This document shows, one piece after another, positions 1 through 64,000 of a DNA stretch of 64,000 nucleotides. The first letter of the stretch is position 1, and each line of letters begins with the position of its first letter. The translations under genes were made by a program, and so were the position numbers. Source of the stretch: an uncultured virus (IMG/VR IMGVR_UViG_2061766007_000800) (taxonomy: Duplodnaviria > Heunggongvirae > Uroviricota > Caudoviricetes); IMG/VR virus record IMGVR_UViG_2061766007_000800, one strand, 5' to 3'. The notes beneath the pieces are model-generated. The model saw nothing but the letters and a program-made list of their open reading frames with translations. It was not told where the DNA came from and made no database searches.

Positions 1-350
1 GTTGGCAGGGAGAGGTTTGCGCTCCGCAGATTCAGAAAAATCCACAGGGACTTACTGAAGAGCATCTTTTTCTTTTTCATTGTACTGATAGCAATGGTCG
101 TTGGGCAATGCTTGATGCTATAAAAATGTGGAAAGAGTATGGGCTTGAAACAGTTCCTGTTGTAGACGAAAATTATATTCTTCCAGATGATTTTGAAGAG
201 TTTAAACTTAGCGCAGATGGTTATTATGACCCTTCTGTTTGTGAAGGCAAAACCAAACAGAAGAGAGAAGGCTTTGTGTATTATAAAACTACAGACCCTA
301 ATTTTAGTTTTAAGAATGTCTCAAGAGAATATCTTGCAAAACACTCTTAA
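1..350 (+). CDS. RNA ligase (Rnl2/DRB0094-like), 3' part only
   Basis: Frame open from the window edge: WQGEVCAPQIQKNP...REGFVY...FSFKNVSREYL, matching nucleotidyltransferase motifs III (GE), IV (EGxV) and V (FK) of ATP-dependent RNA ligases. Confidence 0.75.
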   Translation, partial: WQGEVCAPQIQKNPQGLTEEHLFLFHCTDSNGRWAMLDAIKMWKEYGLETVPVVDENYILPDDFEEFKLSADGYYDPSVCEGKTKQKREGFVYYKTTDPNFSFKNVSREYLAKHS

Positions 351-355
351 AAATT

Positions 356-395
356 GGACAACTTTCTGTAATTGTTCTAATATATTTTTCAAATA
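356..395 (+). promoter_or_regulatory. putative late/phage-specific promoter GGNCAA-N27-TCAAATA (copy 1)
   Basis: Same two boxes with identical spacing at 356-395, 17118-17157 and 28373-28412, each just upstream of a gene or operon start. Confidence 0.55.
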
Positions 396-438
396 TTATT
401 GAAAATAAGAACAATTACAGAAAGGATATTTTTTTATT

Positions 439-1167
439 ATGCCAACAAAAATTGATTTAACAGGACAAAAATTTGAAAGATTAACAGTGCTATATGAATT
501 ACCAATTCGTAAAAATGGTAGTATTGTATGGCATTGCAAATGTGACTGCGGTAATGAGTGCGATGTAATTAGTGCTTCTTTACGAAGTCATAGGACAAGA
601 TCTTGTGGTTGCTTGAAACAAGAAAGTGACCGAAAAACAAAAAATAATTGGATAGATTTAACAGGACAAAAATTTGGTCATTTAACTGCAATTAAAAAAG
701 TTGAAAGTGATAAGTATGGTCATACTAGATGGGAATGCGAATGTGATTGTCCTGCGCATACTCATTTAATAGTTTTAGGCAATAATCTTAGAAGAGGTCA
801 TACCCAATCTTGTGGGTGTGAAAAACGTTCTCATGGTGAGCTTGCAGTAGAACAAATTTTAATAGATAATAATATTCAATATCAACAAGAATATCCTGCT
901 TTTAAGTTTGCTTCAGGAATGTCAGCTAAATTTGATTTTTATGTAAATAATAAGTATTTTATTGAGTATGATGGGGAAACTCATTATAAATATAATATGC
1001 ATGGTTGGCATAATGAAGAGCAATTAAAAACTCAACAAGAAAGAGATATGATTAAAACTCAATGGTGTAAGGATAATAATATTCCTTTAATTCGTATTCC
1101 TTATACACATTTAAAAAATCTTTGTATAGAAGATTTATTATTAGAAACAAGTAATTTTATTGTTTAA
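439..1167 (+). CDS. homing-endonuclease-like protein: Cys-rich DLTGQKF..W.C.CDCG..SCGC repeats plus C-terminal PD-(D/E)XK/Vsr-like nuclease
   Basis: Two repeats plus FDFY..IEYDG..H..D..K...LIRIPY; paralog at 53842-54750. Confidence 0.7.
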   Translation: MPTKIDLTGQKFERLTVLYELPIRKNGSIVWHCKCDCGNECDVISASLRSHRTRSCGCLKQESDRKTKNNWIDLTGQKFGHLTAIKKVESDKYGHTRWECECDCPAHTHLIVLGNNLRRGHTQSCGCEKRSHGELAVEQILIDNNIQYQQEYPAFKFASGMSAKFDFYVNNKYFIEYDGETHYKYNMHGWHNEEQLKTQQERDMIKTQWCKDNNIPLIRIPYTHLKNLCIEDLLLETSNFIV

Positions 1168-1201
1168 GATATGAGAGATTAAGTCAAGGGCTTAATCTCT
1201 T

Positions 1202-1230
1202 TTTATTTTTTTAAAAATTTTTGCTATAAT
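1202..1230 (+). promoter_or_regulatory. sigma-A-like early promoter (representative of more than 12 copies)
   Basis: TTTATT-17-TATAAT with TG extension and AAAAATTTTT spacer; other copies at 1660-1688, 5312-5340, 9386-9414, 16085-16113, 27160-27188, 33766-33794, 38832-38860, 51651-51679 and more. Confidence 0.75.
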
Positions 1231-1265
1231 ATATATAGAAAAATAAAAAGGAGATAAAATAAAAA

Positions 1266-1634
1266 ATGACAAATTTTGATAGAATACAGAAAATGAATGA
1301 AATGGAAATGGCAAAGGCTTTAGGTGAGGTAATGGATTGTAACTGTTGTCCTGAGAAAGACATTTGTAATTCAGGTCATACTCCAGGCTGTGTTAACATT
1401 CTTTTTGACTGGTTAACAGAAAATATTGGCACTCCTTTTAAGGAACTAGCTTACGGTCAGAAATTTAAAGTAAACCTTGAAGATGCAAATATTTATATAA
1501 AAATAGATGAAATATTAGACCACGATTGCTGTGATGTACTTTGGAACGCTATTAATTTAAAAACAGGTATACCTGTTAACTTTTCTAACGATAAATTAGT
1601 TTTTGTAAAAAAGATAGCGGGGGTTGATGATTAA
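1266..1634 (+). CDS. hypothetical phage protein (MTNFDRI..Cys-rich N-terminus)
   Basis: ORF with RBS and promoter, followed by a terminator-like hairpin. Confidence 0.7.
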   Translation: MTNFDRIQKMNEMEMAKALGEVMDCNCCPEKDICNSGHTPGCVNILFDWLTENIGTPFKELAYGQKFKVNLEDANIYIKIDEILDHDCCDVLWNAINLKTGIPVNFSNDKLVFVKKIAGVDD

Positions 1635-1721
1635 TAATAGGTGGAGTTAAAACTCCACCTTTATTTTTATAAAAATTTTTGATATAATATTTATAGAAGA
1701 TAAGAAAAGAGGTAATATAAA

Positions 1722-2225
1722 TTGAAAGACCTTTATCTAATTGAAAATGTATTAAATGATTTTTTAAAAGAATTTGAGGTTACTGCGGAAGTTGCTAAAG
1801 AGTTTTGTTATCTTTGGGAACAAAATAAGATATTAGTAACTTTAGCAGTACCCGACTTTCAAACAAAAAATTTTATGGAAGATTTTCATAGTAGAGCGCC
1901 TGAGATTAAGTTAGATTGTTTCTTAGCTTGTTTCTTTCATGAGTTAGGTCATTGTGAGACAGTTGATTTATTAACTGATGAAGAGGAACTTGAGTGTTAT
2001 AGGAAAAGAAAAATCTTAAATGAGGAAGCTAAAAAGACAACAGATGAAGTTAAATTAGCAGTTATTTGTGAAGAATATCACAAATTACCTGATGAGTATT
2101 TAGCAACTGAATGGGCAATTAACTATATTAGAAATAATGTAGATAAAGTTGCAAAGTTTTGGGCAGATTTACAGAAAGCAATATTAACAGTTTATGAAGT
2201 AAATGAAGTGGAGGATGAAGACTAA
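1722..2225 (+). CDS. hypothetical protein with HExxH (HELGH) zincin-like motif
   Basis: TTG start after GAGGT RBS; FFHELGH and a downstream E..A. Confidence 0.55.
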   Translation: MKDLYLIENVLNDFLKEFEVTAEVAKEFCYLWEQNKILVTLAVPDFQTKNFMEDFHSRAPEIKLDCFLACFFHELGHCETVDLLTDEEELECYRKRKILNEEAKKTTDEVKLAVICEEYHKLPDEYLATEWAINYIRNNVDKVAKFWADLQKAILTVYEVNEVEDED

Positions 2226-2509
2226 TGGCAAAAGGGCAAGTAGCTAAGGCAAAAGTATTAGAAGTATTACAGGAAGTGTTCCCAAATATGTTCTCAGCGG
2301 ACGGTAAGGAGTGGAGAATTCCTATTATCGAAAATGGCGAAATAGTAGAAATTAAAGTCGCTCTCACTTGCGCAGCTAAGAATATTGGCGGAGAAGGCGT
2401 CCCCGTAGTTGCAGGAAAGGTTGAGGGACCGGTCGCAGTTGAAGCTTTAACTGTAACAGAGGAAGAAAAAGAGCAGATAAAGAGTTTAATGGAAAGGTTA
2501 GGGTTGTAA
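2225..2509 (+). CDS. hypothetical phage protein
   Basis: TAATG-coupled ORF. Confidence 0.7.
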   Translation: MAKGQVAKAKVLEVLQEVFPNMFSADGKEWRIPIIENGEIVEIKVALTCAAKNIGGEGVPVVAGKVEGPVAVEALTVTEEEKEQIKSLMERLGL

Positions 2510-2796
2510 TGGCAAAAATCTATAAAGCAGTTGAATGGCAGAGTACGGGTTCAGAAAGATGGCATTGTACAGACCCTGACCTCATTGGTCGAGGTGACCA
2601 ATGGCTCATTCCCGCTAGAATTCTCAATATGCCTATTGTAGATTTCCTTGTTTATGTGAAGGATAATTTTAATGCAGACCTTCATATCAGAGAAGATGGT
2701 GGTTTCGCATATTGGGATTGGACAAAACAGAGCGATATGCGTAAGTATAAAAACTTTATTAATGCAAAATCAAGAGAAAGTAAATTATTATTTTAA
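2509..2796 (+). CDS. hypothetical phage protein
   Basis: TAATG-coupled ORF followed by a terminator hairpin. Confidence 0.7.
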   Translation: MAKIYKAVEWQSTGSERWHCTDPDLIGRGDQWLIPARILNMPIVDFLVYVKDNFNADLHIREDGGFAYWDWTKQSDMRKYKNFINAKSRESKLLF

Positions 2797-2891
2797 GGAG
2801 AAGTAATTAAAGGCGGGGTTGTACTCCGCCTTTATTTTTNNNNNNNNNNNNNNNNNNNNNNNNNNNNNNNNNNNNNNNNNNNNNNNNNNAA

Positions 2892-3395
2892 ATTAATGAA
2901 GTTAAACAGCATTTAAAATCAGCATTTGCGAAAGCAGGATATAACTTTGATGATTATAACATCACAGTTTCAACAAGTAACAGAATGAAGAAGACTCTTG
3001 GTTGGTGTGAAATTAAAACTAAAAATGGTATTCCTCGTCCCTCAGAGATTAGAATTTCTAATTATTTATTAGAAAATTCAACTCTTCCTGTTATTAAGGA
3101 TGTTATCTATCATGAAGCCGCTCATGCACTTGTAGCCATTGAAACAGGTGAAGACCATGGGCATGACGCAGTATTTAAGGCTATGTGCGCAAGAGTTGGT
3201 ACGACTAATGACGGTACTGTTACTCAGGCTTTTGAAGTAACTGAGCCTGAAAAGTTTTATAAATATACAACATATTGTGCAAACTGTGGTAAAATGACAG
3301 GTGGATATTCAAGAAGTTGTAAAACAATTCAGTATCCTTTTATGTATAAAAGTAGATGCTGTGGAGCTAGTATTACAGTAAAACAGAATTGGTAA
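2892..3395 (+). CDS. SprT-like zinc metalloprotease (start in N gap)
   Basis: R..KTLGWC, HEAAH, HGHD..FK and a C-terminal CxxC Zn ribbon; frame open back to the gap. Confidence 0.8.
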   Translation: MNEVKQHLKSAFAKAGYNFDDYNITVSTSNRMKKTLGWCEIKTKNGIPRPSEIRISNYLLENSTLPVIKDVIYHEAAHALVAIETGEDHGHDAVFKAMCARVGTTNDGTVTQAFEVTEPEKFYKYTTYCANCGKMTGGYSRSCKTIQYPFMYKSRCCGASITVKQNW

Positions 3396-3406
3396 GGAGG
3401 TAAAAT

Positions 3407-3643
3407 ATGGTAGGTAATACAGATAATTATTGGACACCCGAAAGAGTAGAACAGGATAAGAAAAATCATAGTTACAAACAGTTTAGACTTTATTTTACGA
3501 ATGGAGATTTTTTATTCTGGTGCAATTGTGAAGTGCGTTTTCCTGTGGGAAGTGATAGAGTGGTCATTCATTCAAGAGAGAGAGAAACTTTTGTTTTTAT
3601 GTTAAATAATATAGCAGGATATGGATATGATAAGGGTGAGTAA
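3407..3643 (+). CDS. hypothetical protein
   Basis: AGGAGG RBS, ORF. Confidence 0.65.
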   Translation: MVGNTDNYWTPERVEQDKKNHSYKQFRLYFTNGDFLFWCNCEVRFPVGSDRVVIHSRERETFVFMLNNIAGYGYDKGE

Positions 3644-3713
3644 ATACTCACCTTTATTTTTTTAAAAATTTTTGATATAATATTTATAGAAGATAAGAAA
3701 AGAGGAAAAAATA

Positions 3714-4610
3714 ATGGGATATAAAGTAGCAAAAAGTTATGAAAATTATACATATAATATAGATAATGCATATACAAAAAGTGGTAAATTATATGTAAAA
3801 GCAACTTGTAAATGTGATAATTGTGTAAATGGTGTCTATGTTTCTCATATTGAGAATGGTCACATTGTACCTCACCCTAATTGCGGCGGTGTGTGCTTCA
3901 AATGTGGCGGAACAGGTGTAATTAGCAAGGACATCCGCCTTTACACAGAGAAGGAATTTGATAGTATGGAAAAAGCAAAAGCAAAGGCAAAAGAGAAAAA
4001 AGAGATTGCTTTCCAAGAAAAACTTAAAGCAGAATTTGCAGATAAGAAAAAAGATTGGCTTAAAAAGAACGGATATAACAAAAATGAGGACACTTTTGTT
4101 TATTTTCCTAAAGACAGTTTTGAAATTAAGGAACAGTTAAAAGAAGATGGTTTTGTTTTTGATAGAACACTTCTTTGGCACTGCCCTGAAGTTCCTGAGG
4201 GATATGAGAATAAAACTTTCAAAGTATCTTTCAATGAACTTGGCGAGTATTGTCCTAATGGTGAGGGTAGTTATTATGCTGACACAAAAGACAAAATCGT
4301 AGAAATGATGAAGGTGCGCAGACCTGTTTCTACTTCAGAGTGGATAGGTGAACCTAATGAAAGACTTTATAACTTATCTGTAAAAGTAAAGAATATTGGT
4401 AAGTATTCAAGCATTTATGGAGAAGGCTCTATTGTTACTTTTGAAACAGAAGATGGAAATCTTTGTAAGTGGTTTACACAGGTAGTTTTACCTTTTGCTA
4501 TTGGAGATACTGTTGTTATTAATGGTACTATTAAACAGTTAGTTAATGACAAGTATGAAGATGATGCGGAGGTTACTATCCTTACAAGATGTAAAATTGT
4601 GGAGGGATAA
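3714..4610 (+). CDS. Zn-finger plus C-terminal OB-fold-like protein
   Basis: CDNC..CFKCGGTG; C-terminal beta-rich segment (WIGE..ER..VKV..KWFT..GTIK..T.LTRCK). Confidence 0.55.
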   Translation: MGYKVAKSYENYTYNIDNAYTKSGKLYVKATCKCDNCVNGVYVSHIENGHIVPHPNCGGVCFKCGGTGVISKDIRLYTEKEFDSMEKAKAKAKEKKEIAFQEKLKAEFADKKKDWLKKNGYNKNEDTFVYFPKDSFEIKEQLKEDGFVFDRTLLWHCPEVPEGYENKTFKVSFNELGEYCPNGEGSYYADTKDKIVEMMKVRRPVSTSEWIGEPNERLYNLSVKVKNIGKYSSIYGEGSIVTFETEDGNLCKWFTQVVLPFAIGDTVVINGTIKQLVNDKYEDDAEVTILTRCKIVEG

Positions 4611-4611
4611 T

Positions 4612-4923
4612 ATGGTAAAGTCAGTAAAAATTTGGGTTGATGATATAAGAAAAGCACCTGCGGGATATATACATTGTTATACAACAGAAAATGCGATTGC
4701 GGAAATAGAGCATTATAGGAGTAGAGGGGTTCAAATTGAGGTTCTCGATTTGGACCATGATGCAGGTGATTTTGTCCGCTATGGTGGAGATTATATAAAA
4801 ATTCTTGACTATATGGAAGAACACGAAATTAATGATATTCCTATTAAGGTTCATAGCCGTAATCCTGTTGGTGTGGAAAATATATATCGTATCGCCAGAA
4901 AAAATAATTGGACAATTTTATAA
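4612..4923 (+). CDS. cyclic-phosphate-processing receiver-like domain protein
   Basis: IWVDDIR, LDLDHDAG and VHSRNPVG motifs; ATG at 4612 after GGAGG. Confidence 0.7.
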   Translation: MVKSVKIWVDDIRKAPAGYIHCYTTENAIAEIEHYRSRGVQIEVLDLDHDAGDFVRYGGDYIKILDYMEEHEINDIPIKVHSRNPVGVENIYRIARKNNWTIL

Positions 4924-5004
4924 AAACTAATTGTATTTTTTAAAAAATTANNNNNNNNNNNNNNNNNNNNNNNNNNNNNNNNNNNGAAATCAAGAAAAAG
5001 TAGA

Positions 5005-5304
5005 ATGTCAATGGGTGGAGCAACTAAGCTTAGAAAGGCTAAGGCTGAGGCTCGTGCCGCAAAGTTTGCTCGTAGAGCTGAGGCTGGTAAGAAATATCAG
5101 TACAAGCCTATTGAAGCTAAGAAGGGTACTGAAGAGTACGCTCAGGAGCGTAATGCTCGTGCGCAGAAGAATAGACTTAACCCTAATCGTTGGGTAAGTG
5201 CTATGCATAAGCTTGATAACTTCCTTGAGAAGCAGGCTATGGAGCAGAAGGAGCGTAACGAAAAGAGAGTTGCTAAGGAGAAGAAAAATTCTCCTTCTGC
5301 ATAA
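5005..5304 (+). CDS. highly basic small protein
   Basis: K/R/A-rich ORF with strongly biased codons (GCT, AAG, CGT). Confidence 0.7.
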   Translation: MSMGGATKLRKAKAEARAAKFARRAEAGKKYQYKPIEAKKGTEEYAQERNARAQKNRLNPNRWVSAMHKLDNFLEKQAMEQKERNEKRVAKEKKNSPSA

Positions 5305-5380
5305 AAACTGTTTGAAAATTTAAAAAATTTTTGGTATAATATTTATACAATAAAAAATTAAGAAAGAGAGGGTTTAGCTT

Positions 5381-5548
5381 ATGGCTTTTGTTGTTAATTA
5401 TGTTGATGACGATTACAGAAAGCACATTTGTGTTGCACAGGATATGAGAGAAGTTAATTTTATCATAAAGAGATTTGATACAGTTTCTTTCTATAAAGCA
5501 TCTGACAAAGAAGCTAAAGCTCTAAACCCCAAGATAGAAAGATACTAA
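5381..5548 (+). CDS. small hypothetical protein (55 aa)
   Basis: ATG after promoter and GAGG; open to TAA. Confidence 0.55.
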   Translation: MAFVVNYVDDDYRKHICVAQDMREVNFIIKRFDTVSFYKASDKEAKALNPKIERY

Positions 5549-5676
5549 TTGATAATTTTAAAAAATTATTATNNNNNNNNNNNNNNNNNNGTTCCTTTAA
5601 GGTCTTTTCCTTTTCTTTATAATTTGGTTGCAAAGTAGCTCAGATTGGATACCTGTACAACAAAGTCCAATATATC

Positions 5677-5750
5677 GGGAACATAGCTCAGCTGGTGGTA
5701 GCATGCGACTGTTAATCGCAGGGTCGAGGGTTCGAGTCCCTCTGTTCCCG
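5677..5750 (+). tRNA. tRNA-Asn(GTT)
   Basis: Cloverleaf; TGCGA-CTGTTAA-TCGCA; GGTTCGAGTCC. Confidence 0.9.
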
Positions 5751-5972
5751 CTCTGAAATATAGGCTTGAGGGAACTGCAGATTACCTCTCCCTAAGTAAG
5801 ACGGTTTATATCTTAGCCTGTAACCAAAATGAAGATACCGAAGTTGTGAGGTGAATCAATCCTGTTTAGGTGCCTTCGAGAAGGAAAATGAAAATGCATC
5901 CGAAACTGACAACCGCGTAGTGCTGTTAGGTGACTACACACCTTTAAGAGATGGTAACTCTATGTAGTATTT

Positions 5973-6043
5973 GCCCTCATAATACAACGGTAGTATGGCT
6001 GCCTTGTAAGCAGTTCATGGCGGTTCGAATCCGTCTGAGGGCT
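5973..6043 (+). tRNA. tRNA-Thr(TGT)
   Basis: GCCCTCA/TGAGGGC; loop CTTGTAA. Confidence 0.9.
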
Positions 6044-6240
6044 TTAAAGATAACAATATTGACTATGTGTATTCTAGATACTACACATTGGAGAGACTCG
6101 CCTGAGAAAAAAGGTGCTTTGAAGGATGATAAGCATAATTAAATGTCACCCGATTGTCGACTAAGAATCTGCGCTATACAAAGGGGAGCGCAAAAAGAGT
6201 TGAAGTTATCTTTTATTCTATTAATGTAGTATTAATATAA

Positions 6241-6314
6241 CGCGGAGTCGTCTGGAGAGGTACCAGCCCACCCTCATAAGGTGTGTAACGGGGGTTCGAA
6301 TCCCCTCTCCGCTA
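6241..6314 (+). tRNA. tRNA-Met(CAT), initiator-like C1 mismatch
   Basis: CGCGGAG/CTCCGCT; loop CTCATAA; lacks the triple G-C anticodon stem of classic fMet. Confidence 0.8.
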
Positions 6315-6424
6315 TTCCCCTCAGAGGATAGAAACAAGATTTGAGTATAGTCCAAAGTAACTCACTTTGTGCGCACAGAGGAAGTTGGAGTGACGACCAA
6401 CACTTGTAGGCTATCGAGGGTTTT

Positions 6425-6498
6425 CGCCCTTTCTTCTAACAGGACTAGGATAGCGCCCTTTCACGGCGCTGATAGGAGTTCGAGCCTCCTAAGGGTGA
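6425..6498 (+). tRNA. tRNA-Glu(TTC)
   Basis: GCGCC-CTTTCAC-GGCGC; cloverleaf. Confidence 0.9.
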
Positions 6499-6571
6499 TT
6501 CCACATTAAAAGTGGAATAACAACAAGAAATGCTCTCTCCGCACCTACACGGATTATATGTAGGTAATATC

Positions 6572-6645
6572 TGCCCCGAGGTCAAATTGGTAGAGGCGCC
6601 ACACTGTCACTGTGGAGATAGCGGGTTCAAGTCCCGTCGGGGTAG
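6572..6645 (+). tRNA. tRNA-Asp(GTC)
   Basis: CCACA-CTGTCAC-TGTGG; cloverleaf. Confidence 0.9.
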
Positions 6646-6743
6646 CTACTGTAAATAATCGAAAGGTCGTTCTCGTGGGGCGACGTCGGGGGTAAAAGCC
6701 TGTGGTAGTGTAGGTGTCAGCACATCGATTGTTACAGGTTTAT

Positions 6744-6818
6744 GGGGGTATAGTTCTAATTGGCGAGAACAGGTCTTTTGCAAGGACACGGTTGAGGGTT
6801 CAAGTCCCTCTACTTCCA
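6744..6818 (+). tRNA. tRNA-Ala(TGC)
   Basis: GGGGGTA/TACTTCC with G3:U70; loop TTTGCAA. Confidence 0.9.
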
Positions 6819-6825
6819 TTTATTT

Positions 6826-6910
6826 GGGCGGGTAGACCGTTAAGGAGGCGGGCGGGACTGTAAATCCCGTGGCATTATGCACCTAGTGGGTTCGATTCCC
6901 TCTCCGCCCA
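6826..6910 (+). tRNA. tRNA-Tyr(GTA)
   Basis: CGGGA-CTGTAAA-TCCCG; long variable arm. Confidence 0.9.
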
Positions 6911-6914
6911 TTAT

Positions 6915-7005
6915 GCCTGTTTAAGCCTAATTGGTAAGGCAGCGCCCTGCTAAGGCGTGAGTAACCGCTTTAAGTGGTGTACTGGTTCAAGTCCAGTAGC
7001 AGGCG
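6915..7005 (+). tRNA. tRNA-Ser(GCT)
   Basis: GCGCC-CTGCTAA-GGCGT; long variable arm. Confidence 0.9.
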
Positions 7006-7252
7006 TGTACTCTNNNNNNNNNNNNNNNNNNNNNNNNNNNNNNNNNNNNNNNNNNNNNNNNNNNNNNNNNNNNNNNNNNNNNNNNNNNNNNNNNNNNNNT
7101 ATTACACCTATTAAAACAAGAAAATGGGTAAAGAAAAATGGCTGTTCCTATATTGGAACAAGTGAAAATAGTAAATGGGATTTTTATTGGTTTGGTAACT
7201 TTTCAACAGGTTATCAAGTTAAAGTTAGAAATTGGTAGAAAGGAGAACCAAT

Positions 7253-7741
7253 ATGGGTAGAGATATTTATATGCATATAGTTGAAAATGGTTGCGTTTTA
7301 AAGCGTGATATTTTTGAAGGCAGATGCTCTGATTGGTTTGACAATCTATCTAATAATGGGTGGGACCATAGCTATGACCATCTGCCTGTTGAGTATGGAA
7401 TTTCCCCAGAGAGTTCAGAAGAACTTAAAAAAGAATATAATACAGAAGAAGGATATTATGATTTTCGTTATATTAAAGTATCTGACTTCTTAAATTGGTT
7501 TGAAAAATATCGTCCTGACATTGAAGCGGGTTGGGTAACAACTTACGAAAAGTGGCTTATCGAAAAGAAGGGGTATGTCCCTGAAGATGTAAAACATTAT
7601 CTTGACAAAGAAGATGATATAAGAGATATGCACTTTATAGAGTTTGAAAACCCTTATGATTGCTCGAAATGGCTTTATAATTATCTTAAAGATAATGAAA
7701 TATCATTACAAGCAGACATAACCTATTGTTTTAATTGGTAG
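7253..7741 (+). CDS. hypothetical phage protein (MGRDIYMH.. family)
   Basis: AGGAG RBS, ATG at 7253. Confidence 0.7.
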   Translation: MGRDIYMHIVENGCVLKRDIFEGRCSDWFDNLSNNGWDHSYDHLPVEYGISPESSEELKKEYNTEEGYYDFRYIKVSDFLNWFEKYRPDIEAGWVTTYEKWLIEKKGYVPEDVKHYLDKEDDIRDMHFIEFENPYDCSKWLYNYLKDNEISLQADITYCFNW

Positions 7742-7828
7742 TTAAAAGGCGATATGAAAATATCGCCTTTATTTTTTTAAAAAAATTTGTTATAATTATT
7801 ATAGAAAATAAGAAAAGAGGTAATAAAT

Positions 7829-8104
7829 ATGACATTAAAAGAGTGGTTAGAAGTAATTGATGTAGTTGGTTTAAATGTTAGATTATGGTCGCAGTATTTC
7901 AAAGAGTATTCAGAAGAAGACGATGATGAACCCTTATGGGAAGGCTGGTCAATGAACATTCCTTGGGTTTATATTGATAAGAAGATTGGTATTGTTAATG
8001 AAAATACAGGTGTTATTGAAAAAGAAGATGCTATCTATTTTATAACAGAGAAGAATGAATATGGTGTTGATGTTATTTGGGCAAATATTAATATAGTAGA
8101 ATAA
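7829..8104 (+). CDS. hypothetical protein
   Basis: Promoter, RBS and ORF. Confidence 0.7.
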   Translation: MTLKEWLEVIDVVGLNVRLWSQYFKEYSEEDDDEPLWEGWSMNIPWVYIDKKIGIVNENTGVIEKEDAIYFITEKNEYGVDVIWANINIVE

Positions 8105-8106
8105 AT

Positions 8107-8191
8107 GGCGGGGTACCTTAGTGGGGAGGAGGCGCAGTCTTGAAAACTGTCGGGCTTAACCGCTCTGTGAGTTCGAATCTCACCCCCGTCG
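8107..8191 (+). tRNA. tRNA-Ser(TGA)
   Basis: GCAGT-CTTGAAA-ACTGT; long variable arm. Confidence 0.9.
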
Positions 8192-8194
8192 CTT

Positions 8195-8267
8195 GACGAT
8201 GTAGCCAAAATGGTAAAGGCAGCGGACTGCAACTCCGCGATTGTGAGTTCGAGTCTCTCCGTCGTCT
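8195..8267 (+). tRNA. tRNA-Cys(GCA)
   Basis: GCGGA-CTGCAAC-TCCGC. Confidence 0.9.
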
Positions 8268-8353
8268 TAAGGCATAGAACAAATGAGCCTCCTATGTACA
8301 AAGGTAATTAAAAAAATGTGTAGCAAGGGTGGATGACTTAAGCTGCCTGACAT

Positions 8354-8427
8354 ACTGGTGTATTTCAGTTGGTTAGAAGACTCGTCTGATAAGCGAGTTG
8401 CCGCAGGTTCGAATCCTGCCGCCAGTA
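8354..8427 (+). tRNA. tRNA-Ile(GAT)
   Basis: CTCGT-CTGATAA-GCGAG. Confidence 0.9.
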
Positions 8428-8497
8428 TAACAAGGTTTAACTTGTTATTTTTCATAGGCGTATTCCCCTTTCCTGTGAGGGTTATCACAGGAATTAT

Positions 8498-8574
8498 GGC
8501 TTGGTAGCTCAGTTTGGTCAGAGCGGTGGACTGAAAATCCATGTCTGTCGAAAGTTCGATTCTTTCCCGAGCCA
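8498..8574 (+). tRNA. tRNA-Phe(GAA)
   Basis: GTGGA-CTGAAAA-TCCAT. Confidence 0.9.
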
Positions 8575-8643
8575 TTCAGAAACACGGACAAGGCTTAGGC
8601 GCATGAAACAAAGCGGTGAGATGCGAGTGGTGATTTCTGATTT

Positions 8644-8714
8644 GTCCGTATAATATAATGGCAGTATGTTTGGCTTCCACCCAGACGGTGTGGGTTCAAA
8701 TCCCACTACGGACT
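8644..8714 (+). tRNA. tRNA-Gly(TCC)
   Basis: TTTGG-CTTCCAC-CCAGA. Confidence 0.9.
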
Positions 8715-8822
8715 CTATTGCAAGATAGATGCAACATAGATTCTACTTGATTAGGTGAACAATGATAAACCTATATATTCGAGGTCAGCCAACCGCCTTT
8801 GCAACAAAGAAGTTGGTAATTT

Positions 8823-8904
8823 GCACTCATGGTGAAATTGGCAAACACATCGCATTTAAGCTGCGACGCCTAACGGCTTGAGGGTTCAAGTCCCTCTGAG
8901 TGTA
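8823..8904 (+). tRNA. tRNA-Leu(TAA)
   Basis: TCGCA-TTTAAGC-TGCGA; long variable arm. Confidence 0.9.
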
Positions 8905-9180
8905 CTATGAGGAATTGCAAACCTCGTTTGACGGAGTAATTAATCGTTATGAAACTCTACTTTCATACAAACAAACAAAAGGAAGATAGAGTAGATAGAA
9001 TTAGTAGTGAGACCAATCATCGGGGATAGAATAGTTCAAATTGGACAAAGAGAACACACTACTTTAATGGACTTGCTTAGTAAGAGGAAATGAACGGCGG
9101 GAAAAGTTCTATCTGGTGGAGAGGAATAAAAACATATTTTTGCACAGGGTATGTTTTTGTGCAGCCTCTCTATCACTTAT

Positions 9181-9260
9181 GGGCTTGTGGTGAAATCGGC
9201 ATACACGCGGGTTTAAGATACCCGTCCGCGAGGGTGAGGGTTCAAGTCCCTCCAAGCTCA
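9181..9260 (+). tRNA. tRNA-Leu(AAG)
   Basis: CGGGT-TTAAGAT-ACCCG; Leu-type D arm and variable arm. Confidence 0.85.
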
Positions 9261-9265
9261 CTTGT

Positions 9266-9381
9266 TGCATAGTGGCGGAATGGCAGTAGACGCAGACAAT
9301 CCCCATCAGGTGGATGGATAAGGCTAGCATGTCGTAGGAGCAAGACAACTATATGTAAGGTTCGAATCCTTACCTATGCAA
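9266..9381 (+). ncRNA. Leu-like tRNA scaffold with expanded anticodon arm
   Basis: TGCATAG/CTATGCA acceptor, Leu-type D arm, GTAAG-GTTCGAATC-CTTAC T arm; about 30-nt insert in place of the anticodon loop. Confidence 0.7.
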
Positions 9382-9509
9382 TAATTTGAATTTTTAAAAA
9401 TTTTTTGATATAATATTATTATAAGATATGGAAAGGAAGTCTAAAAATGAGACGAAAGCATTACAGACGAAAACGTCAAACACAATTTAATAATGTAAAA
9501 TTTGAACGA

Positions 9510-9581
9510 GCGTCTGTGGTAGACAAGTAATACACTCGACTTTTAATCGAGAGCATGTGGGGGCAGTACCCATCAGGCGCA
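9510..9581 (+). tRNA. tRNA-Lys(TTT), non-canonical T loop
   Basis: CTCGA-CTTTTAA-TCGAG; T loop GGCAGTA. Confidence 0.8.
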
Positions 9582-9591
9582 TCAAATATGC

Positions 9592-9664
9592 GCTTGTGTA
9601 ACTCAAATGGAAGAGTGGCGGTCTCTTAAATCGTAAGGTGTGGGTTCAAATCCCACTACAAGCA
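9592..9664 (+). tRNA. tRNA-Lys(CTT)
   Basis: GCGGT-CTCTTAA-ATCGT. Confidence 0.9.
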
Positions 9665-9668
9665 CTCT

Positions 9669-9741
9669 ATCCCCATAGGCTAATGGATAGTACCTCTCGG
9701 CTACGAACCGAAAAGTGAGAGTTCGAATCTCTCTGGGGATA
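9669..9741 (+). tRNA. tRNA-Arg(ACG)
   Basis: TCGG-CTACGAA-CCGA; ATCCCCA/TGGGGAT. Confidence 0.9.
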
Positions 9742-9745
9742 TTTT

Positions 9746-9825
9746 AGTTAAGACACTTACAGCAATTTAACAACAAAAACAATTTTCTGATAAAAAATGT
9801 GGTTTAGTTAAGGTGTCTTGTTACT
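9746..9825 (+). ncRNA. small structured RNA, ACAGCAAT motif copy 1 (Y-RNA-like candidate)
   Basis: AAGACAC(9750-56)/GTGTCTT(9813-19) closing stem, TACAGCAAT, inner hairpin ATTTT-CTGATAA-AAAAT. Confidence 0.6.
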
Positions 9826-9838
9826 ACAAATTAATAAG

Positions 9839-9902
9839 GTTAAGACTCATACAGCAATCTTTATATTTCTTATTTGGCAAGAAGAAGACAAAGAGTCTTG
9901 TA
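9839..9902 (+). ncRNA. small structured RNA, ACAGCAAT motif copy 2
   Basis: AAGACTC(9842-48)/GAGTCTT(9893-99) with a compensatory change versus copy 1; inner hairpin TTCTT-ATTTGGC-AAGAA. Confidence 0.6.
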
Positions 9903-9986
9903 TATTTTCCTTTTATTATATACCTTTTAATTTATAGTAACTAATTGTAGTTTAATTAAAAGTATATTTTAGGAGGAATTTTTATT

Positions 9987-11456
9987 ATGAATTTTTCAGA
10001 TGCTATGAATTTTGAATTAACAAGAGGAAAGACTTGGAATGGTGCGGAGTGTCTCACTTCTACATCTAATGCTTGTCTTGACTTTTTTGGTAGAATAGGT
10101 GCTATGAGACAGGCTTCTGTAAATGAAAAGCTTGATTTATTCGACGCTGCATATCGTGAAGACCCTGACTCAGCTATGAAGTTGTTATTCTATACAAGAG
10201 ATATTCGTGGTGGTTATGGTGAGCGTGATGCTTTCAATGAGATATTCGCGCACCTCGCCGCAACACATAAGGATTCTGTAATCAAGAACATACCTAATGT
10301 TCTTGAATATGGTAGAGCAAAGGACTTATACTCTTTAATAGGCACACCCGCAGAGTCTGCTATGTGGTCTTTTATTAGAGAACAATTTGAGCTTGATAAG
10401 GCTAATCTTGTACAGGGTAAGCCTGTATCTTTATTAGCAAAGTGGCTTGCAACACCTAACGCATCTTCACCTAAGACTGCGGAATTGGGTGTATTAACTG
10501 CTAAGAAGCTCGGTTATAATTTTAAGTCTATGGCTCAGTACAGAAAGATATTGGTAGCTTTGAGAAAGGCTATTGATATTCCTGAAGCAAAGATGTCAAC
10601 AGACAGATGGGACGAAATCGTTTACGAGAATGTTCCCTCTAAGTGTAACATTCAGAATAGAGAAGCTTTTAAGCGTCATGACGGTGTTCGTTATGAGAAT
10701 TTCATTTCACAGGTTCAGTCTGGTGAAGTGAAGATGAATATGGCAACTGCTAATCCTTGCGATATAATGCAAAAGGTAGTTAATGGTGATAATGGTGTAG
10801 AGATTAACACTATGTGGAAGTCTTTACCTAAGATACCTACTAAGGCTCTTGCTGTTGTAGATACTTCTGGTTCTATGACTTGGGGTACTATAAATGGTGT
10901 AAAGCCTATTACAGTAGCAGTTGCTCTTGGTATCTACTTTGCTCAAAATAATGTTGGTCAGTTTAAGAATAAGTTTTTCACTTTTTCAAATAGACCTTCT
11001 CTTATTGAGATTAAGGGTAATACCCTTGGACAGATGTATGAACAGATTCGTAGAGCGGACTGGGGTAACTCTACTAACCTTGAAGCTGTCTTTGATAAGA
11101 TACTTGAAATGGGTATTAACTACCATATCGCTCCAGAAGATATGCCTGAGTCTATCTGTGTTATTTCAGATATGCAGATAAATGACTATGGTTATCATAA
11201 TGGTGGTTTAACATTTACTGATGTGATGAAGAGAAGATATGAGCAGGCAGGCTATAAGTTACCTCATGTAATTTATTGGAATGTTAATGCTATGAATCCT
11301 ACTTTCCATGCAGCAAAGTCTGATAATGGTGTTTCATTAGTATCAGGCTACTCACCTAATATTATGAAGCAAGTTATGGATAACATAGGCAAGACTCCTC
11401 TTGACCTTATGAATGACATATTAACTTCAGATAGATATAAGAATATAACAGCATAA
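9987..11456 (+). CDS. Ro60/TROVE-like helical domain plus vWA protein (DUF2828-like)
   Basis: LDFF, LFYTRDIRGGYGER, AKWL, YRK, VPS..AF.RHD; MIDAS VDTSGSM, STNL, ISDMQ, YWNV, LVSGYS. Confidence 0.8.
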   Translation: MNFSDAMNFELTRGKTWNGAECLTSTSNACLDFFGRIGAMRQASVNEKLDLFDAAYREDPDSAMKLLFYTRDIRGGYGERDAFNEIFAHLAATHKDSVIKNIPNVLEYGRAKDLYSLIGTPAESAMWSFIREQFELDKANLVQGKPVSLLAKWLATPNASSPKTAELGVLTAKKLGYNFKSMAQYRKILVALRKAIDIPEAKMSTDRWDEIVYENVPSKCNIQNREAFKRHDGVRYENFISQVQSGEVKMNMATANPCDIMQKVVNGDNGVEINTMWKSLPKIPTKALAVVDTSGSMTWGTINGVKPITVAVALGIYFAQNNVGQFKNKFFTFSNRPSLIEIKGNTLGQMYEQIRRADWGNSTNLEAVFDKILEMGINYHIAPEDMPESICVISDMQINDYGYHNGGLTFTDVMKRRYEQAGYKLPHVIYWNVNAMNPTFHAAKSDNGVSLVSGYSPNIMKQVMDNIGKTPLDLMNDILTSDRYKNITA

Positions 11457-11480
11457 TAGGGTGCATTAGCACCCTTATAT

Positions 11481-11553
11481 GCCTCCGTAGTCTAATGGAT
11501 AGGCAACGCTCTTCTAAAGCGTATAAATGCAGGTTCGAGTCCTGTCGGAGGTA
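11481..11553 (+). tRNA. tRNA-Arg(TCT)
   Basis: ACGCT-CTTCTAA-AGCGT. Confidence 0.9.
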
Positions 11554-11555
11554 CT

Positions 11556-11639
11556 GTGGCTATGGCAGAATTGGCTATGCACCAGATTGTGGCTCTGGGA
11601 GAGAAATCTCATATATGGGTTCGAGCCCCATTGGTCACA
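11556..11639 (+). tRNA. tRNA-His(GTG) with long variable arm
   Basis: CCAGA-TTGTGGC-TCTGG; extra GAGA-GAAA-TCTC arm. Confidence 0.85.
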
Positions 11640-11642
11640 CTT

Positions 11643-11773
11643 GGCGGAGTAATGTAATTGGTAACATGCTTTTTTTCTTTTACGTGTCTTGTAAAAGACA
11701 TAAACAGCAATTACTTTTTAGAAAATTCACACTTGTCCCGTGAGTAATGTAGGTTCGAATCCTACCTCCGTCT
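11643..11773 (+). ncRNA. tRNA scaffold carrying a permuted ACAGCAAT motif (copy 3)
   Basis: GGCGGAG/CTCCGTC, D arm, T arm GTAGG-TTCGAAT-CCTAC; insert GTGTCTT-GTAA-AAGACAT-AAACAGCAAT. Confidence 0.7.
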
Positions 11774-11778
11774 TATTT

Positions 11779-11853
11779 GCTGCTCGTCCTCGACGGTATT
11801 TTGGGGAATCGGCTTATATCCGATGACACAAGGTTCGACTCCTTGGGGCAGTA
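11779..11853 (+). tRNA. tRNA-Ile(TAT)
   Basis: ATCGG-CTTATAT-CCGAT; GCTGCTC/GGGCAGT; atypical D arm. Confidence 0.75.
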
Positions 11854-11945
11854 TTACTTTTTGATNNNNNNNNNNNNNNNNNNNNNNNNNNNNNNNATAT
11901 ATGTAAGATAAAAAAAGAAAAGAAAATGTATAGAAAGAGGTTAAT

Positions 11946-12428
11946 ATGACAAAGATATATTTAGCGGGTTCTTGCGCCCCCGAACAGAGAAATTTAATGG
12001 TTGCAATAGCAAAGTATTTAAGAAGTTTTAAGAATATTGGAGTATATTGTCCTTTTGAATTAGAAGTTCCTAATGCTTGGGATATTAGTCAAGAGGAATG
12101 GTCAGAGAAAGTATTTATGGCGGACAAGGACGCTATTGACAACTGTGATGTTTTCCTTATGATTTCTCAAGGTCGTATCAGTTCAGCTGGCACGAATTGG
12201 GAACAGGGATATGCATATGGTATAGGTAAATATATTGGTGTTATTCAAATTACCGATACACCGACAAGTTTAATGACTTATAGTTCTGCTGATTGTTTTT
12301 GTAATGTTAAAACAACTGATAGGTCTAATCTTCTGAATGAAATATCAGTTGCTATTGAAAAAGTTATGCTTTGTTATGACAAGCCTTGGGTTCAAGGTAA
12401 AGATAAATGTTTAACAGTCTTAACTTAG
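11946..12428 (+). CDS. nucleoside 2-deoxyribosyltransferase-like protein
   Basis: KIYLAG, D..AID.CD, SAGT.WE.GYA. Confidence 0.8.
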   Translation: MTKIYLAGSCAPEQRNLMVAIAKYLRSFKNIGVYCPFELEVPNAWDISQEEWSEKVFMADKDAIDNCDVFLMISQGRISSAGTNWEQGYAYGIGKYIGVIQITDTPTSLMTYSSADCFCNVKTTDRSNLLNEISVAIEKVMLCYDKPWVQGKDKCLTVLT

Positions 12429-12509
12429 GAGTATAGCGAAGCGGTCAAACGCGCTGGTCTCCAAAACCAGTCCTTAAAAGGTTCGTGGGTTCGAATCCTA
12501 CTGCTCCTG
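12427..12509 (+). tRNA. tRNA-Trp(CCA) with long variable arm
   Basis: CTGGT-CTCCAAA-ACCAG; extra CCT-TAAA-AGG arm. Confidence 0.85.
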
Positions 12510-12622
12510 TAGGCGCACATTGTGCGTGAGTCGCTTTTGCGGCGGTGGTCAATATTCGATTTTAGCACTTTTCTGTGAGCAGAGACCACCATTCAAATAA
12601 ACAGGTCAAGAAAAGTGCATAA

Positions 12623-12696
12623 CGGAGTATAGGACAGTTTGGTAGTCCGCATCGCTTGGGACGATGAGGTCGGGGGTTCGAATCCCTCTACTCCGA
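12623..12696 (+). tRNA. tRNA-Pro(TGG)
   Basis: CATCG-CTTGGGA-CGATG; CGGAGTA/TACTCCG. Confidence 0.9.
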
Positions 12697-12720
12697 TGAG
12701 TCTGTACAGAAAATTCAAGT

Positions 12721-12795
12721 ATGATAATAAGTATGCTAGGGTGTACACCGCCATCGGGCGCGGAGGGTGTAAGGTTCGATTCCTTACTTATCATA
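12721..12795 (+). ncRNA. degenerate tRNA-like element
   Basis: ATGATAA/TTATCAT acceptor and a good T arm; irregular anticodon arm with 8-nt loop. Confidence 0.5.
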
Positions 12796-12803
12796 GTTAT
12801 TTA

Positions 12804-13162
12804 GGGGGTGTATGTTGGTTTCGACAGGGCACAACCAAAAGGAAAAGCAAGTAGTGGATAATGGACACCACTTTAATCCGACATTAAAAAATAAACGCTA
12901 ACAATAGTTACGCTTTAGCTGCCTGATGGTAGTAAATCTATAAGGATATATCAGTCGTAATCCTTAAGATTTTAAAATGACTGATAGATTTGGTAAAAGC
13001 ATATATCTTTCAGAGAGCCAAATCAAATATGAAATTTCTGGCGGAGATTGACCACGATAGTTTGTTTATTTGCGAATCGTGGAATACAGAGACAAATAAA
13101 CTAAACTTGTAGAAAGCCTCAAGGAAGGGTTTTGGACGGGAGTTCGAGGCTCCCCACCTCCA
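12804..13162 (+). ncRNA. ssrA: tmRNA
   Basis: GGGGGTG/CACCTCC-A with G3:U70, GGTTTCGAC 5' motif, T arm; tag frame 12897-12926 = ANNSYALAA*. Confidence 0.93.
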
Positions 13163-13178
13163 CTTAGAAAGGAAAAAT

Positions 13179-13340
13179 ATGAGATTAATTTTAGAAATTT
13201 CAAAAGAAGAACTTGAAGAATATAAAAAGGGTGCAGACCCCGAAATAACCTACGAAGAAGCGGTTGAAGGTCTTATAGAAATTATGTGTGAAGATAAACC
13301 TATTGATTATATTGATTGGAAAGATATAAGAATAATTTGA
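13179..13340 (+). CDS. small acidic hypothetical protein (53 aa)
   Basis: AAGGA RBS, ORF. Confidence 0.55.
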   Translation: MRLILEISKEELEEYKKGADPEITYEEAVEGLIEIMCEDKPIDYIDWKDIRII

Positions 13341-13404
13341 AAATTCTNNNNNNNNNNNNNNNNNNNNNNNNNNNNNNNNNNNNNNNNNNNNNNNNNNNNN
13401 NNNA

Positions 13405-14199
13405 AGAATTGTAAAAGAATTAAGTAGAATTTTCGATATTTTTAAAGTAAGTGAAGGACAGATTAGACCTCATTTTATTTTAACAGGTGATAGTGGTAGC
13501 GGTAAGTCTTATATTATTGAACAGCTTGCCAACCAAAAAGAACTCGGCTTTGTGTCTATCAATGCCGCTCAGTTGACAAAGGAAGGTACTTCAGGTAATT
13601 CTTTAAGTAAAGCCTTATCACCTATTGCAGAATTAAAAGGGGTTATGACGGTTGTATTTGTAGATGAATTTGATAAGTTATTTATTTCAGATAATTCAAA
13701 TTCTTCTCTTGCAAATGAGGTAACTCTTGGTGTTCAGAATGAATTTTTAAAAGTTCTTGAATCACCTACTACCGCAGTATATGGAAATTATGGTCACTAT
13801 GTAAATATTGATATTAGTAAGTGCTTATTCGTATTTGCAGGTGCTTTTAACAATGAAGAGAATATGTCCCTCGACAAGTTAAGAACTTTTGGTGTAAAAA
13901 CTGAATTTTTAGGTCGTGTAGGATTAGTATATAGTACAGATAAACTTCTTCTTTCAGATTTATATGAAATTCTTGAAAATTCAGAATTGCTCAAACATTA
14001 TCTTAAACTTTTTGATAATGTTGACAGAGATGAAGTTCTTGATACAATTAAAAAGTATTTAAAAGCAAATTATAAGAATAATACTATTGGAGCAAGAGTA
14101 ATCAATACTTTGATTAATCAGTATTTCATCAAAGGTGGAGAGCTTGGGTTCGAAGATGTTAAGGAGATTACTTTCCAAGAAAAGTTATCTTTAAAATAA
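13405..14199 (+). CDS. ClpX/HslU-like AAA+ ATPase (start in N gap)
   Basis: Walker A GDSGSGKS, Walker B VFVDEFDKL, GVQNEFLKVLE, LFVFAGAF, FG..TEFLGRV. Confidence 0.85.
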   Translation, partial: RIVKELSRIFDIFKVSEGQIRPHFILTGDSGSGKSYIIEQLANQKELGFVSINAAQLTKEGTSGNSLSKALSPIAELKGVMTVVFVDEFDKLFISDNSNSSLANEVTLGVQNEFLKVLESPTTAVYGNYGHYVNIDISKCLFVFAGAFNNEENMSLDKLRTFGVKTEFLGRVGLVYSTDKLLLSDLYEILENSELLKHYLKLFDNVDRDEVLDTIKKYLKANYKNNTIGARVINTLINQYFIKGGELGFEDVKEITFQEKLSLK

Positions 14200-14212
14200 A
14201 AGGTTTAGTTAT

Positions 14213-14605
14213 ATGAAATATAATTTTGGAATTTTAAAAAACTCAATAATAGGTTTCAAGATAAATATTGATAACCATACTTATTATATTGGCGGAAAGT
14301 GCTTGAAAGTAACAAGCAAAGAAAATAGTTATATCTTTGAGTTTGAAGATAGAAAATTTGAAGTTAGAGAAGATGTATTTTCTCATATGAAAATAGAATA
14401 TAAAGATAATATCTTATATTTTATTCAGACTTCTGATGAAAAACTTATGTCAGGCTTGTTAGGGTTTACAATGTTTGATACTTTTGGTTTCCCCTATGAA
14501 CTTACACAAGAACTTTTAGACGAACAAAACCTTTCTTTAGATATGGAAGGTGTTGAAAGTTTAAAACTTTTCTCGAAAGAGAAGAACAAAAATACCTTTA
14601 AAAAA
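14213..14605 (+). CDS. hypothetical protein with an AlaRS-like F.(M/L)(F/Y)DT(F/Y)GFP.(E/D)LT.E motif (3' end in gap)
   Basis: MSGLLGFTMFDTFGFPYELTQELLDEQNLSLDMEG. Confidence 0.55.
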
Positions 14606-15046
14606 NNNNNNNNNNNNNNNNNNNNNNNNNNNNNNNNNNNNNNNNNNNNNNNNNNNNNNNNNNNNNNNNNNNNNNNNNNNNNNNNNNNNNNNNNNNNNNN
14701 NNNNNNNNNNNNNNNAATAGAGGAAATAAGGATATTTTCTCAACGCAAAAATGGATTACCTCCACAAAGCGAAAAAATGGAAAGTAAGGTTTGTATTGGC
14801 AACTATGCTGTACCTATCCATTACGGGAAACAGAGGTTAAGTTGCGATGGCGCCAGATAGCAAAAGAACTGAGAACATTAGGCAAAGATAGGCGGTTGGC
14901 TGACCNNNNNNNNNNNNNNNNNNNNNNNNNNNNNNNNAAAATAAAAAATTTTTGATATAATTATTAAGTAAGATAAAAAAAGTTCTTTAAAAAGTTAATA
15001 TTTAAAAGTAAATGTTTAAGTATTAACTGTTCAAAGAACTTTGTTC

Positions 15047-15930
15047 TAAGAACTCTGGCTTGACAGATAAAACCTTGAAAGAGGTCGAAAGGGGTGTATT
15101 GGCAAAGCCCCGCCAGAAATGGTAAATCAAGCAAAACGAGACGGGACTAATTAGTTTTGAAAAGAAACTGATGCTTATGTAACCCCCATGAGCTACCTCA
15201 TAAGGAGTGATGTGAAATAAAAGTTCTTCAAGGTCGGAGCTGATGAGAAGAACTGTTGCCGCAAGCGACTTGCATCAAACGCAAAAACGGACTGTGAGGA
15301 ATAGTAAGCCGTAGGTAGGTTAGTTCGAGTATAGCTAACAAGGGCAACTACCAGTTTATCTGCTATGGTGGATAAATCGTGTGAGTACGAAAGCAAAGGA
15401 AAACACATATTGGCGAGTAGCATTCCTGCACTCAAAAGGTATGGGAACTACAAATGAAAGTTCGTCAATAGCCGCTAACTTAGTATGGGTTCGAATCCCA
15501 TCGAGGGCTCTCTATATACTCTTAATAAATATGCCCTCGTAGCTCAAGAGGAAGAGCAACTTATGTGATGGATATAAGTGTTAAAAGTGAAAATCTTTCA
15601 TTGGAACTGATGAAAAGTATCCTAATCCCTTAGTTAGTAAGACAATAGGGGGTATAATATGGACAACCATATTGTATTTGATTGAAACGAAACTATAAGA
15701 ATGTAGCAATTCTGAATAGTCCGCAAGATTAGTAGTGGAGTGATAATCGAGTAAGCAGTTCTTTAAGGGTTGAAGCAGACCCGAACCACATTTGGATTAG
15801 TGGTTCTTAATTGCGGGTATGAGCATTACTATTCAAAAGATAGTGGAAAAGTGACTAAGCTGATTCGTTGGTATAAGGTCATTAAGATGTAGTATCGTTA
15901 ACTGTATTCTCAAGTTAATCTGAATTCTTA
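15047..15930 (+). ncRNA. giant structured ncRNA, GOLLD-like (about 880 nt)
   Basis: No credible ORF; downstream of a promoter; 5'/3' pairing TAAGAACTC-TGGCTTGA with TCAAGTTA..GAATTCTTA; recalled GOLLD-like motifs GAGTAG..CTCAAAAGG, CCGCAAG, TTCAAAAG, 3' TTCTCAAG; tRNA-array context. Confidence 0.65.
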
Positions 15931-16009
15931 CTAAATAAAACAGGCATGTGAGGGAAAGACTCCCTCCGCATTTGAAATAACTCTAAAAAATGTGTTCGCC
16001 TGTTTTGAA

Positions 16010-16080
16010 GTGGTTATCGTATAGTGGTAGTACATCACCTTGCCAAGGTGGGAGGATGGGTTCAAATCCCATTAATCGCT
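16010..16080 (+). tRNA. tRNA-Gly(GCC)
   Basis: TCACC-TTGCCAA-GGTGG. Confidence 0.88.
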
Positions 16081-16234
16081 CTAATTGATAATTTAAAAAA
16101 TTTTTGATATAATATTTATAGAAAATAAGAAATCGCTCAATGATATTTTAAATGTCTTGACTCGCAAAACTGCTATGTTTCCAATATTGAGATAGTTAGG
16201 GAATAAAAGCCGAGGGAATACCTAACAAACCCTT

Positions 16235-16840
16235 TCTTGTACCTTGAAAACTTAAAAAGATAGAACCTATTGATAAACGCCAACCAACATTGGCGGTAGG
16301 AAATTCTGAATAGGCTACCGATTCTACCGAAGGATACTTTGGTCATGGCGGTTGCTCTTAAAGGTAACGATAAGAACAGGAGGTTGAGACCCAAAGCCTA
16401 AGGAATTGTACTTTATTTATCGTAGTATAGCACAGGAAGTGTGTCGGGGGAACAATAGAAAGTTAATCGAAAGATTAGCCTCTCCAAGTTAGGTGGAAAC
16501 AGGTGGTGCTGTCGCAGACCTTGGAAATACCAATAATTCCCTTTGCGGTGAAGCCAAGAAATTGGTGTATAAGACATGCAAGAAACCTCTGAGTAGCAGA
16601 AAGCGCAAATAACAAGATGATGGAAGATGAAAATGGTCAGTAGTCTTTGAATTTCTGAAAGTAACTGTGAAAGGTGCTGGGTAGACATTCCCGTCAAGGC
16701 AATACGGACTTTGGTCAGGGTAAGAATGCATAAGGGTAGCTGCTTATGCACAGACTTATTCTCCTTGTAGTGTAATAATATTAAAGATAAATAAAGTAGG
16801 TTGAAGAACCCAAATCTGTTTAAGTTTTTAAAGTACAAGA
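16235..16840 (+). ncRNA. large structured ncRNA, ROOL-like (about 610 nt)
   Basis: About 22-bp terminal stem 16235-16256/16819-16840; TACTTTATTTATC/GATAAATAAAGTA; recalled ROOL-like 3' motif GGGTAGC..CAGACTTATTCTCC; own promoter 16085-16113. Confidence 0.65.
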
Positions 16841-16845
16841 TATTT

Positions 16846-16918
16846 CGCCCGTTCTACTAATTGGCTAGGTAACCACCCTCTCAAGGTGGAAATGTGGAAT
16901 CATACTCCGCACGGGTGA
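16846..16918 (+). tRNA. tRNA-Glu(CTC), non-canonical T loop
   Basis: CCACC-CTCTCAA-GGTGG; T loop ATCATAC. Confidence 0.8.
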
Positions 16919-16994
16919 CTCTTAGGTTTCTTAAAGAAACCTGACATAATAACCCTCTTTTCTTTATCGGGCATTATGCCCACATATATCTTAC

Positions 16995-17026
16995 AAGACG
17001 CAACTGAAAATGTTGCGTCTTTTTTT
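16995..17026 (+). terminator. intrinsic terminator closing the RNA island
   Basis: AAGACGCAAC-loop-GTTGCGTCTT followed by a T run. Confidence 0.8.
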
Positions 17027-17117
17027 GTATAAAATTTTCTGCGGCGGGTGAACGCACGTGAGCCCGTAATCCCGAAACCGAAATTTGGTCTCCACGAATC
17101 TTTTCCCGCATTTTTAA

Positions 17118-17157
17118 GGGCAAATCAGTTTTATCATTTTCCTAAAATTCTCAAATA
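17118..17157 (+). promoter_or_regulatory. putative late promoter (copy 2)
   Basis: GGGCAA-N27-TCAAATA upstream of the tail module. Confidence 0.55.
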
Positions 17158-17200
17158 ATATATAGGGAATGTAGTATAATTTTAAAGGAGGAATTTAATC

Positions 17201-17389
17201 ATGGCTATAAATATAACAAAACAGGGCGATACAACAACAACATATGTAACTTCATTAACTGTTGATACCGCCTCTGAAGTTTCTAATTTACCAACTCAAC
17301 CCGAGGTGGCTACTGGGAGTTCTTGCTTATGTATTGAAACTGGTTCGGTATATATTCTCAATAGTCTTCGTCAATGGGTGGAAATTTAA
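17201..17389 (+). CDS. small virion/tail-associated protein
   Basis: Strong RBS; D...LPT...GS.CLCIETG.VYILNS..W family. Confidence 0.65.
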   Translation: MAINITKQGDTTTTYVTSLTVDTASEVSNLPTQPEVATGSSCLCIETGSVYILNSLRQWVEI

Positions 17390-17408
17390 TAAGAAAGGAG
17401 AATCCGAT

Positions 17409-18068
17409 ATGGCAGTTGATGTAGAAACCTATGCTGTTGCTAAAAAATATACTGATAAATCTCTTGCTGGTGGCGGAGCAGTCAAAGGTAAAAACTGTAC
17501 TATAGATTCTATTACCGCAATTACAGGAGGAAACAGAGTTACATTTAAATGGACTCTTGACAATGGAACCGAGCAAACCTCTACTATGGATGTTATGAAT
17601 GGTGAAAAGGGTGATGATGGTGATAGAGGTCCGGCTGGGCAAGACGGTTCTGATGGAGCAAATGGTATTTCAATTACAGATGCTTCTTTAGATGCAAATG
17701 GACATTTAATTCTTACTTATTCAAATAGTGAAACAGAAGACGTTGGTAAAGTTACAGGAGAAAATACTGTTGTTTGGAGTCAACTTGTTAATACAGGTAC
17801 AAAAATTGCAACTGTTACTATTAATGGCACTACAACTAATGTATATGCACCTAGTGCTTCTAACCCATGGAAAGAAGTTACAGGCACCCTTACAGCAGGA
17901 CAGACTTCAATAACAATTTCAAGTAATTATATTACAACTTCTTCAACTATTGATGTATATACAAGTGCGGATATTGAATATAATACAATGACTATTTCTT
18001 CTGGTCAGGTTGTATTAACCTTTGATGCACAACAAAGTAATATAACTGTGAAAGTGAGGGTAAGTTGA
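17409..18068 (+). CDS. tail fibre/adaptor protein with short collagen-like repeat
   Basis: G-X-Y run GEKGDDGDRGPAGQDG; C-terminal domain shared with 20540-21193. Confidence 0.65.
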   Translation: MAVDVETYAVAKKYTDKSLAGGGAVKGKNCTIDSITAITGGNRVTFKWTLDNGTEQTSTMDVMNGEKGDDGDRGPAGQDGSDGANGISITDASLDANGHLILTYSNSETEDVGKVTGENTVVWSQLVNTGTKIATVTINGTTTNVYAPSASNPWKEVTGTLTAGQTSITISSNYITTSSTIDVYTSADIEYNTMTISSGQVVLTFDAQQSNITVKVRVS

Positions 18069-19276
18069 TGGCATATTATAGATGTAGAAAAAAGAGTGGT
18101 GGAAGTCCAACTCCAACTGAAACCCGTATTATTCCTTCAATGACTTCAGATACTTTACCTTCTGGTGTTTGTAGTGGATATAAAATGGGAAGCGGAGAGT
18201 CTGCTTATTATGCTTTCCGAGACGAAAATGGCTCTCAGCCTCCTACAGGTAAATATGTTACTTTAACAGAAAAAGGTGCTTACGTACAATATTATTTTCC
18301 TCAACAAGTAACTTTAAGACAAATAGCATTTCGTATGGATAATACAGTTTACACTCAAAGCGGAGAATATGAAGATTATATTGATTGTTCTTATGTTATA
18401 AAAACCTCATCTGATGGTATAACTTGGAGAAATATGGCAAGATATACAGGTAATAATAGTATTAGTGAATGGTTAATAGAAGATGTTGTTTGTAATTATC
18501 TTAGAATAGAGTTATTTTCAGAAACACCAAATGCAAAAGTGTGGGATATTAAGGCGTATGGAGCTGTTGGAAATGTACAATTACCTGTTCCAGCTATCCA
18601 ATATTATGTTCCCCCTTATCCCTTTTCAGCAGAAAATAGCATTCCAAATGCTGGTTATTCCGAATTTATTTCAGGAGGAGATGATATATTCCATGGAGGT
18701 TATGTTCTTGAAAGATATGCGGGTTCTAGACGTCTTTTAAGAAATCATAATTTTGCTGATTATGTCTTTTGGTATGAAGACCTTATTCTACCAGACACAG
18801 CTTATCCATGCAGTGCTACTAATGTATATTTACCTCTTCATATTAATAATATTATTCAATCTAATTGGGAAATAAAGTTAAAATTTACAAAAACAACTTC
18901 TTGGGGAGTAACTCCTTATTGTGATTTTATAAATTTAGGTACACCCAGTTCAGATAAAGTATTTTATATTTATTTAAATGATAATAATTTATATTTTTGT
19001 TCAGATTGGACTGAAGGATATGAAAACCAAATAGATATAAGTAACTTAGGCAATTGGTGTGATTTAACTTTTACAAAAGAAAATAATGTTGTAACAATAA
19101 CTCATTATGATTCTAGTACTCATACTACAGTTACTCTTGCTACAATTAATTGGATTACAGAGAAATTGGAAGACAATGACGTTTTAAGTAACACTTTATA
19201 TCTTATAGAAGGTCGTGAACCGGGTGAGGATTTTGGTTTTATCCATCATTTTGGTTTTAGATTTTTAGATAATTAA
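18068..19276 (+). CDS. putative receptor-binding protein (discoidin-like plus ConA/LamG-like domains)
   Basis: IPSMTSDTLPSG..AYYAF, S.DG.TW, YLRIE; aromatic beta-rich C-terminus. Confidence 0.55.
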   Translation: MAYYRCRKKSGGSPTPTETRIIPSMTSDTLPSGVCSGYKMGSGESAYYAFRDENGSQPPTGKYVTLTEKGAYVQYYFPQQVTLRQIAFRMDNTVYTQSGEYEDYIDCSYVIKTSSDGITWRNMARYTGNNSISEWLIEDVVCNYLRIELFSETPNAKVWDIKAYGAVGNVQLPVPAIQYYVPPYPFSAENSIPNAGYSEFISGGDDIFHGGYVLERYAGSRRLLRNHNFADYVFWYEDLILPDTAYPCSATNVYLPLHINNIIQSNWEIKLKFTKTTSWGVTPYCDFINLGTPSSDKVFYIYLNDNNLYFCSDWTEGYENQIDISNLGNWCDLTFTKENNVVTITHYDSSTHTTVTLATINWITEKLEDNDVLSNTLYLIEGREPGEDFGFIHHFGFRFLDN

Positions 19277-19327
19277 TAAGGAGTGGCGGAAAGCCACTCC
19301 TTAATTACTAAAGAAAGGAGAAAAGAA

Positions 19328-19657
19328 ATGATTAGAGGTACTACCCCTACTTTAAGATTTAAAATTAAAAAATCTGATGAATATGACTTACATACGATAG
19401 AAGAATGTCATATTACTTTGGAGAATAAGCCAAAAGATAAGAAAAGTAGCGGAAGAAATACAAAGGTGTTTGATTCTCCTACATATGATTATGAAAACAA
19501 TATAATCTCCATCGAATTAACTCAAGAAGATACTTTGGACTTCGAAGAAGGAGATATTGAAATGCAAATAAAAGCTAAATTTAGTAGCGGCCGAGTAGTA
19601 GCAACTCCTATTATGGTTACTACTATGAAGAAAATCCTCGAGGAGGCGATGTTATGA
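19328..19657 (+). CDS. BppU-like baseplate/tail protein
   Basis: MIRGTTPT..LTQEDTL.F..G..E.Q motif. Confidence 0.55.
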   Translation: MIRGTTPTLRFKIKKSDEYDLHTIEECHITLENKPKDKKSSGRNTKVFDSPTYDYENNIISIELTQEDTLDFEEGDIEMQIKAKFSSGRVVATPIMVTTMKKILEEAML

Positions 19658-19920
19658 GAAGTTGCGGATGTTGCTTCGAGGTTGAATTTTTAGAAAATGA
19701 AAATTTTGAAACTGAATTTGAAGTTGGTACAGTAATTGGTGGCGGCGGAGGTGGCTATCCGCAGTATATGGGGCCCTACACCGCAATTCCTAAAGTTATT
19801 GACCAGACTTTTCATACAGATAAAACTTCTATGGAAGATGATTTCGTAGTAAAGAAAATTACTTATCTTGAAACAGCTAATGTTGGCGGTGGATTAACCG
19901 TTACGATTGGCGAATTATAA
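19654..19920 (+). CDS. tail-associated protein
   Basis: Y.GPY...PK...Q...T....M.DD..V..I.Y.E..N..GG.TV.IG. Confidence 0.55.
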   Translation: MRSCGCCFEVEFLENENFETEFEVGTVIGGGGGGYPQYMGPYTAIPKVIDQTFHTDKTSMEDDFVVKKITYLETANVGGGLTVTIGEL

Positions 19921-19933
19921 GGAGGAATAATAA

Positions 19934-20518
19934 ATGGCAAAACCTAGTAAAGTCATATATGGTAATCAAGTCATTATCGACTTAACATCTGACACCGTCG
20001 CAGCTGATAAACTCTTGGAAGGTTATACTGCCCATGGTAGAGATGGTGAAATAATCACAGGTTCATGTACATACGACGCAGATACCAGTGATGCAACCGC
20101 AAGTACATCAGATATTTTAAGTGGAGCTACTGCTTATGTAAATGGTGTAAAATTAACAGGTGATATGCCTAACCGTGGTGCTTTATCTGGCACTATTGAT
20201 GATAAAGATGATGCAATTACAATTAATGCAGGTTATTATGATGGTTCTGGCTCTATAACTATTGATTCAACTGAGAAGGCAAAACTTATCCCAGGTAATA
20301 TTAAATCAGGTGTTCAGATTCTTGGCGTAACAGGTGACTATGCGGGAGGTAGTACTCCTACAGAACAATGTAATGTAACACCTTATACAACTGCTCAAAC
20401 TGTATTACCTACAAGTGGATATACAATTTCTCAAGTTAATGTTGCAGCAATCGCATATTCAGAACAATCTAATTCAGCAGGTGGAACTACAGTTACTATT
20501 GGTACAGTTGCACCTTAA
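19934..20518 (+). CDS. tail fibre-associated protein
   Basis: KVIYG..IDLT.DTV..LL.G and DATA..DIL.G.TAYVNG repeats. Confidence 0.65.
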   Translation: MAKPSKVIYGNQVIIDLTSDTVAADKLLEGYTAHGRDGEIITGSCTYDADTSDATASTSDILSGATAYVNGVKLTGDMPNRGALSGTIDDKDDAITINAGYYDGSGSITIDSTEKAKLIPGNIKSGVQILGVTGDYAGGSTPTEQCNVTPYTTAQTVLPTSGYTISQVNVAAIAYSEQSNSAGGTTVTIGTVAP

Positions 20519-20539
20519 GGATAAAAAGGAGGTAATGAA

Positions 20540-21193
20540 ATGGGAGTAAATAAAGTAATTTATGGAAATACTCCTGTTATGGATATAACAGATAGTACCG
20601 TTACTTCTCAGAATTTACTTTCTGGGGAGGTAGCTTACGGTGCTAATGGAAATAGAATAATTGGAGAAGTTACTACTGAAACAGTAATAGCCAATCCTAG
20701 TGGCTCTGCAACTGCTGGTAATCTTAATAAGTTACAAGTTGGTGAAGATATTTATGCGATATCTGGTGGAAGTGGTTCGGGTGGTCATACGATTCTTAAT
20801 GACAGTGGAACAGCACTTTTGCAAGAAGACAATCTTCAATTTAAGGGTGCATATACTCATGACGATAGTATAAATGAAAAGACTATTGTCGAAGTTACCC
20901 GTACTATGACATTAGCACAATATCAGGCTCTTTCATCTGATGAAAAGAAAGGTGTTATAGCAGTAACTGATGACTCTCCAGAGCCTTATTATACTGATGT
21001 TGTAGGAACTCTAGTAGCAGGTTCTACTTCGATAACATTATCAGATGCTTCCATAACTACTAATTCAACAATAGATTTATATACAGATACATATGGTGTA
21101 AATCCTTTATCAATATCTGTATCAACTGGAAGTATTACATTAACATTTGCTGCGCAACAAGGTGCAGTTAACGTGAAAGTGAGGGTAAGCTAA
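20540..21193 (+). CDS. tail fibre/adaptor protein
   Basis: N-terminus paralogous to 19934 and C-terminus paralogous to 17409. Confidence 0.6.
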   Translation: MGVNKVIYGNTPVMDITDSTVTSQNLLSGEVAYGANGNRIIGEVTTETVIANPSGSATAGNLNKLQVGEDIYAISGGSGSGGHTILNDSGTALLQEDNLQFKGAYTHDDSINEKTIVEVTRTMTLAQYQALSSDEKKGVIAVTDDSPEPYYTDVVGTLVAGSTSITLSDASITTNSTIDLYTDTYGVNPLSISVSTGSITLTFAAQQGAVNVKVRVS

Positions 21194-22224
21194 TGATATT
21201 GAATTATCCTAGTTCAGCACTTCCGAATGCGACTTACACGATTAATAGTTATTGCGACTCATCAGAATCTTATAGAATCAATCCTATAATTACTGGCGAA
21301 TGGTTTACTGGTACTAGCAGTAGTGGTAAAAAAACAGGTTTAATAACTAATTTTTATCCGCCAAGTAATCCAAATGGTAGATTTGGTTGGTATTTATATA
21401 CTGAGTCCTCAACTGGTAGGCAATCAATTATTAGTTCAGGAACTAATGGCTGTGGCGTATATTATTCAACAAATGGCGGTACACCTCAAACATCTGGTCA
21501 AATTCCATCAGATATTTATAACTATAACTATGAACAGTATTTTGATGATGCAGTATTTGAAACTAATATGCCAATATTTGATACATATGAACATAAAGAA
21601 GCATATGTAAGAGCGAGAACAGATGCAGAGGCATTGGAAATATTAGAGCAATATGCTGTAAACTATAAAAAAGATATTTGTTACATTTCATGTGTGGCTT
21701 TACCGCAGCCTCCTATAAGTTGGGATTTTGAATATACAAATCTTTCAATTCATCAAGCGTCAGATTCTATACTTACAAATATTAACTGGAACGTTGCGAC
21801 AACAGCTCCAAATAGTATGAGGTATAAAAGTTGGATTTTGGAATTTAAAGTATCAGAAGGCGCGACCGATTCATATAACTGCCTTATGGCAAGACCAGAC
21901 TCTGATATAGGAGAATGGTTCATAAATTCATCTGGACTTCTTAGAATTTATACTGGGTCTACTTATTCATTAAGTAACAATCCAATAAATGATGGATCTG
22001 ATATTAGAATAGAATTTGAACCTGATTTAAGCGATAGAAATGCTAAATACGGAACTATTAGTATTTATAAAAATGATATTTTAGATCGTCAAGAATATAG
22101 GTCGGTTGAATATGAATCAATTGGCAGTACCATGGTTCCATTACGAATAGGAGCATATAATTCATCTGGAGGCGATTTATTTAATGGAACATTTGAATAT
22201 ATTAGATTTAGAACTTTAAATTAA
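21193..22224 (+). CDS. putative receptor-binding protein (ConA/LamG-like C-terminus)
   Basis: IGAYN....FNG.FEYIRF C-terminus. Confidence 0.5.
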   Translation: MILNYPSSALPNATYTINSYCDSSESYRINPIITGEWFTGTSSSGKKTGLITNFYPPSNPNGRFGWYLYTESSTGRQSIISSGTNGCGVYYSTNGGTPQTSGQIPSDIYNYNYEQYFDDAVFETNMPIFDTYEHKEAYVRARTDAEALEILEQYAVNYKKDICYISCVALPQPPISWDFEYTNLSIHQASDSILTNINWNVATTAPNSMRYKSWILEFKVSEGATDSYNCLMARPDSDIGEWFINSSGLLRIYTGSTYSLSNNPINDGSDIRIEFEPDLSDRNAKYGTISIYKNDILDRQEYRSVEYESIGSTMVPLRIGAYNSSGGDLFNGTFEYIRFRTLN

Positions 22225-22239
22225 AGGAGAAGGACAAAA

Positions 22240-22992
22240 ATGGCATGGTTTAAATGTGTAGGACCCATTGAAGGCGGAGGTATGACTCTTCCAACAAATT
22301 ATTTAAGATGTTCTAAAGAGCATTATACTAATTTACAAAATAAAGATCCAAATACTTTATATTTTATAGATACTATTAAAAATATACGAAGTTCTTGGAA
22401 TTCTAGAATAATAGATGGTATACGAGAAATTTATTTAGGAACTCAAATGATATATCCTATTAAAAAAGATGGATATGATTGGTGCATAGAAAATTTAGAA
22501 TTTCCAGATGCACTCGGAACAGATTCGGAAACTGGAAAATCATATACAGTTTCTGATTATGAAATAAATATGGATATAGATCTTACATCTTCAGAAAACA
22601 TTAATAAAAATTTTCAAATAGAATTTAAAGCGACATTATCGCAAACGGCATCTTTATCAGGAGATCAGGTAATATTTGGCGGAACAATGTCACGATCTGG
22701 AATATTTGAATGTTATTTAAATACATCTGGTCATTTATATTTTTATGCGAATGGAATTTCAGATTCTAAATTTATAGATGATGCTAATGACCATGATATT
22801 AAAATAGTAAGAGATGGCTCTAATATTGAATTTTATAAAGATGGAACATTAATAACCACAGTATCAACATATGCTCCAGATTCGAATTATTCTGGATTTC
22901 CTATAGGAATCGCAAGATACAATAATAATTCAAGTGCAACATTTCATGGAACTATCCACTACTTGAAATTCAAGTGGTTACCAACAACTTAG
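22240..22992 (+). CDS. putative receptor-binding protein (ConA/LamG-like C-terminus)
   Basis: Y..L..KDPNTLYFI linker; FHG.IHYLKFKWL. Confidence 0.5.
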   Translation: MAWFKCVGPIEGGGMTLPTNYLRCSKEHYTNLQNKDPNTLYFIDTIKNIRSSWNSRIIDGIREIYLGTQMIYPIKKDGYDWCIENLEFPDALGTDSETGKSYTVSDYEINMDIDLTSSENINKNFQIEFKATLSQTASLSGDQVIFGGTMSRSGIFECYLNTSGHLYFYANGISDSKFIDDANDHDIKIVRDGSNIEFYKDGTLITTVSTYAPDSNYSGFPIGIARYNNNSSATFHGTIHYLKFKWLPTT

Positions 22993-23001
22993 GAGGGTAA
23001 A

Positions 23002-23688
23002 ATGGCAGCAATATACGTAAATGGAGTAAAAACAAGTTGTATGGCCATCGGTGGCAGCGGTGGATCTTCAATAGTTGAAAAGCGGTATGCTAGATTTACA
23101 AGCGACTACGAATTATGGTTACCTGACAAATTTGCTTTAAATAGTTATGTATCTAGTGGTTGGAATTTAGAGCCAAAAATTGTATTAAAGATATTCGCTA
23201 CTGAATATTTAGAAAATGCTAGATATATGGGTAATTCAAGTTCAAATGATAGATCTGGTTTTTTTGAGTACAATAATAAGTTTTACGGTTCTTATGGTTC
23301 TAGTACAAGGGCATTAGCGGATTGGAGTGCAGGAGAGCATACATACATTGAAAATGATGACGACGGATATATTACTTTAGATGGTGTTCAAAATAGAACA
23401 TACTCGACACAGTCACAATCAGCTAGAAGATTTATTGGTCCAGTGTCAAGAGATCCAAGATTATCATATAATCCTTCTGAAATAGAAACTAAAAGAAGTA
23501 CTGTAACAAAAGGTTATATCATGAATCTTAAGATCTACAACAAAACCAATAATAATGAACTTGTATGGGATTTAGTTCCTGCAGAGTTTAATGGTATGGC
23601 ATGCTTCTATGAAAAAGTAGAAGATAAAGTATATTTTGTTCCAGAGCTTATTGTAACAGACACAACACCGACAATACCAACAACTTAG
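23002..23688 (+). CDS. putative lectin-like tail protein
   Basis: KIY...LVWDLVPA...G..CFYEKV motif. Confidence 0.5.
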   Translation: MAAIYVNGVKTSCMAIGGSGGSSIVEKRYARFTSDYELWLPDKFALNSYVSSGWNLEPKIVLKIFATEYLENARYMGNSSSNDRSGFFEYNNKFYGSYGSSTRALADWSAGEHTYIENDDDGYITLDGVQNRTYSTQSQSARRFIGPVSRDPRLSYNPSEIETKRSTVTKGYIMNLKIYNKTNNNELVWDLVPAEFNGMACFYEKVEDKVYFVPELIVTDTTPTIPTT

Positions 23689-23810
23689 AGGAGGCACAAG
23701 CATAGATTGGAAAGATTCTATTATTATTTAGGTTTACAAGTTATGGATGAAATACCAACAACTTAAGAGAGGGTTAACTACCCTCTCTTATTTTTTAGAA
23801 AGGAGAAGTA

Positions 23811-24568
23811 ATGCACTCTAATACTATCTTAGTGAACGAAGATAAGTCTCTTATAGGAACACAAATAAGACCTATCTATAAAGGGGAAAATAGAGGTGAT
23901 GAAATTCAATTTCTTATTGACCCTAATGTGTTTGATGGTATGGATGAGTATTTAACATTAACATTATTTGTTATATTACCCTATCCTGATGAAGAACATC
24001 ATACACCTACTACAAACAAAATGAGATACAAGGAGATAGAAGAATTACTCTTTATAAAGATGATGTATCTAATTATGAATTTTGGTACGAAGAACTTATG
24101 TTTCCTATAAACGGTGCTGGTGAGTTTGAACCAGAGCAAACAGCCATTATAACAACTGTAGATATAAATAATACAGAAACTATTAATAGAGATTGGCAAC
24201 TTGAATTCTATTTTACACCTAATGATAACGGATATGGAACTAGTGAATATCCAATCATCGGTAGTTTTTCCAGTAGCGGTTCTGGTCTTATTGAATTATA
24301 TACACAATCATCTAACCTTCAAGGATTTTGGTTGTATGGCTCAAATTTACCAGATAATAATATCGGAGATATAAAAAATAAAGATGTTAAAATAACAGTA
24401 GAGAATCATGTTTTTAGATTGTGGGCAGACGAAGAATTAATCTATACTAAAAGTGATTATAATCCTAGTTCACACGACAGTTCTAACCCTCTTACAATAG
24501 GTTCATATCGTATGAATTATTTATTTAGTGGTAAAATAAAATATGTAGGTTTTAAGTGGTTAACCTAA
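23811..24568 (+). pseudogene. out-of-frame chimera: truncated baseplate-like 5' gene plus start-less RBP 3' half
   Basis: Second frame is open from 23993, and GDRRITLYKDDVSNYEFWYEELMFP aligns with GSRRLLRNHNFADYVFWYEDLILP of 18068-19276. Confidence 0.5.
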
Positions 24569-24672
24569 TTACAAGCCTTACCTTTTTGGTAAGGCTTTTT
24601 TTATTTGCATTTTTTTAAAAATTATAATATAATAATTATAGANNNNNNNNNNATACAATAAGTAGACAGTCC

Positions 24673-27147
24673 GTGATTGAACAAACATATAATTGGAGTA
24701 AAGATGAATTTTTGAGGGTTACAAACCCATTCGATTATTTGCGTAAAAGAATTAACTCTTTGCCATCAGTTACACCCCAACCAAAGATAGGACATTGGGT
24801 AGATGATGAGTTTGGTAGTAAATGCAGTTATTGTGGTATGCATACTCATTTAGACAAGTTTGGCAGACCTATGAAGTTTAGGCATTGCTCTATGTGTGGC
24901 GCGAAGATGGTTGAGCCACAGGAGAATAAAGATATCGAGTTAGTAATTAAGATACCCGAAAAGCAGTATCAATCAATAAAAAATGGTCATATTCCTTATA
25001 GCGTTCTCGATACAATTAAGAACGGCACACCACTTCCAAAAGGACACGGAAGATTGATTGATGCTGATAAGATAGATTTCGATTCCAGTGATTTTTATGA
25101 TTGTGATGATGTTAGAATAGTCGAAGAAATTATTGATGATGCACCTACAATCATAGAAGCAGATACTTGAAGAATTGAAAGGAGAATAAATATGGCAGAT
25201 ATAGAGTTAATTATTAGAATACCTGAAGAAGATTATGAGCGTATAAAGAATAGTGACGATATGAATTTTAATGTAATCAAGAATGGTACACCACTCCCTA
25301 AAGGGCACGGAAGATTGATTGACGCTGACGAACTTTCTAAGCGGTTAGTAAATGCAAGCATGTTTTATCGTGGAGAAACAGCGGATATGTTTGACACTCG
25401 TTTTGCCGATGGATTAAGAGAATCAGATATAAAATTGAGCGAAGCGCCGACAGTTGTAGAAGCAGATAAAGGAGAATAAACAAGTGAATGTTATTACAAT
25501 AATCAGTTTATTCGCAATGGGAGTAATTGGTAGTTTTGTTGTTGGGTTTGAATTTGGTTGGTATTTTAGAGGAGAATAAGAAATGTGGATAGATACAGAT
25601 AGTTTAACTGAAGTTATAGAGCAGAATTCAAATCTCTCTAAAGAACAAGCATCCAATATAGCATATGCTGTGGCAGAGTGTATTTCAAATGCGATTGACT
25701 ATCATTTGTATGATTATAAGCACGAAATACTAACATAGAAAGGAGAATAAGGAATGGCAAAAGGCAAATGGATAATTAATAGATATGCAAGTGTTACTGA
25801 GCAAGCATATGGTATATGTTCGATTTGTAAACATACATCACCATTACCAACTGAATGTTATTATCTGGCAACTGATGTAACTGGACTTGAAATATGTCCT
25901 CATTGCAATAGTGAAATGGAATTTTATTTTAAGAGTTTTTCATAAAGGAGAACAAATGACAAACAAAGAAAAATTCAAAGAAGTATTTGGAAAAGAATTA
26001 GACGAGAGTTTGAAATTCGACACCTCTTGTTCTTATATATTACAAACCGTTGCTTTAAGGTCTATGTATATTAAAGGTGTTTATAATATCGTTGAATGGT
26101 TAAATGCAGAATTTGTTGAACTGAAAGGAGAATAACAATATTATGAAAGTATTAACAAGAGAAGAATATGCTCAAGTAAAAATACTTGAAAAGGTAAAAG
26201 AAGAAATTGACGAAATGCTTAAAAGTGATGAAGTTTCAGAGGATAAATTCTCAAATGTAATTATTAATAAGTCATATCTATTCAGGTCTATCATAAACAA
26301 GAATATAGCAGAATTAAAAGGAGAAAATAAATAATGGACAAAGAATTTATAGGTATGATAGGCACCGTTATAGGTGGATTGATATTAATGATTGTTGTAG
26401 TTACATTATTAGTATCCTTTTTTGATACAAAATCTTGGAATGATGGACATTGTAAATGTGGTGGTAATTGGGTGTATGAACAGGCTGTTGGTCACGAGTA
26501 TTTTACAACATATTTATACACATGTGATAAATGTGGAAAAGCAATAGAAATTACAGATAAAAGATAAAGGAGAAACAAAATGACAAATTTAGAAAAGGTA
26601 TCTCAATCCGCAGAAAAACTTGCATTACTTATAGATAGTATATGTGGAGAATGTGACTTTTGTCCTGCATGCGATTATTGTCAAAAAGAAGATGAATTTA
26701 CTAGCTGTGCGGTTTCAATAAAAGAATGGTTAGAACAGGAGGTAAAATAATGAATAAAGAGAAAGAAAATAAAACCCCTTCAATTAAAGGCATTTCTTAT
26801 TTTGAAGGATTAAGTTTAATTTTATTTACATTAAAATTACTTGGAATAATCAACTGCTCTTGGTGGATTGTATTTCTTCCTATTCTTTTTGATTGGATTA
26901 TAGTTTTAATTGTAATTGGAATATTGCTTTTAATTAGTGGCGGAATTTGGTTAGGAGGAAAAGATAAATGGAATTAGTTTTTGCAATCGGATATTTAATT
27001 TTAGCTTTAGCAGAAGGAAGTATTATTATATTACAAGCGAGTAATGGTAAACTTGGTTTAGCAATTATATGGTTAGTTGCTTGTATATTAATGACTTTTT
27101 CTTCAGGACTTAATACAGCGGCATATATAGCAAAAAAGATTGGTTAA
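24673..27147 (+). other. array of about 12 short early-type ORFs (Zn-ribbon, RLIDAD and membrane proteins)
   Basis: Tightly packed ORFs joined by AAAGGAGAATAA-type junctions; duplicated IKNGTPLPKGHGRLIDAD. Confidence 0.7.
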
Positions 27148-27219
27148 AAGCCAATCTTTTTGACTTTGAGAAAAATTTTTGGTATAATAATAATATATAG
27201 AGATAAAAGGAGAAAAAAT

Positions 27220-28356
27220 ATGAATAAAATTATAACTGTAGGTATCCCTGCATATAAAGCTCAATCTCATATCTCTGATTTATTAAGTTCAATACAAACT
27301 CAGACTGCAAGAGATGTAATCAAAGTAGTTATATCTAATGATAACCCTGGGGATAAGTATGACAAGATAGTTAAAAATTATCCAGATTTAGAGATTAAAG
27401 TTATTGACTGCACAGAAAATGGCGGACCAGGCGTTGCGCGTCAAAGAATCTTAGACCAATGCGATACAGATTGGATTACATTCTGTGATGCAGATGATAT
27501 TTTCTTATCACCTTTTGCTATTGAATATTTGTTAAAGGGTGTAAAGGAAAATGTTATTGAAGTTCAGTCACCTTTCTGCCAGGAAATCAGAGAACCTAAC
27601 CCTCAAGGTATTCGTATGATGCCAAGAAATGATGTTGGGCATCCTTGGGTGTTTGGTAGACTTTATAATGCAAAATTCCTTAAAGAAAGTGGTATTCAGT
27701 TTGGTAAACAAAGAGCCATGGAAGATGGTCAGCTTAACTGGGAAGTAAGAATGACAATAGAAGGAAGTCCTTTACTTATCAATGTAATTGATTTCCCTAC
27801 TTATTTATGGCGGACAGGTAGCGAACATAGCATTACTCGTATCGGTATTAAAGAGAATGATGGCATGCCTCTTTATAACTTTGACTTATGTCAGGTTGGA
27901 GCAACCGCCGCAGCGATTAATGCTATCAAGTTCTGTAAAAAGAAGAATCCTTTTAACGGTAATATCCTTAGATTTACTGTTGAAATGATGATTGGTCAGT
28001 ACTTTACATATATTGAATGTTTAGGTAAAAAGCCTTTATTTGCAAAGCAGAATTTATTTAATGCAAAGAGAATGTATCACTCAGTATATAAAGAGATTGA
28101 AAGTCAGATTAGTGACGAAATTATTAACAATCTTTACACAATGCAGATGGCTGGTAAGAGTGCTGAACTTATCGGCATTATTCCAGAAATTACTTTCTTC
28201 GACTTTATGGAAAAGGTTAAGAACGAGCCTTACGGTGGCAAGGAAGAATTCGATGCAATTAGAGCGGAACTTCCTGATTGGGTAACAGAACTCGACAAAA
28301 AGTCAGGAGTTCTCGGAGAAGAAGGATACATATATACAGAAGAAGAGGATAAATAA
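27220..28356 (+). CDS. glycosyltransferase family 2
   Basis: ITVGIPAY, ENGGPGVARQ, WITFCDADD, MED. Confidence 0.85.
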   Translation: MNKIITVGIPAYKAQSHISDLLSSIQTQTARDVIKVVISNDNPGDKYDKIVKNYPDLEIKVIDCTENGGPGVARQRILDQCDTDWITFCDADDIFLSPFAIEYLLKGVKENVIEVQSPFCQEIREPNPQGIRMMPRNDVGHPWVFGRLYNAKFLKESGIQFGKQRAMEDGQLNWEVRMTIEGSPLLINVIDFPTYLWRTGSEHSITRIGIKENDGMPLYNFDLCQVGATAAAINAIKFCKKKNPFNGNILRFTVEMMIGQYFTYIECLGKKPLFAKQNLFNAKRMYHSVYKEIESQISDEIINNLYTMQMAGKSAELIGIIPEITFFDFMEKVKNEPYGGKEEFDAIRAELPDWVTELDKKSGVLGEEGYIYTEEEDK

Positions 28357-28372
28357 TCCTCTTTTTCTTTTT

Positions 28373-28412
28373 GGTCAAAAAATGTTAATTTGCTCTCTGT
28401 TATTTTCAAATA
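28373..28412 (+). promoter_or_regulatory. putative late promoter (copy 3)
   Basis: GGTCAA-N27-TCAAATA upstream of a structural operon. Confidence 0.55.
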
Positions 28413-28438
28413 TATTATGAACAGGAGGATATTAACTA

Positions 28439-28915
28439 ATGGAAAATTTACTTGCACAATACTCCATAGGAACAATAGTCTTAGTAGTTTTCGGAGTTGC
28501 TTTTTTTATTAAGGAGGTCTGTGAACTAATTGATTATTTTAGGAAAAAAATAAATAATGGTTATGACGATAAAATTATAAAGAAGGAACAAGTGCAATTT
28601 TTTACAGACAGTTTGGAAGAACTCAAGGCTGAAAGTTCAAAAACAACTCAAGAAATTAAAGAAATAAAAGCCGAATTTGATAATGTTAATGCTAAAATAA
28701 ATTTGTTAACAGAATCAGATAAAGATGATATTAAGGGGTGGATAGTCTCTCAATATCATTTTTTTATGGAACAAGGTTGGATTGATGACTTTTCTATGGA
28801 TACAATAGAAAAAAGATATGGTCATTATGTAGAAGAGGGCGGAAATCATTACGTCCACACATTAATGAAGGAGTTAAAAGCATTGCCAAAAGATAAAGGT
28901 AAGGCTCAGAAATAA
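28439..28915 (+). CDS. membrane-anchored coiled-coil phage protein (lysis/structural module)
   Basis: N-terminal TM, coiled coil, Y..Y...GGN.Y motif. Confidence 0.6.
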   Translation: MENLLAQYSIGTIVLVVFGVAFFIKEVCELIDYFRKKINNGYDDKIIKKEQVQFFTDSLEELKAESSKTTQEIKEIKAEFDNVNAKINLLTESDKDDIKGWIVSQYHFFMEQGWIDDFSMDTIEKRYGHYVEEGGNHYVHTLMKELKALPKDKGKAQK

Positions 28916-28927
28916 AAGGAGGAAAAC

Positions 28928-30694
28928 ATGGCTAGCACTGTATTATATCCTGCAATTATAAATTCTACTATGCCGGCATTTGTTGTGCTGCCAAATACTG
29001 AAAATAGTTGTAGAATTTATTTTTCTTTATCAAAATTTAATTCTACTACTGATTTCACTTCTGTACAAGTTTCAATTAAGAAACAATCAACAGGAGAAAA
29101 TGTTGTGAATACAAGTGATGGCGGAGGTCTCTATCGTGCCACAGGTATTATTCTTGATGTACCTTTTACCGCCACAATGAATGAAAATGAATATTTTATA
29201 GAACTTAGTGATGATAACTTAAAAACTGTTAGAGGAGGTTATCATGGCTGGCTTCCTGGAGAACTTTATCAAGTTCAATTAAGATTAAGTGAAGTTGATT
29301 ATGGCGGAGCAAGCATGGGCCAAGCAGCTTGGTTAAATGCTAATGCGAACCACTTCTCTGAATGGTCTACTATTTGTATTTTAAAAGCAATTAGTGAGCC
29401 TTATATCACTTCATCTTCTTTGAAAAATGGTAATACACCTTTTGATAATAGAACTGCGGGAAGTACAAGATATAGTTTAAAAAGTTCTAATTTATATATG
29501 ATGTATAACAGAACGACAGATGACAAGGAAGACCTTTACTCATATAAAATTTATTTATATGATGATAACAATGAACTTCTCGAAGAATCTGATATACAGT
29601 ATGTAAATCAATATGTAAATAATAATGAATTAAAGTATATTATTAAATATGATTTACAAAATAATACTAATTATCAAATTTCATTAGAAATCAATACTAG
29701 AAATGATTATAGTGAATTGATAAATATAAATATTAGAGCCGAAATAAGTACGGCAAATCCTACACCTCTCAAACTTTACACTGTTGAGAACTATGATGAG
29801 CATTTAGCAGATAGTTCTGAAGCTATTGAAGCAGAAGATGGTATGGTTCTTATTTATATTGCTAAAGACCCCGATGCTTCATATTCTTCCGTAGCTCCGG
29901 CTGGAACATATGTGCTTCGCCGCAGTAGTAGTAAAGAAAACTTTACTGTTTGGGACGAAATTGCTACATTAACTTTTATTGGTCAGACAGTATCTTCATT
30001 CTATCAAGATTTGACTATTGAAAGTGGTGTATTTTATAAATATGCTATTCAGAAAATTATTAACTCAAATGAAAGAGGAGAAATGAAAAAAACAACTAAT
30101 CCTTCTATTAGAGAATTTGAGTATAGTTACATCTTAGGTGAAAATGGACAACAACTTCGTCTTATGTTTGATAATAATATGAATAGTTTTAATTTTAATC
30201 TTGATGAAGGTGTGCAGAAAACATTAGGTATGTATCCTGTTGTTCAAAGAGTTGGTGCAGCTTCATATAAGTCCTTCCCTATTAACGGACTTATCTCGTT
30301 CAACATGGATGAAAATCAAATGTTCTTAACAAAAAAGGATATTTACAAATATCAAGAAATTGTTGATTTATATGAAGCTAGACAATCAACAACTTCTTCT
30401 CAACAATATAATTACACTTATGAAAGAGATTTTAGAAATAAGGTTCTTGCGTTCCTTCAAAACAACAAAAGAAAGTTATTCAAATCTCCAACTGAAGGTA
30501 ACGTATTAGTTAAGATTACAAATGTTTCTTGTAGTCCTAATCAACAATTAAGTAGAATGATTTATAGTTTCTCCTCAACTGGAACTGAGGTTGATGAAGC
30601 AACAACAGAAAACTTAAATAAATTCAAAATAACAGGTAAAAGCATAGACACTACGGCGGCAAGCGAGAGTCATGCAGACCATAGTGCTTTATAA
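28928..30694 (+). CDS. putative virion structural (baseplate/tail) protein
   Basis: Large beta-rich ORF with Ig/FN3-like segments in a late operon. Confidence 0.55.
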   Translation: MASTVLYPAIINSTMPAFVVLPNTENSCRIYFSLSKFNSTTDFTSVQVSIKKQSTGENVVNTSDGGGLYRATGIILDVPFTATMNENEYFIELSDDNLKTVRGGYHGWLPGELYQVQLRLSEVDYGGASMGQAAWLNANANHFSEWSTICILKAISEPYITSSSLKNGNTPFDNRTAGSTRYSLKSSNLYMMYNRTTDDKEDLYSYKIYLYDDNNELLEESDIQYVNQYVNNNELKYIIKYDLQNNTNYQISLEINTRNDYSELININIRAEISTANPTPLKLYTVENYDEHLADSSEAIEAEDGMVLIYIAKDPDASYSSVAPAGTYVLRRSSSKENFTVWDEIATLTFIGQTVSSFYQDLTIESGVFYKYAIQKIINSNERGEMKKTTNPSIREFEYSYILGENGQQLRLMFDNNMNSFNFNLDEGVQKTLGMYPVVQRVGAASYKSFPINGLISFNMDENQMFLTKKDIYKYQEIVDLYEARQSTTSSQQYNYTYERDFRNKVLAFLQNNKRKLFKSPTEGNVLVKITNVSCSPNQQLSRMIYSFSSTGTEVDEATTENLNKFKITGKSIDTTAASESHADHSAL

Positions 30695-30705
30695 GGAGGT
30701 GGCTT

Positions 30706-32760
30706 ATGAGTTACTCTTCTTATAAAACAGATAAAGAATTTTTAAGACAGCTTGATGAAGATAGAGTTCAAAATCATTTTATAAAGATAGAGATACTTGA
30801 CATGGAAGAAAGACCTCTTACTTCCATTCAAGGTCGCTGTTTACCTGGCATTAGTATTAATCTTGATGGCTCTTCCAACATGAGAAGAACTTGTTCTCTT
30901 AATTTCGTGGCGGAAGAAGGGGAAAATGATTTAACTAATATTGATAATTTATTATCAATAAATAAAAGAATAGCTGTCTATGAAGGAATTGAAAATACCA
31001 TAAACCCAAATTATCCAAAAGTTTGTTGGTTTAAACAAGGTATATTTGTTATCAATCAGCCTTCAATCACACATAATTCATCATCAGTTAATATATCACT
31101 TAGTTGTAAAGATAAAATGTGTTTATTAAATGGAGAAAGCGGAGGTGGCCTTCCCGCTTCTATTACTTTCGATACATATGACCAGATTCTCGAAGATGGT
31201 ACTACAGAGTCTATTCCACAACGCATTTATGATATTATCTTTACTCTTGTTCATAGATATGGTAATATTCCTATGGATAAAATCTTCATTAGTGATATTG
31301 AACTTCAAATAAAACAATCTGTAAGATTTACAGGTACAGGTTCATTATATTTTAATCATGCAACAGGTGTTTATACTCTTGATGCTACAAAACTTGATAA
31401 CTCTGGTAATTGGGAGGTATTTGAATATAATGATGATGTTGGATTTGTTTATACTGATTTTGTTTATCCCGGCGAGTTAGTTTCTGGAATAGGCGAAACA
31501 GTTTGTAGTATATTAGATAAAATAAAAACTACTTTAGGTAATTTTGAATATTTCTTTGATGTAGATGGTAACTTTATATTCCAAGAAATAAAGAATTACC
31601 TTAATAATTCATATAGTCCTACAGATATATATAGACTTGATAATACAAGAAAAGTAGAAACTGCTAACAATGGTTTATGTATCTTAAACAATACAAATTA
31701 TGAACTTGATGTTAAAAGTAATACTAAGTCAGTTTATGATTTCATCACAGGTGATTTAGTTACTCAATGTTCTAATAACCCTAATTATGCTAATATCAAA
31801 AATGATTATCATATATGGGGCGCAACAGATAAAGGTCAAGCAATCCATTATCATATTGCTATAAAAGAAAAACCAAAGGAAATGCGTAATTTCTATGTTG
31901 TTAGAATACCAAATTCAACTAAGATTAGATTAGCTACTGCGGAAGAAGTTGCTAGTAGTAACTATATTATTGAAAATGAAAAGTTGGAAGTTGGCTCTGG
32001 TATGGCAACTGTTTCTCAAGAGAAAATGACAACATTAGACCCAGAAGCTAATGTTAAAGGAGAAGCACTTCAATTATCAAAGGCTGCGGCAGAGCTCTAT
32101 ACTCCTGCTGATTGGCGTGCTGAATTATATCTTGAGGGATTAGAAAAACAGCAGCATCAAATCAGACCTGATATTTTTGAACAAGAATTATTAGATTTAT
32201 TTGATGATATATATGATTTCCAAAATAAACAATTCAAAGTAGATATCGTTAAGCATCCAAATGACTTAATGTATTTCTTTGATTATCTTGAACCTGTCGA
32301 TAAACTTTATGACTATTCAGTTGATGCCATAGGTGTTAAAACAATGTCAGTTCAAGAACAAAAAATAAAGAAACTTTATAATGTAGATATTCCTAACTAC
32401 ATTATGATTAGCGTTGATGAAGACCCAGCGACACGCTCCGCAATGATTGACAGGTGTAAGCGTGAGGGTCAACCTTATTCGAATATAGACAAAAAAGTGT
32501 CTGACAGTATTACAGTTGGTACTATTGGTTATACTGCGGAAGAGGTTGCAAGAACTAATTTATATCAACATACAAATTATAATGAAACTATCTCTCTTTC
32601 GACAATACCTATCTATCATTTAGAACCTAATACTCGTATTACGGTTAAAGACCTTAGCTCTGGTATTGATGGCGATTTCATTATCCGCTCTATATCGCTT
32701 CCTCTTGGAGGAAAAGGTGTCATGTCAATAAGCGCCAATAGAGCGTTAGAAAGAATTTAG
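30706..32760 (+). CDS. putative tail/baseplate hub protein
   Basis: G.INLDG.S..RRTCSL, DKM.LLNG..GG, FEYFFD.DGNF.FQ, P.Y.LEPN.RI. Confidence 0.6.
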   Translation: MSYSSYKTDKEFLRQLDEDRVQNHFIKIEILDMEERPLTSIQGRCLPGISINLDGSSNMRRTCSLNFVAEEGENDLTNIDNLLSINKRIAVYEGIENTINPNYPKVCWFKQGIFVINQPSITHNSSSVNISLSCKDKMCLLNGESGGGLPASITFDTYDQILEDGTTESIPQRIYDIIFTLVHRYGNIPMDKIFISDIELQIKQSVRFTGTGSLYFNHATGVYTLDATKLDNSGNWEVFEYNDDVGFVYTDFVYPGELVSGIGETVCSILDKIKTTLGNFEYFFDVDGNFIFQEIKNYLNNSYSPTDIYRLDNTRKVETANNGLCILNNTNYELDVKSNTKSVYDFITGDLVTQCSNNPNYANIKNDYHIWGATDKGQAIHYHIAIKEKPKEMRNFYVVRIPNSTKIRLATAEEVASSNYIIENEKLEVGSGMATVSQEKMTTLDPEANVKGEALQLSKAAAELYTPADWRAELYLEGLEKQQHQIRPDIFEQELLDLFDDIYDFQNKQFKVDIVKHPNDLMYFFDYLEPVDKLYDYSVDAIGVKTMSVQEQKIKKLYNVDIPNYIMISVDEDPATRSAMIDRCKREGQPYSNIDKKVSDSITVGTIGYTAEEVARTNLYQHTNYNETISLSTIPIYHLEPNTRITVKDLSSGIDGDFIIRSISLPLGGKGVMSISANRALERI

Positions 32761-32773
32761 AAAGGAGACATAA

Positions 32774-33763
32774 ATGGCTGATATAAAACAGATAGAAGTT
32801 GCTGGCTATGACTATGACTTAAAAGATAGCATAGCTAGAGCTAATATGATAAATAAAACAGGAACAGATGTTGTTACAGGTATTATAAACTTCCAAAATG
32901 GCTTTAAGATTAATTCTAAAGTTATCTCTGTTTCTGGAAATAATGTAAACTTCGATAATAATGCAGTATGGAATTTTAGCGATGGTTGCTTAAAAAGTAA
33001 TGGATATGCAGTTCTTACTACCCACGACTTAAATATTGCTGATTTAGTCGGTAAAAAAGATGGTAATGGCGAAATTTTTGGTGACTATGAACATAACTCC
33101 GCACAGTTTAATTATGCTTTTGTTGCGGGTGAACAGAATGCGGCCAGTGCATCACACCAATTTATTTGTGGTAAATATAATGCAGGCAACCAAAATAACC
33201 TTGTAGAAGTTGGTAATGGTACAAGTTCGAACAATAGAAGTAATGCTTTTGAAATTAGAACTAATGGTGATGTTCATGCAGCAGACTTTGTTACACCAAG
33301 AGGTAGCTTTAATGAGATTATGGGTTCTGGTTCTCGTCAAAGATTTACCAATAATACCGCATTAACAGTTAACACAACAGATGTAGTAATATTAGATGAA
33401 ACCTTTACTGCTATGGGTGAACAAGGTTATGGAATGGTTAGTATTCCTGTTTCATCAAATCTCGATGGAAATATTGTTATTACTATTACTACCAACTTAA
33501 TAACAAAGCAAATTAAAAAATATTGCGGAAAAGGCTTCGAAATTATAAATTTCATTTTTAATATGGGAGCTGGAACTAATTCTGTTGAAATTAAAATTAA
33601 ATCTGAATATGTTAATTCGGAAATAAGAAATTTGAAAGCACAGAATACAGCACTTATTAATTATATTATGAACCTTACTTATGTTGCACCGGTGGTCGAT
33701 GATACACCTCCTACATTCTCTATAGCAGCATCAAGTATAGAAATGATTTTAATTGGTGCATAA
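32774..33763 (+). CDS. tail fibre-like protein (YadA-head-like repeats)
   Basis: AFVAGE.N.A...Q...GKYN...VGNG.....RSNAF. Confidence 0.6.
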   Translation: MADIKQIEVAGYDYDLKDSIARANMINKTGTDVVTGIINFQNGFKINSKVISVSGNNVNFDNNAVWNFSDGCLKSNGYAVLTTHDLNIADLVGKKDGNGEIFGDYEHNSAQFNYAFVAGEQNAASASHQFICGKYNAGNQNNLVEVGNGTSSNNRSNAFEIRTNGDVHAADFVTPRGSFNEIMGSGSRQRFTNNTALTVNTTDVVILDETFTAMGEQGYGMVSIPVSSNLDGNIVITITTNLITKQIKKYCGKGFEIINFIFNMGAGTNSVEIKIKSEYVNSEIRNLKAQNTALINYIMNLTYVAPVVDDTPPTFSIAASSIEMILIGA

Positions 33764-34110
33764 TATTGATTTTATAAAAAAATTTTGATATAATATATAT
33801 ATCAAATGGAAATGATATAACTAAATATCTTAGAGAAGGTTTTGTATCCAGAGTGTCTTTGGTAGATTTACTTCTCGTCTATTTAGGGGTANNNNNNNNN
33901 NNNNNNNNNNNNNNNNNNNNNNNNNNNNNNNNNNNNNNNNNNNNNNNNNNNNNNNNNNNNNNNNNNNNNNNNNNNNNNNNNNNNNNNNNNNNNNNNNNNN
34001 NNNNNNNNNNNNNNNNNNNNNNNNNNNNNNNNNNNNNNNNNNNNNNNNNNNNNNNNNNNNNNNNNNNNNNNNNNNNNNNNNNNNNNNNNNNNNNNNNNNN
34101 NNNNNNNNNN

Positions 34111-34409
34111 ATGTGAGAATTAATTCAGCTTTATTTTATGGCACAAATTCAAAGATTGTCGCCGCTGAAGAGTTTTTAAGAACAGAAGAAGGTCATAATA
34201 AAGACCTTTTAGCTTTAATAAATAATATTCTCAATAGTAGAGAAACATTATACTACGCAAAATGCTTTAGATTTTATATCTTTTGTGTTTTAATAGAGTG
34301 GTTTATAGAAAAGGACTTTCTTCCCACAAAACGCGGCGGAGAAAGAGTTTTAGTTGCTAGTAATCTTTCATATAAGATTGCTAACGATTTGGAGGAAAAA
34401 TTAAAATGA
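34111..34409 (+). CDS. hypothetical protein (start in gap)
   Basis: Open frame after the N run. Confidence 0.5.
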
Positions 34410-34660
34410 GAAGTTTAGAAGAAATTTCGGCAGACATACAGAAGTTGTCTGTTGAGAATATTTCTGATAATGACTCTTTAAAACAGATGTTCAGTTATTT
34501 AACTGAATTAACTGATAGAAAACAAGAAATTATCAGAGATATTACAGACCTTGCCGAGGATTATAATAAAATGGCTCATCAGTCCGAAGAGGACAATACA
34601 AATTATCAAGATAAAAGAGATGCTTATAGAGCGTGTGTAAAAATATTAGAAAAAATGTAA
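34406..34660 (+). CDS. hypothetical coiled-coil protein
   Basis: RBS and ORF. Confidence 0.65.
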   Translation: MRSLEEISADIQKLSVENISDNDSLKQMFSYLTELTDRKQEIIRDITDLAEDYNKMAHQSEEDNTNYQDKRDAYRACVKILEKM

Positions 34661-34673
34661 AGAGGGTATTATA

Positions 34674-34907
34674 ATGAGTGAATTAAAAGACAAAGTAATT
34701 ACTGAAATGAATTTGAAAAAAAGCATGACTTTTGTTGAATTATGTGACTATGGTAAATCGTTAGGTTATTCTGAATGGGATGTTGCTACTATCCTTCCCG
34801 CAATGTGTAAGGAAGGTTATCTTCAAAAGATTAGTAAGAAGATAAAGAAAAGAAAACTATTTGGAGCAATAGAAGAAATAACTGAAACGAGGTACTACTT
34901 AAGATGA
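34674..34907 (+). CDS. hypothetical protein (possible winged helix)
   Basis: RBS and ORF. Confidence 0.6.
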   Translation: MSELKDKVITEMNLKKSMTFVELCDYGKSLGYSEWDVATILPAMCKEGYLQKISKKIKKRKLFGAIEEITETRYYLR

Positions 34908-35155
34908 TAAGTAAATTTTATTGCACAAAATGTGGTTGTGAAGGAATCCCAATTTTTAGAAAAGGAAATCAAAGACGCGAAGCAGGGCATTTAAAAAAGA
35001 TTTATTGTCTTAACTGTCAAAAAGAAGTTAACCATGTCGAAGTGACAGAGGACTTATGTGGTTCTTATACAGTAGACGATTTTATAAAAGAATTTGAAGA
35101 AAAGAATTTTGATGAGGAGGGAAACAGGATAACCCCTTTAAATCAATTTCTTTAA
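34904..35155 (+). CDS. Zn-ribbon protein, ribosomal L33-like pattern
   Basis: FYCTKCG...HLKKIYCLNCQKEVNHVE. Confidence 0.5.
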   Translation: MISKFYCTKCGCEGIPIFRKGNQRREAGHLKKIYCLNCQKEVNHVEVTEDLCGSYTVDDFIKEFEEKNFDEEGNRITPLNQFL

Positions 35156-35167
35156 AGGAGAAAAGGA

Positions 35168-35677
35168 ATGAAAATCTTAATAGTTTTATGCGGATGTCCT
35201 GCATCTGGTAAGTCAACTTGGGTAAAAGAACAGGTTGCAACAGCAAGCAAATATCTTAATATAGAAGTGGTATCAAGAGATTTAATCCGCTTTGGACTTT
35301 TATGCGAAGGCGAAGATTATTTTGCAAAAGAAAAAGAAGTCTTTAAGATATATTGCAAGAGAATATCAGAACTTTTGGCGGACAATACTACTGATGTAGT
35401 TATCGCTGACGCGACACATATCAATAAAAAATCAAGAGCAAAACTATTTAAGAATATTTCTATTCCTAAAGATTGTAAACTTGAAGCAGTATGTTTTGAA
35501 ACACCTTTAGAGGTATGTTTAGAACGTAATGCGGAAAGGGAAGGTTTAGCAAAAGTTCCTGACGAAGCGATATATGGTTTATATAGTGACTATGAGCGTC
35601 CGACAGGCGCTGAAGGTTTTGAAATTATTAGAACTTATGATGGAACATATAAAACTTTTCAATTAAATAAGAGATAA
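35168..35677 (+). CDS. polynucleotide-kinase-like P-loop kinase (AAA_33)
   Basis: GCPASGKST, SRD.IR, IADATH, C.ERN..R. Confidence 0.8.
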   Translation: MKILIVLCGCPASGKSTWVKEQVATASKYLNIEVVSRDLIRFGLLCEGEDYFAKEKEVFKIYCKRISELLADNTTDVVIADATHINKKSRAKLFKNISIPKDCKLEAVCFETPLEVCLERNAEREGLAKVPDEAIYGLYSDYERPTGAEGFEIIRTYDGTYKTFQLNKR

Positions 35678-35693
35678 AAGGAGATAAAAGGAA

Positions 35694-36086
35694 ATGACAA
35701 GTTTTAAAGAAGTAATATTTATTGACTCTTCTTATGATAAGGAAGAGGCTTTAGCAACAGTAACAATTAAGTATGGTAACAGAGAATTCGTAGGTCATGC
35801 TAAGGCGGCTGAAGCAGATAAGGATAATGCTAATAGCTTTTCTGGCTGTCGTTTAGCTGAATTAAAGGCTACAAAAAGAGCTATTAAGAGTTCTCTTACA
35901 GAAATGAATAAAGAGTATAATACTATAAATGAATTTGTAAATAACTGTTTACAGACTAAGAAGTTTGATGCAGGTTCAGATACTGCAAAGGTTATGTTTA
36001 GACAGTTAAACATATTAAACAAGAAAATTGCTAAGGGAGAAGCAGGTTTAGCTGCTATCCAAAAGCAGATTGATTCCTTCAATTAA
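35694..36086 (+). CDS. hypothetical phage protein
   Basis: RBS, ORF and terminator. Confidence 0.65.
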   Translation: MTSFKEVIFIDSSYDKEEALATVTIKYGNREFVGHAKAAEADKDNANSFSGCRLAELKATKRAIKSSLTEMNKEYNTINEFVNNCLQTKKFDAGSDTAKVMFRQLNILNKKIAKGEAGLAAIQKQIDSFN

Positions 36087-36138
36087 AATAGAGCCTTTTT
36101 AGGCTCTTTTTTATAAAAAATAATAAAGGAGAGTAGTA

Positions 36139-37401
36139 ATGACTAAATTTTACGACACTTGCAGTTTACTGAACTCTTATAAGAGTATTTTTGGTAAAGG
36201 AGAGCAGTTCTTTTATTCGAGTGTTACTATTACTGAACTTGAGGATATAAAAACCTCGGGTAGAAAGGATGAATCAACCAAGTACTCTGCCCGCCAATTA
36301 TCTAATCTGTTGAAGAAATTTCCTTCAATAGCTGTACCTATTTTATATACAGAAGAGATTGGAGAAATTGTAGAACCATACAAATTCTACATGAATAATG
36401 ATGTCCGCATTATTGCGACTGCGTTATATGTAAAAGACAAATTAAATAAAGATATTGAATTTGTTACTGATGATATTAATTGTAAACTTATTGCTGATGT
36501 AGTAGGTTTAAATGTTCAGTTACTTAAAACAGAGAGTGACAAATACACAGGATATAAAGAAGTTGTTATGGATGAAGATGAGTTGATTCTTTTCTACTCT
36601 TGCACAATGCAAAGCGGTGAAAATCCATATGGCTTACTTACAAATGAATATTTGATTATCAAAGATGAGAATGGTGATATTGTAGATTTCTACAGATGGA
36701 CAGGAGAAGGATATGTTGATATCAACAAAAAGAAATTCTGTTTTGAAAGCCAATTCTTAGGAGATATCAAGCCACTTAAAGGTGATGTATATCAGAGAAT
36801 TGCTATGGATATGTTAATGAATAACAAGATTTCTGTATTGCGCGGACCGGCTGGTAGTGGTAAATCTCATCTCGCTCTTGGTTTCTTATTCTCGTTGTTA
36901 GAGAGAGACCAAATCGACAAGATTATAATTTTCTGTAATACAGTTGCAACTAAGGATTCCGCTAAGTTAGGTTATTACCCTGGTTCAAGAACTGAAAAGC
37001 TCTTAGATTCACAGATTGGTAACTTCCTTACAAGTAAGATAGGTGATAGAGCTTATGTAGAAAAAATGATTGCGGACGGTGACCTCGTACTACTTCCTAT
37101 GTCAGATATTAGAGGTTATGATACTTCTGGTATGCATGCAGGTGTATATATTACAGAAGCACAGAACTTAAGCATCGACCTTATGAAGCTTGCTCTTCAA
37201 AGAATTGGTGAGGATTCGATATGTGTCCTTGATGGTGACGATGAAGCTCAGGTTGACCTTAGTTCATATGCGGGTGATAATAATGGTTTAAGAGAAGCTT
37301 CAAGAGTATTTAGAGGTTCTGATATATATGGAGAAGTTACTCTTAAAAGAGTATTCCGTTCTAAAATTGCGGAATTGGCTCAAAAAATGGGCGAAAGATA
37401 A
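36139..37401 (+). CDS. phoH: PIN plus PhoH-family ATPase
   Basis: YDT..L PIN start, ND.RI; GPAGSGKS, LGY.PG, IRG, EAQN, GD..Q.D, RS.IA. Confidence 0.85.
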   Translation: MTKFYDTCSLLNSYKSIFGKGEQFFYSSVTITELEDIKTSGRKDESTKYSARQLSNLLKKFPSIAVPILYTEEIGEIVEPYKFYMNNDVRIIATALYVKDKLNKDIEFVTDDINCKLIADVVGLNVQLLKTESDKYTGYKEVVMDEDELILFYSCTMQSGENPYGLLTNEYLIIKDENGDIVDFYRWTGEGYVDINKKKFCFESQFLGDIKPLKGDVYQRIAMDMLMNNKISVLRGPAGSGKSHLALGFLFSLLERDQIDKIIIFCNTVATKDSAKLGYYPGSRTEKLLDSQIGNFLTSKIGDRAYVEKMIADGDLVLLPMSDIRGYDTSGMHAGVYITEAQNLSIDLMKLALQRIGEDSICVLDGDDEAQVDLSSYAGDNNGLREASRVFRGSDIYGEVTLKRVFRSKIAELAQKMGER

Positions 37402-37495
37402 ATAAATTATAGAACTTAATTGAAAAGTGTTAGTTATGTTTTTAAAAACATAATTAGCACTTTTTTGGTTAAATAGATTAAAGGAGGAAAAAGAT

Positions 37496-37825
37496 ATGGA
37501 AACAACAACACAATTACTTCAGTATGGTGCATTATTCTTAGGCGCAGTATTTGCAGTATCTACTTTTACAGGTCTTACTGTACAAGCAATTAAGAAATTG
37601 TTAGGCGAATTTAAGAAGAAAATTGGTACTAATTTACTTGCAAGTATTGTAGCAATCGCACTCTCTGCAGCACTTGCCGCAGGTTTTGCTATCGTAAAAG
37701 ATGTTACTGTTGATGCAGTATATATCGTTTATGGTCTTGCTCTTGCTTTCGTAAGTTGGCTTTGCGCTATGTTAGGTTATGACAAAGTTAAACAAGCATT
37801 AGAACAAACTTTTTTTAATAAATAA
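37496..37825 (+). CDS. holin
   Basis: Three predicted TM helices; immediately upstream of the endolysin. Confidence 0.7.
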
Positions 37826-37838
37826 GGGAGGAAATAAG

Positions 37839-38777
37839 ATGAGTTATTCAAGTTTAGCTTCGGCTTATATCCCATCACCTTGTAATTGGGGTAAAAGACC
37901 CGGTCCTGTAACTAAAATAACGATTCACCATATGGCTGTAGTTAATGGCGACCCTGTTGCTGTTGCTAGAGCTCTTGCAGACCCTAATCGTCATGCCAGT
38001 GCAACATATTGCATTGGCTCTGACGGAAAAATTGTTTGCGGACTTGATGAATCTATAGCACCCGGAACTTCCGGTCCTGGAACACCTGGTAAGAATAACG
38101 ACCTTCAGGCTGTTACAATGGAAATTGCTAATAGTAAAGGCGCTCCTAATTGGGAAATTTCTGATACTGCTATGGCAACTGTAATTCAACTTTGCGTTGA
38201 TATTTGCAAGAGAAACGGTATTAAGAAACTTAATTACACAGGAGATGCTAATGGTAATCTTACTTACCATCAAATGTTTAATGCTACTGCGTGTCCTGGC
38301 CCTTACCTTATCAGTAAGATGAAATATATTGAACAAAGTGTAAACGCTCTTTTAGATGACCAAAAGTTACCTGAACCTGAGCCTACACCTACTGTTACAA
38401 CAACAGAGACAGTTCAATATACAGTTAAGAAAGGTGATACTCTTAGTGCTATCGCAGAAAAATATGGTACAACATATCAAGCAATAGCAAAAGAAAACAA
38501 TATCAAGAACCCTAATTATATTAAACCCGGACAGGTTTTAAATATCACAATTACAACAGAAACAGAAGCTCCTGCTGAAAAGAAGGCGGATGAACCTATT
38601 AAGACTACTACTACAACTGCAAATCTTAATGTCAGAACAGGCCCTAGTACAAACTATCCTGTTATTGGTGTCTTCTCTAAAGGAAGTATTGTAGATATTT
38701 ATGAAATCAAAGGTCAATGGGCAAAGGTTCTTTATGGCTCAACATTTGGTTGGTCTAATACTAATTGGCTTAAATAA
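37839..38777 (+). CDS. endolysin: Amidase_2, LysM and SH3b domains
   Basis: [37 protein letters not shown]. Confidence 0.9.
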
Positions 38778-38894
38778 TTAAGTAAAATTAAAGCAAAGGG
38801 AAATGCTTAAAAGGCATTTCCCTTTATTTTTTTGACTTTTTTTAAAAATTATGTTAGAATATATATAGAATAAAAAATAGAATAGGAGAATAAT

Positions 38895-39212
38895 ATGGAA
38901 AAAATGAACAATGAAGTTTTAAAAGTTGTTTTAAAAAGTTTAGTAGATTATGTATTAGAATTAGGATATGATGAGGAGATAAATATTTCTTTTATTCCTG
39001 CCCCTGTATATCAAATGCAAAAAGTTTTTGAAGAAATGGGTTATGACTGTTATGGTTGCGATATATCCTATAAATTTTGTGATTCTTCTTACTTTTATTA
39101 TAAAGAAATATTATCAGATGGGAATTATGGTAAAAAAAGTTTTGGTTTTAGATGTGATGCAGATTATAGAATAATTAGTATTTATAATAATACTGATGAT
39201 GAGGAAGAATAA
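38895..39212 (+). CDS. hypothetical protein
   Basis: Promoter, RBS and ORF. Confidence 0.65.
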   Translation: MEKMNNEVLKVVLKSLVDYVLELGYDEEINISFIPAPVYQMQKVFEEMGYDCYGCDISYKFCDSSYFYYKEILSDGNYGKKSFGFRCDADYRIISIYNNTDDEEE

Positions 39213-39697
39213 TGAAATATATTTATTGTGATGGCGGATGTCGCCCTACAAACCCAGGTCCAGGCGGATATGGCGTAGTAATGTTTAAAAATGAAAATGA
39301 AATAGAGAAATACACAAAGTTTTCAAGTAATGAAACTACTAATAATAGAATGGAATTAGAAGGTTTATTATGTGCTATTAAGTGGGCAGCAGAAACTAAT
39401 GAGGAAGTTATCATTTATACAGACTCAGCCTATGCCCGCAACTCTATTTTGAATTGGGCGCATACATGGAGTAATAATGGTTGGTTAACAGCAAAAAAAC
39501 AACCTGTATTAAATCGAGAGTTGATAGAAACAATTTATGATTTATATTATGGTGACTTTTTATCAACAAGAGTAAAGATAGAAAAAGTTAGTGGACATAC
39601 AGGTATAATTGGAAACGAATTAGTAGATGCTTTGTCAAAAAACGATATTAATAAATTTAATGAGATAATAAAGAAAAATAATATAAATTTGACAGAA
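39212..39697 (+). CDS. rnhA: ribonuclease HI (3' end in gap)
   Basis: YCDG..NPGPGG, TNNRMEL, TDSAY, V.GH.G..GNE..D. Confidence 0.9.
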
Positions 39698-39845
39698 NNN
39701 NNNNNNNNNNNNNNNNNNNNNNNNNNNNNNNNNNNNNNNNNNNNNNNNNNNNNNNNNNNNNNNNNNNNNNNNNNNNNNNNNNNNNNNNNNNNNNNNNNNN
39801 NNNNNNNNNNNNNNNNNNNNNNNNNNNNNNNNNNNNGTAATTAGT

Positions 39846-40415
39846 ATGGAAAGAGAAAAGAAAATTTATTTTACTTCAGATTTACATTTTGGACACGATA
39901 GAGAGTTTATTTGGAGACCTCGTGGTTTTAACAATGTATATGAAATGAATAATACAATTATTAAAAATTGGAATGAAGTAGTAGATGTAGATGATGATGT
40001 TTATGTTCTTGGTGATTTAATGTTGGGTGATAACTGGGCAGGTAGAAAATGTCTTACTAATCTTAAAGGTAACATTCATATCATCCTTGGTAACCACGAT
40101 AGCGAAGCCCGCGTAGATATTTATAGAAATTTATATAATGTAGTTGAAGTGTGTTATGCAACTCAGATTAAAATTGACGGATGGAATTTCTATCTTTCAC
40201 ATTATCCTACTATGACTTGCAATCTTGAAAAAGAATTTAGTAAGAATTGTTTACTTAATCTTTATGGTCATACTCATCAGAAAGACAACTTCTATAATGG
40301 ACTTCCATTTTGTTATCATGTAGGACTTGATAGTCATAATAATCAACTTGTTTCTTTTGAACAGGTTATTGAAGATATTACAAAAGAAGTAAAAAATTGT
40401 GAATATTATTTGTAA
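39846..40415 (+). CDS. calcineurin-like metallophosphoesterase
   Basis: SDLHFGH, LGD, GNHD, HYP, GHTH. Confidence 0.88.
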   Translation: MEREKKIYFTSDLHFGHDREFIWRPRGFNNVYEMNNTIIKNWNEVVDVDDDVYVLGDLMLGDNWAGRKCLTNLKGNIHIILGNHDSEARVDIYRNLYNVVEVCYATQIKIDGWNFYLSHYPTMTCNLEKEFSKNCLLNLYGHTHQKDNFYNGLPFCYHVGLDSHNNQLVSFEQVIEDITKEVKNCEYYL

Positions 40416-40426
40416 GGAGAAAATAA

Positions 40427-42334
40427 ATGGGTAATTTTTATACTGAAGATTCGTTTGAACATTTACCACCTCTTGAATTTACTCGATTAAAACCTCAAGT
40501 ATATTGTGGTAACTGTACATATTCAACACAGTTATTAATAGAAGTTATTAGTAACTCTGTTGATGAATTTAATATCGGACATGGTGATAAAATTTATGTT
40601 ACTCTTGATAAAGATAAAGTAACAGTAAAAGATGAGGGACAGGGTTTTCCTGTTAATGTTGTAAAAATTGAGGGTAAGACAATCCTTGAAGCAGCATTCT
40701 CATTAATTAATACATCTGGTAAGTATAGAACAGATGGTACATATGAAGGAACATCACTTGGTAACTTTGGTATTGGTGCTAAGTTACCAATCTTTTTGAG
40801 TCATTCAGCAGAAGTTTATACTGTTAATGGCGGAAAATATGAGAAGATTTGGTTTAAAGAGGGTGTTTTTGAGAAAAGAGAAGTTGGTACAACTAAAGAA
40901 CACACAGGTACAACAGTAACTTGGTATCCTAGTGAAGAGTTCTTTACTAACACGACAGTAGAAATGAGTAGAGTTAAAGAATATTTTAAAACTATCTCTT
41001 GTTTATGCCCTGGCTTATCTATTGTCTTAAACGATAATGGTAAGGAAACAACTTATCTTTCAGAAAATGGTTTAGCAGATTTAATTGATTATAAGGTTAA
41101 AGATATTGAAATTATTGATAACAGACTTTTAATCAATGCAATAGAAGATAAGTATAGATTAAATTTAGCAATGACTTATACTTCTAATTATGCGCCTAGT
41201 ATCACAGCATATGTAAACACAGGTGCAACTGATAGTGGTGCACATATCACACAGTTAAAGACAACTCTTACAAGAGAAATGAATAAATTTTTCAAAGAGA
41301 AGAAGTGGTTAAAGGAAAATGATGCTAATTTAACAGGTGATGATATTAGTGAAGGATTATATATTGTCTTTAACTATACAGCTCCTAATGTAAAATATGA
41401 TGCTCAGGTAAAAAGTAGAGTTTCAGAGATTGATACAAAATTTTTAACTTCTGCTTTTGGAAATGAACTTCAGTATTGGATGGAGTCTAACGAAAAAGAT
41501 TTAAAGGCAATCGTAGATAAAGCACTCATAGCGCGAAAGGCTCGTGAAGCGGCTAAAAAGGCAAAGGAAGCTGCGCGTGAGGGTGAAAAGAAAAAGAAAG
41601 AAAAAGTTGTTAAGTTTGATACAAAATTAGCAGACTGTTACTCTAAAGATAGAAAGAAGTGTGAAATTTACATCACAGAGGGTGATAGTGCATCTGGTAA
41701 CTTAAAGACAGCTCGTGATAATGAATTTCAGGCGGTTATGCCTGTTAGAGGTAAGATTCTTAACTGTCAGAAAGCAACCCTCGCGCAAATTCAGAAAAAT
41801 GCAGAAATTATGACAATGATTGATGCTTTTGGTCTTAAGATTGACCATAAGACAATGAAAGTAACATTTGATGAAAGTGATATTAGATATGGTAAGATAA
41901 TTATTATGTCTGATGCCGATGTCGATGGTGCGCATATTAAAAACTTGTTCTATACATTTATTTGGAACTTCTGTCCAGAATTAATTGAAAAAGGATATGT
42001 TTATGCTGGTGTTCCACCTCTTTATAAAATTACTCTTGGCGGAAATAAAGGCTATAAGTATCTTAAAAATGATGAAGCTCTTGAACAGTTTAAGAAAGAA
42101 AATGTTGGAAAGAAATATCAAGTTAACCGTATGAAAGGTCTTGGTGAAATGGGGGTTGAAGAGACAGAAGAAACTCTTACAGACCCTAACAACAGAATTA
42201 TTAAGCAAATAACTGTTGAAGATGTTAAGGCAACAGATAGATTATTTGAAGACCTTATGGGCACAGCAATAACTGCAAGAAAGAATTATATAAAGGAGCA
42301 TAGTAAAGATGGCGGACAATATAATGCAGAATAA
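40427..42334 (+). CDS. gyrB: DNA gyrase/topoisomerase II subunit B
   Basis: E...NSVDE GHKL motif, EGDSA, PVRGKILN, DADVDG, KGLGEM. Confidence 0.92.
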   Translation: MGNFYTEDSFEHLPPLEFTRLKPQVYCGNCTYSTQLLIEVISNSVDEFNIGHGDKIYVTLDKDKVTVKDEGQGFPVNVVKIEGKTILEAAFSLINTSGKYRTDGTYEGTSLGNFGIGAKLPIFLSHSAEVYTVNGGKYEKIWFKEGVFEKREVGTTKEHTGTTVTWYPSEEFFTNTTVEMSRVKEYFKTISCLCPGLSIVLNDNGKETTYLSENGLADLIDYKVKDIEIIDNRLLINAIEDKYRLNLAMTYTSNYAPSITAYVNTGATDSGAHITQLKTTLTREMNKFFKEKKWLKENDANLTGDDISEGLYIVFNYTAPNVKYDAQVKSRVSEIDTKFLTSAFGNELQYWMESNEKDLKAIVDKALIARKAREAAKKAKEAAREGEKKKKEKVVKFDTKLADCYSKDRKKCEIYITEGDSASGNLKTARDNEFQAVMPVRGKILNCQKATLAQIQKNAEIMTMIDAFGLKIDHKTMKVTFDESDIRYGKIIIMSDADVDGAHIKNLFYTFIWNFCPELIEKGYVYAGVPPLYKITLGGNKGYKYLKNDEALEQFKKENVGKKYQVNRMKGLGEMGVEETEETLTDPNNRIIKQITVEDVKATDRLFEDLMGTAITARKNYIKEHSKDGGQYNAE

Positions 42335-44657
42335 TGATATTATAAATGAATTAGGTACGAACTTTATAGAGTATGCAGTCGCCGTCAACACGGACAGAGC
42401 TATCCCAGACGCTACATCTGGTCTTAAGCCTGTTGCTAAAAGAATTTTATGGTCAATGTTGGAAGAGGGAAGAACTTCAAGTAAACCTCATGTTAAGGCT
42501 GCGAGAGTAGTCGGTGATGTAATGGGTAAATATCACCCTCATGGTGATAGTTCAATCTATGGCGCGCTTGTAAGATTATCACAGGATTGGGTCTTAAGAT
42601 ATCCTCTTGTAGATTGGCATGGTAATAATGGTAATATTGCAGGTGATGATGCAGCTGCGCAGAGATATACTGAAGTTAGATTGTCAAAAATCTCGGAAGA
42701 AGGTTTACTTTCTAACATTAAGAAAGAAAATGTTGACTTTACAAAGAACTATGATGAAAGTCTTGATGAACCTATAACACTTCCATCAGCATTTCCTAAT
42801 CTATTATGTAACCCTAATACAGGTATTGGTGTTGCAATGGCTTGTAATTGGTTACCTCATAATTTAAATGATGTAGCACAGGCTATATATGATTATATGG
42901 ATGGGAATGAACCTATGTTACCTGGTCCTGATTTCCCCACAGGCGGAATTATTATTAATAAAGATAGTATCCCCGCAATTATGAAGACAGGACATGGTTC
43001 AGTTAAGATTCGTGGTAAATATAAAGTTGAAAAAAATAAAATTATCTTTTATGAAATTCCTTATGGTGAAACTATTAGTGGAATTTTAGCGAAGATTGGT
43101 GAAGTATGCGAAGCAAAAGAAATTGAGGGTATTGAAGATGCTCACGATGAAACAAATAAAAAAGGACTTCGAATTGTTATAACTTGTAAGAAAGATGCAA
43201 GTCCTGAGCATATTGTTCAACTTTTGTTCGCAAAGACACCTTTACAGTCATCAATATCTTATAATCAAGTTGCTCTTATAAATAAGACTCCTACTGAATT
43301 AAATTTAAAGGATTGCTGTAAAATTTATGTTGACCATAATATTGATTGCCTTATTAAAGAAACAAATTTTGATTTAAATAAGGCAAAAGATAGAGCGGAA
43401 GTTGTTGATGGCTTATTAAAGGCTCTTGCAGATATTGATAATATTATCGCTTTAATCAAAGGAAGTCAAGATAGTGCTGAAGCTAAGGATAAGTTGATTG
43501 AACTTGGCTTTACAGAGAAACAGGCTAAGGCTATATTAGCTATGAGATTAAGTTCATTAACTAAACTTGATAAAGTTGAGTTAAACAAAGAAGCACAATC
43601 TTTAAGTGAACAGATTGATTATTGGACAATGTTACTTGAGTCAAAAGACGAACAGTTAAAAGTTGTTAGAGAAAGACTTAATGCTATTGTTAAGAAATTT
43701 GGTGATAATAGAAAGACAGAGTTAGCTCAAATTGATATTCCTAAAACAAAAGCAGAAAAGGAAAAGATTGAGATAGTTCCTGAAGATGTTGTTGTTGTAG
43801 TAACAAAAGATGGTTATGTAAAGAGAGTTCCTAAAGCTTCATTTAAAACTCAAAGTCGTGGCGGAAAGGGCATAAAAGCTGCGGACGAAGCGATGAGAGT
43901 TATGAAGACAAACACAGTTGATGTATTAATGCTCTTCTCTAATAAGGGTAAGATGTATAAGATGTCAGTTAATAAAGTACCTGAGGGAACAAATACTACT
44001 AAAGGAATAAGTTTAACTCAGTTTATAAAGACAGATGCAGATGAAAAGATTATCGCGGCAAGTTGTCTTCATAGTGACTCAATGCCTAAGTATATTATCT
44101 TCATCACAAAGAATGGTATGATTAAGAAGTCACTTCTTGATGAATATATGGGTGATAGAAGTAATACATCTGGTATTATCGCATTAAAGTTAAGAGAAGG
44201 CGATTCAGTTGTAACAGTTCTCTTCCAAGATAAAGAAGATATAATCTTTGTAACTAAGAATGGTAACGCCCTCCGCATTAAGACAGATGCGATAGCGCCT
44301 ATCGGAAGAAACTCCCTTGGTGTTATAGGTATTAAGTTAAAGGAAGGCGATGAAGTATTAGACGCATTACCTGTTCATAAAGAAACTGATTATCTTGCTG
44401 TTGTTTGTACAAATGGTGTTGGTAAGAAGTTGGAATTAAGTGAGATACCTGTTCAAGGTAGAGCTTCTGTAGGCGTAAGTTTAGCGAAGAATCCTGTTGC
44501 GGGAATCGCTATGGTAGATGATAATAATAGTCTTGTTATCTGCAGCGCAGTAACTTCAATATGTATCTCAGCCAAAGAGATACCTCTCTTTAAAAAGGCA
44601 GCTGAAGGAAATATATTAACTAAAACAACACCTGTAAAGAGTATAGGTAAAATTTAA
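42309..44657 (+). CDS. gyrA: DNA gyrase subunit A
   Basis: GLKPV.KRIL, YHPHGD, AAAQRYTE; C-terminal domain with QSRGGKG. Confidence 0.92.
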   Translation: MADNIMQNNDIINELGTNFIEYAVAVNTDRAIPDATSGLKPVAKRILWSMLEEGRTSSKPHVKAARVVGDVMGKYHPHGDSSIYGALVRLSQDWVLRYPLVDWHGNNGNIAGDDAAAQRYTEVRLSKISEEGLLSNIKKENVDFTKNYDESLDEPITLPSAFPNLLCNPNTGIGVAMACNWLPHNLNDVAQAIYDYMDGNEPMLPGPDFPTGGIIINKDSIPAIMKTGHGSVKIRGKYKVEKNKIIFYEIPYGETISGILAKIGEVCEAKEIEGIEDAHDETNKKGLRIVITCKKDASPEHIVQLLFAKTPLQSSISYNQVALINKTPTELNLKDCCKIYVDHNIDCLIKETNFDLNKAKDRAEVVDGLLKALADIDNIIALIKGSQDSAEAKDKLIELGFTEKQAKAILAMRLSSLTKLDKVELNKEAQSLSEQIDYWTMLLESKDEQLKVVRERLNAIVKKFGDNRKTELAQIDIPKTKAEKEKIEIVPEDVVVVVTKDGYVKRVPKASFKTQSRGGKGIKAADEAMRVMKTNTVDVLMLFSNKGKMYKMSVNKVPEGTNTTKGISLTQFIKTDADEKIIAASCLHSDSMPKYIIFITKNGMIKKSLLDEYMGDRSNTSGIIALKLREGDSVVTVLFQDKEDIIFVTKNGNALRIKTDAIAPIGRNSLGVIGIKLKEGDEVLDALPVHKETDYLAVVCTNGVGKKLELSEIPVQGRASVGVSLAKNPVAGIAMVDDNNSLVICSAVTSICISAKEIPLFKKAAEGNILTKTTPVKSIGKI

Positions 44658-44742
44658 TAAAGAGGGTAGAAATACCCTCTTTTATTTATTTTTATAAAAA
44701 TTTTTGATATAATTATTATAGAAAATTAAAGAGGTGATAAAT

Positions 44743-44949
44743 ATGAAGAAAGATGAAAGAACAGAATATAAAAAAATAAGTGATTATTTAAGACAGTACG
44801 AAGAGCATAAGCCTTGGCAAGAAAAAAGCCTTGATTGGATATGTGACAGAATAGAATGGGCATATCATTGGAGAAAGATTAGTCGTCTTCAAATGGAAGA
44901 ATTGACAGATAGAGCTTGTTTCATTCTTAACGGAACTATGGAGGAATAA
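44743..44949 (+). CDS. hypothetical protein
   Basis: Promoter, RBS and ORF. Confidence 0.6.
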   Translation: MKKDERTEYKKISDYLRQYEEHKPWQEKSLDWICDRIEWAYHWRKISRLQMEELTDRACFILNGTMEE

Positions 44950-44950
44950 A

Positions 44951-45567
44951 ATGAAAAATAGAGATTTAATGGTTTATATAGGAGGCACAGCACTACTTGT
45001 ATGTTTAGGTTTTTCTAGTGCATCCTCATTAAAAAATAGTCTACAAATAAGAGAATTAAAGAAAGAAAATGAAAGTTTGAAAGAACAGCAAGAATTAGTG
45101 CAGACTGCTTATGAAGAGCAGATAGTTATGCTTGATTCTCAAACAACTCTTTTAGAAGCTGAACTTTTGGAATTAAGAGAGGAAGTTAATTCATTAAAAA
45201 AATAAATGCTCTCTCTGATGCGGAATGGGAATACTTGTTCCGAGTAACAAGGGCAGAGGCGGGAGCTTGGTCAAAAGAAGCGCAACAAAATGTAGTTTAT
45301 GTAATCTTAAATAGAATAAACTCAAATAAATTCCCAAATACTTTAGCAGAGGTTATCTTCCAAAGAGGACAATTTTCAGTTGTTCATAACGGAACTTGGC
45401 GCGAAGTTGAAATATCTGAAGAATTAAAGAGGAATGTTATTGAAGCTTATCTTAACTACTCTGAAACAAATAATGCGCAAGGTGCATTATATTTTGGAGT
45501 AGGGCAAAAAACAGGCGGAAGTCAGTATTTATTTACAGATGAAGTAAATCATGTATTTTATAAATAG
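44951..45567 (+). CDS. SleB-like cell-wall hydrolase (Hydrolase_2) with TM/coiled-coil N-terminus, split by a -1 frameshift at A7 (45196-45202)
   Basis: RVTRAEAG..V..VILNR...FPNT...VIFQ.GQFS; the -1 frame continues LKKINALSDAEWEYL. Confidence 0.7.
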
Positions 45568-45575
45568 GAGATAAT

Positions 45576-47525
45576 ATGTATCCAGTAGACGCAAATAATG
45601 AAATGAGAAAACTTGTAGATAAATTAAATAGATGGACAGAATTATATGATAAAGGCACACCCGAAGTTTCTGATAAAGAGTGGGATGATGCTTATTTTGA
45701 GTTGGTAAAACTTGAAGAAGAAAATAAATTTTATTATAGTGATAGTCCTACTCATAAAGTTATATATCAGACTGTAGTAGGTCTTAATAAAGTTACACAT
45801 AATCACCCTATGTTAAGTTTAGGTAAAACAAAAGATATAAATGAACTTAAAAAGTTTGTTGGTGATGAACTTTGCGTTTTTATGTGTAAAATGGACGGTT
45901 TAACTGTATCTTTAAGATATGTTGATGGCAACTTGGTATCCGCAGAAACTCGTGGTAACGGTACTGAGGGTGAAGATATTTTACATAATGCTTGGCTTAT
46001 CGAAGGTATCCCTCATTCCATTTCTATAAAGGAAGAAATGGTTATTGATGGTGAAGTTATTTGTCCATTAGATTTTTTTGAAAAAAATCTTAAAAATACA
46101 TATAGAAATCCAAGAAACTATGCGGCAGGTGCGCTCCGCCGCCTTAATTCAAAAGAAAATGAAAATTGTGGTTTACAATTTATTGCTTGGGATATTATTA
46201 AAGGGTTTGATAATTTTAAGTCTTTAGCACAGAAATTAAATTATCTTCAAGACTTAAACTTTATTGTTGTTCCAGCTTTTGTTAATAATAGTGATGATGT
46301 AACAGTTGATAAACTTATTGATGATTTAAAGTTAGAAGCTACTACATATGATTATCCTATTGATGGTATTGTAGTTAAATATGATGATGTAGATTATTAT
46401 AAATCATTAGGTTCAACAGAACATCACCCTCTTGGCGGACTTGCTTATAAGTTTTATGATGAAGAATATGAAACTTCATTACTTGAAATAACTTATGATG
46501 TTTCAAGAACAGGTCAGTTAACTCCTGTAGCGGTTTTTGAACCTGTTGAAATTGATGGAACTATTTGTGAAAGAGCGAGTCTACATAATCTTTCGGTTAT
46601 GTGGGATTTATTGGGTGAATATCCTGAATACAAGCAACCTATTTGGGTGGCTAAAATGAATATGATTATACCGCAGATTACAAGAGCAATAAAGAATGAC
46701 ATACCTCATGACCATACTATTGAAGATGTTATTACCTATTGCCCAATTTGTGGTTCATCAACAGAAATCAAGACTTCAGAAAGCGGAGTAAAGACCTTAT
46801 ACTGCTCTAACCCTGAATGTGAGGGTAAATTGGCTCAGAAAATTGACCACTGGGCAGGTAAAAAAGGTATGGATATAAAAGGTTTATCCAGAGCTACTAT
46901 TGAGAAACTTATAGATTGGGGTTATATATCTGAACTTAAAGATATTTATAATCTTAAACAATATCGTGATGATTGGGTTTCAAAGACTGGATTTGGTATT
47001 AAATCTGTTGATAATATCTTATCTGCTATTGAAGAATCTAAGCAAACAACTTTAGATAAAGTTATAGCAGGTATTGGTATCCCCCTTATTGGAACTAAGG
47101 CGGGAAAGGACTTATCTAAAAAATTTGAAACATATGAAAATTTCAGAAAAGCAGAGTCATTTCTTGATATAGATGGCTTTGGTTGGGAAATGAATAACGC
47201 CCTTTTGAAATTTGATTATACAGAATTAGATTATATCGTTGAAAATTATTTATCATTTAAAAAGCCAGAATTAACTACGGAAAAATCAAATGATATTTTA
47301 AATGGAAAAGTCTTTGTTATTACAGGAAAATTAAGTAAAAAAAGAGATGAATGGGTGGCGGAAATAGAAAGTTATGGTGGCAAAGTAGCTGGTTCTGTTA
47401 GTAGTAAAACAGATTGTCTTATCTGTAACCAAAAAGAAGACACCGCAAAGTATAAAAAAGCAGAGTCTTTAGGAATACCTATTCTAACAGAGCAAAAATT
47501 TATTGAAAATTTCTTGAAAAGGTAA
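45576..47525 (+). CDS. ligA: NAD-dependent DNA ligase
   Basis: HPMLSL, KMDG, TRGNG..GED, Zn finger, BRCT (FVITG). Confidence 0.95.
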   Translation: MYPVDANNEMRKLVDKLNRWTELYDKGTPEVSDKEWDDAYFELVKLEEENKFYYSDSPTHKVIYQTVVGLNKVTHNHPMLSLGKTKDINELKKFVGDELCVFMCKMDGLTVSLRYVDGNLVSAETRGNGTEGEDILHNAWLIEGIPHSISIKEEMVIDGEVICPLDFFEKNLKNTYRNPRNYAAGALRRLNSKENENCGLQFIAWDIIKGFDNFKSLAQKLNYLQDLNFIVVPAFVNNSDDVTVDKLIDDLKLEATTYDYPIDGIVVKYDDVDYYKSLGSTEHHPLGGLAYKFYDEEYETSLLEITYDVSRTGQLTPVAVFEPVEIDGTICERASLHNLSVMWDLLGEYPEYKQPIWVAKMNMIIPQITRAIKNDIPHDHTIEDVITYCPICGSSTEIKTSESGVKTLYCSNPECEGKLAQKIDHWAGKKGMDIKGLSRATIEKLIDWGYISELKDIYNLKQYRDDWVSKTGFGIKSVDNILSAIEESKQTTLDKVIAGIGIPLIGTKAGKDLSKKFETYENFRKAESFLDIDGFGWEMNNALLKFDYTELDYIVENYLSFKKPELTTEKSNDILNGKVFVITGKLSKKRDEWVAEIESYGGKVAGSVSSKTDCLICNQKEDTAKYKKAESLGIPILTEQKFIENFLKR

Positions 47526-47708
47526 AAAATTNNNNNNNNNNNNNNNNNNNNNNNNNNNNNNNNNNNNNNNNNNNNNNNNNNNNNNNNNNNNNNNNNNNNN
47601 NNNNNNNNNNNNNNNNNNNNNNNNNNNNNNNNNNNNTAAAATTTTTTAGTATAATTATTTATATAGTAACAATAAAAAATAATTTTTTAATCAAAGGAGA
47701 TTAATATC

Positions 47709-47993
47709 ATGGCAAAACTTAGTGAAAACGCAGTAAAGATTCTTTCATTCCTTCAGGCTAACGCTGATGCTGATTACACAGCAACTGACCTCGCAGGTGA
47801 ACTTGGACTTGAGGTTAAGACAGTTAACGGTGTTATTACTGGCGGTCTTGTTGGTAAGAACCATTCAAGAGATTTCGTACAGAGAGTTGAAGCTACAGCT
47901 ACAGGTGAGGACGGCAAGGAAGTTAAGGTTAAGTTAATTAAGCTTACAGAGAAGGGTGCTGCTCTCGACCCTACAGCAGAGTTCGAAGCATAA
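47709..47993 (+). CDS. winged-helix DNA-binding protein
   Basis: TA.DLA.ELGL....V..LTEKG. Confidence 0.65.
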   Translation: MAKLSENAVKILSFLQANADADYTATDLAGELGLEVKTVNGVITGGLVGKNHSRDFVQRVEATATGEDGKEVKVKLIKLTEKGAALDPTAEFEA

Positions 47994-48056
47994 TTTAAGA
48001 ATTTACGGCAACAAGGCTGAAGATTTAACAGGTCTTCAGCCTTAAATTTTACCAAT

Positions 48057-48977
48057 ATGAAAATTACAATAATTTTTTCAATATTATTATGTGCTTTTAT
48101 TTTTGTTATATTTACTATCTTTATTATTCAAGGAATAATGAAGATAAAAGATTTAAGAAAAGAAAAGCAAGAAATAGAAAAAGAGATAAATCAATGGATA
48201 CGAGATATATCTTCTTATAAAGAGCAAGAAAAAGAAAAGAAAAAAAGTATCCAAGAATTATCTAACAATTTAATAAAGTTACAATTAGATATGCAAAATA
48301 TCCTGTTCACAAATAAGAAAGTTGCGGAAGACGCCTTTAATAACTACGAACAGGTTTTAGATAGACAGTATCAAGAAATTGAGAGTAATTATGATGAACA
48401 AGTCAAAGTTCTCGAAGATAAAATTGAGGAATATAAACAAGACCTTGATAAAATAGCCTCTACTCGTGCAGCAACATATGAGGCTTTAAGAAGAGAACAA
48501 CAAATTGAAGAAAATAAAGATAACTTTAGATTAAATCTTAATGAAAGAGCTATTAGAGATATAAAGTTATTAAAAAGTATTAAAGACGAATTATCAAGTC
48601 CTATTACAGTAGACAAGATAATTTGGAGCAATTATTATCAACCCCTCGCTAAAGTTCAGTTCCCTAAAATTGTGGGAAAGGCTACCGCTTGTGGAATATA
48701 TAAAATTACTAATCTTGAAACTAAAGAAGCATATATTGGACAAAGTGTAGATGTTGTTGAAAGATGGAAACAACATTGCAAGAACGCACTCGGTGTAGGC
48801 ACTTCGTCCGCCACTAATAAATTATATTCTTCTATGCAAAAGTATGGTTTATATAACTTCACTTTTGAATTGTTAGAAGAATGTAAATCAACTGAACTTG
48901 ATGAAAAAGAAAAATTTTATATTTCCCTTTATGATACTTATAATTTTGGATTAAATAGTACAAAAGGAAATAGTTAG
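48057..48977 (+). CDS. TM plus coiled-coil plus GIY-YIG nuclease
   Basis: N-terminal hydrophobic helix; GIYKITN...YIGQS..RW.QH. Confidence 0.75.
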   Translation: MKITIIFSILLCAFIFVIFTIFIIQGIMKIKDLRKEKQEIEKEINQWIRDISSYKEQEKEKKKSIQELSNNLIKLQLDMQNILFTNKKVAEDAFNNYEQVLDRQYQEIESNYDEQVKVLEDKIEEYKQDLDKIASTRAATYEALRREQQIEENKDNFRLNLNERAIRDIKLLKSIKDELSSPITVDKIIWSNYYQPLAKVQFPKIVGKATACGIYKITNLETKEAYIGQSVDVVERWKQHCKNALGVGTSSATNKLYSSMQKYGLYNFTFELLEECKSTELDEKEKFYISLYDTYNFGLNSTKGNS

Positions 48978-48985
48978 GAGATAAT

Positions 48986-49618
48986 ATGGAAGAAAAAAAG
49001 AAAACATTATTAGATTTTGAAGTAGACGATTTATTTGATGCTTTATGTGGTAATACAAAAAAGGATATTAATGAGTTCCCTGACTTGGTTAACTTAGCAG
49101 GTGATTTAGACCGTCAGATTGTTGTTGGTGACATTTTTGAAGGTTTTGGTCGTTCTGTTGATGGTCTTATTCAATTTTGGAATAAGTATGATGAAGACCA
49201 TAATATCCCCGTTGAAGAAAGAAAACCTATTAAATTAATGATTGATTCAAATGGTGGTAGTTTATCAGACACCTTTACTATTGTTGATGCAATTAAATTA
49301 TCTAAAACACCTATTGAAGCCTATGTTATCGGTTGTGCATATTCTGGTGGCTTCTTTGTAACTATTGCATCTCCTAAGAGATATGGTTATAAGCATTCTA
49401 GTTATGTATTCCATGAAGGTTCTGTAGGAAATGGTGGAACCAGTGGTCAGTTTGAAAACTTCGCTGCTTTCTATAAGAAACAGTTAAGTTTATTAAAAGA
49501 CCTTGTTATCGAAAACACAAAAATTACAGAAGAAGAATATGAAAAGATTAAGAGAGACGACATTTGGTATGATGCTTATGAAGCTCTTGAAAAAGGTATT
49601 ATTGATGAGGTGTTATAA
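48986..49618 (+). CDS. ClpP-like protease
   Basis: PIKLMIDSNGG, AYSGG, FHEG, D.W..A.EAL.KGIIDE. Confidence 0.85.
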   Translation: MEEKKKTLLDFEVDDLFDALCGNTKKDINEFPDLVNLAGDLDRQIVVGDIFEGFGRSVDGLIQFWNKYDEDHNIPVEERKPIKLMIDSNGGSLSDTFTIVDAIKLSKTPIEAYVIGCAYSGGFFVTIASPKRYGYKHSSYVFHEGSVGNGGTSGQFENFAAFYKKQLSLLKDLVIENTKITEEEYEKIKRDDIWYDAYEALEKGIIDEVL

Positions 49619-50364
49619 TGAAATTTGAAAGAAGTAATACATATAATTGGGAAAATGCTATGCATGGACTCCGTCATCCAATGGAGTCCTATGCAAAAGG
49701 TGATACAATGTGGTACGAAGATACAACAGAGAATGAACTTAAATGCGGTAATGAAGCCTTAGCAGTAGACTCGGCTAACTGTATGTTTCTCGGTATAGGA
49801 CCGAACGATATGGATTTGGCACAGAGAATGATTAAGGCGGGAAGCCCTAACGACAAGTTTCTCCGCCAAATCTTTGTGTCTGTTGACATCACAGCTCCAT
49901 TGTACTGGTGGAAGGAGATGGATACCTACAAAGTTGGAACCGTTGCGAACAGTACGAGTACAATGCATAAACTTGCAACTACGCCTATTACATTAGATTG
50001 TTTTGAAATTGACGATTTAGACATAACTGCTGCTTATAAATCAGTACTTTATAATCCAGACACAATGGTAGAATATCTTGAATATTTACGTCAAAAATAT
50101 CTTGAAACAAAAGATAAGAAATATTGGAAAGAACTTATCCGTTGGTTACCTGAGGGGTGGTTGCAAACAAGAACTTTTACTTGTAATTATGCTGTTTTAA
50201 GAAATGTTTTACATTGGAGAAAAAATCATAGATTAAAATATGAATGGGATAGTTTTATTGCTTGGGCAAAAACACTTCCCTATGCGGAGGAACTACTTTT
50301 TTATGAAAATGGATATGACAACGGATACCAATTACACGATTTATTGTCACAGAAACAAAATTAA
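49618..50364 (+). CDS. ThyX-like (flavin-dependent thymidylate synthase-related) protein
   Basis: KFLRQI.V..DITAPLYWWKE.DTY..NS.STMH, LP.G..Q, R.NHRL.EW. Confidence 0.6.
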   Translation: MKFERSNTYNWENAMHGLRHPMESYAKGDTMWYEDTTENELKCGNEALAVDSANCMFLGIGPNDMDLAQRMIKAGSPNDKFLRQIFVSVDITAPLYWWKEMDTYKVGTVANSTSTMHKLATTPITLDCFEIDDLDITAAYKSVLYNPDTMVEYLEYLRQKYLETKDKKYWKELIRWLPEGWLQTRTFTCNYAVLRNVLHWRKNHRLKYEWDSFIAWAKTLPYAEELLFYENGYDNGYQLHDLLSQKQN

Positions 50365-50893
50365 TAATAAAGCTTATATTGGACAAACTAGTCAAAAATT
50401 AGAGCGAAGATGGAGAGATGGTGAAGGATATTCTCATTGCTCTTATTTTTATAATGCAATAAAAAAATATGGCTGGGATAATTTTGAACATTTTATAATA
50501 TTTAATAATTTAACAAAAGAAGAAGCTAATATTAAAGAACAATTACTAATCCAACTATTTGATACCATAAATCCTAATTTTGGATATAATTTAGAAATAG
50601 GTGGTGGAAATAAAACTCATAGTGAAGAAACAAAACAAAAAATTAGTAATTCTTTAAAAGGAATGTTTGCAGGAGAGAAGAATCCAATGTATGGAAAAAC
50701 CTCTCCTAATGCTAAAAAAATAATATGTTTAAATACAAATGAAATTTTTAATTCAGCAACTGAAGCGGGTAATTGTTATAAAGTAGATAATAGTTCTATT
50801 TCTAAAGTTTGTAGAGGAGAAAGAAAAAGCGCAGGTGTCCATCCTGAGACCAGAGAACCTTTACGATGGGAATTTATAGAAGAAAAAGAATAA
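50303..50893 (+). CDS. GIY-YIG homing endonuclease with NUMOD motifs
   Basis: IYCH.N..N.KAYIGQT, GYN...GG, HSEETKQKIS, NPMYGK. Confidence 0.85.
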   Translation: MKMDMTTDTNYTIYCHRNKINNKAYIGQTSQKLERRWRDGEGYSHCSYFYNAIKKYGWDNFEHFIIFNNLTKEEANIKEQLLIQLFDTINPNFGYNLEIGGGNKTHSEETKQKISNSLKGMFAGEKNPMYGKTSPNAKKIICLNTNEIFNSATEAGNCYKVDNSSISKVCRGERKSAGVHPETREPLRWEFIEEKE

Positions 50894-51000
50894 AGTTGCN
50901 NNNNNNNNNNNNNNNNNNNNNNNNNNNNNNNNNNNNNNNNNNNNNNNNNNNNNNNNNNNNNNNNNNNNNNNNNNNNNNNNNNNNNNNNNNNNNNNNNAAA

Positions 51001-51243
51001 ATGGTAAATAAGTTACATATTGGACAAAAATATTTATTTAAAATGAATAAAGGTGAAGATGGCTGGGATAAACAGTCAGGTATATTTCAGGGTACTTCCC
51101 CGCATAAGACTTGCTCTTGTTGTGGGGAAAATGACCATGTCATTTACAAGTTTAGATGTGGTATGATAAGAGATAATCTTTATAGATTTGAAGACCTTGA
51201 TTTATGCGAAGATTGTTTTGATATAGAAAAAGAATTATATTAA
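51001..51243 (+). CDS. hypothetical Cys-rich protein
   Basis: ORF after the gap. Confidence 0.5.
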   Translation: MVNKLHIGQKYLFKMNKGEDGWDKQSGIFQGTSPHKTCSCCGENDHVIYKFRCGMIRDNLYRFEDLDLCEDCFDIEKELY

Positions 51244-51263
51244 AATAGAAAGGAAAAATAAAA

Positions 51264-51647
51264 ATGTCCAAAGAAAAAGATGCTTTTATGAAAATTGTTC
51301 AAACAGAAATTTTTGACAGACCTGACATTTGGGGCGAGAACTATGATGATGGAGAAGTTTTTCTTAATGCTTGTAAATATTGGGAAAAGTTAAAGAATGG
51401 CGGAGGGGACAACTCAAAACCTGCGTTCACAGAAAAAGGTATTGTTATCCTTAAGTATTTAAAAGAGAATCCCGATGCAGTGCTTCCCGCAAAGAAAATT
51501 GCTGAAGAACTTGATTTATCTTCAAGGACTGTTTCTGGTGCTATGAAGAAATTAGTAACAGATGGATATGTTGAAAAGTTCGATGGCGAACCTAAAACTT
51601 ACTCTATTACAGAAGCTGGTAAGGAAATTGAAATTGAGGAAAAGTAA
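51264..51647 (+). CDS. winged-helix (MarR-like) regulator
   Basis: AK.IAEEL.LSSRTVSGAMKKLV..GYVEK. Confidence 0.75.
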   Translation: MSKEKDAFMKIVQTEIFDRPDIWGENYDDGEVFLNACKYWEKLKNGGGDNSKPAFTEKGIVILKYLKENPDAVLPAKKIAEELDLSSRTVSGAMKKLVTDGYVEKFDGEPKTYSITEAGKEIEIEEK

Positions 51648-51731
51648 AATTTGACTTTTCCAAAAATTTTTGATATAATATTTATATAAGGTTTTATAAA
51701 TAAAAGTAAAAAATAATAAGGAGAAAACAAA

Positions 51732-52706
51732 ATGAGACAGAAACTTATTAACACAGAAAAAATTCAAGGTTATTTGTATGACTTTAAGCTTGAACAGAAG
51801 AAAGTTCAGAACAAGGAATCCAAGAACTTCGGACAGGAGTATATTGGTGGTTCTATTGATGTTTTAACATCAGAAGATGGTATGAATATTGTTACTGTAA
51901 AGTATACATATGTTGTACCTAAGACATCTAAGGGTACAGCTAATAAGACATACGATACTTTACTTCAGATTATGAATGGTGGCAAGACAGTCATCAAAGA
52001 CGGTAAGGAAAATGCTTTAAAAGTTAAAGTTGACACTTCTCTCGCATTAAATGAATGGTTCTCACAGGAGAAGGATGAGCAGGGTGAAAGAAAGCTTATC
52101 AGCGCTAAGGAGAACAATGGTGGCTTTGTAACTATCGTTTCTGATATTGAAGAGGACGAGAGTAAGCGTACAAAGTTTGAATGTGATATGTTTATCACAG
52201 GTTATAGAGAGATTGAAGCTAATGATGAAAGAGGAACAGAAGCTCATGCAGAGATTTCTGGTTGGGTATTTAACTTCAAGGGTGACCCCCTTCCTGTAAC
52301 ATTTAAGGTTCGTAATGAAAGAGGTATGAATTACTTTGCAGGACTTGACCTTAATGACCACAATCCTACATTCACATTAGTAAGAGGTATTCTTAGTTCT
52401 TCAACAAGAATTGTTAAGAATGAAATTAAGAGTGCTTGGAGTGATGAGGTTGAAGTAGAAGAGAAGACATATTCTTCAAAGGAATGGGTTGTTACATCTT
52501 CTTCACCTGAAACTTATCCTTTAGATGATGCTGAAAACGGAATTATCCCTGAAGATGTTCAGAACCTTAAGGCAGCAAGAGCAAAGACTGTTGCAGAAAT
52601 TAAGGCTAGACAGGAAGCATATGAAGCTTCTAAGAACTCACAGGAAGGTTCATTTGGCGGAGCAGCTACAACAGCAGCACCCGTAAAGCAGGCATATAAC
52701 TTTTAA
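51732..52706 (+). CDS. putative single-stranded DNA-binding/recombination protein
   Basis: Beta-rich, highly expressed codon usage, flexible tail ending in F; upstream of an AAA_24 ATPase. Confidence 0.5.
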   Translation: MRQKLINTEKIQGYLYDFKLEQKKVQNKESKNFGQEYIGGSIDVLTSEDGMNIVTVKYTYVVPKTSKGTANKTYDTLLQIMNGGKTVIKDGKENALKVKVDTSLALNEWFSQEKDEQGERKLISAKENNGGFVTIVSDIEEDESKRTKFECDMFITGYREIEANDERGTEAHAEISGWVFNFKGDPLPVTFKVRNERGMNYFAGLDLNDHNPTFTLVRGILSSSTRIVKNEIKSAWSDEVEVEEKTYSSKEWVVTSSSPETYPLDDAENGIIPEDVQNLKAARAKTVAEIKARQEAYEASKNSQEGSFGGAATTAAPVKQAYNF

Positions 52707-52763
52707 TTTAAAAGAGAGGTTTATATAACCTCTCTTTTATAACCAAAAAAGGAGAAGTAAAAA

Positions 52764-53792
52764 ATGATAGATATTTTCAATGTTCAACCTCATAAAGTAT
52801 CCAAGTCATTAAAAGGATACGCAGTATTTATGTATGGCGGATGGAAGACTGGTAAGACAACCACCGCATGTCGTTTTGAAAAGCCTTTACTTATCGCCGC
52901 AGAGAAAGGTTATAATGCCATTCCTGGCGCTATGGCTCTTCCTGTTAATAGCTGGTCAGAATTTAGAACAGTTCTTCGTCAGTTAAAAGATGAAAAGGCT
53001 AAGGAAATGTATCTTAATATTATTTTGGATACGGTTGATATTCTTTATGAATATTGTGTAAAATATATTTGTTCAAACAACAATGTTGATAATATTTCAG
53101 ACATTGGATTTGGTAAAGGTTATGGTATGGTTGAGAAAGAGTTTGACTCTTGCTTAAGACAGATATTCCAGATGGGATATGGTCTTATTATGATTTCTCA
53201 CGATACTGATAAGACTTTCAAGAATGAGAACGGTTCTGAATTTAATAAAATTGTTCCTACTCTTGATAAAAGAGCAAATAATGTAGTTGCTCGTATGGCT
53301 GACGTTATTATGTATACTCGTTCTGTTCCTGCGGAAGATGGTACTGAGAAAGTTGTAGCTTTCTGTAGAGGTACTTCAAGATATGAAGCAGGTTCAAGAT
53401 TTGAGTTTTTCCCCGACCATTTTGATTTATCCTATGATAACTTAGTAAATGCATTTGCAGAAGCTATCGAAGGCGTTGAAAAGAAATATGGCGGAACAGT
53501 GGTAACAGAAGAAAGACAAAATGCATATATTGATACGACAAGTGAATTAGACTTTGACAAGTTAATGGAAGAGTTTAATAATCTTATCGCTAATATCCCT
53601 GGCTCTTCTGATGTTGAACAGACAACAGAAGAAGGAAAGAAGTTCTTTGAGTGGTATATGCCTAGAATAACTGAAATTGTGGAGAAATATTTAGGCAAGG
53701 GAAGAAAAGTTCGAGATATTAAACGAGAACAAGTTGAATCTTTATATTTAATTATAGTAGATTTAAAAGATTTTATAGAAAAAACAAAATAA
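52764..53792 (+). CDS. AAA_24/Sak4-like ATPase
   Basis: YGGWKTGKTT, EKG, LDT.D, ISH, AGSR. Confidence 0.75.
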   Translation: MIDIFNVQPHKVSKSLKGYAVFMYGGWKTGKTTTACRFEKPLLIAAEKGYNAIPGAMALPVNSWSEFRTVLRQLKDEKAKEMYLNIILDTVDILYEYCVKYICSNNNVDNISDIGFGKGYGMVEKEFDSCLRQIFQMGYGLIMISHDTDKTFKNENGSEFNKIVPTLDKRANNVVARMADVIMYTRSVPAEDGTEKVVAFCRGTSRYEAGSRFEFFPDHFDLSYDNLVNAFAEAIEGVEKKYGGTVVTEERQNAYIDTTSELDFDKLMEEFNNLIANIPGSSDVEQTTEEGKKFFEWYMPRITEIVEKYLGKGRKVRDIKREQVESLYLIIVDLKDFIEKTK

Positions 53793-53841
53793 TATAGGGG
53801 ATTAAATCCCCTATATATTTTTAAAGGAGGATAATAGAAAG

Positions 53842-54750
53842 ATGCCAAGGAAAATAGATTTAACAGGACAAAAATTTGGAAGATGGACTGTTTTATACGA
53901 AGTCCCCGAAAGGAGAAATAATAATATTTATTGGCACTGTAAATGTGAATGTGGAGTTGAAAGAGACGTTCGTGGAGGAGATTTAAGAAAAGGAGTATCT
54001 TCTTCTTGTGGATGTTTAAATAAAGAAATTACTTCAGAAAAATTTACTAAAAATTTAATTGGAAATAGATATGGTAAATTAGTGGTTTTAGAAAAAACAG
54101 ACAAAAGAAGAGGTGGTAGTGTTATTTGGAAATGTAAATGTGATTGTGGCAATATTGTTGATGTTTGTTCTATTGAATTAGTAAATGGGGATACTAAATC
54201 TTGTGGATGTTATCAAAAAGAAAGAATTAGAGAAGTTTGTGGAAGTAAATTAGAAGGACAACGTTTTGGTAAACTTACAGTTTTAGAACCTTGCGATGAC
54301 GAAAATAAAATAAAATATGCTAAAGATATTACTTGGAAATGCAAATGTGATTGCGGAAATATACATTATGCATTAACTTCAAGTCTAAAACAAGGTAATG
54401 TACAATCTTGTGGATGTGTAAAATCAAAAGGAGAAGAAAAAATTGCAGAACTTTTAAAAGAAAATAATATTCCTTTTTTAAAACAAAAAAGTTTTCCAAA
54501 TTGCAAAGATATAAATTCTTTACTTTTTGATTTTTATGTTGATAATAAATATTTAATTGAATATGATGGAATACAACATTTTGATAAAAATAATAACTGG
54601 TATGATGAAGGAAGAGAAAAAAGAGATAATATAAAAAATAATTTTGCTAAAGAAAATAATATCCCTTTAATAAGAATTCCATATTGGAAACTATCAACTT
54701 TAACAATAGAAGATTTAAAGCTGGAAACGACCAATTATTTATTTTTATAA
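53842..54750 (+). CDS. homing-endonuclease-like protein (three Cys repeats plus Vsr-like nuclease)
   Basis: Paralog of 439-1167; FDFY..IEYDG.QH. Confidence 0.7.
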   Translation: MPRKIDLTGQKFGRWTVLYEVPERRNNNIYWHCKCECGVERDVRGGDLRKGVSSSCGCLNKEITSEKFTKNLIGNRYGKLVVLEKTDKRRGGSVIWKCKCDCGNIVDVCSIELVNGDTKSCGCYQKERIREVCGSKLEGQRFGKLTVLEPCDDENKIKYAKDITWKCKCDCGNIHYALTSSLKQGNVQSCGCVKSKGEEKIAELLKENNIPFLKQKSFPNCKDINSLLFDFYVDNKYLIEYDGIQHFDKNNNWYDEGREKRDNIKNNFAKENNIPLIRIPYWKLSTLTIEDLKLETTNYLFL

Positions 54751-54796
54751 AAAATTATGTTATAATAAATTATAGAAAAATTAAAAGAGGAAAAAT

Positions 54797-55351
54797 ATGG
54801 CACACCCTTGTATATGTTCAGTATGCGGTAAAAAATTTGATAGAGATATAGTTCAGGCGGTAAAAAGCGGAGCAAGGCGTTATGCGCATCAGACTTGTAT
54901 GCCAGACGGAGAAATTGTGCCTTTGCCGCCACCTACAGAAAAGAAGCCTAAAGTAAAGAAAGAAAGTAAAGAAGACCCAGAGATGAAATTGTTAAAAGAC
55001 ACGATAAAAGACATCTTTGGAGATAAGGCGAATTGGGCAACTTGTATAAAACAAGTTAAGACATATACAGCACCGCCTTATGATTATAGTTTATCTGGTA
55101 TTAGGAAGAGTTTAGTTTATTTTTATCAGATAAAGAATAACCCTATTGAGAAAGCAAATGGAAGTATTGCGATAGTTCCATATATATATAAAGATGCATA
55201 TGACTATTTTTATGAGTTGTTTCTTTTGGAAAATCAATTTGAAAATAAAGTAGTCGAAGAAAGAGAAGAGAGAGAGATAGTTATTCCTCCTCCAAAGTCA
55301 AGAAGAAAAATAAAACTATTCAAATTATGGAGTGATGACGAGAATGAATAA
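54797..55351 (+). CDS. Zn-finger replication-module protein
   Basis: CSVC..H..C; adjacent to the helicase. Confidence 0.55.
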   Translation: MAHPCICSVCGKKFDRDIVQAVKSGARRYAHQTCMPDGEIVPLPPPTEKKPKVKKESKEDPEMKLLKDTIKDIFGDKANWATCIKQVKTYTAPPYDYSLSGIRKSLVYFYQIKNNPIEKANGSIAIVPYIYKDAYDYFYELFLLENQFENKVVEEREEREIVIPPPKSRRKIKLFKLWSDDENE

Positions 55352-56885
55352 AGTTAAATATATAGACATAAATGCAGTTTGCCATGTAATCGGAAATATC
55401 TACAAGAACCCTGATTTATTAGACCAGACCGATAAATATAATTTTATTGAAGAAGATTTTAAAAATAGTTTTCATAAAATTATATTTTCAACATTAAATA
55501 ATTTATATCAATTAGGAACTAATAAATTTTCTTTAGATATTATTCAAGATTATTTGGAACAAAGACCTAAGGCAAAGGCAGAATATAACCTTAATAAAGG
55601 TGATGAATATATATTAAAGTGTGTAGAGTTAGTCACACCAGATACGTTCCCATATTATTATCAGAGAGTTAAGAAGATGAGTCTTCTTCAATGTTTTCAA
55701 GATAATGGTATGGATTGTTCGTGGTTGTATAATCCTGATATTCTTGATGTAAAGAAAGCACAGGAACAGGAAGATAAGTTAGATACTCTTTCTATTGAAG
55801 AAATATATGATTTAGTCAACACAAGAATTGATTTAATTAGAGAAAAATATGTTGACCAATCAGAAGATAATAGTTGTCATTTTGGTGATGGCGTTGATGA
55901 GTATCTTGAAAGTTTAAAAGGTGCACCTGCATTAGGTTATCCTTTGTTTGGTAAGTATATGAATAATGTAACAAGAGGTGCAAGATTAAGTAAGTTCTTC
56001 TTAAGGTCAGCTCCTACAGGTGTTGGTAAGACAAGAAGTATGATAGCAGATGCTTGTTATATTGGTTGTTCACAGATGTATGATTTAAAAGAAGAGAAGT
56101 GGATAACAATAGGTGCTCCGCAGCCAACTTTATATATCCCAACAGAGCAAGATTTAAATGAGTGTCAAACAATGGCTTTGGCATTTATCGCGGGAGTGGA
56201 TGAGGAACACATCTTAACTCATACATATTTAGTAGGTGAATGGGAAAGAGTTGAGAAAGCGAAAACTATTTTAAAGAATAGTAAGATATATTTTGAAGAG
56301 ATACCAGACTTCACTCTTAAAGATATTGAAAATGCAATTAAAAGACAAGTAAGAATGCATGATGTTATGTATGTATTCTTTGATTATATTCACTCAAGTC
56401 CATCTTTACTTATGGCTATTGGCGGTAAGTCGGGTGTTAAGAATTTAAGAGAAGATAATGTATTATTCTTGTTGGCTTCTGGCTTAAAAGATTTAGCAAT
56501 TAAAAATGATATATTTATTATGTCAGGAACGCAGTTAAATGGTAAATGGGAAGAAACAGAAACTCCAGACCAGAACTGTTTAAGAGGTTCTAAAGCGATT
56601 GCCGATAGAATAGACTGGGGTGCGATTATGTTAGATGTCACTCCCGAAGATATTGAAAAACTTAAAAGTACATTAACAAAGTTTGGATATGAACCACCTA
56701 ATGTTAAATTAAGTATTTATAAGTATCGTCAAGGTAGATGGAAGAGCATATATCTTTGGATGAAAGCGGATAAAGCTACTTGCAGATATGAGCCTGTATT
56801 TGCAACAGATTGGAGATATGCCTGGGTTGATTTAGGTGACCCATTAAAAATTAAAGTTGATGAAGGGAGTGCTTTCGAACTATGA
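55344..56885 (+). CDS. DnaB-like replicative helicase
   Basis: SAPTGVGKT, TEQ, FFDYI, TQLN, RGSKAIAD.ID, K.RQG. Confidence 0.88.
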   Translation: MNKVKYIDINAVCHVIGNIYKNPDLLDQTDKYNFIEEDFKNSFHKIIFSTLNNLYQLGTNKFSLDIIQDYLEQRPKAKAEYNLNKGDEYILKCVELVTPDTFPYYYQRVKKMSLLQCFQDNGMDCSWLYNPDILDVKKAQEQEDKLDTLSIEEIYDLVNTRIDLIREKYVDQSEDNSCHFGDGVDEYLESLKGAPALGYPLFGKYMNNVTRGARLSKFFLRSAPTGVGKTRSMIADACYIGCSQMYDLKEEKWITIGAPQPTLYIPTEQDLNECQTMALAFIAGVDEEHILTHTYLVGEWERVEKAKTILKNSKIYFEEIPDFTLKDIENAIKRQVRMHDVMYVFFDYIHSSPSLLMAIGGKSGVKNLREDNVLFLLASGLKDLAIKNDIFIMSGTQLNGKWEETETPDQNCLRGSKAIADRIDWGAIMLDVTPEDIEKLKSTLTKFGYEPPNVKLSIYKYRQGRWKSIYLWMKADKATCRYEPVFATDWRYAWVDLGDPLKIKVDEGSAFEL

Positions 56886-58729
56886 GTTTAATACTTGATA
56901 AAAAAGGTGCAAATAAAATGATAACTCGTACACCAGATGGTCGAGAATTTGTTTTAGAATTTCAAGGAAAAGAAATAGATTATGATGAATATATAAATTT
57001 AAAAACTCAATTAGATGAACATGTTCCCTGTATCACAGCAGATAGAAATTGGACTGTTACTATTCCAGATGCACAAATAACTCCTAATCTTTATAATATT
57101 CTTACTACCACTGATATACCTTCTGTAGACTCTTCTATTGATACTATTAAAGAAATGATGAAAGAACTTAATGAACTAAAGAGAAGAGTAAATAGAACTG
57201 TAGCATTAGTTCATAACTGTAAGTGTTGCGGAGCGTCGCTTGAGGTAAACGAAGATAAACCAATATTCCATTGTAGATATTGCGGAGCAACATATTTATT
57301 AGGTTCAGTACAGCCTAATAGCGTTTATAATTAAGGAGTAAATAATATGAAACAGATTACAAGTGGAAAAGTAGATGAATATGTTGACAAAGGTGATATT
57401 AAAGACGGAGAAGTATTAACGAATGAAAGAATCGTTGCAGAACTTATCCGTTGGACAAGGGTTGTCAATTCTGAAAGTTATGAATACGAGAGATTAACTC
57501 CGTTAGTATTAACAACTGTCCTTGAACATTATGGATATGCATATGTAAAGGAAAACTCTAGCAGATAAAAGAAGAAGCGAACAATATAAGAGATTAAAGA
57601 AGGAAGGAATAATATGAAGACTTATAGAAAACAAATCAGACCTATGTTTGTAGGACCGATGCTTATGGGATTCGGTCAAGATTATTATCCGTTTTATGGT
57701 GAAGAAGTTTGGTTTAACGAAGAAGAAGTTACTGAATCAGACAAGATAAAATGGGAAAAAGAAATAAAAAAACATGATTCGTGGGGCAGTATGGAAATCG
57801 AAGAAAGATTTGTTGAATACGAGGGAGAATAAGAATGACTCATAAAACATTTTTTGATGGATTAAAGATAATTTTTGAGCGAGCAGGCGAAATCCCCGAT
57901 GATGAAAAGAATTATTACGAATTTCAAAAAGCAAAAGATAATACCGTCAAACAATTCAAAAAGTGGGGTGTTGATGTTCTTGACGACAAAGGAAATTTTA
58001 AACCTTTTAATCGGATTGTTGAAGATGTTGCAAAAATTTATCCTTCAATGAGCGACGAAGATAAAGAATTTTGTCTTGAGATATTATGCGGCAAAAGAGA
58101 AACAAATTTAAAATACATTGTGAGAAGATGTTTGGAGAGGTAAATAATATGAAAATAATATCTGGTGGTTTGTTTTCCGAAGATGGTATTCATATCAGAT
58201 GTGAACGATGTGAATGTGAATACGTAATTGAAGACAAAAGTGATTTTAAGTTAGATGTATTATTAGATAAGAGTATTCATTACAGTGCAATCTGTCCAGA
58301 ATGTCAATATAGAAAGTATTTTGGAGATTCCATTACTGAAAGAAAAGATTGGGAAGAACGGTTTCGTATACACGATAGAGAAGAAGCAAAAAAATATAAT
58401 GCTACAGATTATATTGAAATGTATGGATATTCGTTTAACATTCACATAAAGGAGTAAATAATATGGAACAGTTATATGATGAACCATTTAAAGAAGCCAA
58501 CCCTAAGGATTTTATATATGTGCAATGGTATCCATCATGGTTTAGGGCAGGCTTTGTCGCACAGCATCCATCTAAAGAAGATTTAGAGGAATTTTATGAT
58601 AATGTTAATGCTTCTGACCCGCATCATAATTCATTTGTAATAATGATATTAGAAGAAAAACATATCGGACTATTCGAAATTAATCAATATATTAAAGACA
58701 ATATTTTAAAATGTTTTTTTAATACTTAA
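56882..58729 (+). other. six short hypothetical ORFs (56882-57334, 57347-57568, 57614-57832, 57835-58143, 58149-58457, 58463-58729)
   Basis: Consecutive + strand ORFs, most with an RBS. Confidence 0.65.
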
Positions 58730-58818
58730 CAAAAAAAGGAGCTTTTATATAACTAATCATAAAAAATATATGATAGATACAAATTGTAAAAGATAAAAAA
58801 TTATTATATAATTAAATT

Positions 58819-59919
58819 ATGGAATATAAATATGATAAAGACGAAATAAAAAATAAAATAACAGTTGAGCAAGTTCGTGAGTTATGTGCGGAATTGGGTG
58901 GTGAACCACAGTATATGGGAGATGTTTTAGTGTGTAAAACAATTTGCCATGGCGGTAACAGTCATAAGTTATATTATTATGATAACACTAAACTTTTCCG
59001 TTGCTATACTGATTGTGGAACTACTTTCGACATTTTTGAATTGGTGGCTAAAGTTAAGACAAGAGAAGAACATAAAGAATATGGTCTTCCTCAAGCTTTA
59101 AGATTTGTCGCTCAATATTTTGGTTTTGCACCAAAAGAATGGGGTGACGAAGATGAATTATATAATTCTGAACTTTGGACACCTTTTACTAATTATGAAA
59201 GAGTTATAGATATAAAGCCAGAAACACAAGAGGTAGTGTTAAAGGAATATGATAATAAAGTCTTAACAAGACTTCCACATCCTCGAATTAGACCTTGGCT
59301 TAATGAGGGTATCTCACAAGAGGTAATGGATTATCATAATATAGCCTTTGACCCAAAGCTGTATGGTATTGTTATTCCGCATTATGATATTAACAATAGA
59401 TTAATAGGAATAAGAGAAAGGGCTATGATAAAGGAAAATGCAGACAGGTATGGTAAGTATCGTCCAGCCTTGATTGGAGGTATGCAATACAACCATCCGC
59501 TTGGATATAATTTATATAATCTTAATAACTCTAAAGAAAATATTAAAATAGCAAGGCGGGCAGTAGTCTTCGAAGGAGAAAAGAGTCCTATGTTATATGC
59601 GACTTATTTCGGAAAAGAAAATGATATATCTGTTGCGACTTGTGGCTCTTCATTTGTAAATTATCAATTTTGGCTTTTGTTACAGCTTGGAGTTAAAGAA
59701 ATAATAATTGCTTATGATAAGCAGTTCCAAGAAAAAGGCGATAAAGAATTTGAGAAACTTACAAAGAATTTTGAGAATATGGCTAAGAAATATGGAAATA
59801 TTGTAAAATTAAGTTTCTTATTTGATAAATGGAATTTAATTGGATATAAAGATGCTCCTATTGATAGGGGTAAAGAAATATTTGAAGAATTAGTATCAAG
59901 AAGAGTTATATTATATTAA
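58819..59919 (+). CDS. DNA primase (Zn finger plus TOPRIM)
   Basis: CH...C..C, IPH, KY, VVFEGEKS, IIAYD, KD. Confidence 0.85.
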   Translation: MEYKYDKDEIKNKITVEQVRELCAELGGEPQYMGDVLVCKTICHGGNSHKLYYYDNTKLFRCYTDCGTTFDIFELVAKVKTREEHKEYGLPQALRFVAQYFGFAPKEWGDEDELYNSELWTPFTNYERVIDIKPETQEVVLKEYDNKVLTRLPHPRIRPWLNEGISQEVMDYHNIAFDPKLYGIVIPHYDINNRLIGIRERAMIKENADRYGKYRPALIGGMQYNHPLGYNLYNLNNSKENIKIARRAVVFEGEKSPMLYATYFGKENDISVATCGSSFVNYQFWLLLQLGVKEIIIAYDKQFQEKGDKEFEKLTKNFENMAKKYGNIVKLSFLFDKWNLIGYKDAPIDRGKEIFEELVSRRVILY

Positions 59920-59930
59920 GGAGAATAATA

Positions 59931-60116
59931 ATGACAGATTCAACAAAAGAGCAATTAAATTGTGTTATAAAAAGATTAACAGAGATTGTTGAAAATTGTG
60001 ATGAACATTATAGAACAATAGATATAAATATTCAAATGTATTCTGTTTGGACCGCTGATGGTAGAGGTCCAGAGATAACATATAGAATTGAAGAACCTGT
60101 TCGATTAGAAGATTAG
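59931..60116 (+). CDS. hypothetical protein
   Basis: RBS and ORF. Confidence 0.55.
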   Translation: MTDSTKEQLNCVIKRLTEIVENCDEHYRTIDINIQMYSVWTADGRGPEITYRIEEPVRLED

Positions 60117-60126
60117 GAGAATAAAA

Positions 60127-61905
60127 ATGAATTTTAAAGTATATGACGCACCACATTCAGATAATACAGTAATGCAAATTCTTTTAAACAGAGGTTTATC
60201 TGTTGAAGAAGCTTTTAGATATATGAATTTAAGTGAAGAGAGTGTTAATAGTCCTCTTCTTTTAGGAGAAGATAAACTTATTGCAGCAAAACAGATTATT
60301 GATAACACAATGATAAGTCAGCAAAAGATGCTGATTATAGTTGACTCGGACTGCGATGGTTTTACCTCATCCGCACTTTTTATTAACTATTTATATGAAA
60401 TAAATCCTACATATGTCGAAGAATGTGTTGAATATAGATTCCATGAAGGAAAACAACATGGTTTGACAGATATGGTTGATTATATATTAAAAAAAGATTT
60501 TAAGTTAGTAGTAGTACCTGATGGCGGTAGTAATGATTATGAGCCACAAAAAATTTTAAAGGAAAATGGAATTGAAGTCATTGTACTTGACCACCATGAA
60601 GCAGGATATCTTAATAAAGATGCGATTGTTATTAATAATCAAATGTGTGATTATCCTAACAAGAGTTTCTCTGGTGTTGGTATTGTATGGCAATTTTGTA
60701 GATATATGGATGCAGAGAATGGTACTAATTATGCTGATAAGTTTATTGATTTAGTTGCTCTTGGTAATATTGGTGATATGATGGACTTAAGAAATCCTGA
60801 GACAAGATATGTTATCTCAAAGGGACTTAGACCAGATAATATTCAGAATCCATTTATCTATGGTATGTGGCAGAAGAATATGTTTAAATTAACTGACGAA
60901 CCTACTGCATGGGGTTATACATTCTATATTGTACCTATGGTTAATGCTTGTAACAGAAGTGGAAGTCTTGAAGATAAACAAGTTATGTTTCAAGCTATGT
61001 TAACTAATAGAGCAGATGTAAAAGTTCCTTCAACAAAAAGAGGTCATAAAGCTGGTGAAATGGAAACTATTTGTACTCAGTCATTAAGAGTAGCAACAAA
61101 TGTTAAAAGACACCAAGATAAAGCAGTAGATGAGTCAATGGCTAAACTTATTAAAAAGATAGAAGATGAAAATCTTTTACAACATAAAGTTTTATTACTT
61201 TTACTTCCTGCTGGATATATGTCTCCTAATACTGCGGGATTGGTAGCTAATAAATTAATGGCTAAATATCAAAGACCTTGTTGTGTATTAATGAAAAATG
61301 GAGATAGCTTCTCTGGTAGTGCAAGAGGTTGTGATATAATTGGAGTTACTAAATTTAAAGATATATGTGAAGCAACTAATGCTTGTGAATATACAATAGG
61401 TCACCAAGGTGCTTTTGGTTTAAGTATAAAAGTTCATTATGAAGATGATGAATTCGGAGAGGTAGATGGAGATAACTTATATCAGTTTATTGAAAAAACT
61501 GATGAAGTTTTAAAAGATATTAGTTCAGAACCTATTTACTTCGTAGATTACTTATGGGATGTAAATGAAGTTGAACCTAATAGGATTCTTGATATTGCTA
61601 AATTAGGATACCTTTGGGGTTCTAATATGCAGGAAAGTAAAGTAGGTATTAAGAATATTGAAGTATCAAAAGAAAATGTAACAGTTATGGCAAGCAATAC
61701 TTTAAAGATAACTTTACCTAATGGTGTAGCTATTATTAAATTTAGAGCAAGTGATGAAGAGATTGCCGCACTTACTCCTGCCGACGGAACTGTTACAAAA
61801 ATCAACATTGTTGGCACTTGCAACCGCAATGAATGGGCGGGAGAGGTTACCCCGCAGATTTTCTTGGATGAATATGAGATACAAAGGAAGGCTTGGGTAT
61901 TATAA
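60127..61905 (+). CDS. recJ: RecJ-like ssDNA exonuclease (DHH)
   Basis: DSDCDG, HG, DHH, SG.G, GD.MD, GSAR, GH..AFG. Confidence 0.88.
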   Translation: MNFKVYDAPHSDNTVMQILLNRGLSVEEAFRYMNLSEESVNSPLLLGEDKLIAAKQIIDNTMISQQKMLIIVDSDCDGFTSSALFINYLYEINPTYVEECVEYRFHEGKQHGLTDMVDYILKKDFKLVVVPDGGSNDYEPQKILKENGIEVIVLDHHEAGYLNKDAIVINNQMCDYPNKSFSGVGIVWQFCRYMDAENGTNYADKFIDLVALGNIGDMMDLRNPETRYVISKGLRPDNIQNPFIYGMWQKNMFKLTDEPTAWGYTFYIVPMVNACNRSGSLEDKQVMFQAMLTNRADVKVPSTKRGHKAGEMETICTQSLRVATNVKRHQDKAVDESMAKLIKKIEDENLLQHKVLLLLLPAGYMSPNTAGLVANKLMAKYQRPCCVLMKNGDSFSGSARGCDIIGVTKFKDICEATNACEYTIGHQGAFGLSIKVHYEDDEFGEVDGDNLYQFIEKTDEVLKDISSEPIYFVDYLWDVNEVEPNRILDIAKLGYLWGSNMQESKVGIKNIEVSKENVTVMASNTLKITLPNGVAIIKFRASDEEIAALTPADGTVTKINIVGTCNRNEWAGEVTPQIFLDEYEIQRKAWVL

Positions 61906-62252
61906 TGAGTTTTACTAAAAGAAGAATTTATATCTTTTATAATGATGATGCTTGGTTAGTTTCTGCCTATGCAAAAGTAATAAAAGAATTAACATTAACA
62001 GGAACTCTTATGAACATCCGCACAGAGGGATATAAAGAAATAAATATTCAAACAGATTTTATAACTATAAAATTTATAAAATTTGAAGATTTTAAAGAGA
62101 ATTGTTGTGGAGAGCGTTTTGATGAATGCTATCTTCAAGAAAGTTGTTTAAAAACAGACGCTAGAGATTATTTTAAAGCTATGATAAATATAAAAACTTG
62201 TTGTCCTAATTCTGCTTATTATTTTTTAATAAAAGATGAGATAGAAGAAGGT
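61905..62252 (+). CDS. hypothetical protein (3' end in gap)
   Basis: TAATG-coupled ORF. Confidence 0.5.
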
Positions 62253-62412
62253 NNNNNNNNNNNNNNNNNNNNNNNNNNNNNNNNNNNNNNNNNNNNNNNN
62301 NNNNNNNNNNNNNNNNNNNNNNNNNNNNNNNNNNNNNNNNNNNNNNNNNNNNNNNNNNNNNNNNNNNNNNNNNNNNNNNNNNNNNNNNNNNNNNNNNNNN
62401 NNNNNNNNNNNN

Positions 62413-63593
62413 TAACTACTAAACAACAGCAAGGCTTGAATCTTGCTGTGCAGAAATTTAAAAATCACGAAAAATATATGGTAATATCTGGGTATGCGGG
62501 AACAGGTAAGAGTACATTGGTAAGATTTATCATTGAGGCTCTTGCCCCAGACCCTGATAGAGTTGTCTACGCAACATTTACAGGTAAGGCGGCCGAGGTG
62601 CTTCGCCGCAAGGGTAATAAGAATGCTATGACATTACATAAACTCTTATATGAAACATACCCCTTACCCACAGGTGGTTTTAAAAGAAGACCTAAATCAA
62701 CCCTTGCTCCTTATACTATTATCGTAGTAGATGAGGTATCAATGGTTCCGAAGTCTATGATAGATATGCTTTTGAGTCATAGAGCATTTGTGATTTTCCT
62801 AGGGGATCCTTTCCAATTGCCAATGATAGATAAAGGACAATCTCATAATCTACTTGACCACCCTGATGTCTTTCTTGACGAAATTATGAGACAAGCAGCG
62901 GAATCAGAGATTATTCGATTAACAATGAAGATTAGAGCAGGTGAGTCCTTTGATTATATGAAAGGACAAGAAGTTCAAATCTTTAAACCTAATGAATTAT
63001 CAACAGGCATGTTAACTTGGGCAGACCAAATTTTATGTGCAAAGAATGTTACAAGACATAATCTTAATCAGCAAGTAAGAGAACTTAATGGATTCACAGG
63101 TCTGTTACAAGAGAATGAGAAAGTAATAGTAAAAAGAAATTATTGGGAAGAATGTAATGCGGAAGGCGATGCATTAGTTAACGGCTCGACAGGTATTTTA
63201 CAGCACTGGAGTGAAGATGTTATAACCGTTCCCGCAAATATTAAAATCTCACAAAAGAAAGTTTCTATTATCAGAGCAGATTTTAAGCCAGAAGTTGGTT
63301 CTACTTTTGGTAATATTGCTTTTGATAAAAACTTTTTAGTTAATGAAGAACCTTGTTTTGATTGGCGGACAGAGTACCAGTTAAACAGGATAAAAAGACA
63401 GTCAATGGGAGCTATTGATTTAATTCCTAAGCAAATGACATATGGTTATGCTATTACTTGTCATTGTGCACAGGGTAGTGAATGGGATAAGGTTTTAGTT
63501 GTAGAAGAAAATTTTCCTTATGGTGAAGAGCATGCTAGATGGTTATATACAGCATGCACTAGAGCATCAGAAAAGCTTGTATTGATAAGATAG
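62413..63593 (+). CDS. RecD/Dda-like SF1B helicase (start in gap)
   Basis: GYAGTGKS, TGKAA, DEVSM, GDPFQL, RQ, YAITCH.AQGSEW, YTACTRA. Confidence 0.9.
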
Positions 63594-63605
63594 GAGAATA
63601 TAATT

Positions 63606-63791
63606 ATGGCGGAATTTAAAACATTTGAAAGTATTGATAAATGGGTAGAAAAACATCTTGAAACTTGTAGAACACAAACAGCTGCTGGAGAACAATTTGA
63701 ATATCGTTTTTTCCCAACGGGAATTGGAGATCTTCAAACTGTATATTGTTGTCGTTGTGGGGCAAAATTTGAAGATGATAGTATTGGATAA
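63606..63791 (+). CDS. small Zn-ribbon protein
   Basis: F.PTGIG...C.RCG. Confidence 0.6.
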   Translation: MAEFKTFESIDKWVEKHLETCRTQTAAGEQFEYRFFPTGIGDLQTVYCCRCGAKFEDDSIG

Positions 63792-63794
63792 AAT

Positions 63795-64000
63795 ATGAAT
63801 ATAGCAACAAGTTATTTTTATCAAATTAGAAATTTTAAACCTGGGATGGTACCGGTCTCAACTTGTTTATCAGACCCTATGTGGTACCGCCCGCCAGAAG
63901 GCAAACAATGGTATATAGATAAAAGAGGAATAGTATGTGGTTTAAGATATGAACCTCTTATTGTTCAAAGATATGGAAATTGTAGTTGCCCTTGTCTTTT
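63795..64000 (+). CDS. hypothetical protein, 5' part
   Basis: MNIATSYFYQIRNF... runs off the window. Confidence 0.6.
   Translation, partial: MNIATSYFYQIRNFKPGMVPVSTCLSDPMWYRPPEGKQWYIDKRGIVCGLRYEPLIVQRYGNCSCPCL

Follow-up and report, generated by a model that had tools for sequence, protein, structure and literature searches.

Small RNAs with a conserved handle and tRNA-derived modules beside a phage DUF2828 gene: candidate analogues of Y RNAs

RNA copies, tRNA genes and the DUF2828 gene at the locus

The locus belongs to an uncultured virus of the Caudoviricetes (IMG/VR record IMGVR_UViG_2061766007_000800), of which a stretch of 64,000 nucleotides, hereafter the window, was analyzed; all coordinates refer to that stretch, read 5' to 3'. 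Its tRNA region includes a tRNA-Ile(gat) called by ARAGORN at 8353-8428, whose anticodon loop, CTGATAA, is closed by a 5-bp stem with one G-T pair, and a tRNA-Arg(acg) that ends, also according to ARAGORN, at 9742. Copy 1 of a motif RNA begins 8 nt later (9750..9820, + strand), and copy 2 follows at 9842..9900 (+ strand). The next gene, at 9987..11456 (+ strand), codes for a protein of 489 amino acids with the Pfam domains DUF2828 and DUF7788, which is assigned to PHROG 850 ("RNA-binding protein") and presumed to be the partner of the RNAs. Copies 1 and 2 are located 87-237 nt ahead of this gene, on the same strand, and copy 3, a tRNA-like RNA with normal ends, is found beyond it (11643..11773, + strand). 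The window also contains a polynucleotide-kinase-like gene, a phosphoesterase and a cyclic-phosphate receiver domain.

A promoter-like site at 9386..9414 (+ strand) consists of TTGAAT, a spacer of 17 nt and TATAAT, with TG ahead of the -10 element, and is the best match found (10/12). It would start a unit made up of a tRNA-like gene, tRNA-Lys, tRNA-Arg, copy 1, copy 2 and the DUF2828 gene. The site is also a member of a 44-nt repeat family (D4) with five copies in the tRNA region, where promoter-like sites are not more numerous than in shuffles, and it is identified solely by its match to the consensus. Contigs assembled from three runs of RNA libraries, and from another run whose kind is unknown, do not cover positions 9807-9954, and transcription cannot be judged from them.

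Copies 1 and 2 share a handle, in which a 7-bp closing helix has a 5' strand followed by a 9-nt bulge ending in near-invariant ACAGCAA and a 3' strand followed by a conserved G. Across the family the bulge has the form NNACAGCAA, and each member combines the handle and its 3' G with a module that varies and derives from tRNA. In copy 1, an exact pattern match that scores 46.8 bits with model R1 (E 1.6e-9) and 47.9 bits with model R2, the 5' handle strand occupies 9750-9756, the bulge TTACAGCAA 9757-9765, the variable region (47 nt) 9766-9812, the 3' handle strand 9813-9819 and the conserved G position 9820. The corresponding parts of copy 2, likewise an exact match (R1 54.7 bits, E 1.2e-11), are 9842-9848, the bulge ATACAGCAA at 9849-9857, a variable region of 35 nt at 9858-9892, 9893-9899 and 9900, and the two handles differ by a compensatory change from A-T to T-A. 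Two further matches in the window were set aside: a third pattern match at 55056-55074, with three mismatches and inside an open reading frame (54797-55351), is attributable to chance, and a model match on the minus strand at 16986-17030 (22 and 19.6 bits, E 0.007-0.03) probably is as well.

The initial annotation had described, in copy 1, a 5-bp stem carrying the same loop as the phage tRNA-Ile(GAT) and, in copy 2, a 5-bp stem with a 7-nt loop that combines U33, the triplet TTG and a purine at position 37. Both descriptions are confirmed. The module of copy 1 is a faithful anticodon arm (9782..9798, + strand; stem ATTTT/AAAAT), in which A9782-T9786 pair with A9794-T9798 around the loop C9787-A9793 (CTGATAA in DNA, CUGAUAA in RNA; anticodon GAU, A37). 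That of copy 2 is an anticodon-arm-like hairpin (9867..9883, + strand; stem TTCTT/AAGAA), with 9867-9871 paired to 9879-9883 and a loop at 9872-9878 that reads ATTTGGC (AUUUGGC in RNA; A32, U33, UUG, G37, C38) and whose G37 after G36 is a family-wide pattern. Both have the 5-bp stem and 7-nt loop of an anticodon arm. With regard to a pyrimidine at 32, U33 and a purine at 37, copy 1 agrees throughout (C, U, A), and copy 2 (A, U, G) departs at position 32. Neither Rfam nor ARAGORN calls either copy as a tRNA.

A family of handle RNAs and its association with DUF2828 genes

A pattern scan of viral contigs found the handle at no fewer than 121 loci, many of them from a few samples and clades and de-replicated only by removal of identical variable regions, so that counts for the family do not represent independent events. 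Among the matches listed, the two free helix positions are complementary in 110 of 123; out of 116, 100 have a complementary flanking pair and 109 have the 3' G. Covariation in the helix was assessed with matches gathered through the protein gene: 99.6% of cells are paired, six of the seven pairs change on both sides, and this level was reached by none of 500 shuffles. Alignments A3 and A7 were fitted to the model. When RNAalifold was applied to 40 members of the anticodon type, it recovered the handle alone, and the anticodon stem was therefore counted with a structure that we named ourselves. No family in Rfam 15 matches the handle RNAs. The best explanation for copies 1 and 2 is that they are genes for small noncoding RNAs, about 60-70 nt long, that belong to a widespread phage family. 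In Staphylococcus phage S-CoN_Ph2, a short "hypothetical protein" call overlaps a handle match.

Searches that started from DUF2828 genes led to the same RNAs. At E <= 0.01, R1 gave a match at 46 of 80 viral DUF2828 loci, and R1 and R2 together did so at 56 of 80, leaving 24 without one; in a scan of genome contigs seeded with alignment A6, the count was 48 of 80, leaving 32. All 172 model matches, obtained from 198 loci searched, are on the strand of the DUF2828 gene (83/83, 21/21 and 68/68). Model matches adjoin the gene in Listeria phage P100, Enterococcus phage EFDG1 and phages of Staphylococcus, Bacillus, Mycobacterium and Campylobacter. Felixounavirus phage JH2 has a weak handle match 330 nt after the gene (19.6 bits, E 0.03), and KVP40 and Fnu1 have no model match at E <= 0.1. 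In the opposite direction, a DUF2828 gene is present within the flank of 35 of 122 pattern loci among the matches listed. Eight of ten further contigs with the motif carry a DUF2828 gene elsewhere, including all five of those that are at least 90% complete; for comparison, the gene occurs in 710 of 50,697 phage records. Genes for tRNAs are present in 58 of 80 loci.

The position of many copies raises the question of whether they act in cis as leader structures of the DUF2828 mRNA, serving as operators for its self-repression or stabilization, rather than free RNAs. Among 96 matches whose placement was recorded, 42 end within 150 nt upstream of the gene, and in one clade the ribosome-binding site follows the 3' handle strand without a gap (rows ending GTGTCCTGAAAGGAGA). 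At locus L001, a promoter-like site is found ahead of two copies and the gene, and no terminator-like site was found between copy 2 and the DUF2828 gene. However, 20 of the 96 matches reside downstream of the gene, and another 13 are more than 600 nt upstream. On whole contigs, the distance between copies and the DUF2828 gene is about 4 to 110 kb, and in one contig the two are on opposite strands. Several copies per phage can also be interleaved with tRNA genes, up to six of them in Bacillus phage PK-3, and the modules include tRNA bodies, the permuted forms having tRNA ends of their own. We therefore regard an exclusive role as an mRNA leader as improbable. The two readings may nonetheless coexist, by analogy with those Y RNAs that are processed from operon transcripts.

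Anticodon arms, tRNA bodies and a permuted design

The modules of relatives are of several kinds: an anticodon arm, an acceptor-less tRNA body (a D-loop remnant, an anticodon arm and a T arm), a permuted tRNA body resembling YrlA, or another hairpin. A T arm is present in 14 of 16 long modules and in 23 of 27 intermediate modules from Lachnospiraceae contigs. The idea that a constant handle is combined with a variable part is supported, and the variable module is derived from tRNA. The variable part had been proposed to be an anticodon loop, and this holds for some members: a faithful anticodon arm is found in roughly a quarter to a third of the short ones, whereas the loop is of another kind, 3-18 nt in size, in about two thirds of them.

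The short modules were compared, as a set of 173 distinct variable regions, with 200 dinucleotide shuffles. In 40 of the 173, a stem of at least 4 bp closes a loop of the form CUNNNAA, against 1.0 on average and at most 4 in the shuffles; in two sets gathered through the protein gene, the corresponding counts of CT...AA loops are 13 of 46 (shuffles 0.23) and 17 of 39 (shuffles 0.22). The stem is exactly 5 bp long in 29 of the 40 mimics. Among minimum-free-energy folds of all 173, 7-nt loops number 61 (12.6 in shuffles), so that an expected length of 7 nt is borne out as the modal value but not as a consistent one. Similarly, the looser form YUNNNRN, again on at least 4 bp, is enriched (54 of 173, against 10.8 in shuffles) yet lacking in the other 119. 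C32, U33, A37 and A38 are enriched, and G37 accompanies G36. The anticodons on display, which had been expected to be diverse, proved uneven: UUU (Lys) and GUU (Asn) make up 26 of the 40 mimic loops, and UUU on its own accounts for 15 of the 40, as compared with 3 of 314 neighboring tRNA genes.

It could be argued that these hairpins are decaying duplicates of tRNA genes, or chance products of A+T-rich DNA, with selection acting on the handle only. Copies 1 and 2 indeed fold no better than shuffles as single sequences (RNAfold z-scores of -0.77 and +0.29), which places the case for their hairpins with relatives and not with the window alone; the unrelated loops of many lengths in most short modules and A32 in the loop of copy 2 are also in keeping with such an origin. 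Against it stand the excess of CT...AA loops and the variation of all five stem pairs on both sides around a fixed loop, although rows were pre-selected for at least four of the five pairs. The pairing rule between positions 36 and 37 is kept as well, and an RNA-library contig from a close relative preserves the stem and 7-nt loop of copy 1, with CTGTTAA in place of CTGATAA. We consider this explanation very unlikely.

Copy 3 is a rotated version of the design, namely a tRNA-like RNA with its own ends that contains the handle as an internal hairpin. Its acceptor, D and T arms align to the Rfam tRNA model (RF00005) with 43.1 bits, against a gathering score of 29, its anticodon arm is unaligned, and its fold z-score is -4.4. 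Between the D arm and the next hairpin lies the circularly permuted handle hairpin, which comprises the 3' strand (11684-11690), the G (11691), a loop, the 5' strand (11695-11701) and the bulge AAACAGCAA (11702-11710). The hairpin that replaces the anticodon arm, at 11727..11743 (+ strand), pairs TCAC (11727-11730) with GTGA (11740-11743), as the initial annotation had noticed together with the CTTGTCC in its loop. It can be drawn with 4 bp and the 9-nt loop ACTTGTCCC, or with the 7-nt loop CTTGTCC closed by an A.C mismatch; drawn the latter way, the loop has C32, U33, the triplet UGU and C37, and so lacks a purine at 37. The permuted design recurs at 41 distinct viral loci, and in relatives the hairpin at the same place can read CTGTTAA.

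Another interpretation is that RNAs of the copy 3 type are working tRNAs, in which the handle would be an intron-like insert, either removed or tolerated; the short copies would then be by-products or remnants of such a system. The arms of copy 3 are intact, its score is above the Rfam threshold, relatives retain loops such as CTGTTAA after the insert, and in Listeria phage P100 a gene for RtcB, a "tRNA splicing ligase," lies 1.3 kb from the DUF2828 gene. A tblastn search with the P100 RtcB across 91 loci, however, found it in P100 only and in none of the other 90. Moreover, an acceptor stem is missing from copies 1 and 2 and from most members, no known splicing motif was noticed on inspection, the loop of copy 3 has C37 and the A.C closing pair, and ARAGORN does not call copy 3. 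We find this interpretation scarcely credible and continue to view the RNAs as handle RNAs that display parts of tRNAs.

Similarity to Ro60 and Y RNAs, and possible functions

The predicted architecture of the DUF2828 protein is a HEAT-repeat ring with a vWA domain (AlphaFold2 model, pLDDT 89.8). When this model was compared with the PDB by using Foldseek, the top 12 matches were all Ro60, the best being 1yvr (E 6.9e-10, TM 0.60). Full-length matches to Ro60 structures are 1yvr, 2i91, 9kop and 2nvo, and 9l5y is also among the top matches. Residues D292-S296 (DTSGS) form a DxSxS motif, which we take to be a form of the MIDAS motif; D292 and S296 are invariant and S294 is nearly so. At the level of sequence, Pfam gives DUF7788 and DUF2828 only, with no match to TROVE; phmmer with the single protein found nothing in the PDB, and a profile search against the PDB gave marginal Ro60 matches only (E 0.55 and 0.77). 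Given its predicted fold, the adjacent protein is the obvious candidate for the partner of the handle.

A close precedent is provided by bacterial and phage Y RNAs of the YrlA type, bound by Ro60, for which the motif GNCGAA(N)G is described in the passages cited (Chen et al. 2014, PMC4201824). As in the YrlA and Rsr/Ro60 system (RF02553), the handle RNAs are small, adjoin a gene for a Ro60-fold protein whose strand they share, often several in a row, and join a terminal helix to a tRNA-mimicking module. Long members have a T arm, a closed acceptor stem and a D arm like those of YrlA, and in phage EFDG1 there are sub-threshold matches to the YrlA model, whose gathering score of 69 bits compares with 43 and 34 bits for these matches. 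In contrast to the YrlA partner, the DUF2828/DUF7788 protein has no Pfam TROVE match, and the handle, NNACAGCAA with a 3' G, is without the GNCGAA(N)G given in those passages of PMC4201824. Also unlike YrlA, which lacks an anticodon arm, many handle RNAs display one, and rotated and acceptor-less layouts occur. The Rfam YrlA model found no match over 9400-12000 of the window (cmscan, E <= 5), and copies 1 and 2 lack the tRNA-like domain of YrlA, in which a T arm and a D arm accompany a closed acceptor stem. Since the handle has neither the known motif nor a YrlA match, docking of the DUF2828 protein is argued from adjacency and fold and not from a known site.

Two phage systems are also relevant, as far as the passages cited describe them. 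Thermus phage phiLo encodes a canonical TROVE Ro60 and the RNAs Yrl1 and Yrl2, which carry the CGAA motif (PMC12135203). As at the present locus, two genes for Y-like RNAs directly precede that of a phage Ro60-fold protein, and the phiLo structures 9kop and 9l5y are among the top fold matches of the DUF2828 protein; phiLo differs in that an anticodon-arm module is not mentioned for Yrl1 or Yrl2 in those passages. For Escherichia phage Bas63, the Ro60-like protein gp130 is reported to counter the ppl defense, and the authors guess that some "tRNAs" in the adjoining row are Y RNAs (PhageMaP preprint, PMC11482910). Here too a phage Ro60-like protein lies beside a row of tRNA genes, and a candidate RNA partner is available here, whereas none is identified there for gp130. 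In the full texts searched, we found no description of the ACAGCAA handle, of Y-like RNAs with anticodon arms or of an RNA partner for phage DUF2828 proteins.

On the basis of their adjacency to DUF2828 genes and the predicted Ro60 fold, we read the handle RNAs as analogues of Y RNAs with a new handle; they probably are partnered with the Ro60-like DUF2828 protein and display parts of tRNAs. If Ro60 and Y RNA are a guide, the ring protein would dock on the handle, and the module would recruit a factor that recognizes the tRNA part in question. The most speculative step is the identity of such factors, for which we tentatively propose anticodon-directed host enzymes, for example anti-phage anticodon nucleases; the particle would soak up, sense or hand over these enzymes and so protect translation during infection.

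It is conceivable, if doubtful, that the RNAs make up a re-targetable panel of anticodon-arm baits against host defense nucleases, with one loop per handle RNA and chiefly Lys-UUU and Asn-GUU on offer. The particle would trap a nuclease, report it or dispose of it, as an RNA-based form of anti-defense alongside phage tRNA arrays. Single-base changes would give a bait a new target, a possibility to which GAU in the window and GUU in a close relative point. The skew toward Lys-UUU turns this into a concrete hypothesis on tRNA-targeting defenses. PrrC and AriB, the effector of PARIS, target tRNA, and their specific target is Lys-UUU.

Genes for DUF2828 proteins, annotated as "RNA-binding" or "Ro-like," are carried by phages of Listeria, Staphylococcus, Bacillus, Enterococcus, Mycobacterium, Campylobacter, Escherichia and Salmonella. 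The handle motif provides candidate RNA ligands for these proteins and assigns a number of unannotated gaps. The modules suggest that particles of the Ro60 type lend themselves to the presentation of any tRNA part, the anticodon arm among them, and display of that arm would link Ro60 biology to the resistance of phages against defenses that cleave tRNA.

Handle RNAs in the tRNA region of the window

A large, phage-like piece of genome, the window encodes a tmRNA and a ROOL RNA along with tRNA genes arrayed in a row (5677-12696). Between tRNA-Arg(acg), which ends at 9742, and an ORF on the + strand (9987-11456) lie copy 1 (9750-9820) and copy 2 (9842-9900) of an RNA motif. In each, xAGACNC at the start is followed by two free bases and ACAGCAA, and GNGTCTx' followed by G forms the end. 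We call this frame, consisting of a 7-bp closing helix, a 9-nt 5' bulge and a 3' G, the handle, and the sequence that it encloses the variable region or module. The two helices differ by one compensatory change (A-T to T-A). The 64 kb contain two exact matches to the pattern (0.18 expected); a third match, with three mismatches and inside a coding ORF, was dropped.

The initial annotation proposed that these RNAs mimic anticodon loops. The hairpins that it described are present in copy 1 (ATTTT / CTGATAA / AAAAT, 9782-9798) and copy 2 (TTCTT / ATTTGGC / AAGAA, 9867-9883), and the copy 1 loop is indeed shared with the phage tRNA-Ile(gat). As an anticodon loop, copy 2 has the appropriate 5-bp stem and 7-nt loop, but position 32 is A. 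The hairpin claimed for copy 3 (11643-11773) also exists, but with C37 and an A.C closing pair. Copy 3 is a rotated form, in which the Rfam tRNA model aligns the acceptor, D and T arms and leaves the middle unaligned. Neither copy 1 nor copy 2, folded singly, does better than shuffled sequences, so the case must rest on relatives.

Other features of this region were also observed. A promoter-like repeat of 44 nt, in which TTGA.. and TATAAT flank an A/T-rich spacer, occurs on the + strand at 5312, 7768, 9386, 14933 and 16085, as if to divide the tRNA region into several transcription units. The last copy (16085-16128) precedes the full-length ROOL RNA (16242-16830, + strand; 277 bits versus a gathering score of 99), which lies about 5 kb 3' of the ORF following copy 2. 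A tRNA-like element at 9510-9581 (+ strand; Rfam 45.5 bits), not called by ARAGORN, has a Lys-UUU-type anticodon arm (CTCGA / CTTTTAA / TCGAG) and an odd-looking T region. The stretch at 9263-9377 (+ strand), called by neither Rfam nor ARAGORN, contains the T-arm-like GTAAGGTTCGAATCCTTAC and complementary ends (TGCATAG ... CTATGCA), and may be one more long tRNA-like RNA. The window's 14 runs of N (for example, 7014-7099 and 11866-11896), which mask stretches within the tRNA region, could conceal additional tRNA or handle RNA genes.

The handle RNA family and the DUF2828 gene

The ORF directly after copy 2 encodes a 489-amino-acid protein with DUF2828 and DUF7788 domains (PHROG 850, "RNA-binding protein"). 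Its AlphaFold2 model (pLDDT 89.8, pTM 0.89) was compared with the PDB by using Foldseek, and the first 12 matches were all Ro60 structures (frog, human, Deinococcus and Thermus phage phiLo), which matched over the full length with nothing else comparable (best E 6.9e-10, TM 0.60). At the sequence level the link to Ro60 is marginal, and, in contrast to TROVE-type Ro60, the protein has no match to Pfam TROVE. The gene occurs in 710 of 50,697 phage records.

Two copies, with compensatory helix changes, lie upstream of the gene in a closely related viral contig whose protein is 75% identical, and a pattern scan of a viral contig collection found at least 121 loci. Among the matches listed, the two unconstrained helix positions are complementary in 110 of 123 (chance is about 37%, including G-U); among their distinct instances, the next outward pair is complementary in 100 of 116, and the base following the helix is G in 109 of 116. 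The motif has no Rfam 15 family, judging from a gathering-threshold search of the window and a search of 9400-12000 at E <= 5; the only match in the region of the copies was a chance-level one of 20 bits.

Two covariance models, R1 from the 116 instances among the matches listed and R2 from matches gathered independently of the pattern, were used in searches with rough E-values. We gathered 80 viral loci by protein alignment, without use of the RNA. In these, R1 gave 83 matches at E <= 0.01 in 46 loci, and R2 added 10 loci at the same threshold, for 56 of 80; in 80 genome-contig loci, mostly from Lachnospiraceae MAGs of rumen and gut, R2 gave 68 matches in 48 loci. In the protein-anchored matches, 99.6% of helix cells are paired in an alignment that was fitted to the covariance model, six of seven pairs are changed on both sides, and shuffles and slid registers all fall far below. 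On this comparative evidence, the motif is a real and widespread RNA family. Many of its loci trace to a few metagenomes and related phages, and only identical variable regions were removed, so the counts are not independent events.

The RNA matches are always on the strand of the gene (83/83, 21/21 and 68/68), and none of the 96 viral-locus matches with tabulated positions lies inside it. In the reverse direction, the gene is within the short flank in 35 of 122 pattern loci among the matches listed. In eight of 10 motif contigs with no gene in the flank, it is found at another site, roughly 4 to 110 kb away from the copies. These eight include all five contigs of at least 90% completeness; completeness is 35% and 52% in the two lacking it. 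The handle RNA family is thus strictly linked, by strand and genome, to the gene for a predicted Ro60-fold protein.

Named phages exhibit the same association. Bacillus PK-3 has six copies among tRNA genes at the DUF2828 gene, Listeria P100 has two adjoining it, and the motif also adjoins the gene in Enterococcus EFDG1, Mycobacterium BigCheese and Campylobacter CP30A, with a weak match in the Felixounavirus phage JH2; KVP40 and Fnu1 have no model match. Two copies adjoin the gene in Staphylococcus S-CoN_Ph2, one of which (L128 5513-5602; 50.7 bits), just 3' of the gene, lies under a 29-amino-acid "hypothetical protein" that is probably mis-called.

Given that many copies abut the gene, 42 of 96 lying at most 150 nt upstream, and that a copy directly adjoins the ribosome-binding site in one clade, the copies might conceivably be a cis-acting leader of the DUF2828 mRNA. 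Remote and downstream copies, multiple copies per phage, modules that are tRNA bodies and rotated forms with their own ends argue against this as the main role.

tRNA-derived modules in the variable region

Variable regions pooled from three sources (pattern set, viral protein-anchored set and named phages) comprised 189 distinct ones, 173 short (14-55 nt) and 16 long (67-109 nt). A T arm is found in 14 of the 16 long regions, several of which, by eye, look like tRNA bodies in permuted order, with a T arm, closed acceptor stem and D arm. Of the 27 intermediate regions of the Lachnospiraceae set, 23 have a T arm, and many look like acceptor-less tRNA bodies, in which a D-loop remnant, anticodon arm and T arm are closed by the handle. 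A scan for the rotated form, with the handle closed by a small loop, found 112 loci, of which 69 pass a helix check and 41 are distinct; in approximately 30, the handle occupies the space separating the D arm from the hairpin that follows, in a tRNA-like gene whose ends are normal. Such copy-3-type members, at most, could be working tRNAs with a removable insert.

The short regions were compared with shuffles by using a self-chosen threshold of at least 4 bp per stem. Seven-nucleotide CT...AA loops were observed 40 times (shuffle mean 1.0, maximum 4), YT...R. loops 54 times (10.8, maximum 22) and.T...R. loops 65 times (18.7, maximum 31); MFE folds contained 61 7-nt loops (shuffle mean 12.6). 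CT...AA loops occur in 13 of 46 and 17 of 39 members of the protein-anchored sets, versus 0.23 and 0.22 in shuffles. The pair run ends at exactly five in 29 of the 40 CT...AA loops, and most spacers between stem and handle measure 10-12 nt, on either side. In a loop-anchored alignment, all five stem pairs are changed on both sides, in rows preselected for four of five pairs.

The expectation that loops would consistently be 7 nt with Y32/U33/R37 is therefore borne out in part, as enrichment (54 of 173) and not as consistency: by the YT...R. test, 119 of 173 short regions (about two thirds) have loops of another kind, ranging from 3 to 18 nt. The clearly modal loop length is 7 nt, and 7-nt hairpin loops taken together are biased relative to shuffles at C32 (39% versus 16%), U33 (49% versus 31%), A37 (54% versus 38%) and A38 (54% versus 38%). 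G37 accompanies G36 in 10 of 22 cases and U36 in 5 of 67, and real bacterial tRNAs follow the same G37-with-G36 rule. An origin of the hairpins by chance or from decaying tRNA remnants agrees with neither the shuffle controls nor the retention of this rule. Sequence comparison has revealed modules that are tRNA parts, with faithful anticodon arms among them.

The 40 clear loops display UUU (15), GUU (11), GCU (4), UGA (4), UUA (2), GAU (2), GUA (1) and UCC (1); among 314 neighboring tRNA genes in the same kind of loci, not de-replicated, Lys-UUU occurs 3 times and Asn-GUU 16 times. A metatranscriptome-library contig (X18 record 2; window 9668-9773), which as such is no proof of transcription, joins tRNA-Arg to a close relative's copy 1. 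Its stem and loop size are kept, and its loop CTGTTAA (Asn-type) differs from the window's CTGATAA (Ile-type) by one base, at the middle anticodon position.

In relatives, a few of the mimic loops display anticodons, UUA and UCA, that would read stop codons (L036 and L065, both with CTTTAAA; L354:2297-2376; and one CTTCAAA in set 3), in numbers too small to interpret. Other recurring types carry UGGG (L005, L067, L090, L325:482-556) or AGGCGAA (L017, L127:2560-2632, L160, L162, L124:1845-1927), the latter containing the CGAA of canonical Ro60-binding motifs.

A possible Ro60-like particle

The handle RNAs and DUF2828 protein would resemble, in way of working, Ro60 with its Y RNAs. The long members resemble the Y RNA type YrlA (Rfam RF02553), several having its layout, and EFDG1 elements of this layout match the YrlA model below threshold. 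However, the GNCGAA(N)G motif of YrlA is absent from the handle, and the model does not match the window's copies. A full-text literature search, with subscription journals and supplements outside its scope, found no description of anticodon-arm display, of handle-borne acceptor-less tRNA bodies or of the rotated tRNA-with-handle form.

Comparison of the relatives showed the handle to be conserved and covarying. By analogy with Ro60 and Y RNAs, the ring protein would dock on the handle, and the module would recruit a factor recognizing that part of a tRNA. The analogy draws on Chen et al. 2014 (PMC4201824) and on a report on phiLo Ro60 with Yrl1 and Yrl2 (PMC12135203). In related work, TROVE proteins of jumbo phages are noted as platforms for RNA repair (Iyer et al., PMC7824862), and phage Bas63 gp130, described as Ro60-like, is reported to counter a defense system (preprint PMC11482910).

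tRNA genes lie at most 2.5 kb away in 58 of 80 loci. Possible RNA-end-healing genes in the window encode a cyclic-phosphate-processing receiver domain (PF20274, 4546-4920), a polynucleotide-kinase-like P-loop kinase (PHROG 505, 35168-35674) and a phosphoesterase (PHROG 547, 39846-40412), all on the + strand. No RNA ligase was recognized among 50 scanned window ORFs of at least 110 amino acids, and RtcB, found in 1 of 91 loci, has no general linkage. The tRNA neighborhood, the end-healing-type genes and the published observations on gp130 and TROVE proteins fit, without proving, a more speculative step in which the recruited factor would be an anticodon-directed host enzyme. Equally speculatively, the particle would serve as a decoy, a sensor or a disposal route.

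Follow-up and report, generated by a model that had tools for sequence, protein, structure and literature searches.

GOLLD is among the largest non-coding RNAs of bacteria and phages. The structure of its cage has already been solved: in other members, cryo-EM revealed 10- to 14-mers, and the published cage structures place the linker in the cage interior. tRNAs found in this linker were earlier proposed to be cargo or to be stored there. The GOLLD of the window (the whole stretch of DNA analysed here, 64,000 nucleotides of an uncultured virus of the class Caudoviricetes, IMG/VR record IMGVR_UViG_2061766007_000800) raises a further question, as its linker contains a tRNA-like element whose 3′ half precedes its 5′ half. 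Is this element a working part of GOLLD, and, if so, does the RNA stay in one piece or is it cut at the spacer that separates the two acceptor strands?

A permuted four-arm domain in the GOLLD linker

The identity of the host RNA is not in doubt. The Rfam GOLLD model (RF02032) matches positions 15408-15916 with 129.8 bits (E 1.1e-35), and model positions 1-416 of 416, which cover the nested helices and the pseudoknot of the 3′ domain, are aligned without truncation. The score lies below the curated cut-off of 150 bits, which fits the presence of a long linker insert. The 5′ domain resembles that of another locus, L019, and no match was obtained when 50,697 phage records were searched by blastn with the GOLLD stretch as query. 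The window also encodes 23 tRNA genes, a tmRNA of the ordinary one-piece type (12763-13163) and ROOL; this GOLLD thus resides in the setting of a tRNA-array phage. All long open reading frames lie on the same strand, and their proteins are phage-like.

Within the variable linker, the region 15476-15595 forms a tRNA-like domain that is circularly permuted yet complete, with all four arms, and that is joined to GOLLD via its variable-loop region (Table 1). It runs from the T arm through the acceptor 3′ strand, spacer, acceptor 5′ strand and D arm to an anticodon-like arm. An earlier, sequence-only reading of this locus had described a permuted tRNA “elbow”. The T arm, both acceptor strands and the D arm that it listed are all present in the sequence, and its AT-rich linker of 24 nt corresponds to T15509 plus the 23 AT-rich bases that follow. 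The reversed order of the halves, which it had likened to YrlA and two-piece tmRNAs, is likewise confirmed, and the YrlA model (RF02553) does match positions 15461-15575, with 32.7 bits (E 5.6e-5, cut-off 69) and over the tRNA-like part only. The term “elbow” turned out to be too narrow: the T and D arms are there, but they belong to a whole four-arm domain, broken in the variable region, of which A15558 and the hairpin after it had been missed.

Table 1. Coordinates of the GOLLD RNA and of the elements of its permuted tRNA-like domain
Feature	Position	Strand	Basis or remark
GOLLD RNA (5′ domain, linker and 3′ domain)	15044-15955	+	Rfam match and RNA-run contig cover
Lead-in TAACTTAGT	15476-15484	+	conserved; T15484 stands at tRNA position 48
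T arm ATGGG / TTCGAAT / CCCAT	15485-15501	+	sequence; 5 bp kept in 27/27
Acceptor 3′ strand CGAGGGC (15502-15508) and discriminator T15509	15502-15509	+	predicted mature 3′ end
AT-rich spacer, predicted to be removed	15510-15532	+	variable among variants; AT at -2/-1
Acceptor 5′ strand GCCCTCG	15533-15539	+	perfect 7-bp complement of 15502-15508
U8-A9 (TA) and D arm GCTC / AAGAGGAA / GAGC	15540-15557	+	sequence; D stem invariant in 27/27
A26 (A15558) and anticodon-arm-like hairpin (15559-15579)	15558-15579	+	covariation, RNAfold
Lead-out GTTAAAAGTGAAAATC into GOLLD 3′ domain	15580-15595	+	conserved in alignment as GTYAWRAGTAAAAAYCT

The letters that hold a tRNA core together (U8-A14, 15:48, G18/G19 with the T loop, and T54-A58) are all found in this domain, as are A14, A15, G18, G19 and A21 in its D arm. 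The anticodon-like hairpin can be drawn with a 5-bp stem (ACTTA/TAAGT) and an 11-nt loop or, alternatively, with up to 8 bp and a 5-nt loop; in neither form is this a decoding loop. Lead-in and lead-out may form a short helix resembling a variable arm, RNAfold pairing 15476-15479 with 15580-15583. The predicted minimum free energy structure of 15476-15585 is the permuted cloverleaf itself (-30.6 kcal/mol, z -2.9; energy equalled by 3 of 200 shuffles). A strict script pattern consisting of a T arm, a 7-bp acceptor hairpin and a D arm with GG, applied to both strands, matched the window once and 100 mononucleotide shuffles not at all. Neither ARAGORN nor the Rfam tRNA model called a canonical tRNA at 15485-15579.

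Recurrence and covariation among relatives

The sequence-only reading had proposed looking for the insert in GOLLD homologues, and there it does recur. We found 32 further module loci, which together with the window make 33 loci and 27 distinct sequences; two more loci, cut off by contig ends, were dropped from the set. In all 20 of the 32 that were tested, a GOLLD match spans the module, with scores of 97.8-162.1 bits (at least 150 bits in eight). The phage record MT835469.1 has a high-scoring GOLLD (172.6 bits) with a linker that shows no visible tRNA-like element and no strong match to the R1 model. A search with this model through 151 bacterial genomes, all from the order to which the one module-bearing bacterial bin belongs, yielded a single match and no cultured host: the matching genome is that bin itself, with the module on a 2.6-kb contig.

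Across the 27 sequences, the 23 pairs of the domain are standard in 621 of 621 pair cells, a figure to be read with the parser in mind, which admitted a locus only if three of its stems were completely paired (none with a GOLLD around it was excluded in this way). Shifting the partners by 1-3 columns leaves just 32-57% of the cells paired, and none of 500 shuffles reached the observed pairing or covariation score. Compensatory changes are seen in 16 of the 23 pairs: all seven of the acceptor stem, two of the T stem, all five of the anticodon-like stem, and the tertiary pairs 15:48 and 19:56, which neither the search nor the parser required. Pair 15:48, connecting column 10 with the D loop, is U:A in 16 of the 27 sequences and C:G in 11; pair 19:56 (C56 being 15492) occurs 21 times as C:G and six times as G:C. 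All members also share the lead-in letters AACTTAG, a conservation built into the search, in which these letters and those of the T arm were fixed when the collections were scanned.

Other parts of the domain vary. The anticodon-like loop measures 8-13 nt in all 27 sequences, against the 7 nt of a canonical tRNA, and mostly carries a GGAA or TGAAAA motif. Between this loop and a segment of the 5′ domain about 200 nt upstream (TTCAACG), pairing is suggestive in some members, for instance TTCCAAT with ATTGGAA (compare TTCAACG with TGTTGAA), and weak or absent in others. The spacer between the CCA and the acceptor 5′ strand ranges from 14 to 50 nt among the 27 variants and is variable in sequence; the long spacers of relatives contain a hairpin in whose loop a CACC motif recurs.

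Is the spacer removed?

If the acceptor end of such a module were free, it might be expected to look like that of a tRNA, and the sequence-only reading had indeed proposed an end to which CCA could be added. In all 26 variants other than the window, the acceptor 3′ strand is followed by N73-CCA. The window module has no CCA, its spacer starting with CTC where relatives have CCA, and in this it conforms to its own genome, in which none of the 23 tRNA genes encodes CCA; among 146 tRNA calls from the remaining module loci, 134 do. On the opposite side of the spacer, the acceptor 5′ strand is preceded by AT at -2/-1 in 27 of 27 modules, a leader that is also usual in neighbouring tRNA genes (91/115). 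A telling comparison is offered by the tRNA-like inserts of canonical order, which we found in eight of 80 GOLLD loci sampled, with linkers delimited by distance from the 3′ motif. CCA is present in 0 of these eight inserts, as opposed to 26 of the 27 tRNA genes that flank them. CCA is thus kept on modules tied by the variable region and lost on inserts tied by the acceptor end, which suggests that in the module clade the 3′ end itself matters. Judging from these sequence comparisons, the CCA at the free acceptor end appears to be maintained by selection in this clade. At the same time, not one module acceptor strand is identical to any of the 405 canonical acceptor strands of the examined loci, so the modules were not recently copied from genes nearby. 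The discriminator also varies (C in 16 variants, G in 10, T in one), and, taken together with the hypervariable acceptor stem, this argues against a single fixed synthetase identity.

We turn to RNA sequencing runs, in all of which the evidence consists of assembled contigs rather than raw reads; two of them, X3 and X10, come from size-fractionated rumen RNA. In two of the runs, contigs extend from 15044/15049 to 15880/15955 and leave the flanks uncovered. A contig of run X10 spans 15049-15510 and is followed by AGATCGGAAGAGCGTCG, which we take to be Illumina adapter; its terminus reads GGGCTC followed by adapter letters, with no full CCA. In X3, which belongs to a different study, one contig stops at 15506. 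The contig from a DNA run, by comparison, is unbroken across 14990-16082. Neither X3 nor X10 has a contig over 15511-15544, a gap that carries no evidential weight. As for the other side of the spacer, the RNA-run contigs display no 5′ end at 15533; the starts that were seen, at 15545 and 15561, adjoin strain-variable sites (15548 and 15565-15573) and may be assembly breaks. Finally, an X17 contig (15068-15722, depth 487) crosses the spacer, which means that either uncut RNA exists or DNA was present in the library. The proposal of the sequence-only reading that RNase P and RNase Z might cut out the linker is thus supported, though not proven. Four independent lines speak for it: the N73-CCA of the relatives, the lack of CCA that the window module shares with its own tRNA genes, the AT leader, and the contig ends at 15510 and 15506. 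Against it, the X17 contig bridges the spacer and an end at 15533 is missing.

On this evidence we consider it probable that the permuted domain in the GOLLD linker is processed in the manner of a tRNA, with RNase P and 3′ maturation excising the spacer to give a two-piece GOLLD. The domain adopts the L-shape of a tRNA, with the T and D loops making the elbow. Since it hangs from GOLLD by the variable-loop region, its acceptor stem is directed away from the scaffold. The dispensable AT-rich spacer, which alone links the acceptor ends in the gene, would after transcription be treated like the stretch that separates one tRNA gene from the next. Cleavage by RNase P would be expected just before G15533; the predicted site, T15532/G15533, is drawn by analogy from what Chen et al. 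2014 (PMC4201824) describe for Mycobacterium smegmatis YrlA. The 3′ side would be matured back to the discriminator by the tRNA 3′-end pathway of the host, probably through RNase Z-type cleavage and subsequent CCA addition in the CCA-less window phage and through trimming back to the CCA in relatives that encode it. The predicted upstream piece, from 15044 to 15509/15510, measures about 467 nt and the downstream piece (15533-15955) about 423 nt. The two would be clamped together by the tRNA core and the acceptor helix of 7 bp, so that each protomer would show one nuclease-resistant acceptor end of tRNA type.

Alternatively, the spacer might be retained, and the module might be an uncut, hairpin-closed tRNA mimic inside the GOLLD cage, offering its shape to a tRNA-binding factor. 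The X17 contig, with its high depth, is just what this would predict, and the conserved CACC-loop hairpin in the long spacers of relatives would be unexpected in a spacer that is thrown away. There are precedents, too: according to PMC4201824, Salmonella Typhimurium YrlA and Deinococcus radiodurans Yrn1 are not cleaved, and the canonical-order inserts of other GOLLDs are apparently uncut mimics. However, an uncut mimic leaves unexplained why N73-CCA is universal in the relatives and absent from the canonical-order inserts, why the window module adheres to the CCA-less rule of its own genome, why AT is invariant before position +1, and why an RNA contig should end at 15510 in adapter letters. 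We regard this possibility as real, though rather unlikely.

Other explanations and known permuted RNAs

The weak YrlA match brings to mind the Ro60 system, in which the module would be the Y-RNA part and a phage Ro60-like protein would bind GOLLD there, either as a tether for a nuclease or as a shield for the RNA. The window does encode a Ro60-like protein. The open reading frame 9987-11456, located within the tRNA array 4 kb upstream of the module, folds as Ro60 (TROVE and vWA; AlphaFold model with pLDDT 90); the best match of the model in the PDB is the Ro autoantigen 1yvr (E 1.7e-9, TM 0.64), and other top matches include Ro60 of Thermus phage phiLo and D. radiodurans Rsr. However, a Ro60-like gene was found in just one of five other module-bearing phage records and in none of the three that are 95-100% complete, and the nearest phage with such a gene (L001/G001, 75% identity) has neither tRNA nor GOLLD match. 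The Ro-binding motif GNCGAAN0-1G is absent from 15400-15640; its single match in GOLLD (15084-15091) is at chance level (7 in the window against 8.5 expected) and is not kept in L019. The Ro60-like gene and the module do not co-occur consistently, and the reading as a whole appears improbable.

It is highly improbable that the module is a functionless remnant left by the decay of two tandem tRNA genes (3′ half of the first, 5′ half of the second) or a product of chance complementarity. Permuted genes usually arise by tandem duplication in which the outer halves are then lost; the module may well have originated in this way, and its spacer does resemble one between tRNA genes (CCA ... TAT). Yet decay, which the sequence-only reading had named as the case against itself, is contradicted by the complete compensatory covariation that four stems and two tertiary pairs show among the 27 distinct variants, by the fixed position inside GOLLD, by the lack of any acceptor strand in common with neighbouring tRNA genes and by the failure of the strict pattern to arise in shuffled sequence. 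Finally, a permuted tRNA gene of the red-alga type, releasing a decoding tRNA once its ends are rejoined, has the same order of 3′ half, spacer and 5′ half as in Cyanidioschyzon merolae (PMC3978253), but is hardly conceivable here, where the outer ends are GOLLD domains of 470 and 380 nt with no short joinable junction and the 8-13-nt loop with its GGAA-type motif offers no conserved anticodon.

How does the module compare with permuted RNAs that have been studied? A close counterpart is YrlA of M. smegmatis. Its acceptor stem has 7 bp, RNase P cleaves the acceptor loop in vitro, and cells contain the RNA in two halves, of which the 5′ one bears added CA and ends in CCA (Chen et al. 2014, PMC4201824). 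YrlA and the module share the order of T arm, acceptor hairpin and D arm, the 7-bp acceptor stem and the elbow letters. They differ in the carrier, a cage-forming GOLLD of about 910 nt as opposed to a Y RNA of about 150 nt; in the fourth, anticodon-like arm and the variable-region join that the module adds; and in the module lacking a Ro-binding stem or motif; a Ro60-like gene lies close by in the window, unlike in most relatives. The score of L019 against the YrlA model, 30.0 bits (cut-off 69), is similar to that of the window.

Two-piece tmRNAs occur in alpha-proteobacteria and in some cyanobacteria and beta-proteobacteria. They, too, are encoded by a permuted gene, lose an intervening segment and carry CCA on the upstream piece (PMC3978253), and the two-piece GOLLD that we propose would resemble them in consisting of two RNAs held together by a tRNA-like acceptor/T domain. 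In contrast to tmRNA, pair 3:70 of the module is C:G, G:C, A:U or U:A and in 0 of 27 sequences G3:U70; ARAGORN finds no tag reading frame, there are no tmRNA pseudoknots, and Rfam tmRNA models score only 12-20 bits. The permuted tRNA genes of C. merolae and Thermofilum pendens likewise have the 3′ half first and a spacer at the acceptor ends, but their tRNAs are rejoined via a circular intermediate and decode, whereas the module has GOLLD at its outer ends and a non-canonical loop (PMC3978253).

tRNAs or pseudo-tRNAs in the GOLLD linker J13/15 are on record (Kretsch et al., bioRxiv 10.1101/2024.12.08.627333; PMC12990946; PMC6582537). They occupy the same place as our module and have the same tRNA elbow, but run in normal 5′-to-3′ order, are joined by the acceptor end and lack CCA, whereas the module is permuted, joined by the variable region and free at its acceptor end, which bears CCA in relatives. 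Among the papers listed in our literature searches we found no description of a permuted tRNA in GOLLD, although figures and supplements of Weinberg 2009 and Morgado 2020 could already show one, and a 2026 preprint on bacterial tRNA mimics makes no mention of GOLLD.

What might a free acceptor end do inside a cage? One can imagine a cage of two-piece RNAs whose lumen displays 10-14 tethered, matured acceptor arms with free CCA, perhaps aminoacylated, acting as a decoy or sink for host factors that work on the 3′ ends of tRNAs. We put this forward as a doubtful extension of the two-piece model. If it were true, the targets could be toxins that modify or trim acceptor ends, CCA-adding or repair enzymes, or an elongation factor; another use could be to sequester charged ends. 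The fast turnover of the acceptor helix would then reflect pressure for generic recognition rather than recognition by one synthetase.

Whatever the role of that end may be, this clade shows that a tRNA shape can be built into the GOLLD cage in a second way, distinct from that of the canonical-order inserts and with the acceptor end free. It would extend the range of permuted, processed tRNA mimics, exemplified by YrlA and two-piece tmRNA, to giant cage-forming RNAs, and module-bearing GOLLDs may serve as a natural system for probing the role of the cage interior.

Anatomy and recurrence of the permuted cloverleaf

The sequence-only reading had described a tRNA elbow, 3′ half before 5′ half, within the GOLLD-like RNA. 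The pieces it listed (T arm, both acceptor strands, linker and D arm) are all present at the coordinates it gave, but the term elbow falls short, because one base, A15558, and a hairpin at 15559-15579 after the D arm had been overlooked. These occupy the exact places of tRNA position 26 and the anticodon arm, which makes the element a complete four-arm cloverleaf. Its order is T arm, acceptor 3′ strand, spacer, acceptor 5′ strand, D arm and anticodon-like arm, with the circular-permutation break falling in the variable region. The lowest-energy fold in RNAfold is the permuted cloverleaf (-30.6 kcal/mol, z -2.9), and a strict pattern for this arrangement matches once in the window and never in 100 shuffles of it. 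Neither ARAGORN nor the Rfam tRNA model makes a call at the module in the window, and the Rfam YrlA model matches it weakly (32.7 bits versus a cut-off of 69). Already known are the presence of tRNAs or pseudo-tRNAs in the linker of GOLLD, permuted mimics of tRNA (YrlA among them) and two-piece tmRNA. A permuted, CCA-keeping tRNA domain in GOLLD was found neither in full-text literature searches nor in a 2026 tRNA-mimic preprint, a scope outside which Weinberg 2009, Morgado 2020 and the supplements fall.

Relatives were collected in several ways. A scan of viral contigs for the GOLLD 3′ motif yielded 119 stretches (80 with flanks), among which L019 has the same arrangement on a different acceptor stem. 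Three more contigs with the module inside GOLLD (L125, L127 and L164) came from a D-arm scan (44 stretches, including L123, which is L019's own contig fetched again). A four-sequence covariance model, run over 165 sources, found one further divergent member, L082 (70.8 bits); its remaining matches all score at most 43 bits and are mostly tandem tRNA gene junctions. Finally, a pattern of lead-in plus T arm, run over three collections, returned 102 stretches (23 viral, 69 metagenome and 10 genome), of which 32 are complete modules, two (L206 and L221) are cut by contig ends and 68 are unrelated. With the window included, the module is thus represented by 33 loci and 27 distinct sequences. Alignment of GOLLD homologues, which the sequence-only reading had suggested as a check on whether the insert recurs, bears out its recurrence: 32 further loci carry the complete module, and in all 20 of these that were tested an Rfam GOLLD match spans it (19 full-length, scoring 97.8-162.1 bits, and one truncated; at least 150 bits in eight). 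The D-arm scan also returned another, unconnected permuted tRNA mimic, which stands at the beginning of a viral contig (L166, 86-175, + strand), with an acceptor loop of just 8 nt, no CCA and no surrounding GOLLD. It scores 39.2 bits on the YrlA model and 43 bits on R1, the covariance model of the module, and resembles an uncut YrlA-like RNA.

In a MAFFT alignment of the 27 distinct sequences, all 621 pair cells hold standard pairs, and 16 of 23 pairs show changes on both sides (acceptor 7/7, anticodon-like stem 5/5, T stem 2/5), while the D stem is invariant. None of 500 shuffles reaches the observed pairing or covariation score, and when the structure is shifted by 1-3 columns the paired share of cells falls to 32-57%. 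The pairing score is partly built in, since the parser required pairing in three stems; no GOLLD-context locus was rejected for missing pairing. Position 48 (T15484, the last lead-in base) and D-loop position 15 covary (U:A in 16, C:G in 11), as do T-loop position 56 and D-loop position 19 (C:G in 21, G:C in 6). They are the Levitt and elbow pairs of a genuine tRNA fold and persist across the permutation break. Together with the T stem, these two tertiary pairs, not demanded by the parser, are the strongest evidence for the fold.

The loop of the anticodon-like arm (15564-15574) is complementary, in several members, to a conserved 5′-domain segment (TTCAACGCAAAAGG, ~15268-15275), with one insertion in this pairing apparently compensated (TTCCAAT/ATTGGAA). 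The two could form a long-range pseudoknot, for which support is uneven.

Acceptor ends and genomic setting

In all 26 non-window variants a single base (C in 16, G in 10) separates the acceptor 3′ strand from a CCA downstream, whereas the window module has T, then CTC, and no CCA. CCA is likewise encoded by none of the 23 window tRNA genes versus 134 of 146 tRNA calls in the other module loci, a count that includes overlapping loci and in which offset ARAGORN boundaries account for several of the 12 misses. The module thus obeys the 3′-end rule of its own genome's tRNA genes. The 3′ trailers of the window tRNA genes mostly begin with T. On the other side, AT directly precedes the acceptor 5′ strand in 27/27 modules; leaders of neighbouring tRNA genes have AT in 91/115 and T at -1 in 103/115, and the module leader matches that of real tRNA genes. 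The spacer from CCA to the acceptor 5′ strand is free to vary, both in length (14-50 nt) and in sequence. Long spacers (32-50 nt past CCA) hold a 5-7-bp hairpin with a loop ending in a recurrent (G/C)CACC motif (L171, L174, L182, L189, L193, L205, L207, L213, L214, L217, L259 and others), and TAAACTC is common to short ones. None of the 27 modules has acceptor strands identical to any of 405 canonical ones in the collected loci, so the modules are not fresh copies of neighbouring tRNA genes.

In eight of 80 sampled GOLLD loci the place of the module is taken by a tRNA-like insert in canonical order. CCA follows none of these eight, versus 26 of 27 flanking tRNA genes. Set against 26/26 for the permuted modules, this indicates that inserts anchored to GOLLD through the acceptor end lose CCA and those anchored through the variable region retain it; the canonical-order inserts look like tethered mimics.

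Features of the window and of related loci
Feature	Location	Strand	Remarks
tRNA array	5677-16081 (tRNA genes)		23 tRNA genes + tmRNA; ARAGORN
Rfam tRNA model match	9510-9581	+	45.5 bits; not called by ARAGORN
ORF, 489 aa	9987-11456	+	DUF2828 + DUF7788; PHROG 850 'RNA-binding protein'; within tRNA array
Rfam tRNA model match	11643-11773	+	43.1 bits over 131 nt; not called by ARAGORN; possibly a tRNA carrying a long insert
tmRNA	12763-13163	+	phage-encoded, one-piece, tag ANNSYALAA; closes tRNA array
Promoter-like string TTTTTGATATAAT	14949-14961; 16101-16113		precedes GOLLD and ROOL, respectively
AT-rich palindrome, ~80 nt	14971-15050		may be a processed leader of GOLLD
GOLLD RNA	15408-15916		full Rfam model, 129.8 bits, E 1.1e-35; below curated 150 bits
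ROOL RNA	16242-16830	+	Rfam, 277 bits
drum RNA (RF02958)	L164, 2817-2927	+	Rfam, 72.4 bits; in tRNA array downstream of module-bearing GOLLD
Canonical-order inserts	L005, L006, L031, L034, L035, L036, L038, L071; 220-300 nt before GOLLD 3′ motif		ARAGORN: Trp, Asn, Lys, Arg, SeC, Lys, Lys, Pyl

The window is low in GC (~32%), carries all 44 of its ORFs of at least 150 aa on the + strand and encodes proteins like those of large gut phages and Enterococcus phages. The module lies in the variable linker of the GOLLD match, and the gene order is GOLLD, one tRNA-Gly, ROOL. At six of 20 related loci (L189, L193, L205, L213, L217 and L231), too, ROOL is no more than 1.5 kb away from the module-bearing GOLLD, so the two cage-forming RNAs travel together.

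RNA ends and the proposed processing of the module

The GOLLD stretch is present in 20 public runs, nine of them recorded as RNA and coming from five bovine-gut studies; the RNA comparison used assembled contigs only. GOLLD contigs from the RNA runs start only at ~15044, downstream of the AT-rich palindrome. In RNA run X10, one contig covers 15049-15510 and then runs into AGATCGGAAGAGCGTCG, and a second covers 15545-15880. We take AGATCGGAAGAGCGTCG to be Illumina adapter, in which case the molecule would end one base past the discriminator. RNA run X3, from a different study, has contigs at 15044-15506 and 15561-15955, while DNA run X4 is continuous over 14990-16082. That two RNA studies stop near one place where DNA continues is a weak hint of an RNA end; the X10 end is stronger than this hint because of the adapter. 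The starts of the downstream contigs, 15545 and 15561, adjoin strain-variable sites, and missing cover over 15511-15544 was left out of the evidence. Neither a 5′ end at 15533 nor a full CCA was seen in the RNA-run contigs. A contig from a third RNA study (X17, 15068-15722, depth 487) spans the spacer; in this variant the anticodon-like loop is altered and its stem kept.

The best-supported reading, which we infer from these patterns, is that RNase P would cleave directly 5′ of G15533, while maturation of the 3′ side would proceed as for the phage's own tRNAs. The resulting GOLLD would consist of two pieces clamped by the acceptor helix and the tRNA core. The direct precedent is M. smegmatis YrlA, which has a seven-pair acceptor stem, is cleaved by RNase P in vitro and in vivo consists of two halves, CA having been added to the 5′ one (PMC4201824). 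Excision of the linker, as the sequence-only reading had proposed, is thus favored by the CCA and leader pattern and by the X10 end at 15510, but the 15533 end was not seen and the X17 contig runs through the spacer. The latter fits the main rival, an uncut mimic that retains its spacer, as does the conserved CACC-loop hairpin of long spacers; however, such a mimic would leave the CCA pattern unexplained, and we consider it less likely. The anticodon-like loops of 8-13 nt and GOLLD-sized outer ends make a permuted tRNA that decodes very unlikely, and a decayed duplication or chance is excluded by the covariation across the 27 module sequences.

The Ro60-like gene and the predicted free acceptor end

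The ORF at 9987-11456 folds as Ro60/TROVE plus vWA in an AlphaFold model (pLDDT 90). Its best Foldseek matches are Ro autoantigen 1yvr (E 1.7e-9, TM 0.64), Thermus phage phiLo Ro60 and D. radiodurans Rsr. The protein collection contains more than 2,500 relatives, and the fold suggests that DUF2828 proteins are Ro60-like. Because of this fold, we considered a Ro60-Y RNA link between the ORF and the module. The gene occurs in only one of five other module-bearing phage records, and no Ro-binding motif was found by the module. None of four GOLLD records without the module has the gene either.

Under two-piece processing, the free acceptor arms would point into the cage lumen, because published cryo-EM places the GOLLD linker inside the cage, where tRNAs are sometimes found (bioRxiv 10.1101/2024.12.08.627333; PMC12990946). 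For YrlA, the authors of that study proposed that the tRNA-like end guards against exonucleases (PMC4201824). As for the putative role of the free acceptor end in GOLLD, the hypervariable acceptor helix and varying discriminator argue against a single aminoacyl-tRNA synthetase identity and would favor generic recognition of helix and CCA.
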